Positions 1 through 64,000 of a stretch of 64,000 nt of DNA are shown one piece after another (within the stretch, counting starts at the first letter, position 1; the number at the start of each line of letters is the position of its first letter). The DNA is from Squalus acanthias (taxonomy: Eukaryota). A program made the translations under genes and the position numbers. The notes below the pieces were generated by a model. That model did no database searches and was not told the origin of the DNA. It saw nothing but the letters and a program-made list of their open reading frames with translations. Location of the stretch: the NCBI GenBank assembly GCA_030390025.1, contig CM059432.1, positions 35,404,001 through 35,468,000 on the forward strand, in the 5' to 3' direction.

Positions 1-2394
1 GACCATAACATGGTTGAATTCCATATTCAATTAGAGGGTGAGAAGGTTGGATCTCAAACAAGCGTGCTAAGCTTGAATAAAGGAGACTATGAAGGTATGC
101 GAGCGGAATTGAGTGGAGTGGATTGGGAAAATAGATTAAAGGGTAAGACGATACATGATCAGTGGTGTACATTTAAGGAGTTATTTTACAACTTCCAAAA
201 AATATATATTCCACTGAGAAGAAAAGGGTGTAAAAGAAAAGACAGTCATCCATGGCTAAGTAAAGAAATTAAGGATAATATTCGACTATAAGCCCTTGTT
301 TTTAAGGTAGCAAAATCTAGTGGGAGGATAGAGGATTGGGAAAACTTTAAAAGACAGCAAAAAATAACAAAGATTGATTAAGAAAGGGAAGATAGATTAT
401 GAAAGTAAATTAGCAAAAAATATAAAAACAGATAGTAAGAGTTTTTATAGTTATATAAAAAGAAAAAGGGTGGCTAAAGTAAATGTTGGTCCCTTAGAGG
501 ATGAGACCAGGAAATTAATGGTGGGAAATATGGAGATGGCAAATACACTGAATGAATATTTTGTATCAGTCTTTACAGTAGAGGACACTAAGAATATCCC
601 AACACTGGACAAACAGGGGGCTTATAGGGGGGGGGAGGAGCTAAACACGATCAAAATCACTAAGGAAGCGGTACTCGGTAAAATAATGGGACTCAAGGCG
701 GATAAATCACCTGGACCTGATGGCTTACATCCTAGGGTCTTGAGGGAAGTGGCGGTAGGGACTGTGGATGCATTGGTAATTTTCCAAAACTCCCTGGACT
801 CAGCAAAGATCCCGGCAGACTGGAAAACTGCTAATGTAACACCCTTATTTAAAAAGGGCAGTAGATAGAAGGCTGGAAACTATAGACCGGTTAGCCTAAC
901 ATCTGTGGTAGGTAAAATTTGGGAGTCCATTATTGAGGAGACAGTAACGGGACATTTGGATAATCATAATTTAATAGGACAAAGTCAGCATGGTTTTATG
1001 AAGGGGAAGTCATGTTTGACAAATTTGCTGGAGTTCTTTGAGGAAGTAACACACAGGGTGGATAAAGGGGAACCAGTGGATGTGGTGTATTTAGACTTCC
1101 AAAAAGGCATTTGACAAGGTGCCACACAAGATTATTGCTTAAGATAAAAAATCACGGGATTGAGGGTAATATTCTGGCATGGATAGAGGATTGGCTATCT
1201 AACAGAAGGCAGAGAGTTGGGATAAATGGTTCATTCTCAGACTGGCAATCAGTAACTAGTGGTGTTCCGCAGGGGTCAGTGCTGGGTCCCCAACTCTTTA
1301 CAATCTATATTAACGATTTGGAGGAGGGGACCGAGTGTAACATATCAAAGTTTGCAGATGATACAAAGATGGGAGGGAAAGTAGTGAGTGAGGAGGACAT
1401 AAAAAATCTGCAAGGGGACATAGACAGGCTAAGTAAGTGGGCAGAGATTTGGCAGATGGAATACAATACTGGAAAGTGTGAGGTTATGCACTTTGGCAGG
1501 AAAAATAGTAGAGCAAGTTATTATCTTAATGGCAAGAAACTGGAAAGTACTGAAGTACAAAGGGATCTGGGGGTCCTGGTGCAGGAAACTCAAAAGGTTA
1601 GTATGCAGGTGCAGCAAGTGATTAAGAAGGCCAATGGAATGTTGGCTTTCATTGCTAAGGGGATAGAATATAAAAATAGGGAGGTATTGCTTCAGTTGTA
1701 CAAGGTATTGGTGAGACCGCACCTGGAATACTGCATACAGTTTTGGTGTCCATACTTAAGAAAAGACATACTTGCTCTCGAGTCAGTACAAAGAAGGTTC
1801 ACTCGGTTAATCCCGGGGATGAGGGGATGGACATATGAGGAGAGGTTGGGTAGATTGGGACTATACTCATTGGAGTTCAGAAGAATGAGAGCCGATCTTA
1901 TTGAAACATATAAGATTGTGAAGGGGTTGGATCGGGTGGATGCGGGGAGGATGTTCCCGATGGGTGAAACTAGAACTAGGGGGCATAGTCTTAGAATAAG
2001 GGGCTGCTCTTTCAAAACTGAGATGAGAAGGAACTATTTCACTCAGGGTGGTAGGTCCATGGCATATGCTGCCCCAAAAAGCTGTAGAAGCTACATCATT
2101 ACATAAATTTAAAACAGAAATAGACAGTTTCCTAGAAGTAAAGGGAATTAAGGGTTACGGGGAGCGGGCAGGAATTTGGCCATGAGTCTAGGTTCGGATC
2201 GGTCATGGCCCTGTGGGTAGCGTAGCCTGATCCTGCTCCTATTTTGTGTGTCCAATTCTGTTAGGTTCAGGAGATGGTTCTGTGATAGTAGATTGGCGGT
2301 CAGGATCAGATCAGCCATGATCTTATTGAATGGCGGAGCAGGCTCGAGGGGCCAATTGGCCTACTCCTGCTCCTATTTCTTATGTTCTTATGTT
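1..2394 (+). mobile_element. CR1/HER1-type LINE, ORF2 (RT) with stops and frameshifts plus 3'UTR; 5' part is outside the window
   Basis: ORF fragments contain [30 protein letters not shown] and RPHLEYC; the tail ends in (ttcttatg)n. Confidence 0.95.
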
Positions 2395-2605
2395 AATTAT
2401 AACACTGACTACTGTCCCAGCTGGGACCAGCACAGACTTGGGATTGCCCCTCGGCCTTCTTTGTACAGATGGCTCATTCACCCACTGAGCTACCAGAGCA
2501 CCAACTCTAGCTTCCCCTATTGTGAACCTTTCCAAGCTGGGTAGTTCAACGTTAGATTGCAGTTACCATAAAAGGTAGCAGTACAGAACGAAAGTCATTA
2601 CGTAC

Positions 2606-2667
2606 CACTTCTTCGATGACTGGTTCAGGCTTCCCTGCTTCAAGCTGGTCCTTCACCTTATCCTCCA
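2606..2667 (-). CDS. CCDC12: CCDC12 coding exon 4 (62 nt); gene continues beyond the left edge of the window
   Basis: Acceptor accaacag|TG and donor GTG|GTACGT; encodes (V)EDKVKDQLEAGKPEPVIEEV, resembling CCDC12 VEEKVKEQLEAAKPEPVIEEV; phase 1 in, phase 0 out. Confidence 0.96.
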
Positions 2668-3319
2668 CTGTTGGTACAAACACAGAATGAGTGCCCGTGA
2701 ACAGATGAGCAACTCGAAGTCAGCTCCTATGTACAGCCACAAATGACGTTGGAAAAGTCGCACAGTAAACTGCCTCTTCACCTTCCTTCAATGTGCCGAC
2801 TCACAGCGTCAGCGAGCCTGCAGTGCCTTGTCCAAGTAGCCGATCATCATGTGGTAGTGTTGGTAGACTATTGCACCAAGAGGGGCTGTCACAGTTGAGC
2901 CCAACAATGGACTTTCCATCAGGCCTCACGGGCTAGCGATCACCAACAGGAACCCCGGCTGGTTTCTCCCTCCCCCAGCCCAGGGGTGTCTTGGCCAGCT
3001 ATAGGCAGAGCTCAACCAACTCTGCACGGGTCAGACCTGGAACATTGCTGTGGTACTGCACCGTGCAGCCCAGGAATCAGTGCATTTACTCACCGAGACA
3101 GGAAGACAGGTAAAGCCATACTTCTCATTCCCCTCCATTTTAAATGCCATTCCTTAGCCAAAAGGAGTGGCACAAAGTATTAGCAAGCTGCTCCGAATCC
3201 TTTGCCAATAGCCACTCTAAACCAGTCCTGGGAGCCAGATGAGAAAGCCCAAGGTTTTAACTATTCTTTACTCCCCTATTGGAGAAGTCAGCTATTTTTC
3301 TAATATTTTACTCTCGGGA

Positions 3320-3440
3320 TACAGGCATCACTGGCAAGGCCGGCATTTATTGCCCGTCCTTAGTTGCCTTGGAGAAGTTGGTCGTGGGCCTTCTCCTTAA
3401 ACCGCTGCAGTTGTTGTGGCGATAGTGCTCTCACGATGGT
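3320..3440 (-). mobile_element. 3' end of a second CR1-like LINE family (ORF2 C-terminus and tail)
   Basis: Minus strand reads LQRFKEKAHDQLLQGN* followed by GGGCAATAAATGCCGGCC; the same tail occurs near 6133 and 56170. Confidence 0.6.
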
Positions 3441-4547
3441 AGAAGTCACGTGGTCCCAAGAGCCATTCTCTTGCAGCCCACCTGGGTCTCCATCATTGCA
3501 TGTGCTGGGGCACAAGCTCTCTCCGGCCCCCTTCCCTAATTTTATCCCCTCCCTCCCCTCCCCGTGCCAACTCACACTGAGGCACACTATCTGAAGAATC
3601 TTATTGCAGCACATCTGAAAATAAACACCTTAAACCCAGCGGTGCTAGAGACCCACGACTTGAGTGGTCTCGATGGTCTTGGATCCATGCCTTCCAGCTA
3701 GAGTCTGCTAAACGCGTCGGCTTATGCTACAAGTACATGTTACACGAGGCATCTGGCTGTTAGAGGAAGGGGTCTTACTTATAAATTACCACTCAAATCA
3801 ATAATATTATTAAACATTGAAGTCAGACGTCATAAATTGATTGCACATGCAATAGTACTTAAACGTACACTTAAAGTAATACTTACAACCACACTTGATG
3901 AACGTTGGTTGGGGATTCAAATGTGTTACATTTCTGAGCTTAGTATCTTAGGCCTTTACGAATCCAAACACTCATTACAGCAGTTTTTGTACATTACTCT
4001 AACTGCCTCCACGTTACTCCCTCTACATGACAATCCACACAATTCTCCATTACATACTTATATAAAAGTTAAAATACAACTCCGTATATGGAGAATTTAA
4101 TTGACTTATCCCTCATCAATAACTTTAGTTTTCCTTACTTAATGAGCTCTTTTTCCAATTGAGCTGAGTATAACTCCCTTACTTTGTTATCTTATCACGT
4201 TTCACTCGTTCCATATAATTGCTATTTTGCCAAGTGACATCTTTAATTATAAGTCTGTTATTGTTTCTGTATCATTCGTACCAATAAAAAAAAATGGTGT
4301 ATGCCCAGAGATTTTCCTTTCAGAACTAACTTATCAAATTATTAAAAGTTCTCAAACTTATGAATCAGTAGGCAATGGCACATCTTCAATTAAGTCTCTC
4401 ATTACTTCATCCTGAAACAGACCATTGCTGCAGGGTCAGCCCTGGCCCAGCAGCCCAGTGGTACTTTAAATTGACATTCTTGAGAAAACTGCACTGAAAG
4501 GGGGTTTCGGGGGCTAGCACATGGGTTGCATCACACATGGTACTAAC

Positions 4548-4627
4548 CTGAGGCCGGCTTGGCGTTGGGCACTTGCCGTTCTTTCAGTTCTTTATCTTCT
4601 GGGACATAGTTACGGAGTTTTAATTCT
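4548..4627 (-). CDS. CCDC12: CCDC12 coding exon 3 (80 nt)
   Basis: Acceptor tcctcttccag|A and donor CAG|GTTAGT; encodes (R)ELKLRNYVPEDKELKERQVPNAKPAS, containing the Cwf18 'LRNYVPED' motif; phase 2 in, phase 1 out. Confidence 0.96.
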
Positions 4628-4730
4628 CTGGAAGAGGATGAACAAAGTAGTTTGAAAAAAAGATTTTACAATGTTGGTGTCGTTTAATAAAAAATAGCTG
4701 TTGGTTTTAGGTATCTGACTAGATCAAGGT

Positions 4731-5187
4731 GTCAGTCTTGGCTCAGTGGTAGCACTCTCTCCTGAGTCAGAAGGCAATGGGTTCAAGTCCCACCTCAGAG
4801 ACTTGAGCGCATAATCCAGGCTGACACTTCAGTGCAGTACTGAGAGAGTGCTGCACTGTCGGAGGTGTCGTCTTTCAGATAAGATGTTAAACCAAGGTCT
4901 TGTCTGCCCTCTCAGGTGGATATAAAAGATCCCATAGCACAATTCAATGAAGAGCGGGGCGTTCTCCCGGTGTCCTGGCCAACATTTATCTCTCAAACTA
5001 CATCACTAAAACAGATTATCTAGTCATTTATCCAATTGCTGTTTGTGGGGCCATGTGCGCAAATTGGCTGCTACATTTCCTACAAATGCAACAGTGACTA
5101 CACTTCAAAAAGTAATTAATTGGCTGTGAAGCAATTTGAGACAACCTAAGGACGTGAAATGCACTATATCAATACAAGTTCTCTCTT
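4731..5187 (+). mobile_element. tRNA-headed SINE of SacSINE1/DeuSINE type, near full length
   Basis: A-box TGGCTCAGTGG, B-box GGTTCAAGTCC, conserved body (gatcccatagcac...cattgctgtttgtggg) and L2-like tail; many related copies in the window. Confidence 0.8.
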
Positions 5188-5649
5188 AGGAACGCAGAAG
5201 TGTAGTTTGAAAAATAGTAAACAATGGAACGATGGAATAAAGGAAAAAGGGAGGTGGGAGGAAAGAAACGAGGGAGAGGGGGAAGGAGGCATTTATACGG
5301 TGCTTCATCACATTCCAAAGCACGTCACATAAAATGCATTACTTTGAAGTGTAGAGACTGTTGTTACGTAGGCGAACACGGCAGCTAGTTTGGATAGAGC
5401 AAGATTTCATAAACAGCGATAAATTGAAGACCAGTTAATCTGTTTTTGGCAGTGTTGGTTGAGGAAGGAATATTGCCCTGGACATCAGGAGAACTCCCCT
5501 GCTCTGCTTTCAATTGGGATCTTTGACATCCACTTAAGCCAGTGGAACAGATAGACCTTGGTTTAATATCTCATCACGCTCTTTCAATTCCTTTCCGTCA
5601 AATATCTACATAGTTCCCTCTTGAATATCCTGACACTCTCCAGCTACAC

Positions 5650-5822
5650 AGAACAGAAAATGCTGGAAAAACATCAGGGCCATCAGCATCTGAAAGAGGA
5701 AAAGGGGAGGTTAATATTTCACCCGAACAGTTCTGACAAAGGGTTATACCGAAAACTTCTCTTCACAGATGCTGACATGGCTACTGTGTCTTTTTCAGCA
5801 TTTCCTGTTTTTCCTTCAGATT
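5650..5822. mobile_element. Degenerate palindromic Penelope-terminus-derived short element
   Basis: cagaaaatgctggaaaa...tttcagcatttcctg inverted ends; internal agttctgacaaagg remnant of the hammerhead core. Confidence 0.55.
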
Positions 5823-6610
5823 TGAAGTTTTTTTCCCCCAGTTAAGAGACATTAAAAAAATTGAGGGTTTCTAGGACATGGAAATGCCCTACCAGAAACA
5901 GTGGTGGACGCATAATTCATTTTAAAGAGAAATGGATAAATATTTGAAGAAGAATTTTTTTTTTTTTTTTTTTTAAGTATATGGGGAAAGTGGATAGCTC
6001 TTTCAGAAAGGCAGCACAGCTGTGATCGGCAGTAGAGCCTCTTCTGCCCTATAAAATTCTATTTTTTTTAATTCATTCTTGGGATGTGGGTGTTGCAAGG
6101 ACACCAGGAAAACTCCCCTGCTCTTCTTTCAAGGCCGGCATTTATTGCCCATCTCTAGTTGCCCCTGACGTACAACTAAGTGGCTTGCTAAGTGACTAGG
6201 CCAGACCGGGAAAGGATGGGAGGTTTCTTTCCCTAAACGACAATAGCGAACCAGTTGGGTTTTTTACGACAATCCCAACAACTTCAGTCACTTTTACCGA
6301 TACCAGCTTTTTACTTCCAGATTTTTAAAACTGAATTCAATTTCTTAAACTGTCGAATCGATTCTACATATGTGCACTAATAAAATCTAAGCCACTTTTG
6401 AATTTGAGTTTTTATCCTATTGAATCATAAAATCATAGAGTAATGAAGCACAGAAGGATGTCATTCGGCCCAACATGCCTGTGCTTGCTCTTTGAAAGAG
6501 CTACCCAATTAGTGCCACTCCCCTTGTCTTTCTCCATAGCTCTGCAAATTTTTCCTTTTCAAGGAAATATCTAGCGTAAGGACATCGACAATCAACACAA
6601 TCTAAGGGGA

Positions 6611-7103
6611 ATAACAACAGAAAACGCTGGAAAAACTCAGCAGGCCAGGCAGCATCCGTGAAGAGAGAAACAGAGTTAACGTTTCAGGTCGAAGACCTTT
6701 CGTCAGAACTGGGAAAAAAAAAGCAGGAAATGGAATAGATTTTAAAGCAGGTTTAGGGGCAGGGAAATGGGGGAGGGGATGAAAGAACAAAAGGGAAGGT
6801 CAGTGATAGGATAGAAAGCAGGAGAGATTGAGAGACATTGAGAGATATTCAAGGCAAGAGGAGGTGGTAATGTGACAGGTTAAGGAACAAAGGATGGCTC
6901 CAGATGAAGTGTGAAATGCACTGGCAGAATGAAGGACAGCTGCCATGTGGGAGGGGAGAAAAAAAGGCCAAACAAAAAGTGTGGATAAAAAAATTATATA
7001 AAATGTGATAGGGGCCGAGGTTATGATCTGAAATTGTTGAACTCTATGTTGAGTCCAGAGGGCTGTAGAGTGCCTAATCGAAAGATGAGTATTTTGCTAT
7101 TAT
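6611..7103 (-). mobile_element. Penelope-like element 3' fragment with a 14-bp flanking duplication
   Basis: Clearly homologous to 58515-58960; flanked by ACAATCTAAGGGGA at 6597-6610 and 7104-7117. Confidence 0.85.
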
Positions 7104-7114
7104 ACAATCTAAGG

Positions 7115-7655
7115 GGACCCTGCATCAGTGCATCAGGCAGCTAACGGGGATCTTGCATCAGTGCAGTCAGCTACCTAAAGGAACCCTGCGTCAGTGCAGT
7201 CAGCTACCTAAAGGAACCCTGCGTCAGTGCAGTCAGCTACCTAAAGGAACCCTGCATCAGTGCAGTCAGCTACCTAAAGGAACCCTGCGTCAGTGCAGTC
7301 AGCTACCTAAAGGAACCCTGCATCAGTGCAGTCAGCTACCTAACGAGACCCTGCATCAGTGCAGTCAGCTACTTAATGGGGATCTTGCATCAGTGCAGTC
7401 AGCTACCGAACAAGACCCTGCATCAGTGCAGTCAGGCACCAAACAGGGACCCTGCATTGATGTCATCAGACACCTAACGTGAATTCTGCATCATTGTAGT
7501 CAGGCAGCAAATGGCGACCCTGCATCAGTCCAGTCATCTAGCTAACGTGAATCCTGCATCAGTGCAGTCAGGCAGTTAACAGGGACGCTGTATCAATGCA
7601 GTCAGCTACCGAATGGGGACCGTACATCAGTGCAGTCAGGTGCCTAACAGAATCC
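7115..7655 (+). repeat. 33-bp minisatellite (GAACCCTGCGTCAGTGCAGTCAGCTACCTAAAG), about 15 units, decaying toward the right
   Basis: Direct tandem units are visible and produce the spurious 11-aa repeat ORF QCSQLPKGTLR. Confidence 0.92.
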
Positions 7656-8331
7656 TGAGGCCCACGCGCTTGATGTCTGACGGTAGGCCGTCATCTTGAT
7701 CAGTTCATATCACGTCAGGCTGGTTGGTCACAGTCTTTTTATATTTAGTCATGCATTGTAATTTAGAGCCACAATGACTCTGGCACTCAAAGTCAGGCAT
7801 CAAGGGAGCTGCAGCTCAGCTAAAGTGGCATCGCACTGGTGAAGGAGGACGCTGTAGCGGGGCTGGTTGAGGCACCTGGTTGGGACAATGCAGTGGGAGA
7901 TTCACGCTTCATTTAACTCTTGCAATACCCAGTCCTTGAATGCAAGTACAACTCTTTAACAACCACCTTCTCAGCCAGAATGCTGCACCAAAAATGTCGT
8001 GAGCTGGAAGGACACACACACAAACAGCTCCGATTTAGGGTTCCTGGCCCATCATCAACGCCTCCCGTTTAACCTCCCTTTTCGTTCCCCATGGGAGTAG
8101 GGATTGCCTTCTCCTAAAGTTCAAACTAAAATTAGTGCTCCTCATACACAGTGACTGTGCTTCATGCAGAATGACTTCAATGTTGCTGCACTCTGCCCTC
8201 TGCTCCTTGATAAGATGAATATGTAGCAATGACTCAGCAAAGCAGATCACTGAAAGTCCGGCAGCTAACGGGGATCTTGCAGCCAAAGTCCGCACACACT
8301 GTGTCCACAGGGAAAGTTCGCACACACTAGT

Positions 8332-9050
8332 GGGCCAGAAACTCGGGTCTCCACGGGTGAGTACGCGCTGTGTACTCACCCGTAAACCCAACGAAAGTGC
8401 CGGTTTCGTGCATGCGCTGGAAACCGGAACTCCTGTTCCCTTGAAGGAAGGGGTTCGGAGGTCAAGCGCGCACGCATCGAACTTCCATTTTTTTTCAGGT
8501 TTCTGTGTGAGGGTAAGTCCTCAGCAGCTGCGCGGGGAAAAAGCAGGCTTTTAACAAGGTAAGTGGTGAATTAACTAAAATTAAAACATTTTTTTCCCCA
8601 CAGGTTTATTATTTTTAAATACTTTAAAGAAAGGTAAGTTTATTTTTAGCCCCGTTAAAAACTGTAATTAATTTTTTCAAAAATTTAAATTGTTTACAAT
8701 AGTTATGTGTAATTTATAGTTATTTTAAAAATGTGATTTAAAAAAAAAATGTATTTGAAGTTTTAGTGAGGTTTTGGGGCCGATCTCTATTCATAGATTT
8801 GACAGGTCTTCCTGTCAAATCTATGAATGGAGATTCCCTGCTCCGATTGGCTCTCCATGGTCCACGTGATCCCAGGGGACGCTTCGAACTAACTGCGCCC
8901 CTGGGATACGCAAGCACTGCACACCGGCAGCTGGAGGAGGCCCAGGATCGGAATTCCACGCGGACCCAGAGCACAACGGCAGGCGCGCTAGGTAAGTGCA
9001 GGTTGGGGGGCTTGCACCCGCGGGAAGCCTCCGACCCGAATTTCTGGCCC
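8332..9050. mobile_element. Non-autonomous TIR element (MITE), PIF/Harbinger-like, 719 bp
   Basis: TIRs GGGCCAGAAACTCGGGTC / GACCCGAATTTCTGGCCC; 3-bp flanks AGT/ACT; no transposase ORF; internal perfect hairpin. Confidence 0.75.
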
Positions 9051-9081
9051 ACTGTGCCCACAGGGAAAGTCCGCACACACT

Positions 9082-9860
9082 GGGCTGGATTTTGTCTTGG
9101 GGTCGGGTTGGGGTCGTGTCATCCGCATTTCGTGTTCCCCCCCCCCGACTCCAGATTAATGTGGATGAATGATGCAATTTTCACTTAATTGGGCAATTGA
9201 GTTCCAGCATGTGGGAACCCATGAACCAATTAGTGGTTTCAGTCTGAAAGTCGCCTCTGATGATGTCATCATTGCTGACTGCCTGGTCTCAGAGACTGTC
9301 TGGCTGTTGGTGAGAGCGGACCTGCCTGGCTTTTGATGTGAGTGGACTTGGATGCAAAATGGAGAGAGAGAGAGAAGAGAGAGAGAGATTTTTGCATCCA
9401 AGCCCTCTCACAGCAAAGGCCATGCAGTCTCTGAAAACATTCAATGCAGCAGCATCAGAGGTGATTTTCAGATCTAATACTACTACCCATCACAATACTA
9501 CTACCTTCATCACATCTCCGTTGTAATAGTGGACCTGCAGCTGATAGTCAGCTATCCACTTGTGCTCCCGCCAGGTTTCACTGGAATGTTTCACATCAGG
9601 CGTACTTCACGTCGGAAAAGGGTTAAACTAGCTAAAACCTTTCAAAATGGCATTGCAGAGCCAATTTAGGGCTTGTTAAGGGCTTTAATGGCCTCTCCCG
9701 CCTCTTGGAGGCAGGACGGAGTCGGGAACCCTGCGACTGATTTGTCAAAATTGTGTGGAGGCGGAATGGAGTCAGGATGGGGTCGAGACCCCCGACTTCG
9801 CAAATTTAACCCCCCACACGCCTCCAAACCCGACTCCATGGGTCATTCAAAATCCAGCCC
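9082..9860. mobile_element. Second, different non-autonomous TIR element (MITE), PIF/Harbinger-like, 779 bp
   Basis: TIRs GGGCTGGATTTTG / CAAAATCCAGCCC, 3-bp TSD ACT, and subterminal inverted similarity (ggggtcgggttgg / ccaaacccgactcc). Confidence 0.8.
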
Positions 9861-10441
9861 ACTGTGTCCACAGGGAAAGTCCGCACACACTGGAGGTTTA
9901 CATACTACCAACCCCGCACTGAACGAACAACCCCACATAGAAACAGCTTTCTTTTCTTTTATTGTCCTTCATTACTCTCCTGAAGTGTCAGGTCACTCAC
10001 TGAAGCAAGGTCAAAAGGGCACAAGCAGCAAGTACCGTCCCCATGTCCAGGTCACTGTTAAACAGGGTATTCAATGGAGAAGGGCATTACAGCAGAGTCA
10101 GATCCTCTCCTCACCAGACATCTGTTTCACACATCTTCCAACAGTGGTCGTTAGATAGCAATCAGGAATGGATACTCTGTGTTCGCACCCTCCCTCCCCT
10201 AACTCAAAGGCACTGAGGCCACTGTCGCATGGAGAGCACTGCAATATCAGAATGCAGTGGATCTGTGCCTGTGCTGTGGAATATTTGCCACTTGAGGGCA
10301 GCAGATATCACCAACACCTCTCTAACTGCCGAGCCGAATGACATGTACAACCAACAGAAGGTACTTGAAACACACGCCAGCATCTGAAGAGACAGGTTAA
10401 CATTTCAAATTTCTAGCACTGCAGGTGTTTTGTTTTTAGTC

Positions 10442-12300
10442 TTAGGAAAGCAAAGAGAGGGCATGAAAAAATATTGGCAAGTAACATCAAGGAAAACCTA
10501 AAGATGTTTTATAAATACATTAAGAGCAAGAGGATAACTAAAGAGTAGGGCCTATTAGGGACCATAAAGTTAACCTGTGTGTGGAAGCAGAAGACATGGG
10601 TATGGTTCTTAATGAATACTTTGCGTCTGTTTTCACAAAAGAGAGGGACGAAGCAGACATTGCAATCAGGGAGGAGGAGTGTGAAATATTAGATGAAATA
10701 AACAGTGAAAGAGGAAGTATTAAGGGGTTTAGCATCTTTGAAAGTGGATAAATCCCCAGGCCCGGATGAAATGTATCCCAGACTGTTGAGAAGAGAGGAA
10801 ATAGCAGAGGCTCTGACCATCATTTTCCAATCCTCTCTGGCTACAGGTATGGTGCTGGAGGACTGCTAACATGGTACCATTGTTTAAAAAGGAAGAAAGG
10901 GATAGACCGAGTAATTACAGGCCAGTCAGCCTAACCTCAGTGGTGGGAAAATTATTGGAAAAAATTCTGAGGGACAGGATAAATCTTCATTTAGAAAGAC
11001 ACGGATTAATCAGGGACAGTCAGCATGGATTTGTTATGGGAAGGTCGTGTCTGACTAACTTGATTGAATTTTTTGAGGAGGTAACAAGTAGGGTCGATGA
11101 GGGTAGTGCGTTTGATGTAGTCTATGTGGATTTTAACAAGGCTTTTGATAAGGTCCCGCATGGCAAACTGGTCACAAAAGTAAAAGCCCATGGGATCCAA
11201 GGCAAAGTGGCAAGTTGGATCCAAAATTAGCTCAGAGGCAGGAAACAAAGGGTAATGGTCGATGGGTGTTTTTGTGACTGGAAGGCTGTTTCCAGTGGGG
11301 TTCTGCCGGGCTCAGTACTGGGTCCTTGGCTTTTTGTGGTATATATCAATGATTTGGACTTGAATGTAGGAAGTATGATTAAGAAGCTTGCAGGCGATAC
11401 AAAAATTGGCCGTGTGGTTGATAATGAAGAAAGCAAGCTGTAGACTGCAGGAAGATATCAATGGACTGGTCAGGTGGGCAGAACAGTGGCAAATGGAATT
11501 CAATCTGGAGAAGTGTGAGGTAATGCATTTGGGGAGGGCTAACAAAACAAGGGAATACACTATAAATGGTAGGCACTGAGAAATGCAGAAGATCAGAGGG
11601 ACCTTGGAGTGCATGTCCACAGATCCCTGAAGGTAGCAGGACAGGTAGATAAGGTGGTTGAGAAGGCATACGGGATACTTGCTTTTATTAGCCGAGGCAC
11701 AGAATATAAGAGCAGGGAGGTTATGCTTGAACTGTATAAAACACTAGTTAGGCCGCAGCTAGAATACTGCGTGCAGTTCTGGTCACAACGTTACAGGAAG
11801 GATGTGATTGCACTTGAGAGGGTGCAGAGGAGATTTATGAGGATGTTGCCTGGGCTGGGGAATTTTAGCTATGAGGAAAGATTGGCTAGGCTGGGGTTGT
11901 TTTCTTTGAAACAGAGGAGGCTGAGGGCCTAATTGATGTGTATAAAGTTATGAGGGGCCGAGATAGAGTGGATAGGAAGGACCTATTTCCCTTAGCAGAA
12001 GGGTCAATAACCAGGGGGCATAGATTTAAAGTAATTGGTAGGAGGTTTAGAGGGGATTTGAGGAGAAATTTTTTCACCCAGAGGGTGGTGGGGGTCTGGA
12101 ACTTACTGCCTGAAAGGGTGGTAGAGGCAGAGACCCTCATCATATTTAAAGTACTTGGATATGCACTTGAAGTGCCATAACCTACAAGGCCACGGACCAA
12201 GTGCTGGAAAGTGGGATTAGGGTGGATAGCTCTTTGTCGGCCAGCACGGATAAGATGGGCCGAATGGCCTCCTTCTGTGCTGTAAATTTCTATGATTCTT
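10442..12300 (+). mobile_element. 5'-truncated CR1-type LINE (RT and 3'UTR)
   Basis: [28 protein letters not shown] and FFTQRVV motifs with frameshifts; tail ttctatgattct. Confidence 0.93.
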
Positions 12301-12899
12301 AGTGATGCAGCTAATTTTCCAAAATGATTAGAGATCTCTACCAACTACAGAGGGGGAAGAGACTGAGGGATACACGTGCAGAGGCTGTCTGGAACATATG
12401 AGCTGAGAAGAGGCTGTAAGGGGCACAGGTGCAGAGGCACAAAACCAGCAATGAGGCACAGGCTCACAAATGTGCAGAAGAGGAAAAATAATGCAAGGAA
12501 GGCTATGCTGAAAAAACAAAAGGTGCAATGCAGGAGGGTGCAAAGCTGAGGTGCCTGAGAGAGGGGCAGTGGGGGTGGGAGGGAATGGCTGGAGAAATAT
12601 CTAGAATGGGTTGGGTAGATAGGTTTTAGTGATTTGCGTCAGGTGTACTTCATTTTTGAGACTTTTATTGTGTTAGAAATTGTATTTGTAGGGGTACATA
12701 GCAAGGATCAAGGCCAGGAATTGGAAAAAGGCTGGCGAGAGAGCTGCTCAGAGGCAGTGAACTAAGTGTTTACATGTTTTGGGAAGGTTGAACCAACGAA
12801 GGTTTTTTGGGAAATTTTGGCCAATGAAGATTTGCACATTGACATGCAAGATTCTTTGGACAGATAGAAGAGAATTAAACGGAGTTAGATAATTATATG

Positions 12900-13051
12900 A
12901 AATAACAGAAAATGCTGGAAACACTCAGCAGGTCAGGCAGCATATCCATGGAGAGAGGAAAAAACTCTCCATGGATGCTGCCTGACCCGAGTGCTTTCAG
13001 CTTTTTGTGTTTTTATTTCAGATTTCCAGCATCTGCAGTAGTTTGCTATTG
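12900..13051. mobile_element. 152-bp palindromic Penelope-terminus-derived element with a 14-bp TSD
   Basis: Long self-complementary core (ggtcaggcagcat..tccatggagag / ctctccatggatgctgcctgacc); flanked by TAGATAATTATATG at 12886-12899 and 13052-13065. Confidence 0.8.
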
Positions 13052-13289
13052 TAGATAATTATATGGATGGGTGGAGGGAAGGAAGGAAGCATGAATAGAT
13101 AGAAGGACAGATGAATGAATGGACAGACAGATGAAATGATGGGCGGAATGATGAATAGGGTATTCCTGACCATAGAGGAAGACCAATATTTTGGGACTTT
13201 TCCCATTATCTCTTGGGAGTGGTCCTCTCCATTATCCGGGAGAATGGAGGCTCTGCAATTTAGCAACTTACATAGAACTATTAAAGTAG

Positions 13290-14500
13290 AAAAAAAATTC
13301 CAATGCACCTCACAGTGGGGAAAAGTAACTGTTAGAAAGTGAGAAGGGGTGACCAAACATTGTGTTACAGTTTTAATAATGGAGAGAGAGAAAAAAGCAA
13401 GAGGGATTTTAGGGAGTGAGTTCGAGAGAGTTGCACCAAGGTGGCTGAAAGAATGGGGGTGGAGGGATGTACAGGAGACCAAAGCCAGAGAACCAAAGGG
13501 TGTGAGAGGGAATACAAGGCTGGAGGAGGTTCCAGAAGCAGGGTGGGCCGAGACCTTGGAGGGATTGAAGATGAGAACAAGTATTCTAAGTGCAACAAGT
13601 TAGGAGATAGGGAGTCAGTGTAGGTCAGCGAGGGTAGAGGTGATGGGCCAGCAGGATTCAGTATGGGACAGGATATGGACAGCTGTGTTTTGGATGAGTT
13701 GTAGTGAAAAATAATGGTTGGAGAAAGTTTTGATTCGTCCACGAATTGTCAGTCAGACAGTCTAACAGCCCAGAGGTGGTTCTGAAGTCAAGAGAAATGG
13801 TAGAGAGATAGAGCTGGGTGTCAGCAGCACAATGACATAGATTTATATAGTGCCTTTAACATAGAAAAACATCCCAAGGCACTTCACAGTGGTGTACGGA
13901 AATATTAGGAGGGGTGACCAAAACCTTGGTCAAAAAGATGGAATTAAAGTAGGGTCTTAAAGGAGGAAAGGGAGATGGAGCAGATGAATTACAGATCTTG
14001 GGGCTTAGCTAGCTAAGGCACAGCTGCCAACGATAGGACAAACAGAGGGGGATGCATAGGTGAGTGAGAGAACAGGTCTTGGACAAGTGGAAGCTGATCT
14101 TGTGCCTCAGATGATATCACAATGGTTCAGCATTAGATAAGCAAGAGAAGGGGAACAATGATGGACCCTTGGGGAACTCCAAAGGCAACAGTGCAGGAGT
14201 GAGAAGACAGACCATTGCCCGAAATGTGCTAGCTACTTTGAGGCGGCAGTCTGATGAAGCTGAACAGATGAGAGGTGGTGGTGGTGAAGAAGGGATAGCA
14301 CACTGCAGTCACAATCACAAAGGATGTGGCTTTGACTGAGGCTGCGAGAAGGATGGAAAACAGATTGGAAAAATTTGAACAGGGAGGCCGTAAAGCTGGG
14401 AGGCAACACATTCAAGACCTTACAGTGGAAAGGCAAGTCAGTGATGCTACAATAGTGGGAGAGGGTGGAAGGATCAATGTTGGGCTTTGAGAGGATTGTT
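13290..14500 (-). mobile_element. Old, degraded L2-type LINE fragments
   Basis: Reverse complement contains gctgctgacacccagctcta (ADDTQL-like), ttccccaagggtcc (PQGS) and L2 3'-end similarity to 56490-56970. Confidence 0.55.
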
Positions 14501-14620
14501 GGGGGGGGGGGGGGGGGGGGGGCGCGGAGGGGGTGGTTGGCAGGAAGCAGAATGTGATCATGGCAGTTTTGAAAGGCAGAGTTATCAGCTTGGCTCAGTT
14601 GATAGCATTCTCACCCCAGG

Positions 14621-15954
14621 GTCATAGAGTTATACAGCACAGAAAGAGGCCCTTTGCCCCATCGTGTCTGCGCCGGCCATCAAGCCCTATCTATTCTAAT
14701 CCCATTTTCCAGCACTTGGTCCGTAGCCTTGTATGCTATGGCGTTTCAAGTGCTCATCTAAATGCTTCTTGAATGTTGTGAGGGTTCCTGCCTCTACCAC
14801 CCTTTCAAGCAGTGAGTTCCAGATTCCAACCACCCTCTGGGTGAAAAAGTTTTTCCTCAAATCCCCTCTAAACCTCCTGCCCCTTACCTTGAAACTATGC
14901 CCCCTAGTTATTGACCCCTCTACTAAGGGGAAAAGTTCCTTTCTATCTACCCTATCTATGACCATCATAATTTTGTACACCTCAATCAGGTCCCCCCTCA
15001 GCCTTCTCTGCTCTAAGGAAAACAACCCCAGCCTGTCCAGTCTCTCTTCATAGCTGAAGCGCTGCAGCCCAGGTAACATCCTGGTGAATCTCCTCTGCAC
15101 CCTCTCCAATGCAATCACATCCTTCCTATAGTGTGGCGACCAGAACTGCACACAGTATTCCAGCTGTGGCCTAACTAGCGTTTTGTACAGCTCAATCATA
15201 ACCTCCCTGCTCTTATATTCTATGCCTCGGCTAATGAAGGCAAGTATCCCATATGCCTTCTTAACCACCTTATCTTCCTGTCCTGCTGCCTTCAGGGATC
15301 TATGTACATGCACACCAAGGTCCCTCTGATCCTCTGTCCTTCCTAGGGTCCTACCATTCATTGTGTATTCCCTTGCCTTGTTAGTCCTCCCAAAAGGCAT
15401 CACCTCACACTTTTCAGGGTTAAATTCCATTTGCCACTGTTCTGCCCATCTAACCATCCCGTCTATATCGTCCTGTAGCCTGAGGCTTCCCTCCTCGCTA
15501 TTTACCACGCCACCAATTTTCGTGTCATCTGCGAACTTACTGATCATACCTCCTACATTCATATCTAAATCATTAATGTACACTACAAACAGCAAGGGAC
15601 CCAGCACCAATCCCTGCAGTACACCACTGGACACAGGCTTCCAGTCACAAAAACAACTTTCGACCATCACCCTCTGCCTCCTGCCACTAAGCCAATTTTG
15701 GATCCAATGTGCAAAATTGCCCTGGATCCCATGGGCTCTTACCTTCTTGACCAGTCTCCCATGCGGGACTTCGTCAAAAAGCCTTACTGAAGTCCATGCA
15801 GACTACATCAACTGCACTACCCTCATCCACACACCTAGTCACCCCCTCGAAAAATTCATTCAAATTGGTTAGACATGATCTCCCCCTGACAAAGCCATGC
15901 TGACTATCCTTGATTAATCCTTGCCTCTCCAAGTGGAGACTAATTCTGTCCCTC
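14621..15954 (-). mobile_element. CR1-type LINE 3' half, inserted into a SINE head
   Basis: 324-aa RT ORF at 14696-15670 (FADDTK, RPQLEYC); SINE sequence resumes at about 15955. Confidence 0.95.
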
Positions 15955-16250
15955 AAAGGTTATGGGTTTGAACTCCACTTCAGGACTTGAGCACATAATG
16001 TGGGCTGACACTCCGCATTATTGGAGCTGCCATCCTTCAGATGAGACATTAAGCCAAGATCCCATTTGCCTGTTCTAGCTTGACGTTAAAACTCTCGTGG
16101 CATACTTCAAAGAGCAGGGAGTTATCCTGGTAGCCTGGCCAATATTACTTGCTCAAAAAACACCTTCAAAAACAGATATACTGGTCAGTCATCTCATTTG
16201 CTGTTTGTGGGATTTTGTTGGTGCAGAATGGGTGTTGTGTTAGCTTCCCT

Positions 16251-16710
16251 GTCAGCTGTGGTTCAGTTGGTAGCAATCTCACCTCTGAATCAGAAGGTTG
16301 TGAGTTCAAATCCCACTCCAGAGACTTGAGCACAAAAATCTAGGCTGACACTCCAGTACTGAGGGAGTGCTGCACGGTTGGAGGTGCTGTCTTTCGGATG
16401 AGACGATAAACTGAGGCCCCGTCAACTCTCTAAGGTGGATGTAAAAGATCTCGTGGCACTATTTCAAAGAAGAGCAGGGGTTATCCCCAGTGTCCTAGCC
16501 AATATTTATCCCTCAATCAACATCAGAAAAACAGATTATCTGGTCATTATCACTTTGCTGTTTGTGGGAGCTTGCTGTGCACAAATTGGCTGCCGCGTTT
16601 CCTACATTACAACAGTGACTACACTTCAAATTACTTCATTGGCTGTAAAGCGCTTTGGCACATCCTGAGGCCGTGAAAGGCGCTATATAAATGCAAGGCT
16701 TTCTTTCTTT
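16251..16710 (+). mobile_element. SacSINE1/DeuSINE-type SINE, full length, nested in an older copy
   Basis: A/B boxes, conserved body and tail gcgctatataaatgcaag; older-copy fragments on both sides. Confidence 0.82.
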
Positions 16711-17490
16711 CACATAACAATAATCCCTGCTCTCCATTAATAAAAAAGTATGAAGTACTTTGAGAGGTTTCAGCGAGATGCCACAGAGCACTTTATTTTA
16801 CTTTATTGGCTGCAAAGCACTTTGGGATGTCCTGAGGTGGTGAAAGGCGCTGTAATAAATGCAAGTTCTTCCTTTCTTTATAAAGATATGGAAGTCAGCC
16901 AAAACCTACAATGAAAAGAAACAACAGGCACAAGAGCTGGGGGGGCAGGGCAGGAGACATTAATTAGACCTGTATTTAATAAAAATTTCCTTCTCCTTTC
17001 TCCTGTCTGAGGCATATCACTTAGAAAATCTTACAACAGAGCAATCAAAGGCATTTAACCAAATTGCTATAATAAAACATCTAAGAGTGGTTCTGTGAGA
17101 CATTTAACTCTGCTTTTGGATGAGGAACCAACACACTGGGGCCATTGCATTGTAATTTAGAAATCTCTCGATGGTAAAATGTCAGAAGCAGCTGCAAGCC
17201 TCCAGGTGTTATTAAGCAGCCTGCCATTTGACTGGGAAAAATCAACATCAACTTGTCTCTTCATTGTGAATTCCACACATTTCTAAACAGAGGTGTTTCA
17301 ACATGCTCTCCCCTCCCTCCCAAAGTAGACCTTACAGAGAAAAGCCAGGTTATTGTTTGTGCAGAGACTCTGTCGTCATTGTTGAGTAACTAACTCCACA
17401 TCTTCACTTGTCTTTTCTCTGTCCGTGCACATAGGCCTGCTCCGAGTCAGAAGGTTGTGGGTTCAAGCCCCGCCCCAGGTCTTGAGCACA

Positions 17491-18460
17491 TAAATCATAG
17501 AATAGTACAGCACAGAAGGAGGCCATTTGGCCCATCGAGTCTGCGCCAATTCTTTAAAAGAGCAATCCAGTTAATCCCACTCCTCCCTCATATCCCTGCA
17601 ATTTTTTCTCCTTCAAGTATTTATCCAGTTCCCTTTTGAAGGCTACTATTGAATCTGTATCCACCACCCTGAGGCAGTGCACTCCAAATCCTAACCACTC
17701 GTTAAAGTTTTCCTCATGCCACCTCTGGTTCTTTTGCCAATCACCTTAAGTCTGTGTCCTCTCGTTATCGACTCTTCAGCCATTGGAAACAGTTTCTCTT
17801 AATTTACTCTAAATCTTTCATGATTTTAAACACCTCTATCAAATCTCTTAGCCTTCTCTGCTCCAAGGAGAACAACCCTAGCTTCTCTACTCTATCCACG
17901 TAACTGTAATCCCTCATCCCTGGAACCATTCTAGTAAATCTCTCTGCAAAGCCTTCACGTCCTTCCTAAAGTGTGGTGCCCAGAATTGGACACAATAGCT
18001 GTGGCCGTACTCGTGTTTTATAGGTTTAGCATACATTCCCAGCTTTTGTACTCGATGCCTCTATTTATAAAGCCCAGGATCCCATATGCATTATTAACTG
18101 CTTTGTTAACCTGTCCTGCCACCTTCAAAGATTTGTGCACAAACACCCCCAAGTCTCTGTGTTTTGGCACCCCTTTTAAAATTGTACCATTTAGTGTGTA
18201 TGGCCTCTCATTCTTCCTACCAAAATGCATCACCTCACACTTCTCTGCACTGAATTTTCTTGAAGTCTATTACTATTGTCCTCACTGTTTACTACACTTC
18301 CAAGTCTCGTGACACCTGCAAATTTCGAAATTGTGCCCTCTACCCCCAAGTTCAAGTCATTAATGTGTATCAAAAACAGCAGTGGTCCTAGTACTGAACC
18401 TTGGGGAACGCCACTGTATACCTCTTTCCAATCCAAAAAACAGCCATTCACCACAACTCT
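17491..18460 (-). mobile_element. CR1-type LINE 3' fragment splitting a SINE
   Basis: [14 protein letters not shown] and GILGFINRGIEYK motifs on the minus strand; SINE halves at ~17440-17490 and ~18463-18830. Confidence 0.88.
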
Positions 18461-19631
18461 AATCTAGCCCAACAGTCCAGCACAGTGTTGAGGGAACGCT
18501 GCATCATCAGTGGTACCGACGCTTCCAATGAGACGTTAAGTGAGGTCCTGCCTGCCTGTTCGGGGTGGGCATCAAAGATCCATGGCACTATTCGAAGAGC
18601 AGAGAGTACTTCCGGTGTGATGGCCGATATTCCTACCTCAAACAGCACCAGCCAAACACAGGTTGACAGTCAGCTCGTCATTGTTGTGGGAATCTTGCCA
18701 TCCCCAAAATGCATGTCACACTTCCCTATGTAACAATTGTCACAGCACTTCAAAAGTAATTAATAATTCATTGTATATGCAACATGTCTTGAGAGGATTC
18801 AGAGATGTGCGAGGAGGTGCTAAAAAATAGTTCTGCTTCCACAGACCTATTGCGTGACTTCTACTATATTCTGTTTTTATTTTAGATTTCCAACACTTTT
18901 GGCTTCCACTTAACTTCTTTCCGATGTAATTACATGCAGTTTAGGTTGCGATTTAAAAATAATCTTTTAATGCATTTTCCAAAAGGGCCGAGGGACTGTG
19001 TTGAACCATACTGACAGTTTTAACTGCAGTTAACTCACTTCACACAGCATTCTGATTCCAGCACTCAGCAGAAACCAACTCTTTGGCTTATCCAAACGGC
19101 TCAGTAATTTTACCCAGCAAGTAGCTGAGCTGCACAGACCAGGAAGGTCTTGGGCGCAATCACTATCCTGCCCCAAGATAGCTGATCTCAGCCTGGGCAG
19201 CAACTAAGTGCCAAGGATCAGTGCATTCGGAAAGGGCAGGGAGAAAATTGGAGGGGGAAAACATCGTGTTGTTTTTAAATTGTCGAGAGCGGAAATTTCC
19301 ATAATCTCCCCTGAAAGCCCTGACTCTTGCTTGGTTATGGCTCCACAGTCAAAAGCAGTCCTCCAATACCTTAGGACAATGGCTGACTGAATCATGAGCA
19401 CTGGCAGGATATTTCACAGTTGGGGAGGGTATCAGTGTCAAGCCTGATCATGTCCTTGCTGGACATCCACACGCAGACATTCCAGGAGCCACTGGAATGT
19501 GACTGGGAGCACGAACCATGGGTAATTTTCCTCTCCCTGACTGGAGGGCACTGAGCCTAATTGTGCTGGTCTGGCGGAGGTCAGTTAACTCAGTGCCGAT
19601 TAGGGAAACAATAACTTGCATTTATATAGCA

Positions 19632-19918
19632 AGGTCCTGTCTGCCCTCTCAGCTGGACGTAAAATATCCCACGGCACTATTTTGAAGAGGAGCAGGGGAG
19701 TTTTCCCAGTGTCCTACCAGCATTTATCCCTCAACCAAGATCACTAAAACAGATCATCTGGTCATGTATCACATTGCTGTTTCTGGGACCTTGTGTGTAA
19801 ATTGGCTGCTGCGTTTCCCTGCATTACAACAGTGATTATAGATCAAAAGTACTTCATTGGCTGGAAAGTCCTGAGGTCGTGAAAGGCGCTATATAAATGC
19901 AAGTCATTTCTTTCTTTA
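19632..19918 (+). mobile_element. SacSINE1/DeuSINE-type SINE 3' half
   Basis: Matches the body and tail of 16251-16710. Confidence 0.8.
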
Positions 19919-20879
19919 TTGCTCTTACCAACACACAATTCTCAAGGGGGGCCCTGACACAGCACTGTAGGGATAAATTCCACGTCAACACCAAAGTGAT
20001 GGCAAAAGAGTGAGAGATAACTCTCCAGGCGTTCACCTCATTAAAACCAAGGCGCACTGCACAGTTCATATTCCAACTCCTTAGGGCGTAAAGTGGAGTT
20101 GAGGTAGATCATCAGCCATGATCTTATTGAATGGCAGAGCAGGCTCAAGGGGCCGTATGGCCTACTCCTGCTCCTATTTCTTATGTTCTTATTCTTTCCC
20201 AGCATCTTACAACTGTGGAACTCTCACCGCTCACTACCTAAACACAACTTTCTAATTTAAGGTTAAGCTTCACAGACTGGGGAGAAAAAAAAAGACAAAT
20301 CAAAGTGGCACTGAACTGCAGCATTCTCTCAGAGGGGCAACGGAGGTGTGAAATGGAAACGCCTCTAATGCTGTAGAAGGTGCCTTGGTGAGGCGTATTG
20401 ATGGAGCCAGAGTGGAGCTTGGCAAATCAAAACTAGGCAAACTGATCACCACAGTGAAGAGATTAAATCTCAGAGGATGCAAGTTAATTAGGAAGTCAGA
20501 AGTGAGAAGGGAAGTGCAGGGAATTCTTCAAGTTGTGAGATAAGTTGTCAGGGAAGGAAATGGAAGCGGACAATCTAAATGGGTCCAGGAGACAATTGGA
20601 CGCGTTTCTGGAAAGAGAAGGGATTGAGAAATAGTGAGCAGCTGAGAAAAGAACGGCTTTGTTGAGGTTAATGGAATTTTCATGTTCCTTAAGCTTTTTC
20701 AGAATATCTACAAAGGGTTGCTGTCTCCTCCCACTGTCAAACTGTGGCAATCTTCCCACTCATTCGACACCACAGAGATGGACACCACAGTACCAACGGA
20801 ATGGCGGCGCAGCATGATTCCTTTTAGTTTTGTTGTAAAAGGAGAATGACAAACTATAGGTTTAGTCCGCCTAATGGTT

Positions 20880-21240
20880 CCTTGGCAAATCCAGTTCAGT
20901 ACTAGGCCAGAGACCATGAAAGTCCCGGGTTTCATCCCCTGGTCGGTGCTGAGTTAGCTGATCTCAGCCAATCATAGGGTAATTACAATTGGCCTCAGTG
21001 TCCTTGGTTGGTTGGATTGGAGGGGTGGGGTGCGGGTGAGGAATCCACACCAGATCATGCCCTATGACACCTACTGGAAAGTGTGCTTGTGTGGCTGGCA
21101 GGCAAGGACAGAATAGGGCAAAACTGTGACACACCTCATGATCAAGCAGCCCGCCCACACTCATTGCCCAGAATCGCGTGACTAAATGTTACACAAACTC
21201 ATTTGTACCTATGGAACTGTAACACAGTATGAGTCAGTGT
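20880..21240 (+). mobile_element. Old tRNA-derived SINE, family not assigned (related copies at ~19090, ~37970, ~41630 and minus-strand ~2760-3090, ~24200-24540)
   Basis: Recurrent motif gaccatgaaagtcccgggtttcatccc...gtgctgagttagctgatctcagc. Confidence 0.5.
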
Positions 21241-21289
21241 GAAAAGGAAAGGAAAAATAACAAATAATCAGTAAACACAATCTGCTCAC

Positions 21290-21378
21290 CTGTGCTTCAC
21301 CTCTTCCTCAGCCTTGTCCTCGTCCTCGTCCTCTCTAAGCTGTTTATTCTCTGGCTCACCTTCACCTTGGTCTCGGTT
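21290..21378 (-). CDS. CCDC12: CCDC12 coding exon 2 (89 nt)
   Basis: Acceptor ttggtctacag|AAC and donor CACAG|GTGAGC; encodes NRDQGEGEPENKQLREDEDEDKAEEEVKH(R), resembling CCDC12 KDKEDGEPKTKHLREEEEEGEKHR; phase 0 in, phase 2 out. Confidence 0.93.
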
Positions 21379-21639
21379 CTGTAGACCAAAAATGTAAAAT
21401 ATAACTGGTTCATAATGCCTGCATTATGCTATTAATCTCACACGTACCGTAATGTCCTACCAAATCACAGTTCATTCAGTTATTCAAATAGATTTAGCAT
21501 ATAATCCAGGTGAAAAATGCATTGTTTGGTACCAGCATTAATTCCTGGTTTCTGAGTTAGAGGACTTTAACCAGTTCAGTAGTTGAACCTTCAACTAGCT
21601 TTGAACTTTTCTCTCATGTTCCTCAAGCTCCAAGTACAC

Positions 21640-21830
21640 CATCTTACATGGGCTTCCTCCTTCTTGCATCCTCAGTGTGTTGAAATCAAGACTCATCACA
21701 CCATCTACTACTCTTCCTCATTCTTCTTCAGGACCTCAGAACTATGGTGTTCCTTACCTCCCCCTCAGTCTTCCTACAATCTACAGGCTTTCAAAACCCA
21801 AACTTGGCATCACCTGATCATTACATCCTC
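21640..21830 (+). mobile_element. 3' end of a CR1/Jockey-group LINE ORF2
   Basis: SSFFFRTSELWCSLP..SYNLQAFK resembles the conserved C-terminal SFFxRTxxLWNxLP motif. Confidence 0.6.
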
Positions 21831-22184
21831 ATTCACATCATCTGCTCTTTTCAGCCCTTGTATTTTACTCCACTGTAGACTGATAAGGACAGATACGGCT
21901 TAGTTGGTCGCACTCTCGTCTTGGAGTCTGATGGTAGTGAGTTCAAGCCACACTCCTTTGTTGAGCATATAATGTAGGCCTACACGTCAGTGCAATCCTG
22001 AGCAATTGCAGTCTGTTACTCACTCCCATATATCCATTATACTCTAAATAAACTAGCCCTATGTCTCAATTAGATTTCAGCTTGTAATTCACTGCTGAAT
22101 AAGTTATTCCACATATAAACCACCTGAATCCCTCGATTAGATTCCAGCTTGTAACTCACTCCGGGGTATCTGTTATTCTACATA

Positions 22185-22670
22185 CATAGAAAAACACAGA
22201 AATTACAACAGGGAAACGAGCAGTTTGGTCGAACCAGTCTGTCAGCGTTTACCGACCACACATGCAAAATATTCCCAATCACATTTGTCCACCCTGATCC
22301 CATATCCCTTCATCCCCTCTTCTTTCATCCACCTTTCCAATCTAATCTTGAATGTTGACATAGTTTCTGCCTCAACCACTGACCCTAGAAGTGAATTCCA
22401 CAGAAATTCTGTATAAAAAAGTTTTTAAATCTCTTACATTTAATCTTGTATCTATGGCTCCTTGTTCTAGACCCTTCAACTACTGGAAACAATCTGCTTC
22501 TATCTGCCCAGTCCCATCCTTTCATAATTTTAAACACTTCTATTATATTACCCCATAATCTGTGTTGTTCTAATGAAAAAAGGCTCAATATTTCTTTCCT
22601 TCTTCGTATTTATATTTCTTCATACCAGGCAGTGAATCTGCACTGTACCCTCTCTACATTAACTATCTGA
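22185..22670 (-). mobile_element. Degraded CR1 3' fragment inserted in a short tandem repeat
   Basis: LFSLEQHRLWGNIIEVFKIM...TRSH on the minus strand; ttagattcca...taactcac repeat units on both sides. Confidence 0.7.
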
Positions 22671-23089
22671 ACCCCTCACGTAGATCCCTTCTTGTTTAGA
22701 TTCCATCCCATAACTCACCCCCAAGTATTCGTTATTCTCCATCTTCCAATAAAAACACTTTCAGGGTGGTTTTTTTGGTCCCTCCTCTCAACTGAGTGTT
22801 TTTGGGTTACTGTTTAATTAACCTCATCCATGGTAGCCAAACTTGACCTTGCCCGACATCCATACACTAACACCTTCCAGCAAGGGTTACTGGATCGTGA
22901 TCAGGAGTGGGAACCCTGGCTGATTTCTCTTCTCTCCTTTGCTAGCCCAGCGCTGCTGAGATCACTTACAGTAACCCAAGTTCCATCCCAGCCGAGTTCG
23001 ATTAACTCATCACAGACCGTTGAGGATGTTGTGTGTTACGGACTTGCATCCAATGCTTTCAGACTGCACAAAATTAAATTTCAGCACAC

Positions 23090-23480
23090 AATTCACCAGA
23101 ATGATACCGAGGATAAAAGGGTTAAATTATGAGAACAGGTTGCATAAACTTGGCTTGTATTCCCTTGAGTTTAGAAAAATGAGGGGTGATCTGATCACGG
23201 TGTTTAAAATGATAAAAGGGAATCGATAGAGTAGATACAGAGAAACTATTTCCTTTGGTGGGGAGTGAAAATCTGGAAAACTCCCCCTCAAAATGCTGTG
23301 GATGCTAAAAAATTGAAACTTTCAAGACTTAGGTCAATAGGCTTTTGTTGGTAAGGGTATCAAGGAATATGAAGCAAAGGCAGGTAAATAGAGTTGAAGT
23401 ACAGATCAGTCATGATCTGATTGAATAGCAGAGCAGGTTCAAGGGGCTGAACGGCCTACTCCTGTTTCTATGCTCCTGTG
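23090..23480 (+). mobile_element. CR1 3' end fragment
   Basis: FTRMIP..LGLYSLEFRKMRGDLI and the gatcag..catgat...cctactcctg tail. Confidence 0.8.
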
Positions 23481-24639
23481 TTCCTAATTCACTCCCTGGT
23501 CGTCATGACCTTCAGGCTGGATCCCAATGTCATTCCCATGAACAACACCAAGCAGCTCAGGAAACCGAAATGCCAGAGGTTTAAAACAGAGCAGTGCAAA
23601 CTCCAGTCCCTGAACCCTGGCAAATCCATTCTATTTCTGTTTCATATATTCACTGATTGGTCCTGTTTGAATTATATGGGCCTGGAAGTTTGACACCGGC
23701 TGTTCTGAGCTGCCCGACTGATAGATAAATCCTAAATCAGAACATCAAGAACCCACAGGTTGAAATAATTTGCAAGTTAAAGGGACGGTGGATTTAAACT
23801 TCATATGTGGCCCTATGGCAGGGACTTATGTGATCAACAATAAACAGAAAGCTTGGACACTTCTAGTTTAGAGCATCGTTGAAACAGTCATCTAACTAAA
23901 TTTAACTTGCGCAACTTCAATTGCGTAAACAGGAGGTGATACAATGTGGAGTGGCTACAATGAAGCAATAATGATGGCATGCATAGGTGCGGGTGGGTCC
24001 AACTTATGGTCATTGTACAATGGAAGCCAGGTCTGATACTGGAATACAAGCCCACGGTAAGCTGCATTACTCACCCATCACATAAAAGACAGTGCACTCA
24101 AATGCTACTGCTTGGGCACTATTGCAATCCAGTCAACAAGCGATGATTCTTGCGAAAAACAGATTTCTACCTGGGAACTGATTTAAAACTTCCCTCCCAT
24201 CTATTCATTTCCTGGTCTCTTGAATGCACAGCCCCATGCTAGCTACAGTTCCACAAGTGCCAGCAGCCCTTCTGTACCTCAACTAATTAGCTATTGTGTG
24301 CGAGAGCCTGATCAATGGGTGTTGGTAAGTTGCTGTCCTCACACATTATCCACATAAGCACATTCTCCATCAGAACCGACTGGACAGCATTCAGGGAGAG
24401 AGAAATTCCTCCTACCTAGGTGTGCTGAGGCCAACTATAGCACCCCTAATGGCAGGCCTGGTTGAGATGAGTCAACTCAGCATGGACCAGGGATCAAATT
24501 TGGGACAAGTCTCACAGCACAGGTTGAATTTACCCACTAACATGTAGCATCCTATTAGCCTCCCCTTATTCACGAAAGTTATTATCTCCCCATCATCTTT
24601 CTTTCACTACCCCCCCAACAACCTGCACGGTTCCCTATC

Positions 24640-25630
24640 CTAGCAGGACAAATCCAACCTGGGCAAATATCGCCCCATCAGCCTCCTCCCAAACATCGGC
24701 AAAGTGGAAGAAGGCGTCGTCAATAGTGCTACCAAGCAGCACTTACTCACCAATAACATGCTCACCGATATACAGTTCGCGTTCCGCCAGAACAACTCGG
24801 CTCCAGAACTGATTACAGCCTTGGTCCCAACATGGACACAAGAGCTGAATTCCAGAGGTAAGGCAAAAGTGACTGCCCTTGACATCATAGCAGCATTCTA
24901 CCAAGTGTGGCATCAACCAGCCCTGGCAAAACTGTAGTCAATGGAGATCAGAGGGGAAACTCTCTAGTGGCAGGATTCATACTTGGCAAAAGGAAGGTTG
25001 TTGTGGTCATTGGAGGCCAATCACTGCAGCCCCAGGACATCACTGTAGGATTTCCTTAGGGCAACATCCTAGGCCCAACTATCTTCAGATGCATCATCAA
25101 TGACCTTCCCTCCATCATAAGGTCAAAAGTAGAACTGTTCGTAGTATTCAGCTCCATTCGTAATTCCTCAGGATAATGAAGCAGTCCATGCCTACATGCA
25201 GAAAGGCCTGGACAACATCCAGGTTAGGCTGATAAGTGACGAGTAATATTCATGCCACACAAGTACGAGGCAATGACCATCTCCAACAAGAGCGAGCCTA
25301 ATCACCTCCCACTGATGTTCAATGGCATTACCATCACCGAGTCCCCCACCACCAACATCCTGGGGGCAACTATTGACCAGAAACTCAACTGGACCAGCCA
25401 CATCAATGCCATGGCGACTAGAGCAGGTCAGAGGTTGGGTATTCTGCGGCGAGTGGCTCACCTCGACTCTCCAAAGCCTCTCCACCACCTACAAGTCACC
25501 AATCAGGAGTGTAATGGAATATCTCCACTTGCTTGGATAAGTGCAGCTGCAACAGTCAAGAAGCTCAACACCATCCAGGACGATCTGCTTCATCGGCACC
25601 TCATCCACAAGCCTAAAAATCCAACCCCTG
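24640..25630 (+). mobile_element. Second-family CR1-like LINE, RT region, degraded
   Basis: NYRPISLL-like, QFAFRQ, ALDIxAAF, EAMTISNK and LNWTSHI motifs. Confidence 0.85.
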
Positions 25631-25721
25631 GAAAGTTTATTCACGGCACTGCAAGGGGGTCGTTTTACACATTTGTGGATTGTAGTTCAGTCACAGCCGC
25701 CAATGGTGGAGCGATCAAAAA

Positions 25722-26870
25722 GTATTCGATAAGGTGCCACACAAGAGGTTATTACACAAAATTAGGACTCATGGGATTGGGGGTAATATATTAGCATGGA
25801 TTGAGGATTGGTTAATGGACAGAAAAGAGAGAGTAGGAATAAAAAATACTTTTTCGGGTTGGCAGGCTGTAACTAGTGGGGTACCGCAAGGATCAGTGCT
25901 TGGGCCTCAGCTATTTACAATCTATATTAATGACTTAGATGAAGGGACTGAGTGTAACGTATCCAAGTTTGCTGATGATACAAAGTTAGGTGGGAAAGTA
26001 AGCTGTGAGGAGGACGCAAAGAGGCTGCAGAGAGATATAGACAGGTTGACTGAGTGGGCAAGAACATGGCAAATGGAATACAACGTGGGGAAGTGTGAAG
26101 TTATCCACTTTGGTAGGAAAAACCAAAAAAGCAGAATATTTTTGAATGGAGAGAGACTGGGAAATGTTTGCATTCAGAGGGACCTGGGTGTCCTTGTACA
26201 TGAATCACAGAAAGTTAACATGCAGGTACAGCAAGCAATTAGGAAAGCCAATGGTATGTTAGCTTTTGTTACAAAGGGCTTAGAGTATAAGAGTAAAGAA
26301 GTCTTAATGCAATTATACAGGGTATTGGTGAGGCCACACCTGGAGTACTGGTCTCCTTACCCAAGGAATGACATCCTTGCCTTAGAGGGAGTGCAACGAA
26401 GGTTCACTAGACTGGTTCCTGGGATGAGGGGAGATTGAGTAGACTAGGCCTATATTCCCTAGCGTTTAGAAGAATGAGAGATGATCTCATTGAAACATAT
26501 AAAATTCTTAAGGGACTTGACAGGGTTAATGCTGAGAAAATGTTTCCCCTGTCTGTGGAAATCTAGAACACGAGGTCACAGTCTCAGAATAAGGGCTAGG
26601 CCATTTAGTACTGAGATGAGGAGAAATTTCTTCACTCAAAGGGTTGTGAATCATTGGAATTCTCTACCCCAGGAGAACTGTGGATGCTCAGACGTTGAGT
26701 ATATTCAAGACAGAGGTTGATAAATTTTTGGGAACTAAGGGAATTAAGGGATATGGGGATAGTGCGGGAAGGTTGAGTTGAGGTAGATCAGCCATGATCT
26801 TGTTGAATGGCGGAGCAGGCTCGAAGGGACAAATGGCCTACTCCAGCTCCTATTTCTTATGTTATGTTCT
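25722..26870 (+). mobile_element. CR1/HER1-type LINE 3' half
   Basis: 234-aa RT ORF at 25734-26438; standard 3' tail. Confidence 0.93.
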
Positions 26871-27799
26871 TACACGTATCACAAACGCTCAGAGACACTA
26901 TAATTTTTATCACACGACAATGCATATTTAGGTACTGCACCTCACTGACTAGCCTACGGGCATTCAAAGCAGCTCAAACCTTCCAAATGCATAAGCATGT
27001 CTCAGCCTGTCTCTACTACTTGCTGAAAGCAGATACTATTTAAATGTATTGACAGATTAAATTATTTCCTCACCCACATTAACTATTTTGCAAGGGATTT
27101 TAAGGGAGAGTCAAACTCTTGCAAACTCAGCAGGTGTTTACCTCCCTCCACCCTGTTTCCATGTCAGGTACAGTGATGTGTGACACAGCCATTACCTTGC
27201 CTGCCTCTCCACGTACCACACGCTATCTGGGAGGCAATGGGAGGCCTGAAGGTGAATATGTAACGCACAATTGCAGTCTCTCAACCAGCTGCTGACAGAG
27301 TGGCTGCGTGAAATTTTCAATCTATATCCACTTGAACTGTGAAAAAACGCCGAACAGGACAATTACAGATAGTGTCTTTACAAACTCGGGTTGTGTCTGC
27401 AGGCAGATTTGTGAGCTGTACCAGAGTGAAGTGTCAGTAGTTAAAGGTCTGTCACTGGTGCTGGGAGGCAATAAATTGCAACACCTCAAATAGTTGAGTA
27501 TTGCAAAATGCTAAAACGCACTAAACTCAGCACAAAGTTCACAAGCCTCCAGCAAAGCTAGAGACTAAAAACATTTTACCCCCACAGGATGGTGGAGGTG
27601 AGGAACAGATTTCATGGTCAGTTGGCATTTTCAAAAAGGAGCTCGATTAAAAGATGTTGAGAAGAAGGAACGGAGGGCTCTAAAATCACTTCTTCATTTT
27701 TTTTTCAGGGGAGTTAGGGGAAGGAAATTAGTGTTCATTAAAGTCAGGAGTTAACTGGAAGTGTGGGTGGGGATGTCCTCAATACAATGGACGAAGTGT

Positions 27800-30700
27800 A
27801 CAGTAACCTAGTGATTATGGTACAAATCCCACTATGGCAAGTTGGGCAACTGAATTCAATCTATCTGGTAATTTATGGGCTAGTGCCAGAAAAATAACCA
27901 TGAAAGCTTCCCAATTGTCTTAAAAACCCAACTGGTTCACTATACTCAGAGGGTTGTGAATCTTTGGCATTCTCTGCCCCAGAGGGCTGTGAATGCTGAG
28001 TCTTTGAGTATATTCAAGGCTGAGATAGATAGATTTTTGGACTCTAGGGGAATCAAGGGATATGTAGAATGGGTGGGAAAGTGGAGTTGAGGTCGATGAT
28101 CAGCCATGATCTTATTGAATGGCAGAGCAGGCTCGAGGGGCCGTATGGCCTACTCCTGCTCTTATTTCTTATGTTCTATGTACCCAGTCTGGCCTACATA
28201 TGACTCCAGTCCCACAAGACATGGCTGACTCGAAGCCCTCTGAAGTGGCCTAGCAAGCCACCCAGCTGTAAACAATTGCTACAAAATTCAATAAGAAAAT
28301 TGGACAGCCAATATCCCATACCCCTCCATCACCATCCCTGGGTACGGCATGTCGCAATGGGAGGATAGGCCCAGCAAAGGTGGGGGACAGTGGTAAACAG
28401 TCAAGTGGGAATGGCACTGGCAGTCACCAACATTACCTCCGGAGCCCATGAAGTCTAATAGCTTCAGGGAAACAAGATCGAGGAAACCTCTTGCTGATGA
28501 ACACAGTCCATCGCCCCCGCCACCTGTCCAACTGATGAATCAGTACTGTTCCAGGTTGAACTGTTCCGTCTTTACAGTAGAGGACACTAAGAATATCCCA
28601 ACACTGGACAAACAGGGGGCTATAGGGGGGGGGGAAGGCAGCTAAACATGATCAAAATCACTAAGGAAGTGGTACTCGGTAAAATAATGGGACTCAAGGC
28701 GGATAAATCACCTGGACCTGATGGCTTACATCCTAGGGTCTTGAGGGAAGTGGCGGTAGGGATTGTGGATGCATTGGTAATAATTTTCCAAAACTCCCTG
28801 GATTCAGCAAAGATCCCGGCAGACTGGAAAACTGCTAATGTAACACCCTTATTTAAAAAGGGCAGTAGACAGAAGGCTGGAAACTAGACCGGTTAGCCTA
28901 ACATCTGTGGTAGGTAAAATTTTGGAGTCCATTATTAAGGAGACAGTAACGGGACATTTGGATAATCATAATTTAATAGGACAAAGTCAGCATGGTTTTA
29001 TGAAGGGGAAGTCATGTTTGACAAATTTGCTGGAGTTCTTTGAGGAAGTAACACACAGGGTGGATAAAGGGGAACCAGTGGATGTGGTGTATTTAGACTT
29101 CCAAAAGGCATTTGACAAGGTGCCACACAAAAGATTGCTTAAGATAAAAAATCACAGGATTGGGGGTAATATTCTGGCATGGATAGAGGATTGGCTATCT
29201 AACAGAAGGCAGAGAGTTGGGATAAATGGTTCATTCTCAGACTGGCAATCAGTAACTAGTGGTGTTCCGCAGGGGTCAGTGCTGGGTCCCCAACTCTTTA
29301 CAATCTATATTAACGATTTGGAGTAGGGGACCGAGTGTAACATATCAAAGTTTGCAGATGATACTAAGATGGGAGGGAAAGTAGTGAGTGAGGAGGACAT
29401 AAAAAATCTGCAAGGGGACATAGACAGGCTAAGTAAGTGGGCAGAGATTTGGCAGATGGAATACAATACTGGAAAGTGTGAGGTTATGCACTTTGGCAGG
29501 AAAAATAGTAGAGCAAGTTATTATCTAAATGGCAAGACACTGGAAAGTACTGAAGTACAAAGGGATCTGGGGGTCCTGGTGCACGAAACTCAAAAGGTTA
29601 GTATGCAGGTGCAGCAAGTGATTAAGAAGGCCAATGGAATGTTGGCTTTCATTGCTAAGGGGATAGAATATAAAAATAGGGAGGTATTGCTTCAGTTGTA
29701 CAAGGTATTGGTGAGACCGCACCTGGAATACTGCATACAGTTTTGGTGTCCATACTTAAGAAAAGACATACTTGCTCTCGAGTCAGTACAAAGAAGGTTC
29801 ACTCAGTTAATCCCGGGGATGAGGGGATGGACATATGAGGAGAGGTTGGGTAGAGTGGGACTCTACTCATTGGAGTTCAGAAGAATGAGAGGCGATCTTA
29901 TTGAAACATATAAGATTGTGAAGGGGTTGGATCGGGTGGATGCGGGGAGGATGTTCCCGATGATGGGTGAAACTAGAACTAGGGGACATAGTCTTAGAAT
30001 AAGGGGCTGCTCTTTCAAAACTGAGATGAGAAGGAACTACTTCACTCAGAGGGTGGTAGGTCCATGGAATATGCTGCCCCAAAAAGCTGTAGAAGCTACA
30101 TCATTACATAAATTTAAAACAGAAATAGACAGTTTCCTAGAAGTAAAGGGAATTAAGGGTTATGGGGAGCGGGCAGGAATTTGGACATGAGTCTAGGTTC
30201 GGATCGGTCATGGCCCTGTGGGTAGCATAGCGGGCCCAGGGGCCTTGTAGCCTGATCCTGCTCCTATTTCGTGTGTCCAATTCTGTTAGGTTCAGGAGAT
30301 GGTTCTGTGATAGTAGATTGGCGGTTAGGATCAGATCAGCCATGATCTTATTGAATGGCGGAGCAGGCTCGAGGGGCCAATTGGCCTACTCCTGCTCCTA
30401 TTTCTTATGTTCTTATGTTCTTATGTTAATCACCTGGAGAATGCCAGAGGTTAAGAAAAAGCACAGAATGTGCTCTGGGTGAGGGATTTCAATGTCCATC
30501 GTTGACCAAGCTAGCTGAGTCCTGAAGGATGTAGCTGCCAGATTGAACCTGCGCCAGGTGGTGTGGGAACCAACTTGACCTCACCCTTACCCTCATCAAT
30601 CTACCTGTTGCAGACATATCTGTCCACATTAGCACTGGTAGAAGTGACCGGTGCCCAGTCCTTGTGAAGACAATGTCTTGTCTCCACTATGAGCACATCC

Positions 30701-32130
30701 TCGATTGCGTGGTGTGGCACCATCACTGTGCTCAGTGTGAATGACTAAGGACAAATGTAGCAACTGAAAACTGGGCATCCATGAGGCACTGTGGGCCATT
30801 AGCAGCAACGGAATTGTATACTGCCATAATCTGTAACCTCATGGTAGGTACATCGCTCACTCATTGATCACCATCAAGCCAAGAGATCAACCCTGGTTTA
30901 ATGCTTATTGCAGAAGGGTCAGAAGCAGCATCAGGCATATCTTAGAATGAGGTATTGGCCTAGTGAGGCTACTACATACCTGCATGCTAAACATCAAGAG
31001 TAGCAGACAGAGTGAAGCACCCCACAATTAACAGATAAAAGCAAAGCTCTGCAGCCCTACCACATCCAGTCAAGATGGTGGTGGACAACCAGGCAGTTAA
31101 CAGGAGAAGGGGGCTCCATGAACATCCTCATCCTCAATCCTGGTGCATCCCAATTCAAGAGACAAGGCTGAACTGTTTACAAGTGCCTTCAGCCAAAAGT
31201 GCCAAGTGGATGATCCTACTTGGCCTCCTCCTGAGGTCCCCACCATCACATATACCAGGGTCCAGCCAATTTGGTTCACCTCACGTGATATTAAGAAGTG
31301 GCTGAGTGTACTGGGCAAAGCAAAGGCTATGGGCCTTGACAACATCTTAGCCGATGTGCTGAAAACCTGTGCACCGTAGCTAGCTACTTCCTTAGCCAAG
31401 CTGTTCTAGTACAGCTATATGACACTGGCATCTACTTGACAAAGTGCCCAGGTATGTCTTATCACCAAAAAGACAGAATAAATCTAACCAGGACAATTAC
31501 CACCCTTTCAGCCTCTTCCCAATCATAAGCAAAGATGGAAGTAGTTTTCAATGATACCATCAAGCGACACCTACTCACTGACCTTTAGTTCGGGTTCCAC
31601 CAGAACCATATGGCTGCAGAACTCATCACAGACATAGACACAAGAGCCAACTTTCAGAGGAGATGCGAGAGTAGCTGCCTCGACACGAAGGCAGCTTTTG
31701 ACTGAGTTTGGCACCAAGGAGCCTCAGCAAAAGGGAGGTCAATCTGTGTCAAAAGGAAATCCCTCCAGAGGCTGGTGTCATACCTGACACAAAGGAAGGT
31801 GGTTGTCAGAAGCTAGTCCTCACAGCTCCAGATCTTCAATTCAGGAGTTCCTCAGGGCAGCATCCTCAGCCGAACCATCTTCAGCTGCTTCATCAATGAC
31901 CTTTCCTCCATCATGTCAAGATTGGGCTGTTCGCTGATGATTGCAGTGTTCAGCTCCATTGATAACTTCTCCAATAATGAAGCAGCCAATGCCAGCCCAC
32001 AGCAGAACAATGGCTGACAAGTGGCATGTAACATTTGTGCCACACAAGTGCCATCTCCAATAAGAGTAAGTCCATTAATTTCTTCTTCACCAGTGTCAAG
32101 GACCACCTCCCCTCCCACCCATCAACATCA
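27800..32130 (+). mobile_element. Second-family CR1-like LINE (APE + RT), heavily decayed, interrupted by CR1 insertions at ~27945-28180 and 28568-30427
   Basis: ITIPGY..DR..KGGG (APE), GDFNVH, PWFN, KAMGLDNI and FADD-like motifs occur in order across the region. Confidence 0.75.
28568..30427 (+). mobile_element. Young 5'-truncated CR1/HER1 LINE, near-identical to 569-2394
   Basis: Long stretches identical to the first element; RT ORFs at 28907-30190; (ttcttatg)n tail. Confidence 0.96.
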
Positions 32131-32180
32131 GTCGATGGACCACAGAGCTATCATGGGGAATGAACAACAACAACTTGCAT

Positions 32181-35100
32181 CACGATTCAAAAAGTGACGC
32201 GGGCAAGAGGAAGCAGCTGATTGGGTGAGTACGGCCAGGTGAGTATTTATACTACTCTATAGTTTGACAGTTCAGGTTAATAGTTTATAAAGTTTAGAAG
32301 GTCTTAATTTTGTGGTTATAGTTTCTGAGGTCTCTGTTGTGTAACGGGGAGTGCTAGTAAACATGGGTCCTTGAGTATAACATTTAATAGTAGTGTAATT
32401 GGTGGTATTGATTTGATTTAATTTAAGTTAATTAAAGGGTAAGTCATGGCAGCACAGCTCGGCCCCGTGGTATGCTCCTCCTGCGCTATGTGGGACATCA
32501 GGGACGACCATGTGTGCAGGAAGTGTATCCAGCTTCAGCTACTGGCAGACTGCATTGCGGCGCTGGAGCTGCGAATGGATGCATGCTGGAGCATTCGCGA
32601 CGCTGAGGACGTCGTGGATATCACGTTTAATGAGTTGGTCACACCGCAGGTAAAGGCTGCACAGGCAGGAAGGGAATGGGTGACCACCAGGCAGAGAAGT
32701 AGGCGCAGGCAGGGTCCCCTGTGGCCATCCCCCTCTCAAACAGATATGCCACTTTGGATATTGTTGAGGGGGATGGCTTATCGGGGGAAGGCAGCAGCAA
32801 CCAACTTCCTGGCACCATGGGTGGTTCTGCTGCACAGGACGGGAGGAAAAAGAGCGGGAGAGCTATAGTGATAGGGGATTCTATTGTAAGGGGAATAGAT
32901 AGGCGTTTTTGCGGCCGCAAACGAGACTCCAGGATGGTATGTTGCCTCCCTGGTGCAAGGGTCAAGGATGTCTCGGAGCAGCTGCAGGGCATTCTGGAGA
33001 GGGAGGGTGAACAGCCAGTTGTCGTGGTGCATATAGGTACCAACGATATAGGTAAAAAACGGGACGAGGTCCTAAAAGCTGAATATAGCGAGTTAGGAGG
33101 TAAATGAAAAAATAGGACCTCAAAAGGTAGTAATCTCAGGATTGCTACCAGTGCCACGTACTAGTCAGAGTAGAAATAGAAGGATATTTCAGATGAATAC
33201 GTGGCTAGAAGAATGGTGTAAGGGGGAGGGATTCAAATTCCTGGGACATTGGAACCAGTTCTGGGGGAGGTGGGACCAGTACAAACTGGACGGTTTGCAC
33301 CTGGGCAGGACCGGGACTGATGTCCTAGGGGGAGTGTTTGCTAGTGCTGTTGGGGAGGGTTTAAACTAAAATGGCATGGGGTTGGGAACCTGTGCAGGGA
33401 AACAGAGGAAAGGGAAACAAGGATAGAAGCAAAAGACAGGAAGGAGAAAAGCAAAAGTGGAAGGCAGAGAAATCAAGGGTGTAAATCAAACATGGCCACA
33501 GTAAACAATAATTCTAAATGGTCTAAGAGTGTTAAAAAAACAAGCCTGAAGGCTCTAGTGTCTTAATGCGAGGAGCATTCATAATAAGGTGGATGAATTA
33601 GCTGCGCAAATAGATGTAAACGGATATGATATAATTGGGATTACGGAGACATGGCTCCAGGGTGACCAAGGCTGGGAATTCAACATCCAGGGGTATTCAA
33701 TATTCAGGAAGGACAGGCAAAAAGGAAAAGGAGGTGGGGTAGCATTGCTGGTTAAAGAGGAGATTAACACAATAGTAAGGAAGGATATTAGCTCTGATGA
33801 TGTGGAATCTGTATGGGTAGAGCCGAGAAATACCAAGGGGCAGAAAACATTAGTGGGAGTGTTATACAGACCCCCAAACAGTAATGCTGAGGTTGGGGAT
33901 GGCAATAAACGGGAAATTAGAGACGCGTGCAATAAGGGCACAGCAATTATCATGGGTGACTTTAATCTACATATAGATTGGGCTAACCAAATTAGTAACA
34001 ATACTGTGGAGGAGGAATTCCTAGAGTGTATACGGGATGGTTTCCTGAACCAATATGTCGAGGAACCAACTAGAGATCAGGCCATCTTAGACTGGGTATA
34101 ATGTAATGAGAAAGGATTAATTAGCAATCTTGTGCGAGGCCCCTTGGGGAGGAGCGATCATAATATGATAGAATTCTTCATTAAGATGGAGAGTGAAGTA
34201 GTTGACTCAGAGACTAGGGTCCTGAATTTAAATAAAGGAAACTACGATGGTATGAGGCGCGAGTTGGCTAGGATGGATTGGGGAACGTTACTTGAAGGGT
34301 TGACGGTGGATAGGCAATGGCAAACATTTAAAGATCGCATGGATGAACTACAGAATTTGTTCATCCCTGTTTGGCATAAAAATAAAACAAAAAAGGTGAC
34401 TCAACCGTGGCTAACAAGGGAAATTAGGGACAGCATAAGATCCAAGGAGAGGACATATAAATTGGCCAGAAAAAGCAGCAAACCTGAGGATTGGGAGCAG
34501 TTTAGGATTCAGCAAAGGAGGACAAAGGGATTAATTAAGAGGGGGAAAATAGAGTATGAGAGTAAGCTTACAGGGAACATAAACACTGACTGTAAAAGCT
34601 TCTATAGATAGGTGAAGAGATAAAGATTGGTGAAGTCAAGCGTAGGTCCCTTGCAGTCAGAATCAGAGGAATTTATAATGGGAACAAAGAAATGGCAGAC
34701 CAATTAAATACATAAATAACAACAGAAAATGCTGGAAAAACTCAGCAGGCGAGGCAACATCCGTGGAGAGAGAAACAGAGTTAACATTTCAGGTCGAAGA
34801 CCCTTCGTCAGAACTGAGAAAAAAAGCAGGAAATGAAACAGATAAAAAAGCAAGTGGGAGGCTGGGGGAAGGAATAAAAGAACAAAAGGGGTGGTCTGTG
34901 ATAAGTAGAGACATTAAGAGATGCTCAAGACGAGACGAGATGGTAATAGGACAGGTTAAGAAACAAAAGATGGCTCATAAGTGTGAAATGCTGGCAGAAT
35001 GAAAGACAGCTGCTGTGGGGGAGAGAGAAAAAAAAGGGGAAAAGGCACAAACCAAAAGTGTGGATATGGTAGGGGCCGAGGTTATGACCTGAAATTGTTG

Positions 35101-36836
35101 AACTCGATATTGAGTCCGGAATACATATTTTGGTTCTGTCTTCACAAAGGAGGACACAAATGAACTGCCAGAGATGTCGGGGAACATAGGCTCTAATGAG
35201 AGGGAGGAATTGAATGAAATCAGTATTTGTAGGGAAATGGTGTTAGGGAAATTGACAGGATTGAAGGCCGATAAATCCCCAGGGCCTGATAATCTACATC
35301 CTAGGGTACTTAAGGAAGTGGCCCTAGAAATAGTAGATGCATTGCTGGTCATCTTCCAAAATTCTATAGACTCGAACAGTTCCCATGGATTGGATGATAG
35401 CTAATGTAACCCCACTATTCAAAAAAGGTGGTAGAGAGAAAATGGGGAATGTAAGCTTGACATCAGTAGTGGGGAAAATGCTAGAGTCCATTATAAAAGA
35501 TGTAATAGCAGAGCACTTGGAAAATAGTGACAGGATCGGACAAAGTCAACATGGATTTACAAAAGGTAAATTATGCTTGACTAATCTACTGGAATTTTTT
35601 TGAGGATGTAACTGGTAGAATAGATAAGGGAGAACCAGTGGATGTGGTGTATTTGAACTTTCAGAAGGCTTTCGATAAGGTCCCGCATAAGAGATTAGCG
35701 TGCAAAGTTAAAGCACACGGGATTGGGGGTAAGGTACTGTCTTGGATAGAAAACTGGTTGGCAGACAGGAAGCAAAGAGTTGGAATAAATGGGTCTTTTT
35801 CCGAGTGGCAGGCAGTGACTAGTGGGGTACCGCAGGGATCGGTGCTAGGACCCCAGTCATTCACAATATATATTAATGATCTATCCAAGGGAACTAGATG
35901 CAATATCTCCAAGTTTGCAGACGACACAAAGCTGGGTGGGCGTGTGTGCTGTGAGGAGGTTGCAGAAAAACTCCAGTATGATTTGGACAGGTTGGGTGAT
36001 TATACTGCATCTGCCATGCATCTGCCCAATGTGGATAAATGCGAGGTTATCCACTTCGGTGGCAAAAAGAGGAAGGCAGATTATCTGAACGGCAATAGAT
36101 TGGGAAAAGGGGAAGTGCAACGAGACCTGGATGTCCTTGTGCACCAGTCGCTGAAGGTAAGCATGCAGGTGCAGCAGGCGGTTAAGAAGGCAAATGGTAT
36201 GTTGGCCTTCATAGCGAGAGGATTAGAGTACAGGAGCAAGGATGTCTTGCTGCAGTTGTACAGGGCCTTGGTGAGACCACACCTTGAATATTGTGTACAG
36301 TTTTGGTCGCCTTATCTGAGGAAGGATGTTCTTGCCATGGAGAGAGTGCAGCGAAGATTTACCAGACTGATACCTGGGATGGCAGGAATGACGTATGAAG
36401 AGAGATTGGGTCGATTGGGCTTGTATACGCTAGAGTTTAGAAGAATGAGAGGGGATCTCATTGAAACTTATAAAATTCTAACAGGACTAGACAGACTAGA
36501 TGCAGGAAGGATGTTCCCGATGGTGGGGGGAGTCCAGAACCAGGGGTCACAGTCTAAAGATAAGGGGTAAGCCATTTAGGACTGAGATGAGGAGGAATTT
36601 CTTCACCCAGAGAGTGGTGAACCTGTGGAATTCTCTACCACAGAAGACAGTTGAGTCCAATTCATTAAATATATTCAAGAAGGAGTTAGATATATTTCTT
36701 AAGGCTAAGGGGATCAAGGGATATGGGGAGAAAGCAGGGACAGGGTACTGAATTTGGATAATCAGCCATGATCGCATTGAACGGCGGAGCAGGCTCGAGG
36801 GGCCGAATGGCCTACTCCTATCTTCTATGTTTCTAT
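32181..36836 (+). mobile_element. Full-length CR1/HER1-type LINE: 5'UTR, ORF1 (Cys zinc finger + SGNH esterase), ORF2 (APE + RT), 3' tail; inactivated
   Basis: ORF1 has CxxC..CxxC, IGDSIVR, HIGTND and DGLHL; ORF2 has GITETW, GGGV, GDFN, SDH, QHGF, PQGS and FADD; inserted in a SINE/L2 tail caacttgcat|ttatatagc. Confidence 0.95.
34715..35119 (-). mobile_element. Penelope-like 3' fragment inserted into the CR1 ORF2
   Basis: Homologous to 6611-7060 and 58515-58930; TSD AATACATA at 34707-34714 and 35120-35127. Confidence 0.88.
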
Positions 36837-38857
36837 ATTTATATAGCACCTTTAACATAGAAAAATGTCCCACGATGCTTCAGAGGCTTAATCAGACAAA
36901 AACGGACGCAACCCAAAGAAACGCCATGGGTCCTGCTCCTGATCACTATCCAGTGCCCCCCTACTGAAAAGCATGTGTGTGTGGCCATCTAGTGACAAAA
37001 ACCTCAAAATGTGATACGCTCGTCATAGTTGAACTGCCTGACGACAGCAAATACATGAAAAATTGCCATGTGGTCAATTAACAGGAGGGCCATTAGCACT
37101 TGTGGAACAAAAACACTTCTATTTCTATAGCACCTTCCGTCTCAGAAACCTCTCAAAGTGCTTCACTTAAAATTAATTAATTTGAAGTGCAGTGAATCTT
37201 ATTATGTAGGCAAACATGGCAGCCATTTTGCACACAGTAAGACCACAAACAGCAATGAAACAAATGACTAGTTAATTGATTTTTTTGGCAGTCAGTTGAG
37301 GGAATGAATATTGGCCAAGACCCAAGCACAACTCTCCGGGCTCCTTCAATGTTTCCCAACATTACAACAGTGATTACACTTCAATGGTACTTCATTGGCT
37401 GTAAAACGCTTTGGGACGTCCAGAGGTTGTAAAAGGCTCTCTATAAATGCAAGTTCTTCCTTTGATCTCTTTGGGATCTCTAACACCAAAAGCACTGGAA
37501 CAAGCAGATGGTTTAATGTCTCAATCTTCAGTACTGCATGAACAGTGTCACCCTAGATGATACACTCAAGTGCTGGAGTACGAACTCGACCAACAACATT
37601 ATGAGCCAAGCTGACACACAAACCCAGTGAAGCGTCAGTTAAAAATGAATGTTTTTTAATCAAGTAATCTGGGAAAGGTCTTCGGGAGGGACCAGTTAAA
37701 GTAAACAGCTTAGATCGAAGACAATGATAGGAAGCAACTACATTCCTGGCAACATGTGAAATGTAAATTGTACATTTATGAGGTAAATATTGGAACGGTC
37801 CAACCTGCAGAACATTACAGGAAATCATTTAAAAAGGACTGTTTTCAGAACAAAACAAGATGGTCTTAAAGGGGCCGCATCACTGCCAGTTTATTGAGCA
37901 CAGCTTTCTCTATTGTTATGGGGGGTGGGGTGGGGGAATATCACCCCTCAGTGGCTCCACGGGAAAATGTTACAGCTCAGTACTGAGCTACTTACACCTA
38001 ACACACCAGAAGTTCAATCTCTGGTGTGGTATGGGCGACTGATTTCAGGTCTGGTGGTGGCAAGGGAAACTACAATTAGTCTCAATGCTGAGATGGGGTG
38101 GTGGTGGGGGGGAGCAATCAGCCAGGGTTTCCCTGCTCCTATTATTTAACAAGACCTGCTGGCAGATGCACATTTGTAGATTCCAGCTGAGGGTAGGATT
38201 AGGCTTAACTGCCCTGCTCACCACAGTTGAACACTCATTGTTCAGATTCTCACATGAACAATGACCAGTTGAGTGAGAGGGCTGCTGCTGCTTGTGGTTA
38301 TGTACAACAGCATGAGTTAGCACTGCCGGAAGAGGAGAGGGAAGGCTAAATAACACAGAAATATAACTTGGGAGTGCACACTATGCCATCCCCTCTTCCC
38401 CCTCAAAAAATGAGCATTCATCTTTGCCTTCACTTTAGTGGAGTTTCAGAACTGGGAACATACTCTCGATCACATCAATGGCAAGCGCTCCAAGGCAGAC
38501 CTGCTCCCATGCCACCGTATATAAATAGGGGTTTTTCCCTTACTGAAACCAGACTATCCTCACTGGGAATGATGTTGGCAATGACCCTTCTAAAAAGGGG
38601 AATGCAACTATTTTTTCCTGTGAGGACTGAAAAAGTAATGGTGCAGGAATGAGCATGCAGCTCTTTATACCATGTAGTCACACCCACAGTTGGGATATTT
38701 TTGGGGAGTTGGGTGGGGTGAGAATAGTGAGGGGCGAAGGATTTTCCACAGATCCCTAACAGGAATTTCCTCGACTTCTAATGCAGTTAGCTCAAGTTAG
38801 CATATGGTGCCGTAGGTGCCAACAGGCCTTGCGTGTCTTAACTAAGTCATAATCTTC

Positions 38858-40650
38858 ATAGAGTCATAATGCCACCGAAGGAGGCCATTCGGCCCATCGA
38901 GTCTGTGCCGGCTCTCTGTAGAGCAATCCAGTCAATCCCATTCCCCTGCTCTATCCCCGAAGCCCTGCAAGTTTATTTCCCTCAAGTGCCTATCCAGTCT
39001 CCCCTTGAAAACATGGAGTGTCTCCGCTTCCCCCACTTCCATCGGCAGCGAATTCGAGGTCATCACCACTCGCTGCGTAAAAAAGTTTTTCCTCACGTCT
39101 CCCCTGTATCTCTTGCCCTAAACCTTAAATCTGTGTCCCCTAGTACTTGTACCATCAACTAGTGGGAACAGCCTTTCCCCATCTAGCCTATCCAAACCCG
39201 TCATAATCTTGTACACCTCTATCAAATCACCCCTCAACCTCCTTTGCTCTAATGAAAACAAATCCAGCTTCTCCCACCTGTCCTTGTAGCCAAGATCCCC
39301 CATCCGTGGAACCATTTAGGTAAATCTCCTCTGCACCCTCTCAAGGGCCTTCACATCGTTCCTAAAGTGTGGTGACCAGAACTGGACACAATACTCCAGT
39401 TGTGGCCAAACCAGCGCTTTATAAAGGTTCAGCATAACTTCTCTACTTTTGTACTCAATACCTCTATTTATGAAGCCTAAGATCCCATATGCTTTGTTAA
39501 CCACTCTCTCAATATGTCCTGCCACCTTCAGGAACCTATGCACATGAACTCCCAGGTCCCTCTGTCCCTGCACACTCTTTAAAACTGTGCCATTAAGTAT
39601 ATATTGCCTCTCCCTGTTCCTTCTGCCAAAATGCATCACCTCACACTTCTCTGTATTAAATTCCATCTGCCACTTGTCTGCCCATTCTGCTAGCCTTTCT
39701 ATGTCCTGTTGCAGTCGATTGGTATCATCCTCACTATTTGCCACACCCCCAAGTTTGGTGTCATCGGCAAATTTAGAAATTCTACTCTGTATTCCAATAT
39801 GCAGGATATATATATATATATCTCAAAAAAAAGTAGTGGCCCCAGCACTGACCCTTGGGGAACACATCCTCCAGTCTGAAAAACAGCCATTTACCACAAC
39901 TCGCTGTTTTCTGTCCTTAAGCCAATTCCTTATCCAAGCTGCCACTGACCCACCTATTCCAGGACCCTCAATTTTGTTAACCAGCCTTCTATGTGGTACT
40001 TTGCCAAACGCCTTCTGAAATCCACGTAGACAACATCCACTGCATTCCCTTCATCAATCCTCCCTGTTACTTCATCAAAAATTTCAATTAGATTAGTCAA
40101 ACACGATCTGCCTTTTACAAATCCGTGTTGGCTCTCCTTAATTAGCTTAAACCTCTCCAAGTGCCCGTTAATTTTTTCCTTGATTATTGTTTCTAAAACT
40201 TTACCCACCACTGATGTTAAACTGACCGGCCTGTAGTTACTAGGATTGTCCTTATACCTTTTCTTGAACAATGGTGTCACATTTGCCACTTTCCAATCCT
40301 CAGGCACCTCCCCCGCATCTAGGGAAGATTTGGAAAATTATGGCAAGCCTTTCCACTATCTCCTCCCCCAATTCCCTTAGCAACCTGGGATGCAAGCCAT
40401 CTGGACCAGGCAACTTGTCCACTCTAAGCATACCCAGCCTTTCTAGTACATCCTGTCCATCAATTTTCACCCCTTCCATTGCTTCTACCTTTTCCACTTC
40501 TACTGATATTTTGTCAGCATCCACCTCCTTAGTAAACACCGAAACAAAGTACTCATTGAGTATTCTAGCCTTGCCCTGCGCCTCTAAACATATATGACCT
40601 TCTTTGTCTCCAATAGGCCCCACCCCGCCTCTTACTATTTACATGCCGGT
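38858..40650 (-). mobile_element. 5'-truncated CR1-type LINE
   Basis: Minus-strand ORFs with PGPDGLHP, NYRPVSLTS, QHGF and PQLEYC. Confidence 0.93.
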
Positions 40651-43479
40651 AGAACTCATATGTGAACTTAGAAGACTCTTTAACCATGGAGGTCTCCCAT
40701 CCCACATTTGGCATTCACATGTTCATATTTGCCAGCTTGGCATGAGGAAGTGGTTGTGGCTGTTAACAATGATTAGAAGTGGGAAGCCAACCTATTTATT
40801 TCTGCTCTGCAGCCTGGGAGACTCTAAGTCAGCATCTGAGATCAACTTATTCAGCAGAGAGGAGTGGAAGTACTATTCCTGGCCATTTGACTCAGTACCA
40901 CATCATAAAGGGAAATACGTGAGGAGATTGAAGAATGGGTCAACCCTGCACCTCGCCCCCAGGCTGCTCTTGATCAATACATACCAACTGGTTACAGAAT
41001 AGCGTTGGTTGTGTTACAGGATGAAATACATGAAATGAAGATTTGCAAACAGTGCTTAAATTTCTGCTCTTTAGTCAGGATAAGGCCTTCTCCCTCCTTC
41101 TTCCCCACAATCACTTTTTCCACTGACCAGGTCTCGCTATCTCACTTGGCTGATGACGTCCTTCGAATGAGGTGTTAAGCTGAGGCTCAGTCCGCCGCTT
41201 CAAGTAGATGTTGAAGACCCCACGACACTAGAGTTGGGAGTTGTCCCAGTGTCCTGGCTAACATTTATCCCTCAACCAACACCACAAAAAATAAACAGAT
41301 CAACCGTTTGTTCATCTCATTACTGTTTGTGGGCTGCTGCATTTCCCTATAATAGAAGTCTTTGCATTTTAATAATAAATTCATAGCATAAGTTACTTTG
41401 AGGTGTTTAAATAATGTGAAAAATCTTATATTAATGATGCACTCTCACTGCTGCTATGAACCAGCTGCTAAAACATAGATGACCGTATCCAGGAAGGGGT
41501 GCACCAATCCTCCCTCCCTGCATCTATGCAAGTTTACTTTGTTCAGTGCCTGTCCGCAGCCATCTGATATACAAGTGACCGAAAGAGGATTAGACTCCAC
41601 CAACAGCCTATGGGTGAACATACTGTCCTCAAACTTACTGAGCCATACTGGCTTGAAGGGCCCGGATTCCATTCCTTGCCTGCGCTGAAGTTAGTGATTT
41701 CAGTTGAGGCAGGGGTCGGGTGCTACAATTGTCTGCAGAACCACGGTGCTTGGAAAAATAAAATCAGCAAGGGTTTCCATTCCTTGTTGCTGTTCTGCTG
41801 AAAATGTGAGTGCGCGCGAGAGAGAGATCAATCGAACGCGCGTAAATATGACTGGTTTGGCTGTAATGCCCTCCACAGTTCAATAGCCTGCCTGCTAAGA
41901 CTTACCATTCAGGGTGACTCCAGAACAGTCACTTGCATGAGATTGACGAACGTAAGTGAAACTGTACCACAGCAAGAGTCAGCACCTTTAGAAGCCAGAA
42001 ATGAGCAAAAGAAAACCCCAACATAAGCTTACCTCCCACAGGTACACCAGTCACCTGAGACACCTATTCTACATGGCTACCATCTTTTAACAAGTCCAAA
42101 ACAAGGTAGAGAGCAAGGTAGTGGGATCATTGGTCAATAAAAGTCCTGATAAAAGTCTGTGGATAACACCTCAGAAATAAATTTGGGGGACTTACTTTTT
42201 TTTTTTTAAATGGCGCCCACTTTCCAGATGTCCAAGTCCAGTAATGGATGGATAGAAACCCTAATCTCTTAACAAAGATGATGCTGTATATTTTTAATGC
42301 TTCAAGACTGTTAAGTTTTGAGCTTTTTTATTCTTTCTTCCCTTAATGGAAAGGGTTTTGGGATTGAGATGTGATTAAGTCTTGTCTTTTAAAACAAAAT
42401 TTAAACCTGTGCAAATTAAAAGAAATGTGGCAGGCATGAAATATGTGTATTGAAGCCAGACAGGCCAGTTTGCAGAATTTAAAACTGTTACTCTGTACGT
42501 TCACTTGCTGTCTGTAAAATAAAGCTGCTCAACGATTCATATCTGGCTTCATCTCATCAAGTGTTTCTTAGTCCGCCTTAGAAAAAATTGGAGAAGTGCA
42601 CGTGAGGGCACATGTTAGTGACCAATATTCAGTTCCGATCACAAGGTTCTCCTATTGTTACGCCCCCAGGTTATGCTATTGTACAATTAGATATTGGGCA
42701 GTGCAGACACACTCCTGAACACAAGACACTAGGACCACTTACGAGAGTGGCCACCACTGCTGTACCCAAGAGAATATCGAAGGCAGATCTGAAACTTGCA
42801 TCAGGAACTGTGGAGGAGGAATGGACTTGGCTGAACCAATGTTCTGCTTCCAGCCCAGCTGTCTCTCTTTGATCGGGCAAAATTAAAACTGCACTGGCAC
42901 ACAGTGCTTGGAAGTGGGAACTGGGTGCGCTGGTACAAGCTTGACTGTGAAATATGAGCTTAATACAGCTCATCAAAGCCAAATGGAAGATAATGATCGC
43001 CTGTACACATGCAAATGGCGCCGATTCTTCCCTCAAAAGAAAATTTCCCAAACCTACAATCTTTAAGGACATTTTAATTTTTCACACACCCATTCAGAAT
43101 TCAATTTATTTTCCTTCAAGAAAGCTTGTTTGGTGAGAATAAAAATATTTGCATTTATATAGGGCGTAATGGCACCAACATTTCACATATCACTTCAGAT
43201 ACACCAAATGACTCTGGATCGCAGTCAAACGCACAGCTATGCTGTGTACAGCCAGGTTCCACAAACAGCAATGAGATGAAGGATCAGTCAAGCTGGTTTT
43301 TTGGTGGTGTTGGTTGAAGGAGAAATGTTGGTCAGGACATTGGGAGAACTCTGCTCTTTTGCAAGTAGTCCCATGGAGTTTTTAACGCCCATCTGAAGAG
43401 ACAGACATTTTCATGGTTTACTGCTTCATATGAAAACAGCATATAGAATATATATTACTGACCTGAGCACCTTCAACAA

Positions 43480-43535
43480 TGGGGGGGGGGGGGGGAAGGA
43501 GAAGAGGGGGGGTAGAAAGAGAATCACAGGATGAA

Positions 43536-43581
<46 letters not shown>

Positions 43582-43750
43582 AAAGAGGGGGAGAGGAAAC
43601 GAGTGAGGCACAAAGGAGGCGAGTGAGCCAGAGAAAGAACGGAGATAGGAGCACAATAGAGAAAACAGCGAAGAAAATGACAGAAGATGCAGTAAGAGAA
43701 GGTAAAGGGCAATGAAAGAGACAGAGCAGGAGCAAGCAAAAGGGAGAGAC
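43480..43750 (+). repeat. Poly-G, (GA)n microsatellite and purine-rich low-complexity tract
   Basis: (GA)n run at about 43540-43573, read directly. Confidence 0.9.
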
Positions 43751-44179
43751 GCCTTCTAACAACGCTTGAAGTTGTCTTCAGTTTTGAGTGTATTCTCAGG
43801 TCTGTCTATTGCCTGAAGTGCTAGTGATTACTGTATATATTATTCAGCAATCCCTGGCTGAGTGTAATTTGAACTGATGCTCGCAAAACCCCAACCAATT
43901 ATAATGCAAGACTGATGATGACTATATCCATTTTTGTACGTAGAAAGGTTTAAAAATCGGGTGCGGGAGCAAGGTATGGAACATAGGATTGGAGGAGGGT
44001 GCAAAGGCAAAAATCATGAAACAACCTGAGTGAGGTAGCAGCATGTAGCTGGTAGTTGTGCAACCGTACCCCTGTAAGGGCACAGAAACGTCTGAGGAGA
44101 AAGGGAGGGAATGACTAATAATACTAACTAAAAATAAATTAACACTGGCACTAAAATATGGATATGCAATAAGTAGTTA

Positions 44180-45154
44180 TCCCTTGCTGTTTGTAGTGTA
44201 CATTAATGATTTAGATATGAATGTAGGAGGTATGATCAGTAAGTTCGCAGATGACACGAAAATTGGTGGGGTGGTAAATAGCGAGGAGGGAAGCCTCAGG
44301 CTACAGGACGATATAGACGGGATGGTTAGATGGGCAGAACAGTGGCAAATGGAATTTAACCTTGAAAAGTGTGAGGTGATGCATTTTGGGAGGACTTACA
44401 AGGCAAGGGAATACACAATGAATGGTAGGACCCTAGGAAGGACAGAGGAACCTTGGTGTGCATGTACATTGATCCCTGAAGGCAGCAGTACAAGTAGATA
44501 AGGTGGTTAAAAAGGCATATGGGATACTTGCCTTCATGAGCCGAGGCATAGAATATAAGAGCAGGGAGGTTATGATGGAGCTGTACAAAACGCTAGTTAG
44601 GCCACAGCTGGAATATTGTGTGCAGTTCTGGTCGCCCTCTATAGGGAGGATGTGATTGCATTGGAGAGGGTGCAGAGGAGATTCACCAGGATGTTACCTG
44701 GGCTGGAGCGTTTCAGCTATGAAGAGAGACTGGACAGGCTGGGGTTGTTTTCCTTAGAGCAGAGAAGGCGGAGGGGGGACCTGATTGAGGAGTACAAAAT
44801 TATGATGGTCATAGATAGGATAGATAGAAAGGAACTTTTCCCCTTAGTAGAGGGGTCGATAACTCAGGGGCATAGTTTCAAGGTAAGGGGCAGGAGGTTT
44901 AGAGGGGATTTGAGGAAAAACTTTTTCACCCAGAGGGTGGTTGGAATCTGGAACTCACTGCCTGAAAGGGTGGTAGAGGCAGGAACCCTCACAACATTCA
45001 AGAAGCATTTAGACGAGCACTTGAAAACGCCACAGCATACAAGGCTACGGACCAAGTGCTGGAAAATGGGATTAGAATAGATAGGGCTTGATGGCCAGCG
45101 CAGACACGATGGGCCGAAGGGCCTCTTTCTGTGCTGTATAACTCTATGACTATC
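44180..45154 (+). mobile_element. CR1-type LINE 3' part, same subfamily as 14621-15954, opposite orientation
   Basis: Near-identical to the reverse complement of ~14621-15600. Confidence 0.93.
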
Positions 45155-45270
45155 TATTATAATAGTCATGTACAGCTTTGTCAAGGGTAAACAGTGCTGT
45201 GTACAACCTCTGTCCTTGCTCCAAGTGTACACACTCAGCTCCTGTAGTTCAGCCATGGCACTCGGCCGGT

Positions 45271-45706
45271 GGGCAACACGGTGGCATAGTGGTTAGCACT
45301 GGTGCCTCACAGCGCCAGAGACCCGGGTTCGAATCTGACCTCGGGTGACTGTCTGTGTGGAGTTTGCACATTCTCCCCGTGTCTGCGTGGGTTTCCTCCG
45401 GGTGCTCCGGTTTCCTCCCACAGTCCAAAAATGTGTGGGTTAGGTTGATTTGGCTATGATAAATTGACCCTTAGTGTTAGGGGGGATTAAATATGTGGGG
45501 TCATGGGGATAGGATGGGATATGTTAGGGGGAATTAAATATGTGGGGTTACGGGGGTAGGGTGGGATATGTGTACTGTGGGGATTAAAGCAGGGACAGGG
45601 TACTGGATTTGGATGATCAGCCATGATCGTATTGAATGGCGGAGCAGGCTCGACGGGCCGAATGGCCTACTCCTGCTCCTAGATTCTATGTTTCTATGTT
45701 TCTATG
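45271..45706 (+). mobile_element. HE1-type V-SINE, full length
   Basis: tRNA head (TGGCATAGTGG / GGTTCGAATC), V-domain gtgtggagtttgcacattctccccgtgtctgcgtgggtttcctccgggtgctccggtttcctcccaca, and CR1-derived tail with (ttctatgt)n. Confidence 0.88.
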
Positions 45707-45749
45707 TGTGCTGAGAGAGAGCCAACAAAAACACAGCAAGAAAACTGGA

Positions 45750-45902
45750 AAGGGGCGCGAGAGGGGGGAGCGAGAGAGGGGGGGGGGAGGGAGCGAGAGA
45801 GGGGGAGGGAGCGAGAGAGGGGGGGGGAGCGGGAGAGGGGGAGCGGGAGAGGGGGAGCGGGAGAGGGGGAGCGGGAGAGGGGGAGCGGGAGAGGGGGAGC
45901 GG
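45750..45902 (+). repeat. G/A-rich tandem repeat (GGGAGAGGGGGAGC)n abutting the gap
   Basis: Read directly. Confidence 0.9.
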
Positions 45903-46402
45903 NNNNNNNNNNNNNNNNNNNNNNNNNNNNNNNNNNNNNNNNNNNNNNNNNNNNNNNNNNNNNNNNNNNNNNNNNNNNNNNNNNNNNNNNNNNNNNNNNN
46001 NNNNNNNNNNNNNNNNNNNNNNNNNNNNNNNNNNNNNNNNNNNNNNNNNNNNNNNNNNNNNNNNNNNNNNNNNNNNNNNNNNNNNNNNNNNNNNNNNNNN
46101 NNNNNNNNNNNNNNNNNNNNNNNNNNNNNNNNNNNNNNNNNNNNNNNNNNNNNNNNNNNNNNNNNNNNNNNNNNNNNNNNNNNNNNNNNNNNNNNNNNNN
46201 NNNNNNNNNNNNNNNNNNNNNNNNNNNNNNNNNNNNNNNNNNNNNNNNNNNNNNNNNNNNNNNNNNNNNNNNNNNNNNNNNNNNNNNNNNNNNNNNNNNN
46301 NNNNNNNNNNNNNNNNNNNNNNNNNNNNNNNNNNNNNNNNNNNNNNNNNNNNNNNNNNNNNNNNNNNNNNNNNNNNNNNNNNNNNNNNNNNNNNNNNNNN
46401 NN
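45903..46402. other. Assembly gap (500 N)
   Basis: Run of N; the round size suggests a placeholder of unknown true length. Confidence 0.99.
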
Positions 46403-47830
46403 TATCACCCTGTCATATGCATTGTTCTAATGAAAAAAAAAGCCTCAATTTCTCAAGTATTTCTTCATATCTAAAGTTCCTCACACCAGGCTGCATCCTG
46501 ATGAATCTGCACTGTACCCTCTTTAAAGCCTGAATATTCTTCCTATAGTGTGAAGCCCAGTACTGCAAACAATACTCTGAGGTTTTATACAGGCTCATCT
46601 TTTGGGTTTTATTCTATAACTCATCATAAAACCTCAAAATTAATTTGCTTTTTTGTGGCCTTATCAACCTGATGTGCTGCCTTTAATGTCCTATGAACTT
46701 GCACCCCCAAAATCGCTCTGCTCTTCCACAGCACCAAGCCACTTCCATTCAGATTGTAATTGAACCAAAATGTATCACCACGCACTTACTGACATTGAAT
46801 TCCATCTGCCACTTTTCACATCCTAGGATCTAAGGGAGGTGAGGAAGGAACTTGTAGAGGCTGTATTCCCCCACCTTATCAATATCTCTCTTCAGCATCC
46901 TTTGATCTGCTAAAGAATTAGCCATACCTCCTATTTTGGTACAACATGCAAATTTTGACACCACTCCCTTTAGGCTGATAACCAAATCATTGATATACAC
47001 GGTGGACACAACTGATCCCTGTGGGACACCAATAAGCACTTCCAACTGCTGTGAAGAATTGCCATTAACTCCTCTCTAACCAATTTTTAATCCAGTTTGC
47101 TATCCTCCCCTTAATTCCATTCCTCTCAATCCTCTCTAATAGTCTCTAGTGCAGTACCTAATCAAAGCCTCTCTTAAAGTTCATGTACACCACATCTACT
47201 GCATTTCCCCATCTATCATGTCTGCTGCCTCAACAATTCTATAAGGTTTCTTGAGCACGATCATTCAATTTTGAAGTCCGTGCTGGTGATTTAGTTCTAA
47301 CTACTTTCTCTTTATATAGATGCATTGTAATTTCATATTTAGAGACTCTTAAAAATTTCCATGATCACAGATGTTAAACTAACTGGCCTGTAATTACCTG
47401 GATTAGCTACGTCTTCCTTTCTATAAATGGGTATTACACTGACCACTCTCCAGCACACATCCTCTCTCAGTAGAGGCCTGAAATATAATTTCCAGGGCCT
47501 CTGCTATTTCCTCCCTCAGGATCCAAGGATGTATCCCATCAGGCACTTGGTCTTCCTTTAGCCTAACTAACTTATCGAAAAGTTTCCATTTATCCATCAT
47601 AATAGTCGCTCACCTCACTCTCAACTTTCTTCAGGATTCACTTGCTCTCGCAACATCATGCTCTTGACTGAAGTCAAGTACTTATTAAATATCTCCACCA
47701 TTTTTTGACCATTACAAATCGACAGACCTCTCCTTGCAGAGTTCCAACCTTACTTTAACAATTCTCTTTTTACCAATATACTTGTAAAATACCTTACTGT
47801 TCCTTTCGATGGTTTTTGAATTATTTTCCT
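46403..47830 (-). mobile_element. Old degraded CR1-type LINE
   Basis: GVPQGSV, VSKFA and EYCLQYW remnants on the minus strand. Confidence 0.8.
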
Positions 47831-48029
47831 CAGCGAGTCAGTAACCCTCTCACCTCGGTTAAAAGCTGTGGGTCCAAGTCCCACTTCAGGACTCAAGCAC
47901 ATAATCTGATCTTTTCAGTGTAGTACTGAGTGATGTCTGTCATTGAGATGAGGCTGTGCTCGTTGTTCAGGTGGATGCTAAGGATCCCACATCCCTATTC
48001 TCCCAGGGTCCTGGTATATACTCCTCCCT

Positions 48030-48370
48030 CCAATAGAGTAGATAAAGAGCAACTATTACCTCTGGTGGGGGAAATCCAGAACATGAGGGCATAACCTTAA
48101 AAATTAGCTAGGCCATTTTGAAGTGAAATCAAGAAGCCCTTCTTCACAAAGGGTAGTGGAAATCCAGAACTCTCTCCTCCAAAAAGCTGTTGATGCTCGA
48201 TCAATTGAAATTTTTAAGACTAGAGATCGATATATTTTTATTATTAGGTAAAGGTATCAAGGGATATGGATCAAAGGCGGATAAATGGAGTTGAGGTAGA
48301 GATCAGCCATGATCCGATTGAATGGAGAAACAGGCTCTAGGCGCTGAATGGTTAACTCTTGCTCCTATGA
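48030..48370 (+). mobile_element. CR1 3' end inserted in a SINE
   Basis: Tail gatcagccatgatccgattgaatgg...; SINE halves on both sides. Confidence 0.7.
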
Positions 48371-49089
48371 TCTCAACAAAACACAGATAAAAAACAAATC
48401 AGTCATTCATCTCATTGCTGTTTGTAGAACATTGGTGACCTAGAATGGCTGCTGCATTTGCTAATAGTCAGTGCATTTCAAAAGTAATACATTGTGTGAA
48501 ACGCTGAGAAGTTTTAACGTATATTCTAAAATGTACAGCACTCCAATTCCTCCCTCCATAACAGATTGGATAATGTAATTCATTGTATGTAAAGCAGCCA
48601 ACGACTGTCCTGAGATACGTAATAAAGTGTTATATAAATCCAAGCTTGTTCTTTCTTTTCCAATCTTCATTAGTGTTTAAGTTTGATTGTACCGAGGGCA
48701 TTTCATGCAATGCACAATAGTTCAGAAGACTTCTTACTGACCCCAATAAATTAGCAGCTACTAAAATGTACCCATTAGCCTGAAGGCAACACTCAAATCG
48801 TTAAGCAACAGTGAAATTCAAACATGATTCCTCCTCCACAAATTTTCTCTGCTTTTTGCTTGGAGTCAGTGACTCCTTGATGGACAGTAATGCAGGTAAC
48901 CCTTCAGTCCCTTGCTCCAGTGACCATTATTCATGCAAGCTTTGACTGTGTCACTGCGTTGAATCAGAGTCAGGCACAATTCAGTCCTCATCCAACATCC
49001 ACACAAGATAAATATGGACAAAGGCGGCCAATCGACCCATCTTAGCTTGTTAATCCTGAAAGAGCTTTCACCACCGCCTCGGGTCACAA

Positions 49090-49860
49090 CATTTAATTGT
49101 GTCTTAAATAATTACAGGATGGTTGATTCCACTGCTAAATCTGGGAGTCCATTCTGTGTTTTGATCAGGCCTAAATTTGCCTTTTGCTAGTTTGAACCTG
49201 TTTCCTTTGCACTACGCTCAGTCAGTTTGAACTCATTTTCCATATCCACTATTTCCAAAACATTTACAAGCTTCTTTACCTCCGACGGCTAAAAGGTCCA
49301 AGTTTCTTTCTTCTGTCCTTTGACACCAGGGATCAGCCTCATGGTTCTTCTGTGCACTGCCCCCAGGGCTAGAACGTTGCCCTTGTGTCTTGGTGGCCAG
49401 ACCTTGACCAGTATTCAAGATGTGGTCTTGTACAGTTTTAGCATGACTTACTCTGACTTGTACTCTACTCTTTGAGCCATCTAGTTTAGTATTCGATTTT
49501 TTTTGTTGATTTCTGTTGACATGACAGACATGTTGAGTGACAAGCCTACTAAGACCCCTAGATCTTTGTCACCCTCAGCTGGTTTGACACTGTCCATGAA
49601 ACACTCGTCACCCTTTGATCTTTACAATTGTCTACAGCAAATTTCATTTGCCATTGTTCCGCCCACTTGTGTATCCTTCTCGACTATTTGAGTTCCTGAG
49701 CTACTACCGTGGAATCAACTGCCCCTCCGTGTTCCACATCACCTACAAACTTGATCAGTTTGCCTCGTATTTTTGCACTCAAGCCGTTGATGTAAATTAT
49801 ACATAATAGGAGTCTCAACATCGGCCCCTGGGTCAACACCACTCAGCACTTTCCCGCACT
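49090..49860 (-). mobile_element. Very old degraded LINE RT 3' fragment
   Basis: ccaggggccgatgttgag (PQGS-like) and agaccacatcttgaatactgg (RPHLEY) on the minus strand. Confidence 0.6.
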
Positions 49861-52229
49861 GTCAGTCAGGGGTTCTGGATAATCATTTGAAGCAGAAACC
49901 CAGGACAATTTTTCTCCTCCCTTGCTCAGGAACACAGAATAATTTTTTAGTGCTCCAACCTTGATCAGAAAGCTTAGTATAGACCACGGATCAAACCTAG
50001 GACCCTCCTTTCACCATCTAAAAATACTGAACCCATTGGACAGCTCATGTTTTCTTTTAAACAATGTAGTGTGTAGTGGAGAGACATCCAGTGAATAGTA
50101 CATTACAGGAGTGCATGAACGATAAGCTTAATTTCATGCTTTTTAACTTTCTTACATATTTTGCTTAGACACAAACATTTTGATCAGGAGCTGTTCCAGT
50201 ATTCATCATCAGGCATCACACAACCTTGCCACCCTAAAAATGAACTTACTTTTGGGTTTTTAAACTTACTGGCCTCAACACTGCAGCTTCCCTCTCCTTC
50301 CTATCTATTTTGAGTTCTTCCTGGTCTCCTCTAGTTACAGTCCCACGGTCCCTGGCATGCCAGTGCACTTCAGGTTCTACTACTGCTGCTCGTCAAATGT
50401 CAGTTTGGCACAGTTGGTAGCACTCACACCCGAATCAGAAATTTAGGTTCAAATGCCATTCTCGGACTTGAGAGCATAATGTAACCCGAGACTTCAGTGC
50501 AGGATCGAAGGAGCACTGCACTACACTGGCAAAGGTGCCATCCTTTAGATGAGATGTTAAACGGAGACCACGCTGTCTGTTCCAGGATATTGAAGATCAC
50601 ACGGCACAATTCAAAGGGAGCTGCTGGCCTGGTCAACATTCCTCCCTCACCATGCTTAGCGGTCTCCAAACCACTGAGCTTCTGCTTACCCAATATGGAG
50701 TGCAAACTCTTTCTCCAAGATACATATTAACCGTATGATCCAGGGATTTTAGGTGTGCAAGGTGGCAGAACCAAGGCTTAGGGACTACTTCCCCAAAGTG
50801 TGCACAGGATACTAAAGTTCAAGCAGTTAAAACTACGACAAGCACAAAGCAGTGATAAGCATCCCCCTGTTTATCCAGCTGACAATGCACTGACTTGTAG
50901 AACAATGTATAACAGGGCGATGGACTGCACTGAAGTGCAAGCACACAGACACTCTCCAACTCCCACCCTCTCCCATTTAGCTTGCGAGGCGAGAGATGCT
51001 CTATCCGACGGCAGGTTTGTAGACGCACATTTTCGTGGAGCTCTGCAAGTCAGGTCAATTATACTTCAGAGTGAAGCTGACAGAGTGAATCCTGTGCATC
51101 AGTCACAATCCCCTAATGTTGGTTTCATAGGGAACAGCAAAAGTTTATCTTTAAAAAAAATTTAAGATCCAACATTTTCTCTGCAGCCTGTTAAACAGCT
51201 ATTTTGGATCACTCAAAATGTTTTGACTTCACACTGAAACCACGTTTCCTTTTCATATCCCTATATAGCAGCAGCTTTGCGCATGTCACGATGACTTTGC
51301 AACATTGACAAACTTCTGATGGGGGCGCTCAGGTCGAGGAACATTTTGTTTTTTTTAAAAAACTAGTGGCCGCTCAACTAGCTTTCTTTAAAAAAAAAGG
51401 GACATATTTATATTGCACCTATCACATCTTAATATCCCGAAGGGCTTCATATAAAATAAATCACTTTGAAGTGCAGTGGCTGTTCTCGTGTAGGTAAACG
51501 AAGCAGCTAATGTGCACAAAGAACCAAGGGCGATGAGATGAATAACCCTTTAATCTCGTGTTGGCTGAGGGATGAATGTTGGCCAAGAAACTGGGAGAAC
51601 TCCCTACTTTTCTTCAGATAGCCCCAGGATATTTTGAACGTCCACTTGGCCAGCGCTTCTGGATCGCATCTGAAGGCAGCACCTCCGTGATGCAGCACTC
51701 CGGCAGTCCCTAACTGGTGTCAGCCTGAATCACGTGCTCAATCCGGGCTCCAATCGACAGCCATCTAACCCGGAGGCAAGCACACTACCAACTGAGACAA
51801 TCTGATCCAAACTCACTCGCATAATAAAACTACTTCTGACAATAATGCTCATGAAAAGATTTCTGCACTTTACCGGTTAGAATGCTGCCTTCAGAGAAGT
51901 AAATGATCCGACCTTCGATGTTCCAGCTGTACCAGAGGTCCTTTTTTTTCCCCTGCGGGTCTTGCAAGCTGCCGGTGGACTTACCAGCTCTCATTCTGGC
52001 CCACCAAGTACACGCAAAACCAGTTTAGTGCATCCAGCATCAAAAGCTACCCATTAAAAATACTCCAAACCAGTAATTATAACCAGTATTATGCCTTGCA
52101 CACACACAAAAAGACAGCAATCTGTATTACCAACTGACATCTTATGAGGAAGAGCAATGCTAGCAAGTATTTTATTCGCAGCAAGAGACATGCATCTTCA
52201 GACATACAGTTTCAAGAAGTACTGCCCTG

Positions 52230-52645
52230 TAAGGATTAAATTGTAAGGACAGGTTGCATAGACTAGGTTTGTATTCCCTTGCGTATAGAAGATTAAGGGG
52301 TGATCTAATTGAGGTTTTTAAAATGATTAAAGGATTTGACAGGCTAGATGGAAACTATTTTGTCTGGTGAGGGATAAAGAACAAGGGAGCAATTCCCTTA
52401 AAATTAGAGCTAGGCCGCTCAAGGGTGACATCAGCAAGCACTTCTTCACACAAAGGTTAGTGGAAATCTGAAACTCACTCCCCTAAAAAGCTGTTGAGGC
52501 TAGGTCAATTGAAAATGTCAAAACTGAGATTAGATTTAGCTAGGGATATTAAGGGATATGGAGTTAAAATACAGATTAGCCATAATCTAATTAAATGGCA
52601 GAACAGGCTCGAGGGGCTGAAAGGCCTACTCCTGTTCCTATGTAC
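52230..52645 (+). mobile_element. CR1 3' end fragment
   Basis: RLHRLGLYSL..RRLRGDLIEVFKM-like sequence plus the standard tail. Confidence 0.78.
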
Positions 52646-52857
52646 CGAAACAACAGAAGACAGCCGCTTTGGGGAGGAGGGGGGGGAGAATGATTTTTGT
52701 AGTTCAGTCACTGATATTAGGTAGGCAAACACAGCAGCCTGTTTTCAACCAGCAACATGTCACAGACAGCAATGATTTCATGTTTTTGGTGCTGTTGGCT
52801 GAGGGAAGAATGTTGGCCCAGACACCGGGAAAACTCCTGGGAAGATGTGGTCAACTG

Positions 52858-54208
52858 TGTCCAACCTCCCTTTCCTTTCCAAAGTCCTTGAACGTGTTGT
52901 CGCCTCCCAAATCCATGCCCATCTTTCCCGGAACTCCATGTTTGAATCCCTCCAATCAGGTTTCCACCCCGCCACAGTACCAAAATGGCTCTCAAAGTCA
53001 CAAATGACATCTTATGTGACTGTGACAAAGGTAAACTATCCCTCCTCATCCTTCTCGACCCGACTGCAGCCTTTGACACGGTTAACCACAGTATCCTCGT
53101 CCAATGCCTCTCCACCATCGCCCAGCCGGGTGAGACTGCACTCGCCTGGCTCCATTCTTATCTAATCGCAGCCAGAGAATCACCTGTAATTGCTCATCTT
53201 TCTGCATCCGCACCATTACTTCTATTGTCCCCCAAGGATTTATCCTTGGCCCCCTCCTATTTCTCATCTACATGCTGCCCTTCGGCGACATCATCCGAAA
53301 ACACAGTGCAAGTTTCCACATGCACGCTGACGACACCCAGCTCTACCTCACCACTACCTCTCTCGACCCCTCCACTGTCTGTAAATTGTCAAACTGCTTG
53401 TCTGACATCCAATACTGGATGAGCAGAAATTTTCTAAATATTGGGAAGACTGAAGCCAGCGTATCCAGTCCCTGCCACAAGCTCCGTTCCCTAGCCACCG
53501 ACTCCATCCCCTCTCCGTGCCAACTGCGTGAGGCTGAACCAGACTGTTCACAACCTTGCTGTCATATTTCACCCCGAGATGAGTTTCCGATCACATATCC
53601 GTGCCATCACTAAGACCACCTATCTCCACCTCCGGAACATCGCCCAACTCCACCCCTGCCTTAGCTCATCTCATCTGCTGCTGAAACCCTCATCTATGCC
53701 TTTGTTACCTCTAGACTTGACTATTCCAACACACTCCTGGCCGGCCTCCCATGTTCTACTCTCCTTAAACTTGAGATCATCCAAAACTCTGTTGCTCGCT
53801 GACCTACATTGGCTCCCAGTTAAGCAACACCTCAATTTCAAAATTCTCATCCTTGTTTTCAAATCCCTCCATGGCCTCCTCGCCCCTCCCTATCTCTGTA
53901 ATCTCCTCCAGCCCCACAACCGCGCCCCCCCCCCCCCCCCCAACCCCGAGATATCTGAGCTTCTCTAATTCTGGCCTCTTGAACGTTCCCAATTTTAATC
54001 GCTCCACCGTTCGTGGCCATGTCTTCAGCTGCTAAGGCCCTAAGCTCTGGAAATCCCTCCCTACCTCTTTGACCAAGCTTTTAGTCCTCTGTCCTAATAT
54101 CACCTTATATGGTTCGGTGTCAAATTTTGTTTTATTACGCTCCTGTGAAGTGCCTTGGAATGTTGTACTACATTAAAAGGTGCTATATAAATACAAGTTG
54201 TTGTTGTT
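52858..54208 (+). mobile_element. L2-type LINE, RT to 3' end, degraded
   Basis: SNLPFLSKVLERVVASQ, QSGF, LKVTNDIL, AAFDTV, HADDTQLY and LHWLPV; tail gctatataaatacaag(ttg)n. Confidence 0.9.
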
Positions 54209-55914
54209 ATTTATCAGCTATGAAGTGCTTTGAGCTGTGATACGGCAGGATATAAACTCAAGTTATTTCATTGTGTTTCTTTCCTTGCAGCCTTTTTTTT
54301 TTAAAAAAGAGCTAATCTGCAGGGTCTAGACACCACATTTCACCTCTCTTCAAATTCAGCCAGAAGTCTCCTGTGTGTGCGCAGGCTGTGAGGGTCTGTT
54401 ACCAGTTTCAACAACAACTTTCATTTATATAGCCCCTTTAACGTAGTAAAACGTCCCACGGTGTGGGGTGCAGTAACAGTATTGGACTAACAACCCAGAG
54501 CTCGCAAGTTCAAATCCCACTGCTGCAAAACATGCAACTGAACTCAATAAGTCCAGTAAATTGTTGGTTGGCACCAAAACAAATTACCATGAAAGACACA
54601 GGAATATTGTAAAAACCCAACCCGTTCACTAATGTCCTTCAGGGAAGGGAACCGGCCACCCTACCCAGACTGGCGTGCAAGAGACCCCAGTCCAACACTA
54701 TGTAGTTGACTGAAGGGCCTTGTCAAAAGCAATTACTAGAAGGCAGCCACAATCACATCCAGAGGATGCACCCATGGATCTTAAAACTGCTCCTAATTAG
54801 GCACTGAACGGGCTGCAGGATCACTGTTGTGGGAAATGTCACAATGCAGCAATAGCAGGCAGCCTTCTGAAGTTGGAGCTGAGGAAGATGTTGGAGCAGA
54901 GCACAAGGAACTTTAATCTACATCTGACTCTGGAGGTACTGTGTGCTCCACTCCCCAGGACTAACAGTTCCTGAGCACAAAAAAACTGTCACACACAAGA
55001 ATCTGAGTTAATCGACGCACAAGAGCTGCGGTCATTGACTCCCATGTCCTTTGCCAATACAAATCACCGTGTATACATCTCCAGCTTCCTTGCTTTGTCT
55101 GCTCACCAAGGGCAGTAACCTATCCCAACAGATGTTTTAGTGAGCTCTGTAGCTTCTAAGCCAGAGTTTTACTTTTAAAGTTATTTTTACAAATCGATTC
55201 CCTTGGGCCAAATTATTCCAAATACTTGGAATATTTCTCGATAATTCCATAAGCTCTTCGAAGTCAGATGAAAGTATTCTTGTGTTTACATGATCTGAAT
55301 CCACTGCAACAAAACTGCAGCAGCAACTTCCTCTTTCAACCGCAGTCCAAACTCAACCTTATCGCACACAGCAGCAGCATAGTAACAGCTTCCTTTTCAC
55401 CCACACTCTAGGGAGGAGCCATTAACTGAATTAACATGTTGTCAGTTTGGTAGCACTCTCAGTCAGAGGGTTCTGGGTGCACACCCCCACACAGCAGAGG
55501 CTTGAGCTTATGATCCAGTCTGACGCAACAGTGCAGCACTGAGGGAGTGCGGCATTGCTGGGGATGGCACCTTTTGAATATGATGAGCAAACCAACACCA
55601 TTTAAACTGCGTTCAAGATTCCATAGGACCATTCAATGAGCAAGGAGCTGTCCTGATTTCTTGGCCAACATTCCTCCCTCAAAACACCACAATCCAAAAA
55701 AAAAAGTTAATTGGTCATTCACCCCACTACCCCATTGTGAGGCAATGCTGATCCAGAACAGCTACATCCTACATAATAAGAATCACTGCACTCCCAAAGT
55801 CATCCATTGGGTGAAGCACATTGAGAGATTTTGATTTGATGAGTCGCTGCATAATTGCAAAGATAATAACACCACAATTAGTTGGTACGGTCACTTAGGG
55901 GTTATGTTGCACGA

Positions 55915-56215
55915 TTCATAATCCAGAGAACGGGAGTTCAAATCCCACCACTGGCAATCTGAATTCAGTTTTTAAATTCTGCATATAAAGTAAGTGACCA
56001 TGAAGCTGTCGGATTGTCGTAAAAATCTCATCTGGTCCACGAACGCCCTTCAGAGAAGTAAACCTACCATCCTTACCCGGTCTGGATATGTGACTCCAGT
56101 CACCCACAAATGTGGTTGACTCTTAACTGCCCTCAGTTGTATCGCTACCTTCTCAGAGCAAATAAAGATGGGCAATAAATGCCAGCCTCGTCAGCAATGG
56201 CCTCAACCCAAAAAT
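55915..56215 (+). mobile_element. tRNA-derived SINE sharing head and tail with the second CR1-like family (other copies at ~54470-54720, 63705-64000, minus ~6130-6350)
   Basis: B-box gagttcaaatcccacc, body gaccatgaa..tgtcgtaaaaa..tgactccag, and tail gggcaataaatgcc. Confidence 0.75.
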
Positions 56216-56489
56216 TAATTTTAAAATATTAATATGAATACCTATTACGTACAAGTACATAGTAATATAACACTCCTGTTATATGCATATAACAGACCAC
56301 TAGTTCTGATGTATATAGTACTACAGAAGTGTTATATTACTGACACCTGCTGTAATATATATCAGAGCTTGTGGTCTGTCAGTAATATACCACTGATCAA
56401 ACCATGCCATGAATCCTCTTCCACTGCTCCATATCTCCATCTCCTGTCCTAAATCCCCCTTCCATTAATAGAATTCCCCTCCAATTAAA

Positions 56490-56970
56490 CTTACATTTAT
56501 ATAGCATCTTTTCTGTAGCAAAGCCCCAAGGCACTCCACAGGTGTATTATCAAACAAAATTTGACACTGAGCCACATAAGGAGATATTAGATGACCAAAA
56601 GCTTGGTCAAAGAGATAGGTTTTAAGGAGCGTCTTAAAGAGAGAGGCTTAGGGAGGGAATTCCAGAGCTTCGGCCTAGGCAGCTGAAGGTATGGCTACCA
56701 ATGGTGGAGCGGTTAAAATCAGGGATGCCCAAGAGGCCAGAATTGGAGGCGCGCAGAGATCTCGGAGGGTTGTAGGGCTGGAAGAGAGTATAGAAATAGG
56801 GAGGGGCGAGGCCATGGAGGGACTTGAAAACAAGGATAAGAATTTTTAAATTGAGGTGTTTCCGGACCAGGAGCAGGGGCAGAGTCGGGCGACGTTACCG
56901 ATGTGGAAGTAGGCAATCTTGGTGATGGAGTAGATGTGTGGTTGGAAACTCATCTGGGGTTAAATACGAC
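56490..56970 (-). mobile_element. L2-type LINE 3' fragment
   Basis: Reverse complement resembles 53600-54200. Confidence 0.8.
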
Positions 56971-56974
56971 ACAT

Positions 56975-57745
56975 CAATCGAACCTCCCTCCCCTGAATCC
57001 CCCTCCCAATGATCTAACCTCCTTCCCCTGAATCCCCCTCCCAATTATCTAACATCCCTCCCCTGAATCCCCCTCCCAATGATCTAACATCCCTCCCCTG
57101 AATCCCCCTCCCAATGATCTAACATCCCTCCCCTGAATCCCCTCCCATGGATCAAACCTCCCTCCCATTGACCTGAATCGTCTTCCATTGATCAAATTTC
57201 CCTCTCACTGATCGAACATCCATCCTCTGCATGAATGCCTCTCCCCTCCCAAATCCCCCTCCCACTGATCAATCCTTCCTTTCCTACACTGAATTCCCCT
57301 TACATGCCCTAAATTCCTCCTCCCCTGCATCCCCCTCCACTGCCCCATCCCATTTGCTGCCTAAGATATTTAGCCTGTTCCTGCTGTGAACTGCTTGCCC
57401 CTCTGTCACTCTCCCAGCCCCTCTATACCATTCTGGCTCTCCCTACGCCCCTCACTCCCTGCCCCCGCACTCCCTGCACCCTCGCTCCTGCTCCCACTCT
57501 CCCCGCCCTCCTGTCCCACCCTCGCTCTCTGACCCTTTATTCCCACTCTCCCTGCCCCTCTGTCCCACCCTCGCTCCCTGCCCCTTTATTCCCACTCTCC
57601 CTGCCCTCTATACCGCCCCCTCACTCCCTGCCCCTCTGTCCCCCTTGCTCCCCCTGTCCCTCTATACCACCCTGGTTCTCTGCCCCTTCATTCCCACATT
57701 CTCTGCCGCCCGACTCCCTGCACCTCCAGCCCCTTTCTCCCTGCT
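56975..57745 (+). repeat. C-rich tandem repeats (35-bp unit ATCTAACATCCCTCCCCTGAATCCCCCTCCCAATG, then degenerate CT-rich units) at the start of intron 1
   Basis: About five 35-bp units at 56985-57150, then pyrimidine-rich repeats. Confidence 0.85.
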
Positions 57746-57889
57746 TAGACCACTAAATCTGATATATAAATACTGCTGGAGTGTTATATTATTCCCTTTT
57801 TCCAGGCTGTAAACAGAGGCCTAGAGACAGGGTTGGGGGGGGGGGGGGGGGGGGGGAGTAGAAGGCGGTAGGGTGAGTCCAGTACTCAG

Positions 57890-58115
57890 CACCCCGGCCT
57901 GTGTGACCCCGGACTCCCTTACCTGCAGCTGCCGCTCCCGCAGCGCTCTCAGCCGCTCCTTCCTCTTCAGCGCCTCCTCCTGTAGTTTCCCGGCTCGATC
58001 CGCCATCTTCCCGACAGCCCCCACGGCAGTCGTGGCCAGCCGCTCACAGGACGATCGGCAAGCGCCGGGGAGGGAACGCCGAGCGCATCGATTCACCCAA
58101 TGACGTCACGCCAAA
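57890..58115 (-). promoter_or_regulatory. CpG-rich CCDC12 promoter/5'UTR with a CRE (TGACGTCA, 58101-58108), overlapping CCAAT (58097-58101) and a YY1-type AAGATGGCGG over the start codon
   Basis: Local cluster of CpGs in an otherwise CpG-poor window; the motifs are read directly; typical TATA-less housekeeping promoter layout. Confidence 0.7.
57923..58006 (-). CDS. CCDC12: Coiled-coil domain-containing protein 12 (Cwf18 family), coding exon 1
   Basis: ATG at 58006-58004 in AAGATGGCGG context; encodes MADRAGKLQEEALKRKERLRALRERQLQ, resembling the CCDC12 N-terminus (GRLEEEALRRKERLKALRE); ends CAG|GTAAGG, phase 0; lies in a CpG-rich segment. Confidence 0.95.
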
Positions 58116-58289
58116 TAGTCTATCACCAAAACATTGAAAGTAAATTAGAGGCTTGTAACACAAGAGAGAGTGGAAAAACACAATCTATTTTTAAAATGGT
58201 TCACGCTTACACACTGAGTTATCCAACAAGGGTACTCAGTTTAAAGTCTACTCATTTATATATGTGGAACTACATGTAAAAAAGAAAAA

Positions 58290-59650
58290 AGGAAGACTTG
58301 CATTTATATGGTGCATTTCACGACCACCAGACGTCTCAACGCACTTTACAGCCAATGAAGTACTTTTGGAGTGCAGTCACTGTTATAATGTAGGAAACGT
58401 GGCAGCCAAGTTGTGCACAGCAAGCTCCCACAGACAGCAGTGTGATAATGACCAGATAATCTGTTTTTGTTGTTGATTGAGGGATAAATATTGGCAGGAC
58501 ACCAGGGATAACTCAAATAACAACAGAAAACGCTGGAAAAACTCAGCAGGCCAGGCAGCATCCGTGGAGAGAGAAAGAGAGTTAACGTTTCAGGTCGATG
58601 ACCTTTCGTCAGAACTGTGAAGAGCCGGAAATCAAATAGATTTAAGGCCAGAGTAAAGCTGGGAAAAGGGGGAGGGGATAAAAGAACAAAGGGGGGAATG
58701 AAGAGACATTAAGAGACATTAAGAGATATGCAAGGCTAGAGGTGGTGTTAATGTGACAGATTAAGGCTGAAAGAAGTGTGAAATCCACTGGCAGAATGAA
58801 GGACAGCTGCCAGCTTCTAGGAGGAAAAAAAAGGCGGGGGGGGGCAAATAAAAGGGTGGAAAAAATAAAATATAAATGTGATTGGAGCTGAGGTTATGAT
58901 CTAAAATTGTTGAACTCGATATTGAGTCCAGAGGGCTGTAGCGTGCCTAAACGAAAGATGAGGTGCTGTTCCTCGAGCTTACGCTGCGCTTCCGTGGAAC
59001 AGTGTAATAGGCCGAGGACGGTGAGGTCAGAGTGGGAGTGAAGCGGTGAATTAAAGTGACAGGCCACCGGGAGCTCGGGGTCCCCCTTACGGACTGAACG
59101 GAGGTGTTCCGCAAAGCGGTCACCCAATCTGCGTTTGGTCTCCCCAATGTAGAGGAGACCACATCGTGAGCAGCGAATACAGTATACTAAATTGCAGGAA
59201 GTACAAGTAAATCGCTGTTTCACCTGGAAGGGGTGTTTGGGGCCCTGGACAGTGGGAAGAGGGGAGGTGTAAGGGCATGTGTTGCATCTCCTGCGCGTGC
59301 ACGGGAAGGTGCCGGGCGAAGGGGAAGGGGTGCTGGGGGTGGTAGAGGAGTGGACTAGGGTGTCGCGGAGGGAGCGGTCCCTGCGGAATGCTGAAAGGGG
59401 AGGTGAGGGGATAACTCCCCTGCTCTTTTTCAAAATAGTGCCATGGGATCTTTTACATCTTACCCGAGAGAGCAGACAGGGCATCAGTTTAATGTCTCCT
59501 CCAAAAGACTACCTCCAACAGTGCAGCATTCCCTCAGTACTGTACTGGAATGTCAGCCAAGATGTTTATGCTTAAGTTTCTGGAGTGGGAATTGAACCCA
59601 CAACCTTCTGGTTCAGAGGCAAAAGTGCTACCCACTGAGCCACAGCTGAT
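58290..59650 (-). mobile_element. SacSINE1/DeuSINE-type SINE split by a Penelope insertion
   Basis: Tail at 58290-58514 and head at 59408-59650 join across the TSD. Confidence 0.85.
58515..59407 (-). mobile_element. Penelope-like retroelement 3' part with an intact GIY-YIG endonuclease domain
   Basis: ORF segment CTRRRCNTC...NLVYCIRCSRCGLLYIGETKRRLGDRFAEH...GLN; TSD GGGATAACTC at 58505-58514 and 59408-59417. Confidence 0.93.
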
Positions 59651-60119
59651 ACTGTAGGAATTGTTTCCTTATAGGTTGAGTTATCTACACTATTAAACTC
59701 AAAATAAATGTTTCTGAATTAGTACCAACCACATTATCCCATGTCCAGAATCAAAGGGCTGAATAAGGGTAAGAGATTGCAGCAATTATGAACATATCAA
59801 ATCCGTCCCTTGTCCATTGAAGCCACTTACCGCTCAGTATAAATATATATATATGACATATAATAAATTTATAAATATGTGTGTGTGTGCCCGTGCACAT
59901 AGAGTTTAAATGTCATGAGGAATGTGATCCATATGTTTATTGTATATTGCATTTACTGTGTGTTTTCTTAAATATAGAACTGTTATATTTTTCCAGATGT
60001 ATTACCAAATATCTGTTTCCACATTAGAGGCGCAGATCCAAACTAAAAGCCTTACCTTTGAGATCCATACGAACCTTGAGACATTTTTGGCCTGACCAGC
60101 TCAATTAATGGCGTCATCT

Positions 60120-60478
60120 GTGAGCACAAAAATCTAGACTGACACTCCAGTGCTGTCTTTGGGCTGAGACGTTAACCCGAGGCCCCGTCTGCCCTCTCAG
60201 GTGGACGTAAAAGATTCTATGGCACTACTTTGATGAAGAGCAGGGGAGCTCTCCCCAGTGTCCTAGCCAACATTTATCCCTCAATTAACATCACTAAAAA
60301 AAACAGATTATCTGGTCATTATCACATTGCTATTTGTGGGAGCTTGCTGTGCGTAAATTGGCTGCCGTGTTTCCTACATTACAACAGTGACTACACTTCA
60401 ATAAGTACTTCATTGGTTGTAAAGCGCCTTGGGACGTCCAGTGGTCATGAAAGGCGCCATATAAACGCAAGTTTTTTT
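60120..60478 (+). mobile_element. SacSINE1/DeuSINE-type SINE, 5'-truncated
   Basis: Matches 16325-16710. Confidence 0.82.
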
Positions 60479-60921
60479 ATAATTGCTAAAAAAAAAATCC
60501 AGAGGTGACTCATGCTCCTTGTCATCTCTATAAGTGCCTATTTTATCTGATACAGCGAGATGGATAAACCTTCCAAAAAGTAACAGAGACATTTTAAACT
60601 TGAGATGATCCTGCCTGCCAATGAATTCCCAAATAAATTACATTAAACATATACAAGCTTCAATTTTGTGAGGCCACTAAAATTAGGGTTGCGCACGCTT
60701 GCGGTGAGGGAGACTGTGGAGCACTGGCTTCATCGAATTTTGCAAGCCCATCCCATCATCCTCCCTGAGCAGGAGAAACGTGTGGGGAGTCTGGCCAGCA
60801 GCCCCATTGACTGGAGGGTCTGCTATCTGCCCATTCTACATCTTTTTAAGGTACAACTGCTGCCCCCTAAAGTGGAGGGTAATATTGAGTGGGTCAAAAA
60901 AAATCTTTCCTTCCTTAAGAA

Positions 60922-61155
60922 ATGAAGATGAGGAGAAAGGTGCAGAAAACTGACCCTTTTGAAGATGACAGCTTGGTGATCTTGCTGCAGGAGGTACAGC
61001 AAATGAAGGTGGCTCTTTTGGAGCCGAAGTACCCCTCCTGTGAATTTGAGGTGTAAGCTGCATGGATTAAAGTAACCCATCGAATGAATGCAGTCGCTCA
61101 AGTCGTTGCACCCTGGGTGTAAATGGGAAAGAAGTACACTGCTATCAGAAAGTAA
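60922..61155 (+). pseudogene. Decayed Myb/SANT-like DNA-binding domain, likely PIF/Harbinger second ORF
   Basis: A single frame reads MKMRRKVQKTDPFEDDSLVILLQEVQQMKVALL...*AAWIKVTHRMNAVAQVVAPWV*MGKKYTAIRK, with two in-frame stops, followed by a donor-like aagtaagt. Confidence 0.6.
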
Positions 61156-62354
61156 GTGTACCCACCATTCAACACGTTTCCCTTAGGTTTCATCATGCAT
61201 TAAACAACCCTAATGTGTGCACTGTAGTGCTCTTAGGGAGGTAAAATGCATAGTAATGCAGACAACTGTTCCCTTCTTCTAGACAGTCCTTTAATGCCAA
61301 AGAGATCCACGGTACATTTATTGTGGGTTCAACAAATAGAATGCCTTGTGAGACTTGATTGTTGAGAGGTGTGCTCACCACCAGCACTGCCTCCAGAAGT
61401 AACATGCATGGTGCAGTGCAATATACTCACACACTGGGGAAGGGTAGAAACTGCCCACTTTCCTTTATTATTTTCTCAGGATGTGGGCAATGCTGGCAAG
61501 GCTACATTTGTTGCCCATCCCAAGTAGCCCTGAGAAATGTTGCCTCAACCAACTCAATTTCTCTGCTTGTTAAAGTACTGTCAGTTTTTCTATTTAACTA
61601 TTAACAATAGTATAAACTCTAAATATTAAATAAAAATAAGGACAGAATGTATGACTTTAAAATGGAGACTGAATTATGTGTACGGGCTCTGGCCCTCTAA
61701 CTCTGCTTCACCTGAATGCAACACTTGGTCTTGGAGTGCCAAGTGCACTGCCACAGGAGCCTGACTAGTTCTGTATATTTTTAGATGGTTCGTGGCAAAG
61801 CCAAGGCACTAACATTTTTAAAACGTGAACTGTGGCAGCTGTATTCTGAGATTCACTTTGTCCTTTTGTCAAGAATTGCCTGGAGACATCACATGTTAAA
61901 GTGCAACTGGAATTCCTCAAAAGGCTAGTCCATTAAAAGAAGCTTTGTTTTACAAAGCTGATTATGTCAGTGGTACCATTTCCTGGGTATCCAGTATATG
62001 AATAATTTGAGACATGACATGTGGTAAGTGCTTTGGAGGAACAGGTGACTTTGGACCTATGGCTTCTAAAGCTCTCTACCACTGGGTTTTACCTCGCATC
62101 ATGTCTGGGTCTGTTGTAGACGAATTGATAGAGATTATTTGCCAACAACTTAATTCTCATTGTATCATGTGACTACTGAGATGGTAGAAGGTGAACTAGA
62201 TGGACCTTGGTCTTTTTTCGTCTAGCAATTCCTATGTTCCTATGTAAGCTTCAATAGGCCAAATCTCAAGTTTGACTAGACACATAACATATTCATACAG
62301 CTCTCCCTTTCCACACCAAATTGGGTGTTAAAAATAATTTAATATTGATTACCG

Positions 62355-63705
62355 TTGAAAAAGAGACAGAGTCCAGTTATTTTGATGGTGGGGGATTCGG
62401 CAATGGTAATGCCATTGAATGTCAATGGGCGGTGGTTAGACTCTCACTTGTTGGAGATAGTCATTGCCTGGCACTTCTGTGGCGCAAATGTTACCTGCCA
62501 CTTATCAGCCCAAGCCTGAATGTCGTCCAGGTCTTGTTGCATGCGGGCATGGACTGCTTCATTATCTGAGGAGTTGTGAATGGCACTGAACACTGTGCAG
62601 TCATCAGCGAACATCCTCATTTCTGACCTTAAGTTGGAGGGAAGGCCATTGATGAAGCAGTTGAAGATGGCTGGGCCTAGGACACTGCCCTGAGGAACTC
62701 CTGCAGCGATGTCCTGGAGCTGTGATGATTGACCGTCAATCACCACAACCATCTTCCTTTGTGCTAGGTATAGAAACATAGAAACATAGAAACATAGAAT
62801 CTAGGAGCAGGAGTAGGCCATTCAGCCCGTCGAGCCTGTTCCACCATTCAATACGATCATGGCTGATCATCCAAATCCAGTACCCTGTCCCTGCTTTAAT
62901 CCCCACAGTACACATATCCCACCCTACCCCCGTAACCCCACGTATTTAATTCCCCCTAACATATCCCATCCTATCCCCATAACCCCACATATTTAATCCC
63001 CCCCTAACACTAATGACTCCAGCCAGTGGAGAGTTTTCCCCCGATTCCCATTGACTTCAGTTTTACCAGGGCTCCTTCATGTCACACGCCGTCAAATGCT
63101 GCCTTGATGTCAAGGGAGTCACTCTCACCTCACCTCTGGAATTCAGCTCCTTTGTCCCTGTTTGGACCAAGGCTGTAATGAGGTCGGGAGCAGAGTGGTC
63201 TTGGCAGAACCTAAACTGGGCATCAGTGAGCAGGTTATTGGTGAGTAAGTGCCGCTTGATAGCACTGTCGATGACACCTTCCATCACTTTGCTGATGATT
63301 GAGAGTAGACTGATGGGGCAGTAATTAGTCGGATTGGATTTGTCCTGCTTTTTTGTGGACAGGACATACCTGGGCAGTTTTCCACATTGTCGGGTAGATG
63401 CCAGTGTTGTAGCTGTACTGGAACAGCTTGGCTAGAGGCGCGGCTAGTTCTGGAACACAAGTCTTCAGAAGGACAGCCGGGATGTTGTCGGGGCCCACAG
63501 CCTTTGCTGTATCCAGTGCGCTCAGCCGTTTCTTGATATCACGTGGAGTGAATCAAATTAGCTGAAGACTGGCTTCTGTGATGATGGGGACCTCAGGAGG
63601 AGGCCGATATGGATCATCCACTTGGTACTTCTGGCTGAAGATGGTTGTAAACGCTTCAGCCTTGTCTTTTGCACTCACGTGCTGGGCTCCATCGTCATTG
63701 AGGAA
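62355..63705 (-). mobile_element. Second-family CR1-like LINE RT region, interrupted by an HE1 fragment
   Basis: [34 protein letters not shown] and KAVGPDNIP-like motifs on the minus strand. Confidence 0.9.
62772..63012 (-). mobile_element. 5'-truncated HE1-type SINE
   Basis: Reverse complement is near-identical to ~45470-45706; the LINE sequence rejoins as aggtat|gactcc. Confidence 0.88.
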
Positions 63706-64000
63706 CGGTAGGATAGTGGTAATGTTACTGAACTAGTAATCCAAAGGCCTAGACTAATAATTTGAAGATAAGAGTTCAAATCCCACCATGGCAGGCTGGG
63801 AATTTAAATTCAATTAGCTAAAATAAATCTGGAAGAAAAAGCTAGTGTCAGTAATGGTGACCATGAAACTATTGGATTGTTGTAAAAAGCCATCTGGTTC
63901 AGGAATGTTCTTCAGGGAAGGAAATCTGTTGTTCTTACCTGGTCTGGCCTATATGTGACTCCAGACCCACAGCAATCTGGTTGACTCTTAACTACCCTCT
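63705..64000 (+). mobile_element. tRNA-derived SINE (same family as 55915-56215), running off the window
   Basis: tagtggtaatgttactgaactagtaatcc...gagttcaaatcccacc head and conserved body. Confidence 0.8.

Follow-up and report, generated by a model that had tools for sequence, protein, structure and literature searches.

Two different transposable elements with terminal inverted repeats (TIRs) occupy the same position in consecutive units of a 28-bp minisatellite in the genome of Squalus acanthias, and this two-element arrangement is real and non-random. The most probable explanation, at about 70%, is ordinary target choice: the minisatellite was there before the insertions and presented a favoured target of the Harbinger type several times over. 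The window is the whole stretch of DNA analysed (64,000 nucleotides; contig CM059432.1, positions 35,404,001 to 35,468,000), and all coordinates below are given relative to its first base. Part of the segment 7700–10500 was found in 24 public runs, of which four, all consisting of assembled contigs, were compared, namely X1 and X3 (two samples of organism A), X24 (organism L), and X6 (organism B).

Organisation of the 28-bp array

The array has a period of 28 bp and includes 3.6 units, and the ACT site is occupied in two of the three complete units. The layout given in the original prediction, i.e. an intact unit, two units split at one site and a closing partial unit, is correct to the base. 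The features are as follows.

7114–7650: 33-bp minisatellite, 16 copies
7136–7157, plus strand: donor of the filler, within the first units of the 33-bp minisatellite
8253–8259, plus strand: stub corresponding to bases 1–7 of the 28-bp unit, left over from a destroyed unit or produced by a short duplication; alignment of the organism L ortholog ends at 8259
8260–8284, plus strand: filler, 22 nt from 7136–7157 and 3 further bases; likely a break-repair scar
8285–8312, plus strand: unit 1, intact; ACT centre at 8298–8300 is an empty target
8313–8328, plus strand: left part of unit 2 through ACT (8326–8328); T for C at 8318
8329–8331, plus strand: extra triplet AGT, outside the unit and probably outside element 1 too
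8332–9050, no strand assigned: element 1, 719 bp, non-coding; TIR 8332–8349 and 9033–9050
9051–9081, plus strand: spacer of 31 bp with ACT at either end, made up of the rest of unit 2 (9057 is C instead of T) and the left part of unit 3
9082–9860, no strand assigned: element 2, 779 bp, non-coding; TIR 9082–9094 and 9848–9860; ACT duplication
9861–9875, plus strand: remainder of unit 3; present from 9841 onwards in X1 and X3 and from 9866 onwards in X24
9876–9892, plus strand: partial unit 4; ACT without the right-hand palindromic flank; empty

Compared with their consensus, the units carry two deviating letters in 100 (8318 and 9057), and no further copy of the unit occurs within the 64-kb window. 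Each unit includes two GTCC tetramers, which flank the target. Direct repeats of 31 bp formally bracket each element (8298–8328, 9051–9081, and 9861–9891, with 1–2 differences). Removal of the two elements together with the two spacers still leaves the first 16 nt of the unit in two copies 28 bp apart; hence, the period predates either insertion. The alternative raised earlier, that the units were themselves generated by insertion, leaves the 28-bp period itself unexplained.

The two elements

Element 1 has an 18-bp TIR with one mismatch that starts with GGG, and its interior includes a 24-bp palindrome (8783–8834). As predicted, it is a 719-bp TIR element flanked by ACT-AGT on one side and ACT on the other, unit 2 being opened after the ACT at 8326–8328. 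Element 1 carries, all on the plus strand, four donor-like motifs (GGTAAG) and two acceptor-like ones (polypyrimidine-AG) at 8488–8640 and 8989–8997, and element 2 has none. An X3 contig that joins 9051 to 8354 passes from the right terminus of a copy of element 1 through a few bases into the left terminus of a related element whose TIR is a variant, so that the two are arranged head to tail at another locus.

Element 2 has a perfect 13-bp TIR that begins with GGGCT, and an exact ACT on both sides of 9082–9860 bears out the clean target site duplication (TSD) claimed for this 779-bp element. When the window was scanned for TIR pairs that start with G and are bounded by exact 3-bp duplications, 20 candidates were obtained; mismatch-free arms were found in element 2 alone, and the remaining 19 have 3 mismatches in 13 positions. 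Two scans of the window for TIR-bounded elements revealed no other convincing one, nor does a second copy of either element occur in the 64 kb. The two elements are unrelated, as had been claimed: their best and only shared match is a single 12-nt stretch with an E value of 2.9, which is at chance level.

The interior of element 2 forms a long imperfect hairpin (about 9243–9472) with a GA-rich (GA-repeat) loop. The depth over 9298–9485 is high in the runs of organisms A and B and zero in X24; hence, the hairpin is a module that varies within the family and not a nested insertion peculiar to this copy. An Rfam scan of 7000–10600 with the elements in place revealed no ribozyme or other family, and two sub-threshold miRNA matches fell on this hairpin.

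Abundance of the elements and state of the flanks

The depth of the flanks in three runs (3.8–5.0, 13.9–37.3, and 19.1–21.9) corresponds to single contigs. Relative to the flanks, the median depths of elements 1 and 2 are 1.4e5 and 1.6e5 in X1, 1.8e4 and 2.5e4 in X3, and 7.4e4 and 4.5e3 in X24, where summed depth is not a copy number and is used solely to indicate that the families are very abundant and behave separately. The depths of the two elements are thus about 16-fold apart in X24 and roughly equal in X1 and X3. Both families are very high-copy and lie here inside single-copy DNA.

The left outer junction is present in X1 and X3, each having one contig that extends from the left flank across the array head and 26 bases into element 1 (to 8357), with 5 and 6 other letters, respectively, and 2 gap letters in the bin 7982–8075 of the depth table. 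The right outer junction is likewise present in both, in a contig that starts at 9841, 20 bases within element 2, and reaches the right flank. X1 and X3 carry both outer junctions and deviate from the window at several flank positions. The middle spacer (9051–9081) has no cover among the pieces listed (32 of 86,652). In X24, the depth in the bin 9862–9955 is 31.7, as compared with 19.1 for single-copy DNA; excess depth to the right of element 2 as a sign of a shared flank was dropped, being erratic between runs.

Pattern scans of viral, prokaryote and metagenome contigs gave no true copy of either family. The ends and interiors of the elements had 0 matches in viral contigs and 0 in prokaryote genome contigs, and the lone metagenome match is attributable to chance (24 nt in DNA of 69% GC, with no further likeness). 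Database look-ups by sequence or place returned nothing for element 1 or element 2, and a bacterial MITE was rejected as a relative (3 of 180 words in common).

Relationship to known transposons

The elements appear to behave like Tourist-type non-autonomous PIF/Harbinger elements. PIF/Harbinger TIRs are usually shorter than 60 bp and start with A or G; those found here are 18 and 13 bp and both start with GGG. As delimited by Han et al. (2015), PIF/Harbinger proper produces TWA duplications, and those found here are ACT at element 2 and ACT-AGT / ACT at element 1. Thus, of the PIF/Harbinger traits named in the original prediction, the GGG-starting TIRs and the 3-bp duplication stand, and membership in the strict sense does not follow, the TSD being ACT and not TWA or CWG. 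An autonomous partner within the PHIS superfamily would share the ends of these elements and encode a DDE transposase, together with a Myb/SANT gene. A Pfam profile scan of 27 of the longer frames of the window, five of which touch the elements, revealed no transposase and no Myb domain. The matches obtained were to pieces of LINE reverse transcriptase or endonuclease and to one GIY-YIG piece.

Among the lineages of the PHIS superfamily described by Han et al. 2015 (PMC4482050), NuwaI shares GGG-starting TIRs (12–61 bp) but has CWG duplications, in place of the ACT found here. Pangu has ANT duplications and a GG start, both of which are matched at this locus, although the hosts listed for it in that source include no vertebrate. 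Both lineages are defined there on their transposases, and the elements described here have none. As regards ANT in other copies of the elements, 284 X24 contigs show A after element 1, two of the pieces listed do not, and one has A-T-C.

Both elements resemble Tourist-like MITEs in being non-coding, TIR-bounded and high-copy with a 3-bp duplication, to which element 1 adds an extra triplet on one side. Tourist-like MITEs such as rice mPing, as described in PMC4561436, PMC2836001, and PMC4423477, are likewise non-coding and have short TIRs, a 3-bp duplication and very high copy numbers. Element 1 fits the GG(G/C)CC start given there for rice, whereas element 2 starts with GGGCT. The rice elements are 100–500 bp long with TTA/TAA, as compared with 719 and 779 bp and ACT here. 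A close likeness in target is to zebrafish Harbinger3_DR / Harbinger3N_DR (Sinzelle et al. 2008, as cited in PMC3016246 and PMC2836001), with a palindromic target that has ACAC on the left and GT-T on the right of a 3-bp centre. However, the centre of that target is CWG rather than ACT and the outer flanks disagree, giving 7 of 12 positions overall. A survey (PMC9179366) found no Harbingers in the one cartilaginous fish that it included and called for more species.

Two other candidates were rejected. Insertion without duplication, as in Spy, would place AGT / ACT within the TIR of element 1, but the copies diverge at 9050–9051, inside the triplet; the exact duplication at element 2 also argues against this reading. 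A hammerhead-bearing Penelope repeat as the target was rejected, since the Rfam scan, made with the elements in place, revealed no ribozyme core and the flanks are single-copy.

Target site

In zebrafish, Harbinger3_DR is reported to integrate into a 15-bp palindromic consensus (PMC3016246), and PMC2836001 describes an extended target preference for the Harbinger superfamily (9 bp in plants, 15 bp in vertebrates). The target in the array consists of a 3-bp ACT centre between self-complementary ACAC and GTGT. With the elements removed in silico, ACAC-ANT-GTGT is found at two places only in a sequence of about 62 kb, unit 1 and unit 3 of the present array; the filled unit 2 departs from the palindrome by C at +4. 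The inner flanks match the Harbinger3_DR target at 7 of 8 positions in units 1 and 3 and at 6 of 8 in unit 2. A match to the zebrafish flank alone is insufficient, since 31 of the 35 positions that match it at 7 or 8 of 8 are outside the array and empty.

Sites of the looser form A-N-N-Y-ANT-R-N-N-T number 96 in the window. The 33-bp minisatellite located 650 bp upstream served as a control array: its 16 units include 38 ANT triplets, none with A-N-N-Y / R-N-N-T flanks, and it carries no such element. Under uniform insertion, the chance of a second element at either of the other equivalent triplets is ~3e-5. The chance of the same register is ~4e-4 among all ANT triplets and ~0.02 among A-N-N-Y-ANT-R-N-N-T sites, these values applying to windows that were chosen for oddities.

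Flanks of other copies were also inspected. In X24, 284 contigs diverge behind 9051, one base past element 1 (24 of 1,970 loose ends are listed), and their consensus begins with T-T-A-T-A-T at an agreement of 0.38. This fits A-N-T followed by R-N-N-T, and an AT-rich background would give nearly the same. Two X6 contigs break off exactly where an element ends, record 29 at element 1 (8 letters clipped) and record 31 at element 2 (14 letters clipped), and the first flank base is not A if the coordinates follow the record's own direction. Record 30 of X6 has A at the contig end after the element, and in the X3 joint a copy of element 1 is followed by A and then TC. Neither an allele nor an ortholog with unoccupied sites was seen in the four runs compared. 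The preferred palindromic landing site proposed originally is thus in keeping with the Harbinger3_DR match, the control array and the copy number, whereas the few other flanks seen are mixed. A target preference shared by both families is likely.

Repair scars within the array

The filler at the head of the array includes an exact copy (8260–8281) of 7136–7157, 1,124 bp upstream, and the match is 24 of 25 with the extension. The donor is the sole exact match in the window, and other units of the 33-bp minisatellite differ at no fewer than 5 of 22 positions. The expected number of such filler matches is ~3e-9. Among random 32-mers, 21 of 2,972 had such a match within 1.3 kb; 20 of these lay in tandem-array or low-complexity bins and one at the filler site itself. 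The filler is carried by X1 and X3 and is uncovered in X24. Its left junction is an imperfect match of 3 of 4 bases, and together with the stub it lies 6–14 bases from the expected position of a target centre. For the right half of the unit, no donor longer than 9 nt was found within 5000–13000. An interpretation of the filler as a decayed unit was rejected, as 25% of shuffled fillers align to the unit equally well.

The filler looks like a templated copy put in at a repaired break. On one reading, 21 bases of an earlier unit, its target among them, would have been replaced by 25; on another, a 7-base duplication would have arisen around the filler. Templated insertion by polymerase theta is a source of filler at double-strand breaks. 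In rice, 58 of 94 putative excisions described in PMC4423477 had filler (mean 13 bp) and 43 had flank deletions (mean ~18 bp). The site studied here resembles the excision sites of that account in having a short copy from nearby, set with a local deletion or duplication and an imperfect left junction; transposon excision would be a possible cause of the break.

The second scar is the extra AGT, which is placed outside the TIR of element 1 because the X24 copies diverge behind 9050–9051, within the matching right-hand triplet. For mPing, a staggered cut of the TSDs with 5' overhangs has been proposed, and non-matching TSDs sometimes leave both triplets as a footprint (both in the mPing work of PMC4561436). 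With this geometry, an excised element bears a triplet of its donor site, and hence a one-sided ACT-AGT junction would be possible in one step. An excision footprint followed by insertion and one substitution would also work.

Corresponding locus in organism L

In X24, the flanks differ from the window at 45 of 1,044 letters. The left contig (record 9) halts at 8259 with 82 letters clipped, and the right contig (record 16) aligns from 9866 with 34 letters clipped, so that it contains the last part of unit 3 together with partial unit 4 but lacks the end of element 2. The split of the ortholog into two contigs suggests that some repeat lies between them in organism L too. Both breakpoints (8259 and 9866) are at GTCC. 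Organism L may have a unit without the 15-base target segment.

Surroundings of the array

The window is rich in LINE fragments and SINE-like repeats, and neither a host gene nor a transposase was found in 27 of its longer frames. A Penelope-like remnant adjoins the 33-bp minisatellite. An interspersed repeat occurs at 6610–7089, 34715–35120, 58516–58962 and, on the minus strand, 58897–59508 (76–79% alike); its copy at 58.5 kb overlaps the frame with the weak GIY-YIG match (Pfam E value 1.4e-4, just under the cut-off). LINE fragments at 566–2394 and 28565–30419, 28 kb apart, are 96.6% alike over 1.86 kb and represent either a young family or a local duplication. Inverted LINE pieces 96–97% alike are present at 14621–15599 / 44180–45150 and at 45471–45707 / 62776–63013, and those at 44–45 kb directly precede a gap of 500 N (45903–46402).

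Discussion

In the preferred explanation, the 28-bp tandem repeat would have come first, every unit including a palindromic target of the PIF/Harbinger type. Two separate abundant non-autonomous families would then have contributed one insertion each, at the ACT centre and with a 3-bp staggered cut. The positions and ends of the elements, the ACT duplication at element 2, the high copy number and the single-copy flanks are observed, and the enzyme and its target preference would be of the kind just described. A site would also have been broken and then mended, with 22 nt from the minisatellite 1.1 kb upstream placed at the head of the array. The 22-nt copy is plain; break repair would account for it, possibly after excision of an earlier element from the unit that is now a stub. 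The AGT at element 1 would be a donor-site triplet brought on a 5' overhang or a two-triplet excision footprint.

Of the other explanations, the one that survives best, though unlikely, is a feed-forward hot spot. One or two units would have been present at the start, and cycles of insertion and excision with templated repair would have copied units, each a new target, so that the array would be partly a product of transposon activity. This is in keeping with a templated filler and a unit stub close to the expected target centre (6–14 bases) and with a second junction anomaly, ACT-AGT, within the same 100 bp. Moreover, the divergence of the units (2/100), the age of the elements (~2.7%, from word shares) and half of the divergence between the organism A and L flanks (45/1044) are alike, and the position of both X24 breakpoints at GTCC would point to an array built differently in organism L. 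However, tandem arrays are built by slippage or unequal exchange without transposons, as in the neighbouring 33-bp array. The split of the X24 ortholog into two contigs with clipped letters (82 and 34) suggests a repeat there too and not one short empty site, and the filler could have been produced by any break.

Coincidence or regional openness, with no sequence preference, is very unlikely. The families are so abundant that close pairs must occur somewhere in the genome, the flanks of other copies are mixed, and the windows were picked for oddities. Against this stand the same register to the base, with a chance of 3e-5 to 4e-4 per such pair, and the larger 33-bp array nearby, which is untouched.

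It is harder still to accept a long target duplication, in which the element ends would have been joined to ACT centres 28 bp apart and 31 bp thereby duplicated. The 31-bp direct repeat that formally surrounds each element, with 1–2 differences, agrees with such an event. It would nevertheless require the same abnormal event twice and, in addition, a prior 28-bp period; the copies of element 1 in X24 pass into unrelated sequence after one base, and a fixed 3-bp stagger is the rule in the superfamily.

A single composite element spanning the whole 1.6 kb, the case that the original prediction itself had set against its reading, or an assembly artefact can practically be dismissed: the contig pieces listed (32 of 86,652) leave the middle spacer uncovered, but two other samples that differ at flank positions repeat the outer junctions, the flanks are single-copy, and the families vary separately between organisms (depths ~16-fold apart in X24 and about equal in X1 and X3).

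The preferred explanation, insertion into a pre-existing array of targets, makes a known property visible by means of a tandem repeat, namely the long palindromic target of Harbinger-type elements, and is in that respect one more case. The Harbinger-type picture is widened by two families and by ACT as a target centre. In the literature searched, outside which most subscription journals lie, there was no report on phased insertion in tandem repeats or on capture of a donor overhang. The locus is a compact test case, in that 100 bp of original DNA contain two occupied targets, an unoccupied one and two repair scars.

A stronger reading is a self-feeding target array, in which insertion, excision and templated repair copying the site would lead to minisatellites born and grown by transposon traffic; at present this is rather improbable. 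If it is true, the ACT-AGT junction would preserve an overhang of the donor site that was brought to the new site and, within the literature searched, would be the first trace of this cutting geometry to be read from a vertebrate genome. Transposon excision would then be a source of minisatellites, and extra-triplet junctions would reveal the cutting geometry from genomes alone.
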